This document shows positions 1-64,000 of a stretch of 64,000 bases of DNA, piece after piece (the stretch's first letter is position 1; every line of letters begins with the position of its first letter). The notes beneath the pieces were generated by a model. The model saw only the letters and a program-made list of their open reading frames with translations, was not told the origin of the DNA and made no database searches. Source of the DNA: Laetmonice hystrix (taxonomy: Eukaryota); the NCBI GenBank assembly GCA_965235115.1, contig OZ249452.1, positions 19,096,001 to 19,160,000 on the forward strand, in the 5' to 3' direction. The position numbers and the translations under genes were made by a program.

Positions 1-510
1 TAGGGTGGGAAAGACTGGGTAGGGGTTCCTAAATGGCGGCGTTCCCACACCGTTGAGAGGGTCAATAAACCGATATGTGGAAAGAGGCCATTAGAGGACC
101 GGGCGATTGTGATTGGATAACGAGACCAGAGGTAGCGCCCTCTACCGCCGTTGTAAGTCATTATAAACCTATCACTGCCTCCTTTTAAAAGGTGCGGACC
201 CATTCCAGAGGCGTCAGATGTAAGGTGCCTAGGTAGGGTGCTTAAAACGGGTATAAACCCTACCCTGGGGTGGAAGAAGGCTAAAATAATGGGATTTAAA
301 AAGCCAAAGGAGTGCAGGTTACCTCAATATCTGGGAGTAAAGATCGTTACGGTGGCAAGGGTTCAACATAAGGCGGAATAACGTCGACAAGATATGAATT
401 GGGAATGCGTGGTGGTGGTTTTCCATATGTAGATGATATCAGCTTCATAGAGAAAGGTTCTGATTTTATGGAAAGGAAGGCGCCCCATGTATGATCTGTG
501 AATGAAACAG

Positions 511-600
511 TGGACTTGAATTGGGAGAGAATGAGCACATCGGACTTGAATTGGGAGAGAATGAGCACATTGGGCTTGAATTGGGAGTGAATGAGCACAT
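511..600. repeat. 30-bp tandem repeat x3
   Basis: Unit ~GGACTTGAATTGGGAGAGAATGAGCACAT recurs at 511, 541, 571; it explains the SQFKS-VLIL repeats in ORF 347..598. Confidence 0.9.
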
Positions 601-1329
601 GAAGAAATGTATCTTAAGGTACTTAAGTTTTTAGAAATGATCAGGTGGAGAATTAGGAAAAGTCGCCATGGATTAGTTAGTGTAATCTAGGGGTGTTTGA
701 CAACCTGATCCAGGTTAGCCTTTGACTGAAGGCGGATGGAGGGGGGGGGGGGGGGTGTCTCAAGGCTCCTGGGAGATTCCTTTCCAACACACTCGATAAA
801 CTGAAAGACGAGGAGCGATTTGCTGGATGAAAGCTCTCATCTGATTAGCTCTTCCACATAATTTGGGCGCGTGATTGGCGAGTTGTATGCCTGAAGCTAC
901 CGAATTAGCCAATGGGATGCTGCGGAGGCATTATCTGCTGATAGGAGCCTGCCTTGGCACAATGGATCATTGTTCTGTCTAGTGTTGCCCATAGCAACAT
1001 AAATCTTCCACTAAGAATCACTTAAGCTAGGAGACTCTGAGCCGGCCAGCTCCCCAATCCACCACAAGTCTCCCGGCGCGTGTTGCCGTGGCGACAAATT
1101 ACCTTCACGTCGACTAGATTACTTTCAAGGCGCTGCATTATGGTCCGGGCCGGCAGCATACCGCGGGAGACGTTTTTAAGGAGGAGGGGGGGGGGGCTGA
1201 GTTATAGAATGCAGAACTCTTCAACTGAACATAGGGGGATAAAAGCCTCTCAGTTTTATACCCAAAATATGAGTAGGGGAAAGCGCGATCCTCAAAACAC
1301 AGTAATTTATTTATTGTGAGATCGTGTTT

Positions 1330-1588
1330 CCGGTCAGAATACTGGATGTCCATTGACTGGCCGGTCAGAATACTGGATGTCCATTGATTGGCCGGTCAGA
1401 ATACTGGATGTCCATTGATTGGCCGGTCAGAATACTGGATGTCCATTGATTGGCCGGTCAGAATACTGGATGTCCATTGATTGGCCGGTCAGAATACTGG
1501 ATGTCCATTGATTGGCCGGTCAGAATACTGGATGTCCATTGATTGGCCGGTCAGAATACTGGATGTCCATTGATTGGCCGGTCAGAAC
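1330..1588. repeat. 31-bp minisatellite, ~8 copies
   Basis: Unit CCGGTCAGAATACTGGATGTCCATTGATTGG, near-identical copies; each carries a reverse CCAAT box (GATTGG). Confidence 0.95.
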
Positions 1589-2246
1589 CTAAGCTTAAGC
1601 TTCAGCCAGATCTTAAGTTTTTAAACTGGTTTTTAGTTTCAAATCTTAAGATTCAAATCTTAAGATTGAATTCTTGTTTCAGATTGGTCCTTCAAATGAA
1701 GTGAGCTAATGACAGACCATAACACAAGTCAGTCTTAGAATTCCAGTCTTAAGATTGGTAAAATGACGAACTAAAAACCGGGGACTGGGCTATGAATTCC
1801 GATTAGGTTTTAGGTTAGAAAACAGTAATGGATTTTTTACTCTGACTATTTAATGAGGTAGAGATATTACATAAGTTGATATACGAAGTGGACATTGGCT
1901 GGTATCATAATATATCATCTGCTCCTTCCAAAGCTGCTGTGCCACCAATAAACTTGCATCATTGTGGGCAATTTGCAAGTAGTCCCAGGATCACGCCTAG
2001 GGTAGCACGATCAAGTCGCATCAGGAATTCATGGTTTAGAGCCACCCTGTGAAACCCGTTATAACAGCCAGTAATGGGACGGTTTGATTGGCTGTCCCGG
2101 AGGGGTCAGGGGTCGCACTCAAGGGATCAGTGACAGCTGCTGGTTTCCCTGTCATAGGAAATTAGTACGTCAGACTTACGGTACCTTCATGAAACTGGAT
2201 ATTTTTGTTTCTTCATGAGACTCGTTTTTTTATTTTGTAAGGACAT

Positions 2247-2666
2247 CAGGGTGTCAAGTTCCTATTTTCTCCTATTTTTTCCTATTTTTCAGCATTATTC
2301 CTATTTTTCCTATTTTTGGAGTAAACTTCCTATTTTTTCCTATTTTTTAGGCAGATCCCAAAAATATTCCTAAACATGTCTTTAGTCGATTTTTATAATC
2401 CGTAAAATTGCGTGAATTTCAATAAATGGTACCAAAGTGAAGACCACCTCGTCGCTGGACATTTTTTTATAAAGACTTAAGCTTTAAAATCTCAAAAAAA
2501 TTAGTCAAAAAAGATAACATGTTTATCTAAGTCGATACTGACTATTAAAAAAAATTCCTATTTTCCATATATTTTTTGTTTGATATTCCTATTTTATTCT
2601 TATTTTTTGGGACAGCACATTCCTATTTTCCTATTTTTTTGAGGGTCATTGGCACTTGACACCCTG
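2247..2666. mobile_element. Non-autonomous DNA transposon (MITE), CAGGG-ended, hAT-like
   Basis: 13-bp TIR CAGGGTGTCAAGT / ACTTGACACCCTG; flanking GGACAT on both sides (6-bp TSD); many internal TTCCTATTTT subterminal motifs. Confidence 0.8.
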
Positions 2667-4450
2667 GGACATGCAAAAAGTTCGAAACTGTACGAAATGT
2701 GGAAAGTTTTAATGGGTCTTTATGAGTTTGGTGGACAGGTTAAAGGAAGAGTTCAGGAGGAAAAAGCATGTGTTTTGTTTGGATCATATTATAAAAGTTA
2801 AAACAGCTGCAGAAAGATATATGCAAAGATTTGTGTTGCCTTTTACCTATCTATAACCATTGCGAAGGAACATTATTTTTTTCATGAACTGAATCAATGT
2901 TTTTAAAAGGAAGTTGAAGCACTTTTGGGGGTAGGCTTTTTATGAAAAAATAAAGCCAGAAACTTTCAGGGGGAGTGAGTGACTTTTGGGGGAAATCTCT
3001 CCCCCATACACAGACCTGGAGCAACCCCTGGCTCAGTCTACAGTTGTTTGTTCTGAGAGAATCATATATCTGGAGCTGCTCCGTCTGCAGAGTCGACGAC
3101 GTAGCGTTCCATTCGATTGTGACGACAATAACGCCAGTTGAGAGCGAGGCTGTAATCAGTCCATATTGATGAATGGTAATTTGTTACGTACGCACGAGAT
3201 TGTTGTCTGAACACCGCCAGAACGTGGCTTGTCACGCGAAGTACCACCCGGCTGTCACTTTTCATTGTAAACGATTGATTTAAACTGCTATGTTCTCGCC
3301 ACTCGCTCTGTGGAGTGCGGTAGATTTTACGGCCCGTTTAGAAGGTTTGAGACCCGAGTGGTGAGAAGATGTACACAGAGAAAGGCTCCACAGTATTGTT
3401 CTCACAGAAAGAGAATCCGCGCAAAGCGGCAACACTCACTTTTGGCTCGTCACCATGGAGATGGGCGGATCGCGTGTCGATCCCAGATTTGTACGTCTTC
3501 AATTTGTGTGGTAATTTATCCTGCTATCCAGGAAGCTTGCGGCACGAAGCATCGCTCATACTTGGCTTGTTTCAGGCGGGCCTTGACAAAGATACACAGA
3601 TCTTCATTTTCTGAAATAGGTCATTGGGTTCGCAATTAGTCCATCGGAACGCTGGTGTCGACAGCAGCCGGAGGCAGCCGACAGAGGTCGCTGTATGAGA
3701 TCGGGTTTGGTGTCCGTAAATACACTTGAAGATCGATCGGTCAGCGATTGCTGGCGCAGTCAGTCTGTGTTTTGTCAGGTGGAGGGGTTTTTTTTTTTCT
3801 TTTCTTGAGAAAGGGAGACAAGTGTGTGTGGAATGAACAGCTGAACCAGGGGTGTGAGGGAGAGAGGGTGTGAATGAGCTCGGGCGTGGGGTAATAATAT
3901 ACAGGGTGGCATCAGAGGTGGTGGGGTGTCTGTAGAGTGTCTGGAGCGTGGCGGCTCCAGCCATGACTGGTCATTGCTGGGAGAAACCCTGAAGAAGTCA
4001 ATATGTAAAGAAAGGGACTCTCCCACACTGGAGACGTCACGCTATCAAACAATTTCCCGTCATGGACGTCACTTATGACCCAGCGTCCAGTCTGAGGTCG
4101 GTGGGATCATCCCATAATGCACTGCCCTGATCGTAGCCTCGTTTTGACGGCTGTAAAAGGGGAAACTGAAAGATGTGAGAGTGTGGATCAGGTGTGTAGT
4201 TAGCTTTTAGGAAAGTATGGGCGCAATGAAATGCCTGCAACCACCGGAGCCGCAAAGCTATGCTACGGGGTCGGGTACATACAGTCTACTCCCCTACCCA
4301 GGAAAAATTCAAAGGAAAGTTCATTTCTCTACATTCTCAGAACACAAATGTACATTTTCCTGGTGTCGAACTATCACATGTGGCCCTGATTTATGTCAAT
4401 TTTGACATCTAAGACATGAAACGTATTCTTTCATATATAACACAGGTTAG

Positions 4451-4761
4451 CCCCAATCTAATTAAAATTAGATCTTGGTAGGCCTATTCCGCGTCTCTCT
4501 CGGCTGTGTCAGTGCTGTCTGCGCTCCATAGGCTACCTGGATCTAAGGAAATCCCATTAGGGGTCACCTCAGGTTGACCTCTGGATTCAGCCAATCAGCG
4601 AGTCGCCTACGAAATCTTCGGTGTGCGCTCGTAGGCATTTTCAACGGCACACTGGAATCTGGGTCAAAGGGCAGCCTGAGGTGACCCCATACGGGATGCC
4701 GTTAGATCCTAGTATGGAGCGTATGCGAAATAACTAAGATCTAATTTTAATTAGATTGAGG
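4451..4761. mobile_element. Palindromic MITE (~310 bp)
   Basis: ~29-bp TIR CC(C/T)CAATCTAATTAAAATTAGATCTT(G/A)GT, plus further internal inverted arms (CGCTCCATA..., GGGGTCACCTCAGG); flanks TTAG/TTGG (imperfect 4-bp TSD). Confidence 0.75.
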
Positions 4762-4925
4762 TTGGCCCTAACCATAATAATAATATTTAGAAGTGCTAAA
4801 GTGACGATATGACGACCACGTTAGGACCCACTTTCACATCCTGTTACAGTCGTGTCGGTATGTTGAAGACAATTTTTGCCAGGTTTGTCAGAAGTTGACC
4901 AAAGATATTTTTCCGTGTATTCCAG

Positions 4926-5138
4926 GCTTTGCTTCGCCACCCAGACTGTGCGTCGGCCCGGACAAACCGGGACGGCGTCTTTACACAGATGCGACGTGCG
5001 TTAGACCTGATTCACCACGTGGTGGCCGATGGCGTACCAATGGATGGCGACCAGTCTCCGACCCCAGCTAATGGCGACTCGGGAATTAGCCTCGCTCAGC
5101 ACCAACCCACCGCCAGCAAGGCCAGCAAGGAGTTCGAT
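4926..5138 (+). CDS. CTNNAL1: Alpha-catulin exon (ALLRHPDC...SKEFD)
   Basis: ccag|GCT...GAT|gtcagt; 213 nt, 71 codons. Confidence 0.92.
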
Positions 5139-8100
5139 GTCAGTCCCTGGCTCTTAATTCTATATCTTGTATGAAATTGACTTTTTTTTTGTAGGAAAAA
5201 AATTTTGTAAAAAAGTAAAAAAATGTTGTAAGCTATAATTTTGTCCCCGGCCCTCGGCATATAATTCTTGTAACTTTGAGTCACTCTACTGCTTCTTACT
5301 ATATCTTATGTGTAATTCTCATTCTAGTTTTTAGTTTTACGGGGAATTTAAAGGAGATGTAAGATATCAGGGATATATATGTTTGAAGTTGACTTTGAAA
5401 GGTAAAAAAAAGAGGCACCCACGTGCGGCCATATGTGAATATTGGCGCACGCCACCCATGTCGGTGGGTGCGCATATGTGAATATTGGTTTTCACAATTG
5501 AAATTAGAAAGTGCCCCGGATATAGGCGCATGCGCCTGTATCCGGGTATAGGCGCATGCTCACTTAATGGCGCATGCGCCTTAAAGTGCGTCAATACGGT
5601 AATAGTTTCGTCAAAACACCAGGACCCTGGCTTTCTTTACCTCTGTCTCCTGACCAAGCCGCCAGGGGGAGCCAGTATCAGATTCTTATTGGCCCAAACC
5701 ACACCGACCAAACCGGGTGGTTAAAAAACCTGTCCTTTAATTAAGATCTGAGGAGCCCTGCCTGTTTGATTTCAGGATCTTGTTGAGATGACAAGGATGA
5801 CGTTAGTGGGCCCCAACACGGAGGGAAAGTTACAAAGTGCCTTAGAAACAACTATAGAAACAACCCAAGACTTCACCGATTCGGCGTACACTTCACATGA
5901 AAACCGCGAGCGAATCTTGATGTTGTGTGATCGGCTTCGGCAGGAGCTCACCATACTCCTACGGATAGGAATCAGACTGGTAATTAATGACCAGTCTTAA
6001 TTAACCTCCAATTTCATTCTCATTAGAAGTAATTTTTTGTGGGAGACGTCATATGAGAAAGGGGTGTGTTTCACAGTCATCGTGTTACCTGTCCTGTGTA
6101 AAAATACCTCTGTGTTACCGACACGACAAGGCAACGGTAGGTTTCGAAACGCACCCCTACCAGTCAGGCTTTCATACAGAGGGGGGGACGGGGGGAGTAA
6201 ACCCCCTGCATAACTTGGACAAGGGGGAATATCCCCCTCCTCCCATCAACCTGCAGAGCAACCTTTTTTTTAAAGCAGGCAAGCACCTATAATATAAAAT
6301 CTTATCAATGCTCCTTACGATGGTCAATATTTCAAAAGTTGGAATGAAAATTCCTGAAAAAAAATTCTGGGGGAGGGTCGCCAGACCCCCCCCCCCCCCT
6401 CCCTGCTCGGGCATGGATTATCCCATCCATCAATGAGAGACTTCACACTCCTTGAGACGCATGCGCAACAGCACATTTCCAGTTATATCCGCGTGGCGGC
6501 AGCACTGTCGCCCGGTCCTCTTGGCTACACATTAGTATGAAGTTAGATAGGACGATGAAATGCTAATCTGTGGCAGGATGTGTTTAGACTATTTGTTTTG
6601 AAAAATAATAACTTGATAGGCTTCACCATGTTGTAGAACTCCTAAACGTACCATAATATTTCATAGCAAATAGCACTACGGCACCCAGCGATAGATTAGC
6701 ATTTCGTCGACCTGTCTAACGTCATAATAATGCGGCCCAAGGGGACCGGGTTGATAGTGCTGCCGCCACGCGGAAAAGACGGTAAGAAAGTCCCTCATTA
6801 TCCTACCAGTGAATAGAAAGTGATAACACAATGGCTGCGTACTGTTCCAGGATCAGAAAGACAACACATCACCCAACCAGGAACTGGAGACTGCCATCTT
6901 GAAGACTAAGGAGGCCTCCAAAAACCTCCGCAAACAAGTGGGTTTATAAAGTTATTAGTTCTACCCTGAGATCAAGTACATGTACTTGGTTAGACGAAGT
7001 GGAGAGTCTAGAGTTGGTGAAGACGTACCATCTGTTAATGCTAATGGATTGTACTCTGTGTTTGAGTTTAGTAAGATTGCTGAATTTGGTTTTCTTGGGC
7101 TGATGCTTAAACAAATTCTTGACATCTAGCCTTCAAACAGACTGGGTGGTTTACCGTTAATTTAGGACATGTAAAATCTATTTTATCCATTAGTTTTAAA
7201 TATTCACTTGACGTTTGTTGTGACCAGTTGCAAGACACAGCCATGGACCAAGCGTCGGAAGTATTCAAGTCGAATGAGGATCATGAACTGTTGACCCAGC
7301 TCAAAACGAGAGGAATGAGTGGCGAGGGAGGCGGGGTGGCAGAACTAGCCGTCAAATTCCAGGAACACTCAGACCAACTTCAAGAGGTATTTAACTGTTC
7401 TATCAGGGAGAAATTTACCAGGGATCTATTGGGGGGGGGGGGGGGGAGTAGTTATTGGTCACAGAGATTGTTTGTTTGTTCGTATTGACCAAGTGTGTAA
7501 GTTGTGGGTGAAATTGTTGGTCACAGAGTTTGTTCATTGTTTTTGACTAGGTCTGTAAGTTATTGGTCACAGGGTTCGTTAATTGTTTTTGACCAGGTCG
7601 GTATGTTATTGGTCACAGGGTTTGTTCATTGTTTTTGACTAGGTCTGTAAGTTATTGGTCACAGGGTTTGTTTATTGTTTTTGACTAGGTCTGTAAGTTA
7701 TTGGTCACAGGGTTTGTTCATTGTTTTTGACCAGGTCTGTAAGTTATTGGTCACAGGGTTTGTTTATTGTTTTTGACTAGGTCTGTAAGTTATTGGTCAC
7801 AGGGTTTGTTCATTGTTTTTGACTAGGTCTGTAAGTTATTGGTCACAGGGTTTGTTTATTGTTTTTGACCAGGTCTGTAAGTTGTTACGGCACATAGCAG
7901 TCACCGACCCTCTCATCGTGTGGGCAGAACACGCGGAGGTCTCACTCAAAGGTCTTGGCCCTCAGGTGAGTCACACCATGCCCGCTAGGGGGCGCTGTCT
8001 CCACTTCGCGTCCCGCTAGGTGTCGCTCTGACGTCGATATCATCACAAAGTCCACTTTAACACGTAAATGACGTCAGAATTCTGTCAACTAAAGTGATAA

Positions 8101-11100
8101 TAAATAAGTATCTTCACAAAATTTAGCGGTTGAATGATTTCAAAATGAAAACGTTGAGATTGTTAACATTGATTCAGTGTGCACTATCTGCTCCATGGTT
8201 ATAAGTGTTTGACCTCTGACCTCTGCAGGCCATCTCGTCGGCGCAGACGTTAGCGCACCACTCGACGAGTAAGATCGCCAAGGAGAACTTGGAGGTGTTC
8301 GCGGACGCGTGGGCGGCACAGATAAATGACCTTTCTGTACTCGTCAAGGACATCAATGAGATATGTCAAGGGAAGACGGAACGCCAAGTCTACATGTCGC
8401 TGCCAAGGCCGGGGGTGAGTTTCCATGGTGACCCTCACATGGCAACGGTCACCCAGGCTTTCACTCTGGAATGAGGTTATAGTTTGGGATTTAGAAAGCT
8501 GTTGCCAAGGGTGAATATGACCTTTCCAGGGGTTGTACAACCCATGGAACGCCAGTGGATATAAAATTTTTCAAACGTTTTTAATGTTAAAAAGTTTTTT
8601 CCTCTTTTCTGTACCTCCAGAACTAATATAACCTAGTTGATGGCATTTTGGTTTATTTCATTTCTTAGCATATTTGCTCATTTAAGAAGTAGAAATAGAT
8701 CCAGGAATGGCGAGCATTTTTTCTCTTTGCTTTCTGGTGACCATGTGTAATGAAGTTTAGGCCTGTGTCACACTATGTCAGGTGATAACTTTGTTAAGGA
8801 ATGTTTGTATGAACCCATGTCTCATGTGACATAGCATGTTAGACAACCACTGTAGGAATAGGAATCATGTTGTAGAGTTTCACAACTCAGTAGACAAATG
8901 TAGAGTAGAGCCAATTTATTAGTAGTTAACTTAACCAGAGAATGTGTTTCTACCATGCACATAACACCCCCTACTGAGTGGCGGATCCAGGGGGGCAAAG
9001 GGGCCATGGCCCTCCTAAAAATCGGAAATTTTTAAAAACTAGGGTAGATTTTCTTTAGATATTTGCTGCCTTTTTTTCACAAGGAGAAGATGTCATTGTC
9101 CCAGGGCAGGAGGTCCACAGGTGTACCTGTACTGGCATGATCCTGTTGCTATGGCAATGATAGATATAACCATTGACCTCTTTTAGAGTGACCTCCCACT
9201 CAGAGTTCAGTAAGTGTGTAAGTATTGTTGTAGGTATGCATGTAACCATAGCGCCTACTCGTGACCTTTGAACCCAGGAGGACCCCTCCATCCCCCAGGC
9301 TAGATTCACACTGGGGCATGCTAACTTACCCCACCCCCACCCTACCCCAAGCAGGTATGTGGTTCTAACGAAGAATAAAAATCACCGAGCCTAAAGGCTG
9401 CTACGCTTTGTCTAAACTTAGGACTTACGGTACTTCTCTCTCAGTCAGCCATTGGGCCATCAAGTCACGTGATTCGAAGTCACGTGACGTACCTCTCCAC
9501 CAATCAGCGTCACCGTGAGCTTGACGGTTCAACTATTGTGTTTGCGTCCCATCCAGGGTGCGGCTTGTGGAACTGCGTTTGTATAATATAAACCAAACCC
9601 AAAAGTTACAACCTCGGGGCTGTTTTTCTCGATTTAGTTCATGTTATACGATAAACAATATATGCTGTTATTCGTCTCAGCTGAGCAGCCTGACTTCAAA
9701 AAAAGGAATTTTAATTTCTGTCTAATTTAAGTTGCGAGTAGTAAGATTGCGTTCTTTCTCAGTTTTGAAGCGACTTTGAGACCCTCTATTAATCTAGGCC
9801 CTATATGTTCAAACACAGGACTCTGAGACCCTCTATTAATCCAGGCCCCATATGTTCAAACACAGGACTCTGAGACCCTCTATTAATCCAGGCCCCATAT
9901 GTTCAAACACAGGACTCTGAGACCCTCTATTAATCTACGCCCCATATGTTCAAAAACAGGACTCTGAGACCCTCTATTAATCTAGGCCCCATATGTTCAA
10001 AAACAGGACTCTGAGACCCTCTATTAATCTACGCCCCATATGTTCAAAAACAGGACTCTGAGACCCTCTATTAATCTACGCCCCATATGTTCAAAAACAG
10101 GACTCTGAGACCCTCTATTAATCTAGGCCCCATATGTTCAAACACAGGACTCTGATACCCTCAATTAAACTAGGCCCCATATGTTCAAACACAGGACTCT
10201 GAGACCCTCTATTAATCTAGGCCCCATATGTTCAAACACAGGACTCTGAGACCCTCTATTAATCTAGACCCCATATGTTCAAACACAGGACTCTGAGACC
10301 CTCTATTAATCTAGACCCCATATGTTCAAACACAGGACTCTGAGACCCTCTATTAATCTAGACCCCATATGTTCAAACACAGGACTCTGAGACCCTCTAT
10401 TAAACTAGACCCCATATGTTCAAAAACAGGACTCTGAGACCCTCTATTAATCTAGACCCCATATGTTCAAACACAGGACTCTGAGACCCTCTATTAATCT
10501 AGGCCCCATATGTTCAAAAACAGGACTCTGAGACCCTCTATTAATCTAGACCCCATATGTTCAAACACAGGACTCTGAGACCCTCTATTAATCTAGGCCC
10601 CATATGTTCAAAAACAGGACTCTGAGACCCTCTATTAATCTAGGCCCCATATGTTCAAAAACAGGACTCTGAGAACTGATACCAGGTTCTTTCATCCTCG
10701 GCCTGCTCCATCCATATAAAACAACCAGCAAACATTCTGTATCTGAGAAAAACTACGATAAATGAGAACACAACTTAATGTGTTTCTTGTAGGTGTGCTG
10801 CCCAAGGTCGCACAGTCAGACAACTTGATGTGTTTCTTGTAGGTGTGCTGCCCAAGGTCGCACAGTCAGACAACTTGATGTGTTTCTTGTAGGTGTGCTG
10901 CCCAAGGTCGCACAGTCAGACAACTTGATGTGTTTCTTGTAGGTGTGCTGCCCAAGGTCGCACAGTCAGACAACTTGATGTGTTTCTTGTAGGTGTGCTC
11001 CCCAAGGTCGCACAGTCACCTTTTTTACCCTGACGTTCACTATGAGAACCAGGTTTGAAAGATAGCTTAATTAGTTAAGTGTTCAAACTTTGTTATAATT

Positions 11101-14100
11101 AATGTCTGCTTAACAAATTATTTGTAATTGTTACCTTTCCAATCAATCTGAATATGCTACGCTCGATGATGGGACCTCAATTTGTCGCCGGTGTCACATC
11201 GAAAACTGACCCCCGTGGTAAATTGACCCCCGGTCACTTTACCACGGGGTCACTTTACCACATCACACCGGCACCATTGTCACTTTGCTCAATATGGTCT
11301 TGTGGGAAACTTTTAATGTCGTACATTTTAATAATGGGTGTTAATGAGATAATTGGCGATTAACCTTGATTCTTCTTCCTTATAACGTGTCGCACGAGGG
11401 GGGGCCACCAGTAAAGGGTCTGCTCCTGTGACGTTAGCACCTCATGTACACTGCCACGCCCCCTGGAGTGCAAACCACTAACTATTTTATGAACATTTGT
11501 TGTGTGTGGCTCCGCGTAAAGTTGGTTTGAGTTTGAGGTGGCTTCGTGGTTAGCAGTACTGTGAAGGTTGTCAGGTCAGAAGTTCAAATTGTATATGTGG
11601 ACATGACATAATTGACACTAGTTTTATTTTTTAATTTTTTTGTTGGGGGGGGGGGGGGTAAAGCCCTATGAATCCCCGAACTTTGCCATTCTGATTCCTA
11701 ACCTAAATATTAGTGTTTCCATAGATGTGACTGAGTTGCAGGGAGAGTTATGCTTAAGGATAATTATTTAATCAAATATAAGCCTCTTTATAAATTACTA
11801 TTCACTAAGTGCATGCCTATGAATTCATGCTATGTTTCCTACACCTATATTATTATTATTATGATTAAAAACTGATTAACTTCCCTGCACTCCATGTTTG
11901 ACTAACGGCCGTTGGTTAACAACACAGCTAACATTTTTAAGAACGCTGCCTATTTGTTACCATGGTTACGTTTTAATTCTATTGTTATAAAATGATGAAT
12001 GGAAGTAATTTTGCTTAATTTGTACCACTGTTTCCACAGACATGGTTACAGCGGCCATTTATTACGTGTAACTTAATATTTTGTTGAACGGTTACAAGAA
12101 GATTCAGTCGCTCCCCATGGTATTTCTGTAATCCGTTATTTTGAAGAAATGCCGCCTTTAATTGACACCACTTAACACACCGAGGGTGTGTTGATGTCTT
12201 TACTCTTGCCTAGCATGACCTTTGACCTTAGATCTACTCCTCCACGCCTCTATCTCATTTTAATCTCGTGCTTTGTGTCTTTTTTTGTCTTTTTCCTCGT
12301 TGCCATAGAAACACGGCACTACGGCAAAGAGTATGCGTCCGGTACGACTGAGTGCAGAGGTAAAGTCCCGTGATTTCCACGACGACCATCTCCCTACTTT
12401 CTTCGCTGTTTTCACATGTTTTGCTCCAATATTTGATTGGAAAGGATGATTTTCAGTTCAGATTGGTTGGATACATTTTCCAGAGCTGCAGTTCTATGAT
12501 TCTGCCCGTTTTCGTAAAGTCAACCCCACAATCAGAACCCAAAAGGATCGATTTGTTTTGGTCACAAGCCTCACGTTTTATACTTTCTAACCTTCAGTAG
12601 CAGTTTGACTTTTCCCCCTCCCCAGTCCAAGTATTGACCATATCCAAGTATTGACCATATCCAAGTATTGACCATATCCAAGTATTGACCATATCCAAGT
12701 ATTGACCATATCCAGGTATTGACCATATCCAAGTATTGACTATATCCAAGTATTGACTATATCCAAGTATTGACCATATCCAAGTATTGACCATATCCAA
12801 GTATTGACCATATCCAAGTATTGACTATATCCAAGTATTGACCATATCCAAGTATTGACCATATCCAAGTATTGACCATATCCAAGTATTGACCATATCC
12901 AAGTATTGACCATATCCAAGTATTGACCATATCCAAGTATTGACCATATCCAAGTATTGACCATATCCAAGTATTGACCATATCCAAGTATTGACCATAT
13001 CCAAGTATTGACTATATCCAGGTATTGACCATATCCAGGTATTGACCATATCCAAGTATTGACCATATCCAAGTATTGACCATATCCAAGTATTGACTAT
13101 ATCCAAGTATTGACTATATCCAAGTATTGACCATATCCAAGTATTGACCATATCCAAGTATTGACTATATCCAAGTATTGACCATATCCAAGTATTGACC
13201 ATATCCAAGTATTGACCATATCCAAGTATTGACCATATCCAGGTTTTGACCATATCCAAGTATTGACCATATCCAAGTATTGACTATATCCAAGTATTGA
13301 CTATATCCAAGTATTGACTATATCCAGGTATTGACTATATCCAGGTATTGACTATATCCAAGTATTGACTATATCCAAGTATTGACTATATCCAGGTATT
13401 GACTATATCCAGGTATTGACTATATCCAAGTATTGACTATATCCAAGTATTGACTATATCCAAGTATTGACTATATCCAGGTATTGACTATATCCAGGTA
13501 TTGACTATATCCAAGTATTGACTATATCCAGGTATTGACTATATCCAGGTATTGACTATATCCAGGTATTGACTATATCCAAGTATTGACTATATCCAAG
13601 TATTGACTATATCCAGGTATTGACTATATCCAGGTATTGACTATATCCAAGTATTGACTATATCCAGGTATTGACTATATCCAGGTATTGACTATATCCA
13701 AGTATTGACTATATCCAAGTATTGACTATATCCAAGTATTGACTATATCCAAGTATTGACTATATCCAGGTATTGACTATATCCAGGTATTGACTATATC
13801 CAAGTATTGACTATATCCAGGTATTGACTATATCCAGGTATTGACTATATCCAGGTATTGACTATATCCAAGTATTGACCATATCCAAGTATTGACCATA
13901 TCCAGGTTTTGACCATATCCAAGTATTGACCATATCCAAGTATTGACCATATCCAGGTTTTGACCATATCCAAGTATTGACCATATCCAAGTATTGACCA
14001 TATCCAAGTATTGACCATATCCAGGTATTGACCATATCCAAGTATTGACCATATCCAGGTTTTGACCATATCCAGGTATTGACCATATCCAAGTATTGAC

Positions 14101-15790
14101 TATATCCAAGTATTGACTATATCCAAGTATTGACTTATATCAAGAAGACTCTCCTTTTTAATAAGAGAAATAGAAGAAAAAGAAAAAAACCCGACACATA
14201 TAGAGATGCTTCAGCTCTGATCTGGATCCAACTTTTTCTCTTTTTGTTCCTCTTCTTTTATTTGTAACTGCTTCTGAAGCTTTTTCCGAATAAGCTTCAG
14301 CCTTCCTGAAATGGGTGAATGATTAATATATGTGGTAGTTAGGTTTGTGTTTATTGTTGAATTAGTTCATTTCCTTCTTTGTGTTTGTTCGTACAAGTTA
14401 GACTTAATGAGTTAATTCCTTCTTCGTTTGTTAAATGATTTCTGTCAATATTTCTGTGAATTTTTAATATTGTTATATTGTTATATATTGTTGCACCAGA
14501 ATAATGAGGATGGAGATGTTATTTCCTGAGGGAGAAGTCCTTATTTTAAAACTTTTTGAGAATTTACTGCTCAGATATCCATAGGATAGTATCGTTGGCG
14601 TTGGAGATTTGATAAAACATCGAATAAAACAGGTGGAACCTGTTTCCAAGGCAACACAAAATGGCCGTTTCTAGAACTCACTAGCCAAAGTAACATCAAA
14701 TAAACTGAATTCAACAAAGACTAAACTGGCAGGAAAGTGTGCATGAGAGTATTTCCGTGAGAAAAACCATTAAAAGGATGTGCTTTGTTTGCTCACCAGG
14801 AGCAAGCCAAGATTGCTAAACTTGGTTTGGAGATGAAACTCATCACGTCTGAAATGGACGCCGAGGCTGAGAAATGGGAGGAACCCGATAATGAAATCGT
14901 TCGGAGAGCCAAAAATATGTCCAGCATGGCATTCTCCATGTACCTCTTCACCCGGGGGGAAGGGCCCCTCAAAACAACACAAGATCTCTTCACGCAGGCC
15001 GAGTACTTCGCTGAGGAAGGAACAAAACTATTCAAAACTGTTAAAGACTTCTCACAGATCGTAAGTATAGGTTGTCATTGAAGTAAATATCAGTACACGA
15101 CAAGAAAATTCAAACCCATTTCAATGACTTAGTATAAGGGTTATAGGCCTGCAGAATGCTATTTAGTTGCAATCATTATGATATTTATTTAAAGATGATA
15201 CAAGGTATGTCGTGAGTTTTCAAAGGAAATACTTTGTTTTCGACAGGTACCACCAGGGGGACATAAAAATGATCTCTTGTCCAATCTGGACAAGTTGCCC
15301 GTTTATTGCCAGCAGCTAAACTTCACCATAAAGTCGCCAACAGTGGGCAAGGCTGCCACCTTCAACAAAGTCGACAGTGTCATTCAAGAAACCAAGAACT
15401 TGATGAACGCTGTCGCTAAGGTCGTCACCACCTGTTTCATCTGTGCCACCAAGGTCAGCTCAGGGTCAAATTATTCTTAGTCACTATCCTCCATTTTTAT
15501 CCTGAGATAAAATTGTATGTTATTTCTACATAGAATTTATTGTTAAGAATAAACAATTCACATTTTTGGCTGACGAGATTTTATTTGTCTTTCAGTATAA
15601 TATTGACTACCGTGGTTCACCTCATGTCGTAACAAAATGGCGTACACCCCAGTATGATCTCCATAGTAACGGAGGTGCTGGTAGCGATGGGAGTGACCGA
15701 GAATCGGTGAAGAGTGGGAGGTCAGAAAACTTGATGAGGAGTTCGTCGTTAAACAAACCCATGTCGACCATGAACTACGATCGTTTGTGA
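4926..15790 (+). CDS. CTNNAL1: Alpha-catulin (vinculin/alpha-catenin family), 3' partial gene, 10 exons, 551 aa in window
   Basis: Exons 4926-5138, 5776-5979, 6851-6937, 7228-7386, 7873-7965, 8229-8414, 12309-12359, 14800-15060, 15247-15453, 15596-15790 join in frame with canonical AG/GT, all introns phase 0. Diagnostic alpha-catulin motifs LRHPDC, QDFTDSAYTSHENRERIL, SKIAKENLEVF, EQAKIAKLGL, NMSSMAFSMYLFTRGEGPLKT. Confidence 0.95.
5367..5601. mobile_element. One end of a Tc1/mariner-like non-autonomous element
   Basis: Ends ...GGCGCATGCGCCTTAAAGTGCGTCAATACGGTA; a homologous end recurs at ~50305-50344. The partner TIR is not seen. Confidence 0.45.
5776..5979 (+). CDS. CTNNAL1: Alpha-catulin exon (DLVEMTRM...RIGIRL)
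   Basis: ttcag|GAT...CTG|gtaatt; 204 nt; contains DFTDSAYTSHENRERIL. Confidence 0.95.
6432..6799. mobile_element. Fold-back MITE, copy 1
   Basis: Ends AATGAG(A/G)GACTT; long internal inverted arms (CCGCGTGGCGGCAGCACT...AGTGCTGCCGCCACGCGG); a reverse-complement copy lies at 34607-34987. Confidence 0.85.
6851..6937 (+). CDS. CTNNAL1: Alpha-catulin exon (DQKDNTSPNQELETAILKTKEASKNLRKQ)
   Basis: ttccag|GAT...CAA|gtgggt; 87 nt; matches the ELE.AILK....L.K. helix. Confidence 0.88.
7228..7386 (+). CDS. CTNNAL1: Alpha-catulin exon (LQDTAMDQ...DQLQE)
   Basis: accag|TTG...GAG|gtattt; 159 nt. Confidence 0.92.
7449..7883 (+). repeat. 46-bp intronic tandem array that duplicates the acceptor site of the next exon
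   Basis: Unit GTTATTGGTCACAGGGTTTGTTCATTGTTTTTGAC(T/C)AG|GTCTGTAA; AGs end at 7550, 7596, 7642, 7688, 7734, 7780, 7826 and 7872 (the real acceptor). Confidence 0.92.
7873..7965 (+). CDS. CTNNAL1: Alpha-catulin exon (VCKLLRHIAVTDPL...GLGPQ)
   Basis: gaccag|GTC...CAG|gtgagt; 93 nt; matches the CRLLRHIS.TEPL motif. Confidence 0.92.
7982..8027 (+). promoter_or_regulatory. Pair of CTCF-like motifs
   Basis: CCGCTAGGGGGCGCT (7982-7996) and CCGCTAGGTGTCGCT (8013-8027) match the CTCF core CCGCTAG(G/A)(G/T)GGCGC; motif match only. Confidence 0.45.
8229..8414 (+). CDS. CTNNAL1: Alpha-catulin exon (AISSAQTL...SLPRPG)
   Basis: ctgcag|GCC...GGG|gtgagt; 186 nt. Confidence 0.95.
9777..10674. repeat. 47-bp minisatellite, ~19 copies (intronic)
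   Basis: Unit CTCTGAGACCCTCTATTAATCTAGGCCCCATATGTTCAAACACAGGA. Confidence 0.95.
10771..11018 (+). repeat. 50-bp tandem repeat x5 containing an acceptor-like TTTCTTGTAG
   Basis: Unit CAACTTGATGTGTTTCTTGTAGGTGTGCTGCCCAAGGTCGCACAGTCAGA; AGs end at 10792, 10842, 10892, 10942, 10992. Confidence 0.93.
12309..12359 (+). CDS. CTNNAL1: Alpha-catulin 51-nt exon (KHGTTAKSMRPVRLSAE)
   Basis: ttgccatag|AAA...GAG|gtaaag; bridges SLPRPG and EQAKIAK in frame. Not in the ORF track (too short). Confidence 0.88.
12626..14140. repeat. 17-bp minisatellite, ~89 copies (intronic)
   Basis: Unit TCCA(A/G)GTATTGAC(C/T)ATA; blocks of GACCAT and GACTAT variants. Confidence 0.97.
14800..15060 (+). CDS. CTNNAL1: Alpha-catulin exon (EQAKIAKLGL...DFSQI)
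   Basis: caccag|GAG...ATC|gtaagt; 261 nt. Confidence 0.96.
15247..15453 (+). CDS. CTNNAL1: Alpha-catulin exon (VPPGGHK...CFICATK)
   Basis: gacag|GTA...AAG|gtcagc; 207 nt; contains KVDSVIQETKNLMNAV. Confidence 0.93.
15596..15790 (+). CDS. CTNNAL1: Alpha-catulin terminal coding exon (YNIDYRG...NYDRL*)
   Basis: ctttcag|TAT...TGA; 195 nt, phase 0. Confidence 0.85.
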   Translation, partial: YNIDYRGSPHVVTKWRTPQYDLHSNGGAGSDGSDRESVKSGRSENLMRSSSLNKPMSTMNYDRL

Positions 15791-18700
15791 CAGAGTGTCC
15801 CTGACGAAAAGTCACTACTAGAACAATGAAAATATACTTAATAACTAATTGATAAGCAAAGATATCTACTTAAGATATACTTAAGCAAGCAGAATTGTGA
15901 GCGAGATTGTAGGTTGTTGACGCAACAGTGATCAGGAAAATGGTTGTTTGCAGGCCACCTGGTGAGGAATTGGGATAAACCCTTTACAATATTGTGATGT
16001 GAGACCTGAGTCTGTGCAACTAGTCTGACAGGTGACACTTAGATAGTCAACTTAAGACGCTTATCATACTTTCTAAGATAAATGTTATCTTGGTAAGCTC
16101 TGTAGATGCAAGAGAAATGAAATGTTATAAAAGAGTTTCTCATTTATATTGTACATAGAGGTCCGATTTATGACAAGGTTGTTTTATCGTCAGTTAGTGT
16201 CGAGTCATAACATGTGAAAATAGTCTCACAAATTCCTTCCTGGTATCAACTTTTCTAAATTGCATCGTATTTATCTCTCGTAGGTCTAGAAAAAGATAGG
16301 CTTAAAGAAAACTACCTCTGTGTGTTTTTTTCTCTCTCTATTTTTTCTCTTGTGATGTTAGAGTTTAGAAGTTTGTATAAGATGTTAACCTCGACCAATG
16401 ATGAAGCAGCAGGATTTAATAATGAGACGTTTAATGACACTAATTTGGTTAGATTCACTTCTATCTTAGTTTGTTTTTGACTTTCATAGCAGGAGATAAT
16501 AGTTTACTGTCGACCTTTTCCCCTCACTTTCTTTGTTTTGATACATGAGCAAAAATTGCATTTGTAACGCACAAAAACCTAGAGAATACGTGAGGCAGCT
16601 GCAGGTCCACATATCAAAATTAAATTTGAGCAAAAGACTTCTAGAAGACTTCAAGTCCTATTACTTTTACAAAAGTCATAGCCTCACATGAGAAATCGCG
16701 CACAAATTGAACTAAAGAAGGAAATTAAACAGTAAAATACCGGAGAAAAATCGTATAATAGACAAGCAACAAGAATCATCTCAGCTTTCGGAGCCGACGT
16801 GGTAAGATAGCGTGACAGTTTGGACCAAATAATTTTTTTCTGCCTAGGTCTTTTGCACCTCTGTGCCTAAAAAAAATTGAAAAGTGGGAAATAGAGATAT
16901 TTAGTGTAGTAATACAATGTACAACTTGACTTTCTTAGATCAAATACATCCCAGGGGTCACCTCACGACCACGTAGTAACCTTTTCCAACTTTTTCTTTA
17001 AATTTCGATTTTGTTGTACTTTCATTTTTAACATTTTCCCTCAAAAGCTCAGTCGTGGTTCCTTCGTGATTTTTGTTTGTTTGGTCTAGTCACCTTGAAG
17101 TATTAATCGAACCTGCTAACGCTAGGTTTAGCAATTCAGGTAGAAACTGTGCAAACGTGGCAAGGCCAGTGATTTCAGGCAAGTACCGGCCGCTTGGTTA
17201 GGGTTGAGCCAGTTACCATGGTGACATGTTGAGAGATGTATCGAGTCATGTGATAGGTGGATTCCGTAAAACGTTACGGTCAAAGTGCACGCTTGTACAT
17301 GTATTCATAGAAAAATCTAAATCTGTAGGCTCTCGCCACGTTTATATGTATGTGAATTATTATTGTCAGTTTCTAGTGTATAAAATGTGGCCTGTGTTTG
17401 TTTTCAGATGTTCTGTCCTTTTGTGAGTGTAAAGAAACGTAAGATGTATGACGTCACGTCTAGGTTTGGCAATTTCTCACCAGAGTGCGCCAGTGCAGAT
17501 CAGGGGTTGTACAAAAACAAGCTTTAGCGTGATCAAGAAATGTTTTAAGAGAGAGAGGGAGAGAGTCTATTGTGAGTTTGACATCATTTATTCCTGTTAT
17601 CATGGCTACCATAGTTGTACCATGGTAACAACAAATATTGTTTACTCTTTTATTCCGTAAGTGTACTGAACACTTTAACCCCAATCGCCACCCCACACCC
17701 TTAACGGATCACGTGGTCTCTCACGTGACGTCCGTATAGATATGTAGATATCTTTTTACGACTCTTATGGTCAGCTTTAAGAAGCATTTGGCTTTAATTC
17801 GTCATCGTTTCAGGTTTCAGTATACTGTAGTGACCTAGTTCTATCAATTTACTCGTGTTATATCCTAATATAAGGGACAATCTGTGAGACGAGGCATGCA
17901 AACAGCCCAACAAACAATGCATTGTTTGAAGTAGGACAAATAGTCATGTTTTACTTCGTTACTTACAAACTGTAAGTGTGAAATATTCAGGCAATAATAT
18001 CTTACATAGTTTCGGGAAGTCTGAAATATCAATGTTTGAAGATAAAAAAGAGGAAAAATGCGAAATAAATATGAGGGGAAAACAAACGGGCATGTTCTGA
18101 TCACTTTCACATTTTCTCGTAATTTATGCGCCAGACATATTTTGATAGTGGCCAGTTTTGCACACAACCATATCCGCCTGGGAGGTCAGTTATGCAAGAG
18201 ACTGTTTTATTCGTAGACATGAAAGTAGGGTGCAGCTGAATTATAATAATAAAAGTATAGATGTGCCAATACTTTCTGCAGTATATACACCTGTCTATAT
18301 AAACATGTTATAGGCTATTATTATTATTATAAAATATATTATTTTTTAAAATTAAGTTTTGTTTAGTGTAATGAGGGCGTGCTGTGAGAAGACTAAAACA
18401 CTTTCTTCAGCTCCTAACTGAAGGCTTTTTGCCAAGCCTCATTACAATATGGGCTCGGAAGTATGTACTGGCAAATATTTCCACGTGTAACTTTATCCAT
18501 GTGATTACAAAACGTCGGAGTAAGGGGAATGTTGCTCCAGTCACTCTGTGCAGGACCAGAGATAATGCATGCTAGGGGAGACAATACTGTCTACATATGG
18601 TTTTTATTTGTTTTCTATGAATATATGAGCATATTATATGGCCTCATCATATTCTATATGTACACCCAGTATGCTGAGAGTTTTGCATGGTCTGCCAAAA

Positions 18701-19000
18701 AAATTATTTTTTTTTAATTTTATTTTTTTAACTGAAAACTGCCTGGTCGTATCAATCTGTTATTATAAATGTACATTGCTCAGTTTTTCACAACTATAAA
18801 ATAGTCAGATTATTTAAACAAACCCACTTTTTAATTTAGCATTGATAAGAAAGAAAGAGGAAAGATGAAAAGAAATAATTTATTGTCGTTGAATATATTT
18901 TTTCATGTTTTTACTGCCGATGTGTTGTGCCAAGATTCAGTGAGCAGTCAGTGTGGGCAGTGGAATGCCAGAGGATGGAAATGAACCAAATATTCACATA

Positions 19001-19857
19001 TCGGGTGGATAAAAAAAAACGCCCCGAACTTTAAACTTCAATATTTCAAAAAGTAATGATTGTAATTCAATGAATTTTTTCTTAATATCACTTCATGATG
19101 TTGTCTCTTAGTTGTTAATGTTACAACTCAATAGCTTGGATAATATTTCCGTGGGGCTAAAAACAAAAATCATTGTACAAAAGCGCTATGCCGGGCTAAA
19201 GCGAGTTGTAGTCGCACCCAGAGTCCCTGGCCTCACACTAGAGTAGGTGGTCAATCGGTCCCCTGTTTTCACTTCTTACTGTTCTCAGTCTTTTTCCATG
19301 AGCCAATGCACTTCCTGATCTCTGATAGGGAAATATCTTCCCAACATTGGGAAATATGCAACGTTCTGAAGGTGTTGCTAAACGTGATAATGATACGATT
19401 TCCCTTGAACTTCTCGTTACAGTCATGTCGTCCTAATGTTGCAGTTTCTCTGCAGGGTTTGGCACATTAAACATCTGTTTTTCTCTAAAAGTACTAGGAA
19501 TAGCACACATTTTACCATATCTAGTGGTCCACAACATGATACATATTGTAAAACATGCAAAAACTAAATATTGATTTTTTTTTTACCCAAGGTATACAAC
19601 GCGGTGCATCAAACAGGTGTCAAATTGGACACCTGGCAGCTGCATGATATTTGACCTAATTCCGGCATTGCGTTTTTAGACACTGATTTTTGTTTTTAGC
19701 GCCACGAGATTAATATCAAAGCTATTGAGCTGAAACTTTAACATACCAGAGATAATATCATGAAGTGATATTAAGAGAAATTCTATTGAATAATAATGCA
19801 TAGTTTTTTAAATATTAAAGTTTAAAGTTCGGGGCGGGTTTTTTTTTATCCACCCGA
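19001..19857. mobile_element. Tc1/mariner-type non-autonomous element (857 bp)
   Basis: TA on both flanks; TIR TCGGGTGGATAAAAAAAAAC..CCCCGAACTTTAAACTT extending as ~190-bp imperfect inverted repeats. Confidence 0.85.
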
Positions 19858-20696
19858 TATAAATATATTCCAGATTTATTCCTAGCTATCGCGTTTATGA
19901 TCACCCAGAGATTCCCCAAGGTTGAGTGACCTTGAAAAACGTCTCATACTTAGTTTGGTTATCAAACTTTCAACAGTTTTATTCCAGTCCTATTCATGTA
20001 TATAAAGGTATTTATTAGTAGACGTACGTTCAATGTCAAACGGAGGTCATTCCACAAAGGCTTCCAATCTTATAGGAATTCTCTGAGCTGGACGCCATCA
20101 TTTTGCTGCTGGGCAACAATTTGAGAGTTCAACTTGGTTCAGACTTTTTATCCCACCCACGTTAAACACCCAGTAAATTGGTCTGTCGTACAGGCGACTT
20201 TTATTAAGTTCTATAAATCTTCCAGAATTATATAGAACCGTACAACGATCGCATTCATTTTTCTCTAATCTATAACGCAATAAATCGCAATTAACTCGAC
20301 TGAAATATATTGTACTTGTAGCATTCAGGCAATTTCCATTGAACTAACAGACGTAAGAGAGCAAAAAGGTACGAACTGAGGTTTATAAAAACTAAATTGA
20401 TTGTGCCAATATGTGCGAGGGAGCCCTGATACTAGGATACAGGATTCTCAGGGCCTGACTCTGTATGTACACGATGTGATAAAATTGCCATTGCGGGGTT
20501 TTAAATATCTGTTAGTGTGTGTAGGACATTGTTTTGTTACTCTTTTTTGGCTAGTGTTCTTAGAAATTATGTCGAAAAATATAACTAAAATGCTGACCCG
20601 AGGGCCTCGTTAAAAACATAAACATCGTAGTGATACCGCAACCGGTACGTGACAACGTGAACCGTGACTAGCCTTGTATAGTAATGTGTGTTAAGC

Positions 20697-20711
20697 CCGC
20701 TAGGGGGCGCC
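20697..20711 (+). promoter_or_regulatory. CTCF-like motif between convergent genes
   Basis: CCGCTAGGGGGCGCC is a consensus match, located between the 3' ends of alpha-catulin and the PRIM2-like gene. Confidence 0.45.
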
Positions 20712-21149
20712 CTGGTGTCGTCTACTTTTAACGACACTGCAAACATATTATATCAGTCTCGACTTGTAGAAAAGTATTTCTTTTCAAAGCTGGTAATTAG
20801 TGGAATACTTTGGGTCATGAATAGTGAATCGTTTTTCTTTGTAATACATTTGCCCCTATTGGACCCCCCCTTTTTGAGGTTGACCTCCTTCTTCGCCTTG
20901 TTTTTTCTTACCCTGTGACTTGATGTGTTTTTGTAATATTGGAGTTTCTAAATCGGTAAAATTGGGAAAAGCCAATGTCCCGAAAGAACTATGCAGATTT
21001 TTGTGGTCAAGGAGATTCCCATGTTATCAAAGGTATTGATAGAAAGCGTATCTAATCCAATGGAAATGTCGCATTATTCAGGAAAAAAAGGACACAATCT
21101 TGCCAATGAAAGTTGACATAAAAATAATGCTCAGTTTGATAGGGTACAG

Positions 21150-21394
21150 GGCCCGGTTTTTTTGTTTACTTTTCCACCGTGAGCAAGGGTGAGCTGAGCT
21201 GAGCAAGGGTGAGCATGAGCTCATGCTCACCGTTTTCGTTTTTTTCCGTGAGATTGTTCACCATGAGCGTGGCTCATGGAAAAGAAATCCCGAAAAAAAA
21301 CCCCGCGAAAACGGTGAGCATGAGCTCATGCTCACCCTTGCTCAGCTCAGCTCACCCTTGCTCACGGTGGAAAAGTAAACCAAAAAACCGGGCC
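21150..21394. mobile_element. PIF/Harbinger-type palindromic MITE
   Basis: TIR GGCCCGGTTTTTT; 3-bp TSD CAG; ~95-bp near-perfect inverted arms. Confidence 0.88.
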
Positions 21395-22512
21395 CAGGAC
21401 CTTCAAAATTCACCGACTTAGTGGAGTGGATGCGAGTATTTGGGAGAAAGTCACGTCGTCTACAAGTTCGGACATTTTAAATTCCAATTGTAGAAGGACG
21501 TACAATGTACTTGTATCCGATTCACTGAAATGATTTCAGAAATGTCATGCAGCTTCTATTATTTACTCCGTTGCAATTAGTTTCTTAGTCATAATTGAGT
21601 AAGGAAAACGTGCTGTGAGGTAGATAAGATACTTAGCTGCACAATCTGGCACGAATAATGAAGGTACTAGATGGTAGAAGGTATTGTGTTTAAATCATTG
21701 TTACAGTGGGGTTGTAGCGTTTGACGATGGGGCCGATAACCACCAAGTGTTTGTTGTATTTGACTTCACTGTATTATTTTTAGTAAAAGAAAACCATGTA
21801 CTGCCGTAAAGTAATAATTGGGTCAGGATGACCCAGAAAGCAAGACGATTTATTGTTTAATTTAAATTGTTTGTTGAACAGGTGTAAACATACGTGAACA
21901 CCGGCGTCTGTTACCCGGTACTAGTGACGTCACCCGGTACTAGTGACGTCATCAAAAGCAACACAACGTGATTCTTCCAAAATATACACGACTGATGTGC
22001 TAATATACTGATATTGTATAATAGAGTATATAATATAGCCCCAACCCTTGTAAGTAACCCCTAGTGTAAACTAGACTGTCGTCTTGAAATGTTATGTGTC
22101 AAATTAGTGGAGCACTACATCTTTCAGCACGGATTCAGGTTGGAGTGTAGAGTAAACTGGCAGGAGCTATTCTGAACTAAATGAATTGTGACAGAAAGGG
22201 ATTATAATATAATAGGAGTGAGGTTAAAAAAGAAATATAATTCTATAAATACATATATATTATATATTTATACCAAGTGTATTGTTACCTTCGTCGAGTG
22301 TACCACTAAGGTGTGTGCCCAGTCAATCAATATTGCCGTGTAAATTACCTAGTACAGATCCCTTATGTATCATTGTAGGATAATTTATAATAAAATATTA
22401 AATTCTCACAATTGTCATGTGTTAGATTTGCCCATGTCCGTGAAGCACTTTTATTTCCTGGTTCAGTTTCACCACACCTTCATTACCATACATGCGGGTA
22501 CAGCGCTGTTAA

Positions 22513-22843
22513 GGACAAGTGCTAGTGTGAGGCCAAAAATTTGTTTTTTTTTTAATTTTGCAGATAAACAGAGTATGTTGTCCTCTTTCAAAATTCAGCA
22601 AAAAATGATACCTCACCGGCTTAGTTTTTTTGTTAGGAGCGTTTGAAGTTGGTATTTTCTTCATGTTAATGAATAGAGTTTGCAATATTTTTTTTTTTTT
22701 TTTTTTTTAATTTTTTTTTTGGTCAGAACGGTGTTATGACAAATAGAAGTGGTTTAAAAAAAAAAAAAAAAAGAGAAAAAAAAATTTTGACTTTAAACAT
22801 TTTCACTGGCGTAAATGAGCAAAAAGTGAAAATGTTCAAAATC

Positions 22844-22881
<38 letters not shown>

Positions 22882-23130
22882 TTCTATAACTTGGAGACCG
22901 TTATGACAAATAGAAATGGTAAAAAAAAAAAAAAAAAAAAAATTCTAAACAGTAATTAGTAATTAACATGACGAACATATCAATTTCAAACGCTCTTAAC
23001 AAAAAAAGTAAGCCGGTGAGGTAGCATTTTTTTGCTGAATTTTGAAAGAGGACAACATACTCTGTTTATCTGCAAAATTTAAAAAAAATCTGTCTCAAAC
23101 AATTTTTTGGCCTCACACTAGCACTTGTCC
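22513..23130. mobile_element. TTAA-flanked MITE, Kolobok-like (618 bp)
   Basis: TTAA|GGACAAGTGCTAGTGTGAGGCC...GGCCTCACACTAGCACTTGTCC|TTAA; long imperfect TIRs; RR...YY termini. Confidence 0.85.
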
Positions 23131-23373
23131 TTAAATTGGCATACCACTTGTTTCAACAAATTCTTTCAAACCATTGACAATTATTCCAATAATGGGGTCC
23201 TTATTACGCTTATATCAAATTAATCGAAAATATATTAACAAATTCCATAAATAGCTTTTAAAATATAATAAATTGGTATATATAATGCATCAGTATGAAT
23301 GATGTACCTCGAGTATTTCCCCCAAACATAAAAAGTTTACATCCAGTAGTGCACAAAGCAAAACGCCATTAGC

Positions 23374-24249
23374 TCATTTTAAACTGAGACCTTCTAAAAG
23401 TCTATTAAAAGTGTAGTAAAAATCTGAGGGCTTCCTAATCAATGCCTCCGAGATTGTTGTAAAACTTCGATCAAGTGTTCTTTGAGTCAGTGGTTGTTGT
23501 GAGTCAGGGCAGGTGTTGTGCTCGTAGCAACACACACCACAATTCGGTTGGTCTGTTTTGTATGGCATTGTTTTATTTGCTGCATGAAGCCTGGCTTGTT
23601 TTGCAACATCTAATTGGCTGGATAGGTCACGTGACATGAGACCCATGGCAGGATTTTCCAGACCGTGATTGGTCAAATCCTGGTCACCTGACGTGGCATC
23701 ACTTTCTTCCAGCCAATCCAGTTGTGACCTTGAAGAAACTGTCACTCTTTGACTAAGTTGCTCCTCTGCCACATTATTTTTGGTGTGTTTTTTACTGGGA
23801 TTAGAACTGCATTTATCCAAGGCAAGCCTATTACCACTCACTAGCTCTGGACATGAATATGACGCTGCGAGAGTTTCATTCTCAACACAAGTTTTGCTAC
23901 TTTTTATCATCAACTCTTCAAGGTCAATGCTGCTGTAGTTACTATGGCAACACCTCCAAACTTGAGATCGATTAAGGTCACCCTCAGATGTTTCTGGAAG
24001 ATGACATTCAGTTGTGGTTTCTTCTAAAGTCCTTTCTACCACGTCCCGCTTGATTCCTACAGTGATGACAAACTTCTCCTTCATGTACATCTGACATGCA
24101 CCGGCTGGAAATGTTCTGGTTGCCATGGAAACAATCTCCTCCCGCTGTTGATGAGGGATTCCCTCAGTCTGTAGAACAGATCTCAGCCTATCAGCGTCAA
24201 AGTGGGTGAAGGGACATCCCCCGGCCTCCTGTGGTCCCACACTCCGACC
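23374..24249 (-). CDS. PRIM2-like terminal exon (GCPF, ACQ, long insertion, KPSDFY)
   Basis: tttcag|GGT...TAA; 876 nt. Confidence 0.9.
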   Translation of the reverse strand, partial: GRSVGPQEAGGCPFTHFDADRLRSVLQTEGIPHQQREEIVSMATRTFPAGACQMYMKEKFVITVGIKRDVVERTLEETTTECHLPETSEGDLNRSQVWRCCHSNYSSIDLEELMIKSSKTCVENETLAASYSCPELVSGNRLALDKCSSNPSKKHTKNNVAEEQLSQRVTVSSRSQLDWLEESDATSGDQDLTNHGLENPAMGLMSRDLSSQLDVAKQARLHAANKTMPYKTDQPNCGVCCYEHNTCPDSQQPLTQRTLDRSFTTISEALIRKPSDFYYTFNRLLEGLSLK

Positions 24250-26441
24250 CTGAAACATCACAGCTAGTATATAGAAGAAAGAGGTTTCATTTCATTACAG
24301 GACACCACATTTGTCACGGCATTTAAGCCGAGTGGTTGACTATTTTCCTGAATAAAGATGATTAACCAAAAAAAAAAAAAAAAAAAAAAATTCAGATTCT
24401 TACTTAGATTCAACTATAACCTCTTCCGAACTGACTGTGACTGACATTAACTGTGGCCTAGGACCCTCTAACGTCTGAAGTATTGTTAGCAAACAGATGT
24501 TGGTAAAAGCGGTAAATGCCTTGTACCTGCAGGGACAGACAGCAATGTGCCCTGTAGTTGATCCTTGACCCTTCAAGGCCATACAAATGGCGGATGTTGT
24601 AGGTGTACCGTCGGCTATCCTTCTGCCAACTGTGGCCTTGACAGTCTCCATGGTAACCAGAGGGTTTCCAGTATTCCTCTCTCCAAAAGAGAAGAGCTTC
24701 ATGAACCGGCATGCCAATCTCTTTGAGGAAGAGTGTGTACTGGATCTGGTAAAAACATTAAAAAGTCACAACAAATCAAGAATTGGGAATAACAACACAA
24801 GATTTCATCAGTGACTTCTCATGAACCTTACTACAACCTACCGTATGTCCCTTTAGCCGCGCATGTGCGTGTGCAGAAAAGCAGTGCGCGGCAATAGGGA
24901 GGTTGCGCCAGCAGCTTACAAAATTTTACACTAGGTGGCGCGTTGAATACGGGTTTCCGGCACAGCTTGTTTGAAAAATGCGGGGGTGCGCGGCAAATAG
25001 GTGGTGTGCGGCTAAAGGGACATATACGGTATTTTGTTTCTTTGATAGCACTTTCATTCCCTACCCTATCAGAATGCTTCAATCGATGTTGACGTCGGAG
25101 GCGGCCATGAAGGTGTGACATGCAGAGCGGCACCTGGTGGACGAGGTTGTCAACACTGTCAGAGCTCACGTCTGACATCGATGGGTAGAATATAGAATGG
25201 TGTCTTCGGAAAATCACCTGTGTATCATTAACTATCATTATCTTTAAGAAAGTAAATGTAAATCAATATGATCACGGATGTCAGTTTACTTCACGGCTCA
25301 ATGGTTCAGCCCACTTGTGTAGGAAGAAAATTTACACTGGTACAGAACTTTTCAAAATGAAATATTTGTTCCTTCAATGACAAGGTGCCCCAGAGATAAC
25401 TTACCGCATCATTAGATTCCGTTCTACGCAAGTATTTCTATGGGTTTTATAATAAATACAACTGACCTTGATTTGTCCAAACAAGCATCTCAACCTTTTG
25501 TCTTCACATACTAGTGGATACTGTTTTCTGGCCAGTTCAAGGCCATACTGTAGCAATCTCTCAAAGATTGATGTTAAGATGACGTAGAACCTTGTAAAGG
25601 GTACAAGTGCTCGGCCTCCGTGTAGACGCACTGCACGTGTAGCTACAAGATGTGGCACAAACTCAAATGGTAACAACAGGATGTTGTCTGCAGTCACACC
25701 ATCCATGATGTGGCCCACCAGCTCATCCATGTGAATACGACAAGTCACAGCTGACAAGATGGCGGTAATTTCTGCTAATGTGCGGTGCTTGAATCTCTCA
25801 GTTTCTCTGCAGAAAACTATTAATTTTTTCAGAGGTTCTACAACAAAATTCTGCAGTTCCACCTCTGTCATACAGGACACCCTATAGTTAAAGAATGATG
25901 TTTCCGCCTGAATGAAAAACTGCGTCATCTCTGGTTCGGCACAACATGCCAGCCTGTGAGAGGGGGAAAAACGATCGGTCAGTGCATCTTCTCATCCAAT
26001 GCCAATTAGAGACAAGAGACTTTTGTCTTTTTCTACAATGTAAAATACAATTACATATTCTTGACAACATTGTTTAAGACTTTACTTAAGCTACCTTTTT
26101 CAAATCATGTTGTAGAATATCTGGGTTATCCGCCTTGGAAGCAAATCCATGCTGCCTTAGAGCATTATACATTACTGTCATTATTTCTAATCTGCATGCA
26201 GCAATGGCCAACGTCCAGAAAATTACCTGAGGAGAAAATGAGAAATATTGTCCTTCTTTGATCCTTCTATGAGGCAGTCGGCCGCATCCGTGGAGACACT
26301 CTCCATCATCAAATCCTGCAGCATCATCGGACTCCCACGGCACTCTGACACACCAAGCAGGAACTTCATTCTTGTCTTGGCGTAATCTTCAACTTTTGAT
26401 AGTTGCATGTTGCCTGTTGGGGGATCCAGGTAGAGTGCCAT
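23374..26441 (-). CDS. DNA primase large subunit-like protein (PRIM2/PriL family, divergent), 5 coding exons, 649 aa
   Basis: Exons 26441-26227, 25953-25467, 25217-25065, 24745-24527, 24249-23374 join in frame (phases 2,0,0,0; 1950 nt). Motifs LYLDPP, KDNISHFLLRLA, VPLCM, LKHSDRIQYTLFLKEIG, YTYNIRHLYGLEG, GCPF, ACQ, RKPSDFY are collinear with PRIM2. Confidence 0.9.
24527..24745 (-). CDS. PRIM2-like exon 4 (IQYTLFLKEIG...RAHCCLSLQ)
   Basis: ttaccag|ATC...CAG|gtacaa; 219 nt. Confidence 0.92.
24841..25029. mobile_element. Tc1/mariner (pogo-like) MITE in PRIM2-like intron 3
   Basis: TA|CCGTATGTCCCTTTAGCCGC...GCGGCTAAAGGGACATATACGG|TA. Confidence 0.82.
25065..25217 (-). CDS. PRIM2-like exon 3 (VIFRRHH...VPLCM...LKHSDR)
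   Basis: cacag|GTG...AGG|gtaggg; 153 nt. Confidence 0.9.
25467..25953 (-). CDS. PRIM2-like exon 2 (LACCAEPE...LFGQIK)
   Basis: ctctcacag|G CTG...AAG|gtcagt; 487 nt. Confidence 0.9.
26227..26441 (-). CDS. PRIM2-like first coding exon (MALYLDPP...ISHFLLR)
   Basis: ATG at 26441 (the ORF-track start at 26465 is GTG); ends CTC AG|gtaatt; 215 nt. Confidence 0.88.
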
Positions 26442-26814
26442 CTTCCCATGATATTTATAAACCACTACATCATGTCGAAGTAAAAGAGAAATAACAACTG
26501 CCTGAGATAATATTCTGTAAAATTTAACTTGGGCTGTATGGCTAAGTTATAGATAGATTGCCTCCGACTCTGTGATAGGTCTCGCCTACTGCTTGACTGG
26601 TAACTGGGACGACACTCAGTCAGTGCGAGTGTGTGACTGTTTCAGCAAGCCTGTCAGTGTCTAAAACATGTAAAACCACAAATACTAGCCTAGTGCTAGT
26701 ACCAGGGCCACGCTACATTTAAACCCTGATTCATTGATGCTACTGCAGTTCATTGCCCCAGGATCGCCAGTCCACTACAACTGAACTGACCACAACAAGA
26801 AAGTCTAATCTTAC

Positions 26815-27031
26815 CGACCATGCGGCGATTATGACGGGGGACTCCTCCCCGTGACGTCATTAGGGAACCCCCGCCCTGTCACTTTCTCGTCTGTCGACAG
26901 ATGGCGCAGTAGCTGCGCATAGTTTCAGAGTTCGCCGCTTGGGGGCAAGACGTTGTTTTTGGCGGAACTTCAGGCCATGTGCGCACGAGAACACCTCAAC
27001 TCAAGTCAAGTTGATGCACAACTTCCACAAG
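26815..27031. promoter_or_regulatory. CpG-rich, probably bidirectional promoter upstream of the PRIM2-like gene
   Basis: CRE TGACGTCA (26852), YY1-like AGATGGCG (26899), E2F-like TTTGGCGG (26958); - strand donor CG|GTAAGA at 26814 (UTR exon) and + strand donor AAG|GTAGGA at 27032. Confidence 0.55.
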
Positions 27032-27529
27032 GTAGGATCCCTGGATAAATTGTTGTTTATGTTAACTATCAGTGACAATATGCAATATAACTCCAAGACT
27101 ATAGGCATAGCATAGGCATTATGCCCGCATATAGACGTAGATAGAGACCAACTTCACCAACTTGTCCAAGCTAGCATGCAACTTGCAAGGTCCAAGCCAA
27201 GGCCATACCCATGACATGTTTGCGAATAACAAAAGGTTATCCCTAACGTTACCTTTAACTAAGCCAGGCTAACCTTTTTAGCCTTCGGGTTAAACTAAGC
27301 CTAACTAACTTCCCTTACTAACGTTAAGCCTTAGCCTACTGTGTCTAAGCTTTAAGTTTAACTAGGCTAAGGCAAAGGCATGGGACGATGGGTCTCTGAC
27401 CAGTTGGAGGTCGGTGCAAAGCATAGCCATACTCATACTGCCCATATAGCCTAGGCCTAGCATAGCCATAGGCATAGCATGATAGCAAGGCCTACGTTGT
27501 ACTTGCAGTCTTTCCGCATTGCCCACCGT

Positions 27530-27790
27530 CAGGGGCGGATTCAGGGGGGGGGCCGAGGGGGCCGCGGCCCCCCCTTTCGTCAGGGTACCAATCAGAAAAA
27601 AGGCAAAATTTTGTTGTTTGCAACTGTAAATGCAAACATTTTGTTTCTCAGAATGCAGGAAATTTCAGGAAATGCCATTTCAGAGACTCTAGATGTTCAA
27701 AATTGTCCGGGGGCATGCCCCGGACCCCCTACCAGGGCTCGGCCCCCCTTTAATTCCAGCCGGTCCCCGCCCTTTTCCAAAACCCTTTCC
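27530..27790 (+). mobile_element. Truncated hAT-like G-tract element
   Basis: Starts CAGGGGCGGATTCAGGGGGG, related to the termini at 33166-33629 and ~8975; no 3' TIR seen. Confidence 0.45.
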
Positions 27791-28655
27791 TAAGTCTACT
27801 GATTGTGACGTGACAATATCACCATGGTCGTACGGCCTGTTTCATGATCTGTCGTTCCGGTTGTCTTTTTCTTTTGACGTCACAACTCCCAAACGGGCAG
27901 AAATCTGCCCGTTTTGCTTGGTGTGTACCTGTCTCAATCTCCGAGGGAGGGAGGAGTGAGCAGGGGACCAGTCAGGCAGGGAGCAATACTACATGCGCCG
28001 CCTTGTGGCGATTTAGAGAACCGATGGCACTAGTTCAAATCTAAAACACCAGATGGCGGACCTGTCGTCGGCTGGACCCAATGAGCGGTTCAGAAGGGCG
28101 GCAAAGATTTTTTTTAACCTGCCTAAAATTATTTTAATGAATTGTGTGGCTATCAATCCAACAAAGACACAGTGAATTAGTTTTAAAGTTTTATTAATAT
28201 GGTGCTGGCAGCCGATATATTTTACGGGCCTTCATAAAAGTATACTGCAGGAAAATAGAACATTTTAAAAAGGCAGCAGGTTTGGCATCATGTGTGGGTT
28301 AGATAATCATGCAGGGATGGAAATAGTCGGTATCACATTTGCGATACATACAAACTGCGCTGTAATTTCCAAACTGAATTGCAGAAAACTGCGAATGAAT
28401 AATTTCTGACAAAAGTAGTAAAGTACTGTACATATATATAATGTCACGTTAAATCTGGGTTAGGTTCACAGAATCTGTTACACAAGATTTGAAAACTGCT
28501 ATGCAACAAATTACATAGCAGTTACTGCTACGCAATTACTAATTTTTTTTGCCTATTTCCCTATACTGTAATGTATTATCAATTAGGCACAATATCACAG
28601 CTAGGTGGTAAACTCTACTCAGTGTTTTCTTTTAAAACATGTTACATGATGATTA

Positions 28656-28994
28656 CAGGGTTGGACAAATCCACTAGCCCGAGGTCCGGGACCGACTTGT
28701 GAAAATATATATCATTGGTAGTCCGACGGACTCTTGCCAAGTCGTGGTTAAACGTACTGTCATTGACAGGTGGTATCTGTCAGGACCTGGTGCCAGGCAT
28801 GTAGCAGGTCACAAACCTTCATCCTCCAAGGATGCTGGAGGTCTGTGGCCTGTAATGGCAGTGATGATGGCAATCTTAACATTTCCAAAAACAATTGTGG
28901 AGTTTTGGACCAGTGGACCCAAGTTCAGGACCAGTAAATATTCTGAGTTACTGGTCCTGGACCAGTGACTCGTAAAATAATTTGTCCAACCCTG
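28656..28994. mobile_element. MITE, CAGGG-ended, hAT-like
   Basis: Perfect 15-bp TIR CAGGGTTGGACAAAT; GATTA on both flanks (5-bp TSD); repeated GGACCAG/CTGGTCC internal motifs. Confidence 0.8.
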
Positions 28995-29156
28995 GATTAC
29001 CATACTCACAGTCTGGGTTTTCTTTTCACAGCAGATTCAGGAAGCACTTATTTTTATATTAATTAAATTATATTTCTCCCTGCCCACGTACTACTCCAGT
29101 CATAGCACGACAAAATCAGACACGATATCATTCTGGCAACTTTTGGCAGTTTCTCG

Positions 29157-29404
29157 TCAGTAATAGATTGCTAATGAGGCAAGCGCCATGAATAACAAGT
29201 AACAGAGCCCAACAAATATGATTGGGGGTTTCCCCATCAACATGAACAGTATTTTGAGGTGGCTAATACTGCTCAAATTCTCTGCTGCCTCGTAGATTTC
29301 ATAATAAAGTCTTGGATAAAAACTATGCCTCCCTGCAACATACTTGCTGTATTGTTGCATGTATGGCCTCAGCTGGCAATCCTTCATATAGGATTTTACT
29401 TTTT
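29157..29404 (-). CDS. Death-domain gene terminal exon ending IIFVGLCYLLFMALASLAIYY*
   Basis: ttttttatatgcag|AA AAA GTA...TGA; phase 1 matches the donor at 29574. Confidence 0.65.
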
Positions 29405-31620
29405 CTGCATATAAAAAATAAATTTGTCGTCATGCTATGTAAAGATTCCCACAAAATTCAACAAATCTGACCTCAAACAGACAGGTGGACTGGTTCAAGC
29501 ACATGGCATCCATGAGTTTCTAGATGTCGTAATTAAATGTTATTTATAGAAACATCAGAAGTGACTGACATACTCTCCACCTCAGCTCCTGTAACTCTCG
29601 ACATTGGCAGCACAGACCGTCCACCCGATGTGGTACGGGGACCCAATGTGTTAGGTAGAGACAGACTCGGAGTGTCATGGTCCACATCATCCTGAACGCT
29701 GTCTCTGCCCAGCAGAGTGTGTGCAGATGTGGGGAAGCGTTGGTTCTGCTCTCCCCCCTCTTCCATCTGCTGCTGTCCAGCTTCTGTCCCTTGGGGGGAC
29801 TGTGGATCCCTGGCTTCCATCTGTAGCTCCTGGTCTTCCATCTGCTCCTGGCCTGCTTCAGTTCCTTGGTGGGTGGTGGGTGGAGGGGGCCATGTAATGT
29901 CAAGTCTGCGCACTTGGCGGGTCACCTCATGTAGAGGGGCATCGTCAGGCTGGGAGACAGGGCCACCACGGAGCGATGGACCTGCTCCCTCGGAGCCAAG
30001 TGTAGGGAAACTTGGGTCAGAATACGAGGGACGTACGGGTGAAGCAGTTGCATTATCAATGTTTCCTGCACGACGCTGAAGGGCTTCCAGACCTGAAACT
30101 GAAGAGAGAACATAAAACTTGACAAACCCCAAAACTGAGATATTTTTCTCACCTTTAAATGCCAACTTCAAAGCATTTGATTTAAAAAAATTAATTTTAT
30201 GAGTGTGGGAAACACAACTGTAGGCCTATATAAGCACAAAATTCATGCGCTACAAGACCCACTCAGTTTTTTTATAGGAAGGGGTGGCTCAGCTCTGGAA
30301 CATAAAGTTTACCTTGTCTGACCTTGAGAGCAAGGTCATTCCGCCTGACTTTGATGAGAGCATCTTTAAGTTGATCTTCCATCATGGTTTCAATGTGGCG
30401 AGAACTGTTACGCCAACACAGTAAAAGATTGAAATGGAGGTTTTCATCATGCGGTGCTGGGGCACGAATCCTGTCTAGTTCATCAGCAGAAAGCCCAAGA
30501 TAAATCCCCAACGTGTACCAGTCTCGGCTAAGATGGTATCCTATAGTACACATAATTTCGCCGTGCGTGCTGTTGGCTGTAAATTATAAACCAGACCTTC
30601 AGTGAATTACTACTGAGAGTGAAACATGGGAAACAGCAAACTGATTGATGCCTATATGTAAACAGGGCGACCACCAAAAATTTAATTTTAAACTCCCTGT
30701 TTTCCCTTTGTTTTAAGGATTTTTCCAAATTCCCTGTGCTTTCCCTGCAGGGAATTTATTTTTATAATTTTCCCTGTTTTCCTGGTGTACACAGGGATTA
30801 CAGGATGTTTGACAACCCCACTCACCCATGGGACCAGTGATCATTCGAACTGCACTAATCCCTTTGAACTTTCTGAGCATTATATAATTAAGCTTATTAA
30901 AATAGCCCTAAAAGGTTAGTTGCCCAAAGGACTAGTACCCCTTGTCTTTGCTAAAATTATTTTGTAGTCCCGACATTGTTGCACTTGCCTAAGCAAGTAG
31001 GAGAGTGGGTCTTGCGACCCATATGTGCAGATTGAATTGATTTCAAATGTTTTTTAAAATATGTAATATTATTCAATGGCAATGTTACATTGATCAGTCA
31101 TAATTGGACATTTAAGCATTTGTCGTGAAAACTTCTTTATTGTAAGTGCAAAAATCTACACAAACGTTTGGAGATTTCAATCTAGTGTAGTAGTGAGCTA
31201 AATCCACTCACATCTGTTGATGCAGAAAAGTACTTTTCTCCTTATAAATATCAAAAAGGTTCAAAGAGCTTTACAAATTATAAAACTAGAATTTCGACTG
31301 CGATGTTATCAAACTTTTTTTAATAGTACCACCAGACCCACCTACAGTCATCCGTCCTATTTCTCGGGCTAAATCAATGCGATGCACTTTATTAAGCCCT
31401 TCACGAAGTTTGTTGGTCCATTGGTGATCGTTTCCAGCAAATTTCTTGTTCCACTTGTCAAGCATCAGCCACGGATGATTTGTGGAGTTTCCCTGTAGTT
31501 GCATCAGTAGATTGGCCATGTGTATTGGGGGAAGATCCAAGTAAAGTGCAAGTGGGTAGCTCTCGTCTGTAAGCTGGCCGGCGATTTCCATCAAGAAACT
31601 CTCTTGAAGCACGGGAGATG
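29157..31620 (-). CDS. Tandem death-domain protein with C-terminal transmembrane helix (5' exon unresolved)
   Basis: Four phase-1 exons 31620-31342 (DD1), 30576-30313 (DD2), 30092(or 30098)-29574 (low-complexity linker), 29404-29157 (TM tail) join in frame with canonical sites. Confidence 0.75.
29574..30092 (-). CDS. Death-domain gene linker exon (Pro/Gln/Glu-rich)
   Basis: tttcag|GT CTG...GAG A|gtatgt; 519 nt; an alternative in-frame acceptor lies 6 nt upstream (30098). Confidence 0.72.
30313..30576 (-). CDS. Death domain 2 exon
   Basis: ttacag|CC...CAA G|gtaaac; IGYHLSRDWYTLGIYLGLSADELDRI...LLLCW...LKDALIKVRRNDLA fits the six-helix death-domain pattern. Confidence 0.88.
31342..31620 (-). 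CDS. Death domain 1 exon
   Basis: tttcag|CA...GTA G|gtgggt; LMEIAGQL...LALYLDL...MLDKW...LREGLNKVHRIDLA fits the death-domain pattern. Confidence 0.82.
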
Positions 31621-32448
31621 CTGAAACAGATTGTTGATATTAGGGCTCTCTCATGAATATTATCTTCAATTTATTTTTTTCCTAACCGAATTTTTAGCTC
31701 ATAATTCTAAAATCTTCTTAAATATGTATAGTAAAAACAAACTTTTTTGGCACCTTCTACTTAGGCCTACCAACAAACAGTATAAACACTGGGCATGGGT
31801 CGATTTCGACGGGAGTCTGTGAGTCCAAGACTCCCAAAAATTGGGACGGACTCCTGGTAGCCCCCATGGGTCTAGTTGTCTCCCAGATATTTACAAACAG
31901 ACAGTTTTTAACCCAGGACCCAGTGACGATCTACTACTCAGCAGGGGTCACAACGCTGATATGTTTCAGTTTCACTCAGGACCCCCCCCCCCCCCCCCCT
32001 CCCTTTAAAATCTGGAGGTGAAAGAAATTCATGCGGTCAGAATTCACCAGGAAGCTGGGCCTGAGATAGGCTAGCCCCGGCAACCCCAACCCAAGCAGGA
32101 AGTTTCCAAGTCAAACACCTACTCCACAGTCGGGAAGGTTGTCCGGCCGGCCAGCATCGATCTGGATCCACCTCACGGTTGGGGAGTCCTTGCCAGGCCA
32201 TCACTGGCGTCAGGAGGCGTCAGGAGGCGTCAGAGAGCGTCAGGAGGCGGAGATCATCATGAAAAAGTTGAGGGTTGGAGTTGGTGTATCCACCTTCCGT
32301 GATTCCCGAGTGCGGTCGACAGCCTCGGTCTCCGACTTGGGGGGTTTCCGAATGTCTAAATATAACCATGTTGATCAACCATGGAGCGTCTGCAGCGACC
32401 TCTGGTGGAATTGGGGGAAATAACTGACGCGGTTTGTTTCATACTCAC

Positions 32449-32960
32449 CTGAAAAGCATGAGACAAATAACCCAAGACAACAACACTAAGTCATGGAACC
32501 AAAGAACCAGACAACTGGCAGAACAGATGTGCATGGATATATCAAACCTCCAAACAATGGGAATACACCAAAGAAAAGAGACAATAAGGAGAATGGCGAA
32601 ACAACAAATGGAGGAGAAAATGAAGAACGACGGGAGAAACAAATCTAAGTATATATTCCTAACAACAAACAAGGACGATGGAAAAAGAACACCGGCATAT
32701 ACCTACAGGAACTAACAAGGAATCAAGCAAGTGCAATATTCATGGCAAGAACAAGGATGATAAAGGCCAAAGGAAACTATAAAAACAAATATAATAACCT
32801 ACAATGTAGGGGGTGTGGCCAAGAAGATGAAACTCAACAACACCTTATGGAAACATGCCCAGGAATACACAAAGACGATGAGACAAAAACCCTGATCTCG
32901 CAAATATTCTCGAAAGACATGAACATAGTGCATAAGGCAGCAAAAAACCTAATATGAATT
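32449..32960 (+). mobile_element. 5'-truncated non-LTR retrotransposon (LINE) ORF2 C-terminus
   Basis: ORFs 32434..32715 and 32742..32957 join across one frameshift near 32700 (PAY/LQELTRNQASAIFMARTRM) and end in the CX2CX8HX4C motif CRGC-GQEDETQQ-H-LMET-C. Confidence 0.85.
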
Positions 32961-33165
32961 AATACCCATCTAAATGAATGGGATACAGCGTAGCCCCACC
33001 CCCACAGGGGAACGGGCGTCCCGGCGATCTGGGAAAAACGCACGGAGAAAAGAAAGAAAGAAGGTGGCGCCACGGTTCCCAGGGCTCGCGAGTGTGCGGG
33101 TTTTGAATGAATTGATGCTTTCCAGTTTATATCTTTTTCTTTCCTCGTTGCTTTCATGGACAACG

Positions 33166-33629
33166 TAGGGGCAGATCCAGGATCGTTGGCAGGGGGGGGG
33201 GGGCGGTCAGAACGCCCACGCCAAGGAGGAGGGGGGGGGGTCCTCCGACTGAAAATGTTTGGGAATATATAGAAGGCCGTAGACGCTATTTCCCGACTTC
33301 TCAGCATCAAAGTGAAGTGAAGAGCTTTCGGTGAATATTCCGAGCGGTTTTTGGCAATGATTATTTGATAACTCACGTACATGTTTATTGAAAAGAGAGG
33401 CAGGGATCGAAATTATCGGAAGCTAGCTAGCGACTTGTCAGATCATGGTCAAATTACTTTCCTGAGGGCGAAGTGTTATAGGCCTAGGCCTAGGCCTACA
33501 TTGTAAACCCTATATTTCGGAAGCAATTAATCGGCATATTTGCTTCCGTGGGGAAATCCTTTATGACCTCTGGAGTGGGGGGGGGGGGGGTGGCCGACCC
33601 CCAAATCTCCCCCTCTGGATCCGCGCCTG
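33166..33629. mobile_element. hAT-like non-autonomous element with G-tracts
   Basis: Imperfect TIR TAGGGGCAGATCCAG ... CTGGATCCGCGCCTG; TSD not evident. Confidence 0.55.
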
Positions 33630-34606
33630 CAAAGCGATATGTCCGTAAGACCATGCTCGCCGCCACCTAGTGTCACATTTGGTAATTATGACCATCCACT
33701 CACAGGAAAGACACTGACATCTATAAATAGCATAGGGACGGATAGCATCATTCTCCTACCGCAGCGCCATCTCTCTTCATTCAATGACTCTGCCTCCACC
33801 TCCCCATGTGACTCGTGATTGTGACGCAGTATCGCCGGAAGTAGTCAGAGTGGGATAGCATATGCCCCCTGCCCCCCCTTTTTTTTAATATATTGAACAC
33901 CGTAGAAGTTAGAGCCGGACCTGGGGCGTGGCTGTTTACTGACATAGTATTAGGGCCTATATAGGCCCATTACATAGGCCTAAGATAGGCCTATAGGCCT
34001 ACTTGTAGCCTACGTCATAGGCCTACATGTTTTCACAAATATTGTACCGTGATCAGGGATTATAGGCACATGGCTTCATTTCCCTAATGAAATATACCAC
34101 AGATTGATCTGTTTATATTGGACTAATAAAATGATTGATTGTATGTTTGATTGATTGATTGAATGGGCATAGATCTAGACCTGTAGGCCTATAGGCCTAG
34201 ATCTACGTTACGTACTAAGAGGCATAAATCTATAGGCAAAAATGGTGGATTCTTGTTATAGGGGCCTAAATAGGCCGAGTTAAACCAGGGGAATCTTACG
34301 AAAACGGATGGCGTGTGTATGGACATGTGTGTATAGATCTCTACATGTGGGTTTGCCCTCTTGGTGACGATGGGGAAGTCCTTCAAACTGACATGTAGGC
34401 CTATACGTCACATGACGTCACAATGGCAGAATATAGATCAAATAAACTCAAATATTTTGCTGGACTGCTTTATTGACATTAGGCCTATATATCCATCCAG
34501 TGTCCACAGGTGTATGCAATAGGTTATAACGATGGCAAGTCAGGTATGCAGACGGGTGATAACGTTTTAGAAAGGTATACGCCGTTATGAGGGGGCGGGC
34601 GCCCTT

Positions 34607-34987
34607 AATGAGGGACTTGTGTTACCGTCTTTTCCGCGTGGCGGCAGCACTATCAAACCCGGTCCCCTTGGGCCACATTATTATGACGTTAGATAGGTCG
34701 ACGAAATGCTAATCTATCGCTGGGTGCCGTAGTGCTATTTGCTATTAAATATTACGGTACGTTTAGGATTTCTACAACATGGTGAAGCCTATCAAGTTAT
34801 TACAAACAAATGGTTTTTCATAACGCAAATAATCTGAACACATCCTGCCACAGATTAGCATTTCGTCGTCCTATCTAACGTCATACTAATGTGTAGCCAA
34901 GAGGACCGGGCGACAGTGCTGCCGCCATGCGGGTATGACTGGAAATGCGCCGTTGCGCATGCGTCAAGGAGTGTGAAGTCCCTCATT
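34607..34987. mobile_element. Fold-back MITE, copy 2 (inverted relative to 6432-6799)
   Basis: Perfect 12-bp ends AATGAGGGACTT/AAGTCCCTCATT; body is the reverse complement of copy 1. Confidence 0.85.
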
Positions 34988-35284
34988 GGCTCCTAGATAT
35001 CTCCGTATCATTCAGTACAGTTACAGTGTGATAACAGAACAGATGGGGGTATGACCCCCCGCTTACACACACGTACATTTTTGAAGTATCTACCATAAAA
35101 CATAAATATCACCCTTGAATTTACTTTTAGGGCAGTCCCAGCCCCCCCCCCCCCGCATTTTCTGCCCCAGATATTAGTGTAGACCGTTATAGAGCAGTCA
35201 AATGTTATATAGGCATATATTTCTTCATAACGTCCTATAAGGATAATGTGTTTATTAGTTGTTTATTTTTTTGTTTATTAATTT

Positions 35285-35286
35285 AA

Positions 35287-35333
<47 letters not shown>

Positions 35334-35336
35334 ATA
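35285..35336. repeat. (AAAT)n microsatellite
   Basis: ~13 perfect AAAT units. Confidence 0.95.
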
Positions 35337-38300
35337 CAGAATAAAAAGACATGTGGCCTGTGCAAGGGAGAAAATGTGTCTTAAAGGCAGTAAATTTTAC
35401 AGCTGTCCGATTTGATTTTACAGCTGTCCGATTTGATTTTACAGCTGTCCGATTTGGCACTGTGGGTCTACGTTTATGAACTCATCATACAGGTTGGAAT
35501 GATATAGACCTATTATACAATATACCCGTGTGAACACTAGAAGACCAAGTACGGCGTTCCTCACTCACCCCTGCTACATTCAATCCTGGTTACACATCCT
35601 GTCATGCTGACTTAATCAAATTAATATAGCCACTCCGTGTATGGAGACATTACTGTGGACATATATGGCATGGGTCCAAACAGCACCAGGCACCAGACGT
35701 CTGGACAGCAGGGCTACATTTCTAACGCTTTGCAGCCCAATGTTTTTGTGCCTTTACAAAAAACAATAAAAGAAAGGAGTTAAGCTCATAGGAACCTTTA
35801 AGTTTGTCTTTGTTTCTGAAATCACACGCACATTAAATTTGCGCCGTAGTGTGTGCAGCGCGGGGGGGGGGGGGCTGTCGTCTTGCTTCTCGGCACTTCC
35901 CGGTGAATTCAGCCAACCAATCACAGAGCCCGTTACAAATTTCGCTATCATCGTCATCCTAGAAAACATCAGAAAGGAACGAAAGGAATTTAGTACATAA
36001 CATTTCCTGGAAGATCATTTTAACTCTTATTTAACGATATATTCTTCAAATATAGAATATTATTAAGATCCTTTGAGTATCTTCGTCACATAACACCATT
36101 TGTCGATGAGTTTCATTATGCTTTGCTGTGTCAGGGGGGAACATTGAAAGTGAAGTTTCACCCCTTACGGGCCCCATACCCGTAACACCACCAGCTCTAG
36201 TCCAGAGACGGTAGATGGGCGGAAAATTCTCGGTATTTTTACAGCGACGGCGTCTGTACTTACCGTCGTAGAGTCGCTGGAGCGTATCGTATTGAACGTT
36301 TAGGATATACTTGAGTGGGAGAAGGTCAACATGGTTTGACAATGGGTGTGAACTGGGCAGTAGCGAATGCGCTACACTAGCCCGTCTATATACCATGGCT
36401 CTCCCAGCGTCGCCAACCTTACCGACGGTCGACCCAGAGCTACCTTCGATTCCTAACCCCCACCAGGTGAGAGCTTGTATGTCAACCACGGTCGATTGTC
36501 TGATAACACTTCCTAGGGTTGCTATCAGGGACGGTGTGAACGCTAGGATGACAGGGAGGGAGGCTAAGGGCGAGCTGTTAAAACAGCCGACTGTTTGTAG
36601 ACTCGGTCGGCGGTGAGCTAGCCGAGACAGTCTGTCCTATCAATTCTCATGTCGAGTGATGACGATCGAAAATAATGCTCCAACTGGAGTTATTATAGGT
36701 GTAGCGACAGATATACATGAATTATGCGATGGAAGAGGGTTAAAGTTACATCCTTAGTTTGTTGGTAATGGCAGCAGGAATGTGTTAACACCTCAAGATT
36801 GTTATCAACTGAGGGAAAACTGGGGTAAATTGTGGTGACCTACATCGTCATCGAGACTCTTCATGTATACACAAGGCTGCCCTCGATCGGCGACCCATCC
36901 CTCGGCGTCTTATCCGATCATTAAACTCAACACACCTAGAGCAATTCCAATCACATTAAATAGAGAAATGAAGATAGTGTTAGAAACAGCGTATATTTTA
37001 AACATAACTGGCGATATGTGCAAGGGAAATTTCGGAAAAGGGAATCCATAGCAGTTCCTAGAAATCCCGGAAATGCCCCCCCGTGCGTGGACCGTTTCGA
37101 GCTACCGTAACGTGTTCTGTTAGTGGTTGTGTTGGGGGTTATAGAATAGCTTGGTAACTGATTAGTACCAGTAACATATATGCTGTAATATATTCGTATT
37201 GTATATGTTAGCTGTGTGTTGCACAGAATCGGTCGGGTTTGACACAACCAGCCGCTAGCCTAGCATCACTGCAATAATACATGGTACCTTCAGTGAGCAC
37301 TCTCTCGTTCACTCGGTCGCCGACCAAATGTTCGTATTCACATCATGTATGGGCGGTGTTTATTGTTGTTTCTAGTCTGGTAAGGGACCGAAGAGGACAG
37401 CAAAGATCAAGCGGTCAGACGGCAGTTTTTCGGACAGCTCAAACAGCATCATCCGTCAGGTATTTTCCTGTTTATCCTTACATCGTGAGACTGACAGAAA
37501 AAGCAATATGGCCGCCCAGTACGGCTGTTGAATTCTATGTCCCCACTCCCCGTAAGTTAACGGATATTTCACTGTATTTTACGCGTTTTGCCCATAAATT
37601 GCTCCCACATTGCCCTGGTGAGAAATAATTTTCAGATTGTTTCAGTTTTACATGTTGTCGAATGAATTTTCCTTTGAAACGGAGATAAGAATGGACGACG
37701 GTTGATACGAATAGGGGACTGTGCTGGGGGTGGAGGCAGTTCTAGGGATTGCTTGGTTCAGACTGGGACCCAAAGAACGGGAGTAAGGACTGTGGGTTCT
37801 TACGGGGGCAGATGCCACGCTCCCAAACGGGGCTGTTAATTTAATAACTACAGAGATGGTCATACTTGTGTAAATGTTTCCTCATGTTGTTAGCAATGGA
37901 TGGGCGGATGGGTAAACCTTCTTTTCAGCTGTAAGAAATATAGAAAGAAGCAAAACTGATTCATTCTAATACCTGATATGTATGGAATATTTTGTGAACC
38001 CTTGCAGAAACTTGATCTCCCCCCTCCTAATTACTGGGTGACAGACAGGCCCTGAAATATATTCCTACATATTTTCAAAATTGTGAAGGCTCTAGACTCT
38101 AGACTCTTAGAACCTTAATCTTTATCATTTATTTTGTGGTATGTTAAAAATGATAAGGATGGTTGATATTGAACCGATCAGAACATACTCCCAGTAACTG
38201 TGAACTAACACCCCACCCCCTCCCCCACACCCCACCCCCTACCTCACAACACCTCACCCCATCCCCCACACCCCACCCCACCCCCACACCCCACCTCCGT

Positions 38301-38624
38301 CCCTGACAATGACTAGCAATACCTATACCTAGTCTGGATCAGTATTGCTTCTTTACGTAAAGCTGTGAACAGGCAACTTACTATTTCAGAGAAACCTGAC
38401 GAAATGGGCACTTTGTCAGTTTGTATAATGTTTGAAGTCGGAAGCGTCATGCAACAAACCCCTTCTTTCCTAAGGACACATACAGTATTAGCCTAATAAA
38501 AACAGTCGATACACATTTTTAGCCTTGGACATAAGGGTTTTAATGAAAGCTAAAAATTGGTCCTAAACTCAAATTGCTTCTAAGTTCTAGGACCGTTAGT
38601 GTAACTCCCCCCAGGTCCTTTCCT

Positions 38625-39030
38625 TCTTTAGGAGAAATACAGAATCTATTTATTCCTTCGTAAGGAAATATTATTAAAGAATGTATCTCCCAGCATCAGT
38701 CCCTTCCTTCATAACTTAAGAAGAAATACAGAATAAATCTATTGGTTCGTAAGGAAATATGATTAAAGAATGTATCTCCCAGCATCAGTCCCTTCCTTCA
38801 TAACTTAAGGAGAAATACAGAATAAATCTATTCGTTCGTAAGGAAATATGATTAAAGAATGTATCTCCCAGCATCAGTCCCTTCCTTCGTAACTTAAGGA
38901 GAAATACAGAATAAATCTATTCGTTCGTAAGGAAATATTGTTAAAGAATGTATCTCCTAGCATCAGTCCCTTCCTTCGTAACTTAAGGAGAAATACAGAA
39001 TAAATCTATTCGTTCGTAAGGAAATATAAA
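38625..39030. repeat. 89-bp tandem repeat, ~4.5 copies
   Basis: AAAGAATGTATCTCC recurs at 38676, 38765, 38854, 38943. Confidence 0.92.
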
Positions 39031-39599
39031 GAATATAAGTATCAGCCTCAGCCCCTTCTTTCTTAAGGCTGAGTTCACATAGGAGTATAGTATACGGTAT
39101 ACATGTACTGTATTTGCTAAGCGCTATTCGGTACATTCGCTATACGGGCACGGCGAGTCACATAAAACGGTAGCACACGTGCCAATTCCCCTACATATCT
39201 GCCCATAGATCTAAAAATCTGGTTAAAAAATAGAAAGAACTGTATGAGGCTGAACTTTTAAACACAGGCACCCCAGACTGAGATATATAACAGCCGCCTG
39301 CCGCCCGCCAGTGTCTTAATTCCCGACATGAATTGAAAGGTGCCCCCCCCCCCTGCCCCTCCCCTTGAACCCATTTGTTTAAAATTTCCAGAGCCAATAC
39401 CCCTATATATCGGCCCTTAGATCTGAAAATTTAGTTAAAAAATATCAAGAACTGTGTAAATGCTGAACTTTTAAACACAGGCACCCAAGGTATACGCTGC
39501 ACTAAAATCGAACAAGCACGATTCCCACTACATGTATACTACTATACTATACGCAGCTACGGCCTTTTCTAATAATGCCCTCTGATGTGACCCACTCTC

Positions 39600-39730
39600 G
39601 TGGTTCTTCCCCCATGATAACTTTCCACGAAATGTTTGGGCAGGGGTTCCCGGGTTAGGGTTAAGGTCAAGGATAGGGATAGGATAGGGATATGTTTTTG
39701 GGAGGTGTAGGGACTGGGGTTAGGGGTTAC
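39600..39730 (+). mobile_element. Dispersed repeat with degenerate TTAGGG-like tract
   Basis: GGTTCTTCCCCCATG...GGGTTAGGGTTAAGGTCAAGGATAGGG; homologous inverted copies at ~42070-42170 and ~49740-49875. Confidence 0.55.
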
Positions 39731-42700
39731 AGAAACATAACCACATCAACGCAGGCTTAGTTCCCACAGGTAACACCAGGTGGCGGGACGGTCAGGTCAG
39801 CGTCCCGCTGCCCTTGCAGCTGTTTATCATTTGCCATCATTATGACCGGTTATAATGCAGGCCCCTGACGGCGTCCATACATAGTGCATGTTATGATCGC
39901 CAGGGTGCGCTAGGGTAAGATACCTTGAGCTCTGGCGGGTACGGTTGACATCTACAGATCAGGAGTCAGGCCTTTTCACACCAGATAGTTTGACATCAGT
40001 TTCAAGAGAAAAACATCGTTGCAGTCTAGGAGAGCAGAGAAGGGCGAAAACTTTGGTGTGTTTTCTCTGCCTTCACTGATCGTTATGAGACAGAAATATG
40101 TCATCGATATAAAATTATTCTTTTAATTTTACTGGCAGTTCTGTCATTGTTGATAGTTCAAACCACTAAAGAGAGCTACAAAACATAATTGCCCCCCAAA
40201 AATTAGACGGAAAATGTTGGTCTACAACAACAATTTACAAGTGAAATACTATAGCTTATATTCCAATGGTTCATTCCAGTGACGATGCATCAGTTGGTGT
40301 GACTACAGTACATTATCGAGCATTTATATATTCATATGCATATAAAATACTATTATCTTTTACTCGACTAGAGTAGTAATTGCTAGTCAGTTTGGTATGT
40401 GGGCAATCCGGAATCAAAATGATGGGCTTATTCCCACCACAGCGAGGCGATACAATGTTAACCAACGCCACAATGCTGTCTAAAACCGTTCTGCTGTCAT
40501 TGCGAACCAAGTTGTAAACATTGTATAGATTTATCAAAAACCACCAGCATTTCATGAAAGTATTTCCTGTTTATGGTCCAGGTTATGAAGTATTCCTACC
40601 GGTTAGAGAGTCATATTTGTATACCGTATAATAATATTTTGATCATGGCAGCCTTTGAACCTGAAGATTTTTTTAGACTATGACAGTTCTGGCAAGACCA
40701 CAGAAATAACGTATGTATGAATGTAGATACATGCTGTGTAACTCGGCGTGAGTGCCGAGTTTTGAGGTACCCTGGCGTCCCGGGTTGTTTACCTTGGCAA
40801 CGCGTCAGGGTTGTTCCTGAGTGGATGGAGAAAATACAACCTCGTCAAAATGGGGCCAGTGCCCCCTCCCCCTTCCCCCGTCTAGTAGAGTTGTTCCATG
40901 AAGAGACTAGAGTGCCACAGAATCGTGGGGCCCATTCAACAGACAGCAGCACCAGGCGCAGGGCCGCCTGGGTGTTGTCAGGGGACTGTACGATGTCGAT
41001 GTCGTCTGCTGGAGATGACGTCACAGTAGTGACGGGTGGCGTCCTCGAGAATGAAACAGATACCGTGAGTTGTGATGCTAGTTGTATTTTCATGAAAATG
41101 TTTATGAAATTAGCATGTAATTTGTAGATATACACATTAACCTTGACGGCACTTAAGGGGTGTGGCACCACTTGTTTCGCTTGTTTCACCGCCGTTGTTT
41201 CACTTGTGTTTGTGTTTAAGAAATTGCCTGGTCAATGTACGATGTACATTGGTCTCAGACCTTCGTGATTTTTATTAAGTGAGATTTAATTCAGTCCGTA
41301 AGGAAAGGGGAAAAGTCAACAAGATGGAGCACAATTTATGCCCTAGAAATCTACATGTAAAGTTAGCTGAAAAGGATTATTACTTTATGTTTCGGAAATG
41401 TACCATATATATTTTGAGGGCCAACTACTATTTAATATAAGAACAAACTTGCTAGTTAATAACTTGATCAGTGAGAAATAAATGAATAAACTTATTGATA
41501 AATAAATGAATTAACACAACTCCTTTTATTTGTGAGATCTTACGGCCCTGGGATAGACTCGGATAGTACCCACCCAGATATGATGACAACCTATTTGTCG
41601 TGATAATGGCATGGTAGGGCAGAATCCCAGCTTATAAAATGTATAAACTAACAGCCCCCCCCCCCCCCATCCAGTGGTAAGAGGGGCTGGGTCAGTAAGG
41701 AAGAGATTCCCACGATGTTAGGGGTAGGGTAAAACTTTGGGCTGTGAATAATGTAGATTTGTGATTTATACCTTCAAATTTCGCGCCATGCTATACCAGT
41801 CATGAAGCCCAGCAGTGGGCAAGTAGTAGGCAGACTGGACCGGGTACATATATTTATAAGTAGGTCCAGAAACCTGACCCTCCATCCTAGGCCTTCCTAG
41901 CAATCCGCCAGGAAATGTATATTTAGACCTGAGAGGATGGGGAACGATGTGTTGGGGGAGACAGTCGGCCCAGACCTCAGGCTGCCACCGGCTTGCGTTA
42001 TTTTGATGGAGTTCAGATTTAATCTGGTACCCATGGTAACCTACACGAAAATGGTAAAAACTAAAAAGCTATGCATATTTCTATAGCCCCTAACCCTAAC
42101 CCCTACTCCCCCTACCCCCAACCCAGCCCACTAATTTCGTAGGAAATAATCTACCATGGGGGAAGAACCATTTAACCGGATTTGTTTTTTGGGGGGTGTC
42201 TTGGTTGAACGGCTAGGGGTCATCGGGTCATTGAGCACAGACAGGGTACACTTCAACCCTGAACCTTGACCTTTAGGGTAGAGTGGGGTATTATACTGGG
42301 AACAGGTAGCAGCAACCTGTAGAGTATGTAGGCCAGTGTGTGTATATGAAAACTACTGGCCAGTGGCTGGGTGTGAAACTTGCAGTACAAACTTGGCTTG
42401 CGGAGTTATTCATTATTCATTATTAATAATACAAGATAGACAAAGGGCCGAGTCTGCATAAGTAGTATTACATAACAGTCCAGGAAGTGATTTATGGCCT
42501 CTAACTTGTAATACAGTCAGACCTCGTTACTCCGTGCGTCTTTATTCGGTATACCTCACAATCCAAACACACCTTTTGGTAATGTTTTTTATTTCTTTTC
42601 TATTTAAAATGATTCAGTAATCCGTATGTTTCACAATCCGAACACATTATAATGGGCACCAAGCTGTCCGGATTAATGAGGTCTGACTGTATTTAACTTA

Positions 42701-43094
42701 CGGTTACCCTATTCCAAGACCCAAAGCCAATCCTACCCGCCAGGTCACGAGACGTTCCCGAAACTTAACCCTAGCCCTGCCCCTATTAACCCTAACCCCC
42801 AGTTCCGTTTGGATGCCCTGATGAAAGTCTAGATTTCTGGCTCGTTTTGAAGTCAGGATGTTGAAGGGCGTGGGTAGATGATAAAACCTCTATAACCTAT
42901 GATGACATGTCCTACTGTTACAGTAAACAGAGCTATCCAGTGTGCCCAAAATGTCACTGAACTCGAACCCTTAGCAGGTGCATAATCTTCCGAGTCTTTG
43001 ATAGAAGGATATTAGGATAACAGCGTTCTTCCTGCTGTGGCCTGCAAAAATACATAGGAAAATAGGAGACGCTTGAGTGGCACGTCTCTCCTAT

Positions 43095-43445
43095 CGGGTG
43101 GCCGAGTGGTCCAAGATGTTGGCTCATGACACCTAGGACCATCGCCTCACACCGCTGCGGTCCGGGTTCGATCCCCGGCCAGGGCTGGGTGGGAGGCCTC
43201 GGGTGGCCGAGTGGTCTAAGGTGTTGGCTCATGACACCTAGGACCATCGCCTCACACCACTGCGGTCCGGGTTCGATCCCCGGCCTGGGCTGCATGTGTG
43301 AAAGGTTTGTCAGTCAGTTCCTTCCCAAAGGTTGGTGGTTTCTTCCGGGTACTCCGGTTTCCTACACCAAGAAAAACTGACTTTATCATCATCATCTTCA
43401 CCGCCGTGATATGACCCTGGCTGTTGCAAGGCGTAAAACCCCAAA
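43095..43445 (+). mobile_element. tRNA-derived SINE with V-type core and tandemly duplicated head
   Basis: Two heads 105 bp apart, each with A-box TGGCCGAGTGG and B-box GGTTCGATCCC (43165, 43270), followed by TTTCTTCCGGGTACTCCGGTTTCCT (V-SINE-like core) and a LINE-like tail. Confidence 0.85.
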
Positions 43446-46400
43446 CACCCACCCTCTCTCATGTCATGATGATATGCGTTGCTAATATAAAAACGTTTCA
43501 GTCCAAGAGCTGTGTACTTATTATCACGTGACACGTGGTCAGCTGTTGATTGGGTGAAGCCAGGAATGTAACCCGGATGCAATTATTGTTTTTGGTGACC
43601 CCCATAAATTGGGGTAAGAACATGTAATCTCTCATTCTTACCCCCTACCCACGTACCCCAGACCTCCCTAAAACTTGCCCCAATCCATAACCCTGACCCT
43701 AACCCCTACCCCAAATGTTACCATGGCAACGTCTCGTGAACTGCTGTACTCTGGAGTAAATACTGCCAGTCATGGTTCTCTCATCCAGTATGTCTCCGCT
43801 CCTCACACACAGCTGGGTAGAATGTCTACGCCCGCATCAGCTTCAAATTCATGTGGTGAATTTATTGTTTAATAATGGAGACAGAATGTCTCCGCAAGGA
43901 TGGAACTTTTGAAATACAAGAACGGTACGTAAATTACTTACAGAGGGGCAGACACTTTGGCACCAATGTAATGAGTATTTATATGACGGTATTAAACTCC
44001 ATGACAATAAAAAGGTATTTACTATACAACAAGTGAATGAAAATAGTCCATGAAATGTCGGCACAACATACATGTCAATAGATCTATAGTGTACTTATAT
44101 ATAGACAAGTACGTGTATATTTTGACATGTAATCCAAAATAGGTACAGTACGAATGGAAATCAGCAAATTCCTTTGCGTAGCGGTTAGTGCTGTGCAATT
44201 TGAAGATTGCATAGCAGTGTCCAAATCTTGTGTAGCAGTTTATGTGAACCTAACGCAGTTTTAACATTTCCTGAACAATATTTCTTTATGTCTTGTTTTG
44301 TCAGAAATTATTCATTCGCCGTATTCTAGGGTCCAGTTTGGATTGCAATTTAGTCTGTATGTATCGCTAAATGCGATACGATACCGACTACTTCCATCTC
44401 TTGGAATGTACATGTATTTCTTGACATGTGATCCAAAAAAGTACCGCATACAACATAACTGCAATAATGTCTTGGAAGGTAATTAGTCCCCCTAGAAACT
44501 TTACCGCCAAGTTAGGGGTGTGGGTTAGGGGCAGCGCTAGGGGAAGTTTCCCCATTGTTATTTTTTAGGGAGGTCTAGGGACAAGAAGTAGGGGGAAAGG
44601 TCATGTTTGGGGAGAGATTAGTGCTAGATTTTTAGTTCTGATCCCTCCCCCTCTCCAACCTCATGAAGATGTTGCCATCGAAGATGAACAATGTTCTATA
44701 AAATACCATCAGAAACTGCCTGCGCTGGGTAGATCATTTAATTTGATTAGAAAGGGGCACTGCTATATATGAAAAATGTTGATTATTGAAGGATATAAAT
44801 GTGGGTACCGGTATGTGTAACTAGAAGTGTAGGGGAGTTATGCCATTCCTCAAGGCACGCAGTGGAGAAATGGCCATGAAGGCAGTCGGTGTTTACTATT
44901 GGCTGGGTGGAAAGTGTTAAAATGTCGTCTGCTCCGGGTGTTTCCCTCCGTGTCCTCCAGGGAGCGCTGCCGTGGACGGGTATCGGCATAGCTAAATCTT
45001 GTTTTTTTTAACCAGCTGAGTGTGTTCTAATGTGGTCCAGACGCTACAGGTATGATTGAAACCAAACCGGTACCTCAGAATCTACCAACACCAGACACTG
45101 AACCAGTTTATGATCACAGGCAGCATACGTTGACAATCATAGCGGGGATTTGATGTCAACAACATAGGTACAAACTTGTACCATATCTAAGATGTTTTGC
45201 TAAACAAATTGGACGTGAATTTTCTCCATTGAGTTACCCTAATCCCACTGTATCATTGGGAAGGTTCTGAGTTCATTAATTAGGTTAATTGTGTAGGCCT
45301 ACATCATCTGGTAGGTTGATGTCTAAGGTAATGATTTTGCCTGGGAAAGATCGAGGGAAGCCCGGGGGGAGGGTAGGGGAGGAGGTTGGAGGGTTTTATG
45401 TGCAAATCTTTATCACAGAAATTAAAATGTTCACATTTTACAACGACTGGTATGTGACCTCCTTAGGGGAAGCGTACAGCACCCGGCACACGTTAACCTC
45501 GAAATAATTTAAGTTCAATGTCAAAGTCACCTCAAGCATTCTCTGTCATTTTCAACTCATCATTGATGGAGTCTAAATAAAATCCCCCTTTAGGTTAAAA
45601 TTTAAAATTTTGGTTTCTCATGATGAAAGTTCCGTAGATTCTGACTCACCTGAGCAGGCAGGTTAATAGTTTGACCTTTGACCTGAGTACTGTATTCCAG
45701 GGAGGGTGAGAGCGGACCGTAGGTCAGGTAACAAGGAAGGTGTGCAGTCATGCTCTAATTGTACCAGCTAGTGATTGGAGTCCGTCTTCATTGTGCTGGC
45801 CGGCTGGGTGTGTGTGTGTGGGGGGGGGGGGGGGTGTGTGAAGAAAGAGTGGGTGGGGGGGGGGGGGTGATTTGGTGGTGTGAAGGGGGCGGGGGGTTTG
45901 ATTGGGAGAAGCCTGGCTTGTTCTACAGGTAGTACAGGTCGGTCGATGTTGTGGTGAGGGGGGCTAGACCCGGGCTTGGCTTGGCTGGTAGTGGGGCCCG
46001 GGGAGGTGGATGGTGGCTGCCCACCGCCTGGGTTAAGTACAGTGGGATGGGGTAGCGGTAACGGTGGCTTGTCCCGGCTCTGACGTTGTCTATACGCACA
46101 CGGTGTCCGGGGTGCTCAACTACATAGAGCTGTACCTATCTGACATAAAGACACTGAGGTCGTCTGAGATGCTATGGAGTCTACCATACGATTTGGCCGG
46201 CAGCATAGCTACAAAAAGGTCTTCAAACTTGAAGGGGTAGGTGGAACGCTGGGGGGTAAACCCCTCTCCCCCCACCCTGTGGCTACTACAAGCCCCTTAC
46301 CCCAGTGTCAGTGTCCTAACACCGATAGTGAAAGGTTGAACTGCAAGGTCACGGCGCTGAGTGTCAAAGCCTGGTGTCACAGGAGACATCTATCATAAAT

Positions 46401-47208
46401 ATCACTTTAACTTCCCACCTCCCCACCTGTTTTTCGGATGGAAACTTAACACAATGTTTTCTCTCCAATCATTCACACCTGTTATTTTGTACCATTTTCT
46501 ACCCTACCCACCCGGTAAAGATTATTAGCGTTTCAGGTGAAAGTCAATGATGTTGGTGTGAAAGGAAGGACCTACCTGGATTTCTGAAAGCTTCCGTCGT
46601 TTCTGGCCATGTCTGGCAAGCCAAGTGAAAGGCTTCGGAATTCCTAGTTGTCAGACATTTGGGACAGCTGTATGATATGAACCAATACAACAGGTAAATG
46701 TCCGTGTATAAAGCTAGGCTGTGCAGAACGCGGTATCCTGTGAGCCAGGACAGGTTTTGTGGGCACCATATAAATAGTCCCAGCGGGAAGTGAGCGGTCC
46801 TAGCCACTAGCCACTGGTGCAAACCAAATGTCCCTTCCAGGAACTTTTTTTTATTGCCCTCGGATATTTGGGACGACAAGCCCTCCTGGTATTTTTACTG
46901 GAGTCTGGAGGCTGTGTGACATACCCTTCCGTATGAGCCCCACCCAGGCCAGCTGGGGGGTGGGGGGGGGGTGGGGATGGAGGAGGGGGGGTCATACGGA
47001 GGGGTAGGGGGTGCACGTCCCAGGAACACCCGTCACTCTTCCAGTATCTTAATTGACCTGCCCAGGGAGCCTTGGTTGGTGAGGTGGGGTGTTTGTGAGG
47101 TGAGGGTGTATGTATGTGTGAGGTATGGGAAGAAGGGAGGTGCAGGGGGAAACTTTCATCACCTTGTATCATCTATCAGCTGTCTTGAGCTTAAGTTTAA
47201 AGCTTCTG

Positions 47209-47377
47209 GGCCCGGTTTCAGAAAGGTTAGCATGATCTTAACTTTAGCTCTGCTTCGCCTTTTAGGACCCCTGATTGGCTGGTTGAAGCTGAGCAGCAGA
47301 GGACCAGCCAATCAGGGGTCCTAAAAGGCTAAGCAGAGCTTAAGTTAAGATCATGCTAACCTTTCTGAAACCGGGCC
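47209..47377. mobile_element. PIF/Harbinger-type palindromic MITE
   Basis: TIR GGCCCGGTTTCAGAAAGGTTAGCATGATCTTAACTT; 3-bp TSD CTG. A related single end lies at ~62991. Confidence 0.88.
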
Positions 47378-47649
47378 CTGGGCCTAGTTTGTCAGGCTTA
47401 AGATATTGCTTAATCTTCTGATTGACTGGTTTGCTGGAACTAGCCAATCAGAAGTGGTAAAGGTAAACAGACGCAGGTGTTTGCGTAACGAGGACTGGGC
47501 AGGGGAGAAACTAGGACTTTAGAAACGAGCGGAGGCAAGGTTCTAGAAGCAGCCCCCCCCCCCCCAAAAAAAAAAGAAGAAGAAAGGTCAATATGGCTAA
47601 TTCTAAGAGTTAGTCGTGTCAGTCAAACCCTAGCGCTCGCTGTAGCCTG

Positions 47650-47855
47650 GGTGACCTTGAGCTGATTGTATCCTGGTGACCTTGACCAGACTGGCTTAAA
47701 TGACCTTGACCTGACTGTGGCCCGGATGACCTTGACCTGACTGGCCCAGATGACCTTGACCTGACTGGCCTAGATGACCTTAACCTGACTGGCCTAGATA
47801 ACCTTGACCTGACTGTGGCCCGGATGACCTTGACCTGACTGGCCTGGGTGACCTG
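47650..47855. repeat. Degenerate ~21-24-bp tandem repeat
   Basis: Units GATGACCTTGACCTGACT(GT)GGCC. Confidence 0.8.
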
Positions 47856-48477
47856 GGGCTGATTTTTGCATGTGAACTTATATTACAGTCAGGACTTACT
47901 CTCTCCTAGCCCGACAGGCAGGGAGTGCCCTGACAGTGGTCCGACCAGGTAGAGACTGTAACACTTTTTTGTTAGTCAAGCACCACTTTGGGCCTGGTCC
48001 TATTTAAAGCTGACCACGCTGTTAGTGTGACAAGGGGCATCACGTGTGGAGAAATGGAAAACAGGCAATAACGTCTCTAGTGCTTAGAAAGAGATCCTAG
48101 CTGTGCCTGTGTTGATATTTTATGGGATTAGTCATTAGATGATAGGATAGGTATGGGGGCTAGCTCTCCCTGGTGTAGGCAATACAAAAAAATACCGGAC
48201 TTTTTTGAAAAGTTAACAGATTTTGGAGGAGCCCCCCCCCGGAACCGGGGGGGGGGGGGTAGTACAATATTTGGATTGTAAATGATACATGGAAACGTCG
48301 TTTCCAATTCTTGTGAGCCCCCCCCGCTTATTAACGATTTCCAGAATTCTGCCCCCCCCCCCAATTGATATCGCAAGTAAAGTCAAACTGTCTGGCTGTT
48401 GCTGCAACACCATCAACATCAACAAAGTTTCCCCCCCTGTACAAAGACCACAGTAAACGTCGTGATCAGTTCAACCG

Positions 48478-48576
48478 GAGACTGGGTCTCCGGAGACTGG
48501 GCATTGTGTCTCTGGAGACTAGGCATTGTGTCTCCGGAGACTGGGCATTGTGTCTCCGGAGACTGGGCATTGTGTA
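48478..48576. repeat. 22-bp tandem repeat, ~4.5 copies
   Basis: Unit GGAGACTGGGCATTGTGTCTCC. Confidence 0.85.
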
Positions 48577-48704
48577 ACACGTTCAATGAACGCCATTATG
48601 TCTGTGTGTCGGTGGTTACTCACTGCGACGATGAACCAGAAATAACATTGCAGGTAAGAAAACTGTTGTCAGTGTCCGATAGCTGTGGGCCTGGCTCCGA
48701 CATC

Positions 48705-49298
48705 CTGCCTTCCCACAGCCAGACTGACCACAGGCTGGCGGGATCCGTGACATCCTGCCTTCCCACAGCCAGACTGACCACAGGCTGGCGGGATCCGTGT
48801 CTCCCTGCCTTCCCACAGCCAGACTGACCACAGGCTGGCGGGATCCGTGTCACCCTGCCTTCTCACAGCCAGACTGACCACAGGCTGGCGGGATCCGTGT
48901 CTCCCTGCCTTCCCACAGCCAGACTGACCACAGGCTGGCGGGATCCGTGTCACCCTGCCTTCCCACAGCCAGACTGACCACAGGCTGGCTGGATCCGTGT
49001 CACCCTGCCTTCCCACAGCCAGACTGACCACAGGCTGGCTGTCTCCCTGCCTTCCCACAGCCAGACTGACCACAGGCTGGCGGGATCCGTGACATCCTGC
49101 CTTCCCACAGCCAGACTGACCACAGGCTGGCGGGATCCGTGTCATCCTGCCTTCCCACAGCCAGACTGACCACAGGCTGGCGGGATCCGTGTCACCCTGC
49201 CTTCCCACAGCCAGACTGACCACAGGCTGGCGGGATCCGTGTCACCCTGCCTTCCCACAGCCAGACTGACCACAGGCTGGCGGGATCCGTGTCATCCT
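48705..49298. repeat. 50-bp minisatellite, ~12 copies
   Basis: Unit CTGCCTTCCCACAGCCAGACTGACCACAGGCTGGCGGGATCCGTGTCACC. Confidence 0.95.
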
Positions 49299-49904
49299 GG
49301 CGGTGGATTGTGGTACCAAACTCGACTTTCAGTGGAAAATCTACTCATTAGCTCATTAGATTCTTCGTGATTTCAATATTTCAAGAATTCTGCCCCCCCC
49401 CCCCCCCCCAAAGTTGTACGAGAATTGTGATATCGCAAGTCAAATCAAACTGTCTGGATGTTGCTGCAAGCGCTGCTACCATGGCAACGCCGGGAGACGC
49501 GCAGGGAGGGCGGGAGGGTGAGGAGACAGTTAGTGGGTGGACAAAGAAAGTCCAGCCGCACGACTCTGCACACAATCCGCATTAAAAAATGGTGGAGATT
49601 TAATCTGGTTGTCTTTAAGCCGGGCGTTCCCCCAAGTAACAGTCATGTGTCAATCTAAACACTGTACAATGTATCCCAGTACAGGGGTGGTAAATCGCCC
49701 GTCATAACTTAAACCCCACGAAATTTGGTGAAAGTAAAGCCCTTAGCCCTGACATTATCCCCACTCCCTAACCCCGGTCCCTACACCCCATAAAAACATG
49801 TTCCTACCCTATCCCTGACCTTAACCTGAACCCCTGCAAAACTGCAGAGAAGTTACCATGGGGGAATAACCGTCACAGGTGTGCACACTGACTAGTCAAT
49901 ACTC

Positions 49905-50028
49905 AAGGACTTTCACCTTTCACTAATCTTCGTAAAGTTGTTCTGGCTCGAGGAGGATTCGAACCCAGATGTGACAGACCCTGTCGGTCAAGAGCCAGAG
50001 GTTCAGACCACAGCGCTACTCAGTTGTC
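49905..50028 (-). mobile_element. tRNA-derived SINE head (second family)
   Basis: On the - strand: A-box-like TAGCGCTGTGG (50018-50008) and B-box GGTTCGAATCC (49965-49955); no convincing cloverleaf. Confidence 0.55.
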
Positions 50029-50998
50029 TACCCCCACTCAGTGTGGATGGCAGTATTTAGCAAACACCGTCCAACGACAGACCGACCAGCCTCACCATAT
50101 ACCTCTCAAGTACTGCACAGTGTATCGAAACTGAAAGGAATGGAGATCTGTCGGACCTAGATTCACTGGTTATGCAGGTCCTAGGTAATCAACTGTGTGG
50201 TATAAGACAATATAATTAAGAAAATACAAATGGATTTAGGTTCAGGTTAGGATCAGGGATAGGATTCTGAAGAAATATTTCCTCAATAAAACCCGCAAAA
50301 ATCCGCTTATAGGCGCACGCGCCTAAAAGTGCGTCAATGCGGTATACGTTCTAGTGCTAGGTTAGGGAGTAGGGGTGGTGGTGCCGGTTTGTAAGGGTCT
50401 CGAGATGGCTCTCGGAATCATAAGCCATGGACGTTTTCTGTAAATCAGCCAGTCAGAATGATGGAAAGAAAAGAACAAGAACAAGAAGGAGGGCGGGGGG
50501 GGGGGGGCGAGCCCGGAGCTGAGGTGAGATCGCCTGTATGTCTCAGGCAATGCCTCCACCCGACGGCCCGATCAGGCATGCCACAGAGCCCTCTGGTGGG
50601 CCGGATGGGAACGAATCTTCGTTGTAGTACTGGTGATGATCACCAGGTGGCAGAGTGCGGCGCTTCCTGGAATAGGTGGAGATAGAGCTCCAGAAAAGAT
50701 GAGGAAAAATGCAATTTTTGTGTTTTAAATTGACTAAGGCGGAACATATTTGGTTTCGAGATAACGTCTGCATTAGATCATCGATAGAAAGTACGAAATT
50801 AGATGTTAAAAAGTCTCAGAATAATAATAAGTATAATCAAATAATTAAATTAAGATCATGAGTCAAAATTCAGAATAAATTAGATTATATAACAATAGAT
50901 ACAATATTAGATTATATAACATACACTATTAGATTATATAACAATATTAGATTATATCACAATAGATAATATTCTGATACTGAACTCGTCCACCTCCC

Positions 50999-51547
50999 AA
51001 CCCAACCCTAGTCGTGTTTACGGAATCCATGACCAGCTCAGACCAGCTCAGTGTCAGTCCCCCAGCCACTAACCCAAACTGACACAGATTGTGAACCCAA
51101 CCCTAGTCGTGTTTACGGAATCCATGACCAGCTCAGACCAGCTCAGTGTCAGTCCCCCAGCCACTAACCCAAACTGACACAGACTGTAAACCCAGCCCTA
51201 GTCGTGTTTACGGATTCCATGACCAGCTCAGTATCAGTCCCCCAGCCACTAACCCAAACTGACACAGATTGTGAACCCAACCCTAGTCGTGTTTACGGAA
51301 TCCATGACCAGCTCAGACCAGCTCAGTGTCAGTCCCACAGCCACTAACCCAAACTGACACAGATTGTGAACCCAACCCTAGTCGTGTTTACGGAATCCAT
51401 GACCAGCTCAGTGTCAGTCCCCCAGCCAATAACCCAAACTGACACAGATTGTGAACCCAACCCTAGTCGTGTTTACGGAATCCATGACCAGCTCAGACCA
51501 GCTCAGTGTCAGTCCCCCAGCCACTAACCCAAACTGACACAGATTGT
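50999..51547. repeat. 85/95-bp tandem repeat, ~6 copies
   Basis: Unit AACCCAACCCTAGTCGTGTTTACGGAATCCAT(GACCAGCTCA)1-2GTGTCAGTCCCCCAGCCACTAACCCAAACTGACACAGATTGTG. Confidence 0.92.
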
Positions 51548-52354
51548 GGCTATGGAACGACTCCAGCCACGGACAACGACAGACTAACCTGACTAAATGT
51601 CTTTCTTCATTGTCAGTGTGGTCAGTGTGCCGCCGTGGGACGGATTGGACGGACATCTGGGTAGACTCACTCACAGACTTGTTTACTCTTGGAGGGACAG
51701 ATACTATTCCTGCAGCAGGGACTGTAGATACAACAGGCTTTATATCATGACATAACACAACGTATGACAAACAAATAGTGATCGATACATTATGAAGATT
51801 AGATTGTTGTGGGCCGTTACTAGGCTGTTGTGGCCGTTCCTAACGGTACTTCCATTTCTATGGGAACGTTATTTTTCAAAGCCAGTCTCAGTAAAGGAAT
51901 AACTATAAATAATGTTGTCCCCAGCGGTCGGAGGCGTTACGTAAATAAAACCATGAGCGTAGCCGAGGTTAGAAGAGCAAGGGCCCTTGGTTGGAAACAG
52001 CCATGGCCACCCTCCTTACAATGGAACACCTCACCATTGACACAAGCCGTTGTTGGCATGGTAACGAGAAAATGTTAATAGTGGTGGGCTGCGGACGGCG
52101 GTCTGCCGGCCCGGTGGTGGTAGCGGCGGCGGTGGCCTGATGGTTAGATTGGATGCCGCCGGCTCGCTGCCGGCACAAACACCACCAGGGTCATCATCGA
52201 TTGGCTGTCTGGCTGCCATGGAAACGACAGCACCGAAGATGGTTAAAAGGGTTGCTGAAAGAAAGTGGTATTGGATAGACCAAAGACCCACCTGAGCAGA
52301 TGTGGTGAGTCGTAGTGTTAATAGACAGCATATGTCCGGGCTCCATGGAGATGG

Positions 52355-52465
52355 TTGCCATGGTGACATGCACCAGAGGCTGGGGTTCCGTAGTGATCGT
52401 TGCCATAGTGACACACACCAGGTTCTGGGTCTATACTATAGTGGTTGTCATGGTGACAGACATGA
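52355..52465 (+). repeat. 111-bp direct repeat, copy 1
   Basis: Identical by eye to 55918-56028. Confidence 0.9.
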
Positions 52466-53006
52466 GATACTGTCTGGGTTCGTGTTTGTGGTTACTAAGA
52501 CGACAGGCATCAAGTTCCTAATTACGGTTGCCATGGAACTGCCTCAGGTTGCCATGGAACTGCCCCAGGTTGCCATGGAACTGCCCCATTATGTCTTTTC
52601 TTTTGTGTCCTAGATGTTAATCACGTGTTAATCGCATTCAATTACGAAGGTGGGGTTGAGTTGATCAGGACATTCTACTGGGGAAGACTTAGAACTTCTA
52701 CAGTTACAAGTTAATTAGGTTAACAGCGTAGATTTCTGGGACGTTGGCCAGGACTGGTAAAAAATTATCACAGCCTCACACCAGCACAACCTCATCAAGG
52801 GTTCTTTCTAACTTGTTTAACCGATGGCGATTATGCTTAGATTCAGAGCTTGGGCTTCCCTGCAAAGTTCGTGAGATTGTACCTTGGGCTATCGGCCCGC
52901 GCTGTTTCATAACGCCCGGTGGAGGTCACAGTGACCTTGAGTAAGGTGTATCTTATTGGAGCTATGTACACAGAGCCATTACGTGACCGTTAATTGGAGA
53001 ACCATA

Positions 53007-53021
53007 CCGCTAGGTGGCGCC
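53007..53021 (+). promoter_or_regulatory. CTCF-like motif
   Basis: CCGCTAGGTGGCGCC consensus match; motif only. Confidence 0.4.
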
Positions 53022-53509
53022 AGTAGTACTGCGGTATGGCAGCTATGGCTGATGGTTGGTCCATTGAAGGGCACTGCCAACGATATTAAGAAACACCCAT
53101 GTGTTGAGAAAGATAAAGTAATATGATCGTTTTAAACCATGTAGGCTTCAATCAGATGTCTTCCCATGCAATGTTAGAAGAGACGCTACGACAAAGGCGG
53201 TGAGATAATACACATACATACATTTGTCGTCCATTTCGATCAACACGAAACTCCATTGGGTCATTGGGACGTGGGCATCCGTTCATGAAGTCACGTGCTG
53301 AAGCTGACGTCACAGACTTCATTCAGTGACGTCATAAATAAGGTGGATGTAGGAAATCGCAGGAATTGAGGGCAAGGACGAGATTTTTCATGGAAAAAGG
53401 AGAGATGGGGAGTTAAGAGTGGAAATTGTACGAAGAAAACAGTTTGGGAGAGGGGAAGTAGCTGACCATCTGCTAATGGTGATGAAGAGTTTGGTTTTGT
53501 AAGGAGACG

Positions 53510-55325
53510 GTAAACAAAACCGTACATTTCCGGACTCCTAGCTAGGATGAAGTAAACAAAACCGTACATTTCCGGACTCCTAGCTAGGATGAAGTAAACA
53601 AAACCGTACATTGCCGGACTCCTAGCTAGGATGAAGTAAACAAAACCATACATTTCCGGACTCCCAGCTAAGATGAATTAAATAAAACCGTACATTTCTG
53701 GACTCCTAGCTAGGATGAATTAAACAATACCATACATTTCCGGACTCCTAGCTAGGATGAAGTAAACAAAACCATACATTTCCGGGCTCCTAGCTAGGAT
53801 GAAGTAAACAAAACCATACATTTCCGGACTCCTAGCTAGGATGAAGTAAACAAAACCGTACATTTCTGGACTCCTAGCTAGGATGAAGTAAACAAAACCC
53901 GTACATTTCCGGACTCCTAGCTAGGATGAATTAAACAAAACCATACATTTCCGGACTCCTAGCTAGGATGAATTAAACAAAACCATACATTTCCGGACTC
54001 CTAGCTAGGATGAATTAAACAAAGCCGTACATTTCCGGACTCCTAGCTAGGATGAAGTAAACAAAACCGTACATTTTCGGACTCCTAGCTAGGATGAAGT
54101 AAACAAAACCATACATTTCCGGACTCCCAGCTAGGATGAATTGAACAAACCCGTACATTTCTGGACTCCTAGCTAGGATGAATTAAACAAAACCATACAT
54201 TTCCAGACTCCTAGCTAGGATGAAGTAAACAAAACCATACATTTCCGGACTCCTAGCTAGGATGAAGTAAACAAACCCATACATTTCCGGACTCCTAGCT
54301 AGGATGAAGTAAACAAAACCGTACATTTCCGGACTCCTAGCTAGGATGAATTAAACAAAACCATACATTTCCGGACTCCTAGCTAGGATGAATTAAACAA
54401 AACCATACATTTCCGGACTCCTAGCTAGGATGAAGTAAACAAAACCATACATTTCCGGACTCCTAGCTAGGATGAAGTAAACAAAACCGTACATTTCCGG
54501 ACTCCTAGCTGAAGTAAACAAAACCCGTACATTTCTGGACTCCTAGCTAGGATGAAGTAAACAAAACCGTACATTTCCGGACTCCTAGCTAGGATGAATT
54601 AAACAAACCCATACATTTCCGGACTCCTAGCTAGGATGAAGTAAACAAAACCGTACATTTCCAGACTCCTAGCTAGGATGAAGTAAACAAAACCCGTACA
54701 TTTCCGGACTCCTAGCTAGGATGAATTAAACAAAACCATACATTTCCGGACTCCTAGCTAGGATGAATTAAACAAAACCATACATTTCCGGACTCCTAGC
54801 TAGGATGAATTAAACAAAACCGTACATTTCCGGACTCCTAGCTAGGATGAATTAAACAAAACCATACATTTCCGGACTCCTAGCTAGGATGAAGTAAACA
54901 AACCCATACATTTCCGGACTCCTAGCTAGGATGAAGTAAACAAAACCGTACATTTCCGGACTCCTAGCTAGGATGAATTAAACAAAACCATACATTTCCG
55001 GACTCCTAGCTAGGATGAAGTAAACAAAACCATACATTTCCGGACTCCTAGCTAGGATGAAGTAAACAAAACCGTACATTTCCGGACTCCTAGCTAGGAT
55101 GAAGTAAACAAAACCGTACATTTCCGGACTCCTAGCTAGGATGAAATAAACAAAACCGTACATTTCCAGACTCCTAGCTAGGATGAAGTAAACAAAACCG
55201 TACATTTCCGGACTCCTAGCTAGGATGAAATAAACAAAACCGTACATTTCCGGACTCCTAGCCAGGATGAAGTAAACAAAACCGTACATTTCCGGACTCC
55301 CAGCTAGGATGAAGTAAACAAAACC
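53510..55325. repeat. 42-bp minisatellite, ~43 copies
   Basis: Unit GTAAACAAAACCGTACATTTCCGGACTCCTAGCTAGGATGAA; contains the 12-bp palindrome TCCTAGCTAGGA. Confidence 0.97.
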
Positions 55326-55543
55326 TTTTCTATTTGTTTTTCACATAAACTGGATGACATTTTGAACTGACTCGGGGTGTAGTTAGGGGCAGGGTGGTAG
55401 ATTTTCTCTGGGAGGGGGGGGGGGTGGATTTTGGGAGGGGCAGGGCGCCGCACTCCTCTGTGGCTTTATAGCAAGGGCTCTGATTTCTTCATGGTAATAG
55501 AATTATTTGCGAGAGCTTGATTTTCTGCATAAAACGATAAGGA

Positions 55544-55834
55544 ATAGTGTATCCATTATGGCTGTGATAGCAATTTCTGTTTCACATGACATTATGTTGG
55601 CTTTGTTGACAACTGACACCTAAGTTATCTTGTCACCGACATAGTGTATCCATTATGGCTGTGATAGCAATTTCTGTTTCACATGACATTATGTTGGCTT
55701 TGTTGACAACTGACACCTAAGTTATCTTGTCACCGACATAGTGTATCCATTATGGCTGTGATAGCAATTTCTGTTTCACATGACATTATGTTGGCTTTGT
55801 TGACAACTGACACCTAAATTATCTTGTCACCGAC
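55544..55834. repeat. 97-bp tandem repeat x3
   Basis: ATAGTGTATCCATTATGG recurs at 55544, 55641, 55738. Confidence 0.93.
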
Positions 55835-55917
55835 GACTATTTTTGGATGATATATACAGTCAGTATATTGAGGACACAAGGCGGACACCCTCCCCCCACC
55901 TCAACAAAACAATACTA

Positions 55918-56028
55918 TTGCCATGGTGACATGCACCAGAGGCTGGGGTTCCGTAGTGATCGTTGCCATAGTGACACACACCAGGTTCTGGGTCTATACT
56001 ATAGTGGTTGTCATGGTGACAGACATGA
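55918..56028 (+). repeat. 111-bp direct repeat, copy 2
   Basis: Identical by eye to 52355-52465. Confidence 0.9.
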
Positions 56029-56240
56029 CCGACCCTGAATCCCCGACATGAAGGAAGTTTATTGAAAGTCGGGTTAACTAGTGGTGTTTATCAGTTGACA
56101 TGAGTGATGTTGTCAACATGGCGCAGGTAGGGACTTATGGTGGTGGGGCATCGATACCTGCTCCGCCAAGCTGTCAGGCTCAGCATCATTATACATGCGA
56201 CATGTCGGGGGAGGGGGCGGGGACGCACAGACAGACGCGG

Positions 56241-56241
<1 letters not shown>

Positions 56242-56295
<54 letters not shown>
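56242..56295. repeat. (CAG)18 microsatellite
   Basis: 18 perfect CAG units inside a CpG-rich island. Confidence 0.95.
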
Positions 56296-56296
<1 letters not shown>

Positions 56297-58948
56297 GCGC
56301 TGATGGCGGATGTAGAGAGGCTGTCGGAGGAGTCTGCCGTCAGGATATCTCCGGCTGTTTCTAACGTCCCCCAGAAACATCCTTCCTCTCCGTACGCCCA
56401 CGATCTAACAGTCAGCCAACATGGCGGCCGGCTGAGCTAGAGTGAAGGACAACGAGACACAGGTACAGATACAGCTGGCGCGAGGCGTCACCTGAACTGG
56501 AGGTGGCGCGCACCAAGACGACAGCCAGGAGGACATGCAGGGCGAGACGCTGTGACGGCGTTCCAACAGCTAGCGTTTGGGCAGCGTTCTGTGACCTTGA
56601 TGTCAGGTCTGTCGTAGCAATGAGATCTGTCCTCATCCTACCGCTGACACGGAATCTCCGCTGGGAACAACTACATCATACTCATCATCATAATCATAGA
56701 ACAAGAAGCGCTGACTGAGAGCGGGGAGTCCCGCCCCGACACGACACGACCGAGTGAGAACGGGCGGGGACAGGATGACGTCGTGTATAAACGTCCCTTT
56801 GTGATCGTCATCAGCATTCAGTCAAGATCTCAGTCACATCAGACACAGGAGGGCTCCAGGGTGGATCAGATCACTGGTGGTGATGATAATTGAGGAGGGG
56901 TAGGCATACAGAAGACGGTGAGCAGACTGGAGGAGCTGGTGGTGGTGGCAGCGGTTCCGTGGCGGTGGTGGTGCTGTGGGCGGCTCCTCCATGGCAACGC
57001 TGGGATAGGCTCGACCGAGGAAATAGATAGGTTCTGTACGATGTGAACAGTTGAAATGTATTCTCAGCTTTTTATCCATGAAAAGAAAATTTTAATTTAA
57101 AAAGATCCTCTCCATTCGTCCCGTGGATTAAAAACAAGATGACGAAGAAGAAATCACTTGCAGACAGTTAGGATTCGAAGGAAGTGTTGACGTATTTGAT
57201 TGGTCGAGCCGGGTGTGTTGACGTATTTGATTGGTCGAGTCGGGTGTGTTGACGTATTTGATTGGTTGAGTCGGGTACCGGCATTTAGAGGTAGAAGGGC
57301 ATTGCCGTGTCGTCAGGTGTATTTAACGTACCTCCAGCAGGGGGTGGAGGGTGCCACCCAGGTGGGGTACAGTCATACCCCCAACCCCTCACAAGACCTG
57401 GAGTGTATTGCGGCACAATGACGTCGATAGGGCACTGCGAGTATCCAGCGTTCAGCCTTGACGCATTCTGCGGGACCAGATGTCAGAGATGGCCACCAGA
57501 GGGGGCTGTGTAACGTGCGGCCTTGGTGTCCCTGACAACCATTAACAGATGGCTTTACCTGCGTCTGTTCTGACAGCAGGTGTCTGACAGTTGCAGAACG
57601 CCGTTACACCGTCATCTGCGTTCATTGAGCCTTTTTTGAGATGATAGATGCATTCTTGCCTAGTTGACCTGGTTTGACCTCTGACTGACTCCCAAGGTCA
57701 CTTGATCTGAGCTCAGGATAAACTTTGATCTAACGTCCCCCCCCCCTTTTAAAGTGGACCGATCCGTAGATGGGACAGGGATGGTGGTATACTGACTGGA
57801 GGGTGGCGTAGATCAAGATCAGGTGACAGTAAGGTTTCACACTCAGACACGGCAGTGAAGGTCTGTGCCGCTGCTGATTGGTCGATCAACATGCCGACAG
57901 AGCGATGGGTACTAAATGTCAAACGGCCAACCCTGTGAAACGGAATGGTGAGAAGGAAATTGGTTGATGGCATTAAGGCATGGAAGGAAACTTCCACACA
58001 CTAACCTGGCCATCAGCAAAAATATGGGACTGACTCAGATTGACAGCTGCTGCTAAAACAGAACTCGGTACTGTCCAGACATCGTTATCTGGGGTCCAGT
58101 ACTACCATATCGTGAACGTTTGTGTCATTGTCAGACAGAGACTATGGATTATCCCACCTTCCATGGAAACCTCATCAGAAATGAAGGTTGACAAGGTAAC
58201 AGCGTTGAACTTTGAACTTTAACCTTGACCTGTGCACTTTAACTTTGACCGTGGCCATGCGGTATGGGGCGTATGTGGGCGACTACAACATGGGGCGAAT
58301 CAAGAGGGCATTGTCTGACCTGACCGACCTTGAGTCTGCTGTGGTAAATATGCGCTTATTCATAATACTTCAGTGAAGTACAGGGTCATTTTTAAAAAAT
58401 GTTAATATAGAAAATGTTTACACTTTGAAGCAGAGCTTTTAGATATCAGATCATATTCTTCCAATTTTTAAAGTCACGGATAAAAGTTGGTGATCGTGAC
58501 CTTGCAGCAGCGGTTGTCAGTTTGTCTGGTGGAGAACGCCAGAGTACATGAAGAAAACCACCGACTTTGCAACAAGTCATCTCATAATGGATAAACATAG
58601 GTGTGGAAATGGGGAAGAACCTTCATGTAATAATAATAATAATAATAAATGACATTGAGCATCTGATGTCAGTTAATAAATGACATTGAGCATCTGATGT
58701 CAGTTAATAAATGACATTGGGGATCTGAAGTCAGTTAATTTGGGTCCTGGGAGAACCTTATTTTGCAGATTTGTAATATTACGGAGCGAAGTTCTGGTAC
58801 GAGTGGGAATTCATAGTAGGAATGGTATTTTATGGTATGAATTGGATTTTGTGGTATGAATGGTATTTTATGTTATGAATTGGATTATATGGTATGAATG
58901 GAATTTATGGTACGAGTGGGAGTTTCGTTATGAATGCGTGAAGTAAAC

Positions 58949-58978
58949 TTTTTCTATTTTGTGTCTTTCCAGGTAAGT
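58949..58978 (+). other. Recursive-splice-like site (polypyrimidine-CAG|GTAAGT)
   Basis: TTTTTCTATTTTGTGTCTTTCCAG|GTAAGT: a strong acceptor immediately followed by a consensus donor. Confidence 0.45.
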
Positions 58979-59657
58979 GTGGCTGAATTCATTCCATGCT
59001 GGACGAGTTGGTGAATTTACAACCTTGGAAAGAAGCTAAGACTTTATATAATATTTAGTCATCTCTCAGAATGCTTGGGAACATGATTAATCTGTAGTTT
59101 CCCCATGATATTATATGATACATGATATTATTTGATATTATACAGGTAGACTCAGGGAGGGGTGGGGAGGGGGTGATATTACCGGGTATACAGGTAGAGT
59201 CAGGTACGGAGGTAGGCGCTCCCGTATTTTGCCGCCACAGAATGGCCGGGCCGCGGTCCCAGCCGAATACATGTGTACTGACGCCAGTGGAGACGCCTGT
59301 TTGTCTGTCACTCGCCACTCTCCGCTCACAGGTGTGCTTGTCTTTGTAAATAAGCCGAGCCGGTGACAAGGGGGTTATTGGCGGAGAGATACAGCGGACG
59401 GAGATTGCTCTGCTTGGAGAGGGGAGGTGGTTCCGGTCATAAACCACTGTCATATTTCATACAGCGCGGGTGGCGCGGTTAGGCGCTCCCGTATAGGTAG
59501 CAGGCATAGGTAGCAGGAATTGACTTTGAGATAGCTAGCTCTGCTGGGTGGAAATTGGGAGAAAAATGTATTTTTAACTTATCATTCCATTTAATTGAAG
59601 TGTGAATCCCGATCTAAGAGAAGAACGTCGGCTGTGGTAGAAACTGGAACTGCCTCG

Positions 59658-60410
59658 TCACCCCGCCCTGCCAGCTGACCTTCCGCCCCCCCCCACCCCG
59701 CCCCGCCCTGCCAGCTGACCTCCCCCCCCACCCCCGCCCCGCCCTGCCAGCTGACCTTCCGCCCCCCGCCCGCCCTGCCAGCCGCCCCGCCCTGCCAGCT
59801 GACCTTCCGCCCCCCGCCCCGCCCTGCCAGCTGACCTTCCGCCCCCCCCCCGCCCCGCCCTGCCAGCTGACCTTCCGCCCCCCCCCCACCCCGCCCTGCC
59901 AGCTGACCTCACCCCCACCCCCGCCCCGCCCTGCCAGCTGACCTTCCGCCCCCCGCCCCGCCCTGCCAGCCGCCCCGCCCTGCCAGCTGACCTTCCGCCC
60001 CCCGCCCCGCCCTGCCAGCCGCCCCGCCCTGCCAGCTGACCTTCCGCCTCCCCCCCGCCCTGCCAGCTGACCTTTCGCCCCCCGCCCCGCCCTGCCAGCC
60101 GCCCCGCCCTGCCAGCCGCCCCGCCCTGCCAGCTGACCTTCCGCCCCCCCCGCCCCGCCCTGCCAGCTGACCTTCCGCCCCCCCCACCCCGCCCTGCCAG
60201 CTGACCTCCCCCCCACCCCCGCCCCGCCCTGCCAGCTGACCTTCCGCCCCCCCCCCCCGCCCTGCCAGCTGACCTGCCGCCCCCCCCCCCCCCGCCCCGC
60301 CCTGCCAGCTGACCTGCCGCCCCCCCCGCCCGCCCTGCCAGCTGACCTGCCGCCCCCCCCCCCCCCCGCCCCGCCCTGCCAGCCGACCTCTCCCCCCCCC
60401 CCAGCCGACC
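59658..60410. repeat. GC-rich minisatellite (C-tract/GC-box array)
   Basis: Variable ~17-35-bp units CCGCCCCGCCCTGCCAGCTGACCTTCCGCCCC; the G-rich - strand is quadruplex-prone. Confidence 0.93.
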
Positions 60411-61606
60411 GTACTCTGTCACAGGTGGTAGCCCTGAGTTATATAAGATGGCGCCATTACATGACGGCTGGTAAGTGCGGGATGACGCCTATTGTGGCGC
60501 CTGGCGCTACACCATATGGCGCCAACTGTGAATAACTAGTTTAGATGCCATCAATGCTGAGAATGTCAAAGGCGAAATTGATGTTTACAAAGGGGATGCC
60601 ATTTGTCGGATAGGTTGATTGAAAACTGTAAAATAACTTGTTAAGTGTGGAATGGGGGCAGATTGTCATTTCAGGTGTGACAATAGTGCAAATGTGTTTC
60701 AATTCAAAACTTGCATTAAAGTTATTTGTCCACTTAGGAAGCAAGCATGCAGCGATATCTAAAGTTACGAAACCACATAGTTCAAAGAGCATTTCCCTCG
60801 GAAAACCAAGACTCCATTAGATGGCTTCCAAATTTTGTGATCGTAAGGATCCTATACATTTTATTTAATTACGTGAGCAGTTATCAATATCGTTAAATGA
60901 ATCAGCATAACAACGTGGAAATGACAGCGTTTCTGTGGAGTCTGTAACGGTTTCGTCTGACCCACCACGGATGACAACATCCTTGCCTTCATACATTGCC
61001 AGGGCCATGACCGTTACAATGAGTAATGTTATATTTAGATAAAAATGCGGGTATGTTTAGGGAGGAAGCGATAACCTATTCAAACCGGATGTGGGTACAA
61101 TGGGAACGCAGACCGCCCTGCCCTCTGGTGGGCGGATTTTGAACCCGAGGTGAGAGTGAAATGGTACTAAACGGGTAAAGGTTTTTGAGAGCAAAGTGTT
61201 TACTATTTCTAATGCCCTTCATAAAGGTCATCATGTAGTGTAGACATACAGGCAGAGTTGCAGACTCATGGAAAGCCCTGGGGAAAAAATCCGGTTCTCA
61301 TTACTGAAAAATCTTGGGACAGTCGGTAAGACGCCAGGAAACTTCTGGAAATTTCATGAAATGCTGTGATTTGTGAAAATGGTGCTTTGGTCTATAAAAA
61401 GTGTATTCGCGCCATGAGATATAAAAGTTGAAGTCTTAGAAAACTGCACTTTTATCTTGGAAAACGTATCTAATTTTGGTCTGCTCTCCGGTCCGAATGG
61501 AATACTTTAAACTGAGTGTGTTTAGTGGATGCGAGAAGGCTGGACCCGTCTGTGGCACAAACTGGCACTTGGAGTTCGGTCTGTGGAGTCTGTGGCACAA
61601 ACTGGC

Positions 61607-62285
61607 ACTTAGAGTTCGGTCTGTGGAACCTCTGTAGGAACTTGGAGTTCGGTATGTGGAACCTCTGTAAGAACTTGGAGTTCGTCGGTATGTGGAACCT
61701 CTGTAAGAACTTGGAGTTCGTCAGTATGTGGAACCTCTGTAAGAACTTGGAGTTCGTCGGTATGTGGAACCTCTGTAAGAACTTGGAGTTCGTCAGTATG
61801 TGGAACCTCTGTAAGAACTTGGAGTTCGTCGGTATGTGGAACCTCTGTAAGAACTTGGAGTTCGTCAGTATGTGGAACCTCTGTAAGAACTTGGAGTTCG
61901 GTATGTGGAACCTCTGTAAGAACTTGGAGTTCGGTCTGTAGAACCTCTGTAGGAACTTGGAGTTCGGTATGTGGAACCTCTGTAAGAACTTGGAGTTCGT
62001 CGGTATGTGGAACCTCTGTAAGAACTTGGAGTTCGTCAGTATGTGGAACCTCTGTAAGAACTTGGAGTTCGGTATGTGGAACCTCTGTAAGAACTTGGAG
62101 TTCGGTATGTGGAACCTCTGGAAGAACTTGGAGTTCGGTATGTGGAACCTCTGTAAGAACTTGGAGTTCGGTATGTGGAACCTCTGTAAGAACTTGGAGT
62201 TCGGTATGTGGAACCTCTGTAAGAACTTGGAGTTCGGTATGTGGAACCTCTGTAAGAACTTGGAGTTCGGTATGTGGAACCTCTG
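61607..62285. repeat. 33/36-bp minisatellite, ~20 copies
   Basis: Unit GAACTTGGAGTTC(GTC)GGTATGTGGAACCTCTGTAA. Confidence 0.95.
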
Positions 62286-62764
62286 GTGGACAGGCGGCCG
62301 TCTGCCTTGAAAAGAGACGTATGGAAATAGTCGTGCGTATGTGGGGGTTGGGGTGTGAATGGTGATGGGGGTGTGAGAGGGGGTGGGGTGTTTAATCAAG
62401 GGTAGGGATGACGGAGAGGGGAAGGGGGCTCATGGAGGGTTCAACCTGCCGGGGTATGGATCGAGGTTTCGATCAATAGAACGCGGCTAGGGGCTCAGCG
62501 TTTCTGACGTTGAATAATGGGGTTCGGCTAGGGCGTCAGGGGGGTGGGGGTGGTCATGAGGCTCAGGGGAGGGTTGGGGTGAAGGAGCAGGAGGCAGTGG
62601 GTGATGGAGAAAACTGGGGTGTCCATAGCGAGACCAATATCAAAGATTGTCGGGAGACTGTTTGGTTATTGCCAATGGAAACATTCCCATGATATTGGGG
62701 AGGGGGGGGGGTCAACGTTTGGGGTTAGGTATAATGATAGCTTTTTGGTTTTTGCCTCAGAATG

Positions 62765-62985
62765 GCTGGATGCGTAAAATCCAGGCCTCTGGATGGATGC
62801 GTAAAATCCAGGCCTCTGATTGGCTGGATCCGTAAAATCCAGGCTCTGATTGGCTGGATCCGTAAAATCCAGGCCTCTGATTGGCTGGATCCGTAAAATC
62901 CAGGCCTCTGATTGGCTGGATCCGAAAAATATCTAGGCCTATGATTCGCCATATCCGTAAAATCCAGGCCTCTGATTGGCTGGCA
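62765..62985. repeat. ~31-bp tandem repeat, ~6-7 copies
   Basis: Unit TGGCTGGATCCGTAAAATCCAGGCCTCTGAT, containing a reverse CCAAT box. Confidence 0.88.
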
Positions 62986-64000
62986 CCATGGCTCCGGTTT
63001 CAGAAAGGCTCTAAGCAGTAAGCTTAAAGCTAAGCAGGACTACGGTGGCCCAGGAGGACACAGCCACTTTAACTTTCTATATTGATTTTCATTGATTTTC
63101 ACGGTAGTGGAAATTTACCGTAAGCCGGGGTCTGGTCACGATTGAGAGGGGGGGGGGGCCCTCCACCTACTTGGCCTGGTCCCCAGCTCTATATTGACTT
63201 CGTATATAGAGCCTGGTGAAGGCCAGTCGAAGCAAGCGTTGTGATTTGCCCATCGAAAACATGGACGCAAACGAGGTATAGTTCCGTACCCTCCGTATTT
63301 CTCCAACAAGATACAAATATTTTCGTCAATCCCTTTAAAATACAAGTGTTAAATGTCCTCGCTTTTCTGGATGTAAACATAGCGTCACCAGTCCCGACAC
63401 CTGCTACGGTCTGCATACGCAGCAGCATGTTGGCCACTCCCGGCCACGCTCCAAGCAGAAGTCAATCACTCTGTTAACGCTGACCAACGGAACGGAGGCG
63501 GAAGTGATTAGCTCCGAGGCGGAAGTGCTTGCAGATAACCACTTCCGTTTTACAGCTTTCTGTTAGCCATCACCTGGCCTAACATAGCGGATGCGTATGG
63601 TAGGCACAGGGGACCAGGCTATCCGCCTACTGAACGCCTTGTACCCCTCAACCAATCAGCATCGAGACAGCTGACCAAGTCACTCTACATTGAGCCGGTT
63701 GATTCAAATAGCACATAATTACTTTGACGACATCTGCTTAATGTTCGTCGAGTTTCACTTTAAATGTGTGCGGGTTATGGAATGTTCAATATTATAAATA
63801 TTACAAATGCAAACATTATAATATTGAGAAGTACAATAGTTCCGGCTGGGTTGTTGCAAGTAGATAGTGATAGAAATGGTGGCAGTGTGGTACAGGCCTG
63901 TATAGGTACGCTTTTCACTGCCAGTATTTTTACTGCTACTGGTTCCATGTGAACTTGTTTAATTTATACAACTGTCTCTGGGATATTTGTCTGTCCAGTA

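Follow-up and report, generated by a model that had tools for sequence, protein, structure and literature searches.

Death domains (DDs) build helical oligomers, of which the PIDDosome, the DISC and the Myddosome are examples. In Drosophila, Tube serves as a DD-only adaptor that bridges MyD88 and Pelle, and its one DD precedes a C-terminal repeat region which is disordered. In MAVS, an N-terminal CARD is followed by a Pro-rich region with TRAF-binding motifs and by a transmembrane (TM) segment at the C-terminus, and the DDs of PIDD1 and of ankyrin-G and ankyrin-B (the ZU5-UPA-DD class) sit C-terminally in large LRR/ANK-ZU5-UPA proteins. ASC (PYD-CARD) is a small soluble protein, whose two death-fold domains link upstream and downstream oligomers (PMC8891976). 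A literature search for proteins with two DDs led mainly to ASC and to osteoprotegerin. The shuffling of DD, DED, CARD and TIR domains among the invertebrates is well documented (PMC2575513), and the annelids are reported to have lost APAF-1 but to possess FADD and CRADD (PMC11463336).

A gene with two DDs in tandem, DD1 and DD2, lies on the minus strand of the window, i.e., the whole stretch of 64,000 nucleotides analysed here (Laetmonice hystrix, assembly GCA_965235115.1, contig OZ249452.1, positions 19,096,001 to 19,160,000 of the forward strand), to which the coordinates below refer. The best explanation of the locus, to which we assign a probability of about 0.62, is a four-exon gene for a soluble, presumably cytosolic protein of two DDs and a tail, which would act as a DD scaffold, adaptor or regulator.

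In principle, such a protein would work like Tube, i.e., as a soluble adaptor without enzymatic domain that bridges other DD proteins by its DD surfaces and in which a low-complexity tail comes after the DD part, but here there are two DDs. Beyond the DD fold no sequence relationship to Tube is detectable, and the Pelle/Tube DD complex (1d2z) is a weak Foldseek match. The protein is also like ASC, FADD (DED-DD) and CRADD (CARD-DD) in being small and soluble with two death-fold domains. These three, however, combine two different death-fold subfamilies and have no long tail, whereas here both domains are assigned to the DD subfamily and a long tail follows. With MAVS it shares a death-fold domain that precedes a long disordered region, and it differs from MAVS in having two DDs, no TM segment in the expressed reading frame and no TRAF6 motif. 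The DDs of PIDD1, ankyrin-G and ankyrin-B are the best profile and structural matches to both DD1 and DD2 (TM about 0.74), but those proteins carry large regions before the DD, whereas here 26 residues precede DD1. Since the DDs of RIPK1 (for DD1) and FADD (for DD2) score just a little lower, these matches do not imply orthology to PIDD or the ankyrins. An uncharacterised protein of Patiria miniata, XP_038062333.1, has four tandem DDs in 770 residues; it is 27% identical and differs in both domain number and length.

A transcribed gene of four exons

The transcript evidence comes from four contig sets of one sample. Three of these amount to 517-600 Mb each, i.e., they are genome-sized and represent DNA, and the fourth, X4, amounts to 58 Mb. 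The records label none of the four as RNA, and X4 was taken as RNA-like from this size and from GT..AG joints which were sought in the three DNA runs of the sample and seen in none of them. At the present locus, X4 holds one spliced contig of 2,074 nt, which lies on 32317-32123, 31620-31342, 30576-30313 and 30098-28762. The intervals between these pieces begin with CT and finish with AC when read on the plus strand, so that the three joints, 32123 to 31620, 31342 to 30576 and 30313 to 30098, are all GT..AG in the minus-strand direction. Whole-genome protein searches match just the present locus and one paralogue, and the spliced form is therefore no retrocopy. The gene is thus transcribed and has four exons on the minus strand, with its coding sequence (CDS) at 32201-32123, 31620-31342, 30576-30313 and 30098-29536, and all of its junctions are of phase 1. 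This structure is read from one sample, in which a single assembled contig supports it, and contigs of this kind drop rare variants and cannot show strand or expression level.

Exon 1 (32317-32123) was absent from the preliminary description, and it carries the start codon (32201-32199). Its 5'UTR part extends from 32317, where the X4 contig begins, to 32202, and holds a short upstream ORF (ATGATGATCTCCGCCTCCTGA) as well as a tandem repeat with a 10-bp unit and a variable number of copies. The coding part (32201-32123) encodes 26 residues and contributes one further base before the donor GTAGGT. Upstream of the ATG there is an in-frame TGA in both alleles, i.e., in the reference and in the RNA contig, where the 10-bp repeat is deleted. 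From this follows that the protein starts at ATG 32201 and is free-standing. The preliminary description had considered that it might be merely the C-terminal end of a known family, such as the ankyrins or the NACHT or ROCO proteins, and this is not the case. As the transcript contig has just one exon upstream of DD1, the gene falls outside the ZU5-UPA-DD class (PIDD, ankyrin, UNC5) as well as the NACHT and ROCO proteins.

Exon 2 (31620-31342, phase 1-1) encodes DD1, approximately residues 28-119; it is preceded by the acceptor tttcag and ends in ACTGTAG/gtgggt. Exon 3 (30576-30313, phase 1-1), with RNA joints on both sides, encodes DD2, approximately residues 120-207; ttacag precedes it and it ends in GACAAG/gtaaac. 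The phase-1 junction from 31342 to 30576, by which the two domains had been joined in the preliminary description, is reproduced exactly by the X4 contig, as is the acceptor at 31620. For the next junction, placed earlier from 30313 to 30092, the donor was right and the acceptor was not. The low-complexity exon proposed there is preceded by cttcag, and the contig resumes at 30098, i.e., 6 nt further upstream and in frame, which adds Val-Ser to the protein. The coding part of exon 4 (30098-29536) encodes an acidic, disordered tail of about 188 residues with the end ...VSINNI, whereupon the expressed frame stops at a TAA (29535-29533) through which the contig is continuous. At least 770 nt of 3'UTR follow (29532-28762), the distal end of which enters a high-copy repeat below approximately 28965, with a DNA depth of about 10,000 at 28700-29099.

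The ORF reconstructed in this way encodes 395 residues: a leader of 26 residues, DD1, DD2 and the tail. The two domains stand back to back with about eight residues between them, and each has a symmetrical phase-1 exon to itself. In the tail the residues S, P, G, Q, T and E predominate, and the net charge is -14 across the last 185 residues. The low-complexity exon rich in Pro, Ser, Gly, Gln and Glu that had been described earlier is therefore present in the transcript, together with its duplicated motif QGTEAGQ(E/Q)QME, which occurs as QGTEAGQEQME at residue 285 and as QGTEAGQQQME at residue 310. No Pfam family matches the tail, and a scan of it for TRAF, RHIM, PDZ and caspase motifs gave nothing convincing: one weak TRAF2-like AGQE, a DDVD, and no TRAF6 motif. 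There is no hydrophobic segment anywhere in the 395 residues, where the 19-residue Kyte-Doolittle mean reaches a maximum of 1.07. Both a membrane segment and an upstream domain are thus absent from the expressed protein.

The hydrophobic reading frame beyond the stop codon

In the preliminary description the gene continued by a splice from 29574 to 29404 into a last exon with a hydrophobic end, and the product was taken for a MAVS-like, tail-anchored adaptor. The hydrophobic stretch exists. The ORF at 29387-29157 (29404-29157 when counted from the proposed acceptor) ends in IIFVGLCYLLFMALASLAI, where the 19-residue Kyte-Doolittle mean is 2.61. It is not supported as coding, however: the X4 contig runs unspliced from 30098 to 28762 and passes both the proposed donor and the proposed acceptor, and as the frame stops at the TAA at 29535-29533, the hydrophobic ORF belongs to the 3'UTR. 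The preliminary description had itself named, as the outcome incompatible with a tail anchor, transcripts that stop at 29533 without use of the exon at 29404, and this is what the contig shows. Tail-anchored membrane proteins have a single TM helix at most about 30 residues from the C-terminus, and the 395-residue product has no such helix. Of the three features by which MAVS was characterised above, the product has DDs in the place of the CARD, one weak AGQE as the sole candidate for a TRAF-binding motif, and no TM segment. Neither the tail anchor nor the MAVS-like membrane platform is therefore supported.

Consider next the case where a minor or condition-specific isoform does use the splice from 29574 to 29404. 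The last 13 residues would then be exchanged for about 82 residues ending in a TM helix, and the isoform would be a tail-anchored organelle adaptor with a MAVS-like logic. The donor GAGA/GTATGT and the acceptor, tttttatatgcag followed by A, look like good splice sites which preserve phase 1, and rare variants drop out of assembled contigs. The hydrophobic end is also strong. When all stop-to-stop ORFs of at least 60 residues in the six frames of the window are considered, 12 of 305 have a 19-residue mean of at least 1.6 within their last 30 residues, and only 2 of 305 reach 2.61; such ends are uncommon, yet they do arise by chance. Against the isoform stands the X4 contig, unspliced at both sites, and the depth of X4 here is flat at 99.2 across 29100-29899. 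This flat depth corresponds to one contig, which means that X4 has no second contig with an alternative junction in that interval. Furthermore, the hydrophobic ORF matches nothing but itself in the genome and so lacks a paralogue, and it has no homologue in a word-based search (with a length-limited tool) and no Pfam family. Its Atlas recognition is 1347, without usable match, whereas DD2 has 2707 and 91% of real proteins have at least 2300. Its GC content of 0.40 is like that of the 3'UTR (0.39) and unlike that of the CDS (0.52), and in the paralogue of the gene, described below, the ORF of the tail exon ends without hydrophobic segment. Taken together, this makes the tail-anchored isoform most improbable. 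A rare, stress-induced isoform which adds the hydrophobic tail to the soluble product is less likely than the packed double-DD module considered further below.

The two death domains and their relatives

For the identity of the domains the preliminary description had proposed a comparison with Pfam Death (PF00531), which recognises DD2 and leaves DD1 to be assigned by profile and fold. DD2 matches with E 6.2e-06 and 26.7 bits vs. a gathering cutoff of 22.6, over profile positions 10-83 of 86. In the language-model search (Atlas) it lies next to DD clusters from molluscs, sponges and echinoderms, and in a profile search it finds the DDs of ankyrin-3 (E 3e-6) and PIDD (6e-5), with the DD of FADD scoring slightly lower. 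A word-based homologue search with the DD2 exon gave no match, which says little about full-length kin as the tool is length-limited.

DD1 is 24% identical to DD2 and lies below the gathering score of PF00531; searched as a single sequence, it finds no match at E<=1. Two relatives of DD1, the ORF P0002 from another assembly and the DD1 of the paralogue, score 21.2 and 20.6 bits, respectively, i.e., close to the cutoff of 22.6. An exhaustive HMMER search with DD1 among 1.84 billion representatives returned four matches, two of which are genuine (P0002 and the Patiria miniata protein XP_038062333.1); the other two, P0001 and P0003, were rejected as repeat-protein artefacts. When the DD1 sequences of the window, P0002 and the paralogue were combined into a profile, hhalign matched it to the DDs of the Patiria four-DD protein with 96.8% probability and E 2.9e-10, and against PDB sequences the same profile found the DDs of PIDD, ankyrin-G/B and RIPK1 at 4e-5 to 9e-3 (PIDD 4e-5, ankyrin-3 1.8e-3). 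An AF2 model of DD1 made without alignment was poor (pLDDT 53). It was superseded by a run with an alignment of nine sequences, which gave six helices and a pLDDT of 83, in a setting where the alignment contained canonical DDs and so leans the model towards that fold. The best 28 Foldseek matches of this model are all DDs, with PIDD, FADD, RAIDD, ankyrin-G and RIPK1 as the top five (TM 0.71-0.74). In the alignment, furthermore, the usual core pattern of the DD is kept across DD1, DD2, the paralogue and the orthologue. Judged by profile and predicted fold, DD1 is a true but divergent DD, although Pfam does not match it.

The paralogue lies on the same chromosome at C29:14.474 Mb, at a distance of 4.6 Mb, and has exons for DD1, DD2 and a tail. 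In its gene model, which is drawn from the sequence and not from RNA, the phase-1 junctions are identical, including the split codon G/CC at the boundary between DD1 and DD2. The ORF of its tail exon, about 100 residues that end in a stop, is unrelated in sequence to the tail described here.

P0002 is an ORF of 111 residues on a 165-kb contig of another assembly; it is 37% identical to DD1 and a sub-threshold match to Pfam Death. On the strand of P0002, a gene for the large subunit of DNA primase follows about 9.6 kb further downstream. In the window a gene like that for the primase large subunit occupies 26465-23374, with PF04104 on three exon ORFs, about 5 kb downstream of the tandem-DD gene and again on the same strand. 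Since the primase gene lies downstream on the same strand at both loci, P0002 is probably the DD1 exon of a syntenic orthologue, and from this would follow that the tandem-DD gene is conserved but fast-evolving.

The genome holds at least 21 further DD matches at Pfam level. A second locus with two DD matches, at C6:12.885 Mb (L009), was tried as a relative and rejected, as tblastn finds no similarity; the guess that the ORF upstream of its DDs is a UPA domain has no Pfam support.

The same comparisons bear on the question whether the gene has a function at all. It could be a young duplicate, transcribed but functionless, in which an exon-shuffled DD-DD cassette drifts towards a pseudogene. 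That relatives are so few among 1.84 billion representatives, that DD1 falls under the Pfam threshold and that the two paralogues carry unrelated tails would all be expected from such drift, and so would the many nonsynonymous differences between the haplotypes of the sequenced sample, where the CDS differs by five synonymous vs. five nonsynonymous codons. Without constraint, a nonsynonymous to synonymous ratio of about 3:1 is expected by our own estimate. The observed ratio of about 1:1 is below this value and gives a weak hint of constraint on the CDS. Against drift there is, in addition, the ORF of 395 codons, intact and correctly spliced, the DD core pattern, conserved in both domains as well as in the paralogue and the orthologue, and the probable syntenic orthologue exon, retained at 37% identity. 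A functionless duplicate is for these reasons very unlikely. With one paralogue on its chromosome and the probable orthologue exon, the family is young and fast-evolving, in line with the lineage-specific expansions of immune and cell-death DDs in marine invertebrates.

Possible roles of two linked death domains

When two DDs are covalently linked, they can take neighbouring positions in a helical DD assembly. From such positions they could bridge, nucleate or cap the complexes of other DD proteins, for instance FADD, CRADD, or PIDD-like and MyD88-like proteins, and the disordered tail would offer sites for docking or regulation. By analogy with the known systems, the most likely role would be to scaffold or regulate DD signalling assemblies in the cytosol.

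The relation between the two domains was approached in silico. In a complex test, DD1 with DD2 scored 0.66 and the best of three controls 0.01. Of 78 solved complexes 51 score at least as high, and of 108 mismatched pairs 2 do; the score shows likeness to solved complexes, not binding. At least 96% of the contacts are shared between runs, with a partner pLDDT of at least 86, and the prediction may be read as a hint that DD1 and DD2 pack into one unit. The predicted interface comprises about 175 contacts and includes conserved core residues of both domains (W56, L53 and L75 in DD1; W19, L22 and L26 in DD2). This is far above the number expected for a normal contact between two DDs, and it may be a modelling artefact, caused by over-packing or by recall of solved DD complexes. 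If the model were taken at face value, the two domains would form an intimately packed, possibly intertwined module, ready-made as a nucleus or cap for helical DD assemblies, and the gene would represent a class of DD-DD-tail adaptors restricted to the lineage of this invertebrate group. This elaboration we consider quite unlikely.

A tight packing of DD1 on DD2 could also have the opposite consequence, as it could bury the surfaces that helical growth needs. The protein would then be a DD-only decoy or inhibitor, which caps or sequesters the DDs of death receptors or adaptors and dampens their signalling. The architecture suits this role, since it consists of DDs and a disordered tail with no effector domain, and the motif scan found no effector-recruiting motif. 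The long tail could, however, carry recruiting sites that are beyond recognition by sequence, and a decoy is a possible, though unlikely, alternative to the cytosolic scaffold, adaptor or regulator preferred here.

Without the membrane platform, the gene is a routine addition to the known DD repertoire of the invertebrates, and the main value of the analysis is the corrected gene model. The death-fold proteins of marine invertebrates are greatly expanded and reshuffled, and almost none of them is characterised. In this setting, a small, expressed protein with two DDs would be an easy object for the study of the ways in which linked DDs can nucleate helical signalling assemblies or block them, a question that is relevant where APAF-1 is reported to be lacking and activators of CRADD or FADD type are relied on (PMC11463336).

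Predicted contact between the two death domains

The gene under study encodes two death domains, DD1 and DD2, and a model of their contact between positions 31343-31618 (DD1) and 30314-30574 (DD2) gives a predicted interface of about 175 residue contacts, conserved core positions included. This predicted number is far above what we expect for the usual surface contact between death domains; the two domains may be intertwined into one double unit, or the large interface may be an artefact of the modelling.

Two death domains also occur at L009, a separate locus of the same genome (G000:C6:12882000-12890000), where two Pfam Death matches lie about 480 bp apart on the plus strand, at about 3112-4083. 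A 206-aa ORF, for which no Pfam family was found, precedes both matches on their 5' side, and the sequences of L009 and of the gene in the window are unrelated.

Leader, upstream flank and distal 3'UTR

In the 5'UTR, a 10-bp tandem repeat, GGCGTCAGGA, extends over 32206-32249 in 4.4 copies, and an allele from which one GGCGTCAGGA unit is deleted is found both in the RNA-like contig, the spliced contig of run X4, and in one DNA run of the same sample. The leader also has an upstream ORF of six codons, starting at 32260.

Just 5' of the first exon, at 32449-33062, every one of the three DNA runs has one contig that leaves out 612 bp. These contigs have a haplotype-like depth of 35-52. The skipped stretch has a repeat-level depth of about 800-2,400 and resembles a polymorphic insertion, either of a repeat or of a transposon.

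At the other end of the gene, the distal 3'UTR enters a very high-copy repeat at 28700-29099 (DNA word depth about 10,000), and the RNA-like contig has a 9-nt insertion at 28892.

Window repeats and the downstream neighbour

Tandem-repeat or satellite blocks lie elsewhere in the window, at 38626-39027, 53291-55289, 59614-60422 and 61470-62399. One of them has an 89-bp unit in 4.5 copies, and others are long ORFs in which a peptide recurs, for example MYGFVYFILARSPE, GRSAGRAG or FLQRFHIPNSK.

The immediate downstream neighbour of the death-domain gene is a DNA-primase-large-subunit-like gene on the minus strand (23374-26465; Pfam PF04104, three exon ORFs). In another assembly, the probably orthologous DD1 exon is followed by the same primase-large-subunit neighbour, and from this common neighbour it follows that synteny is conserved.
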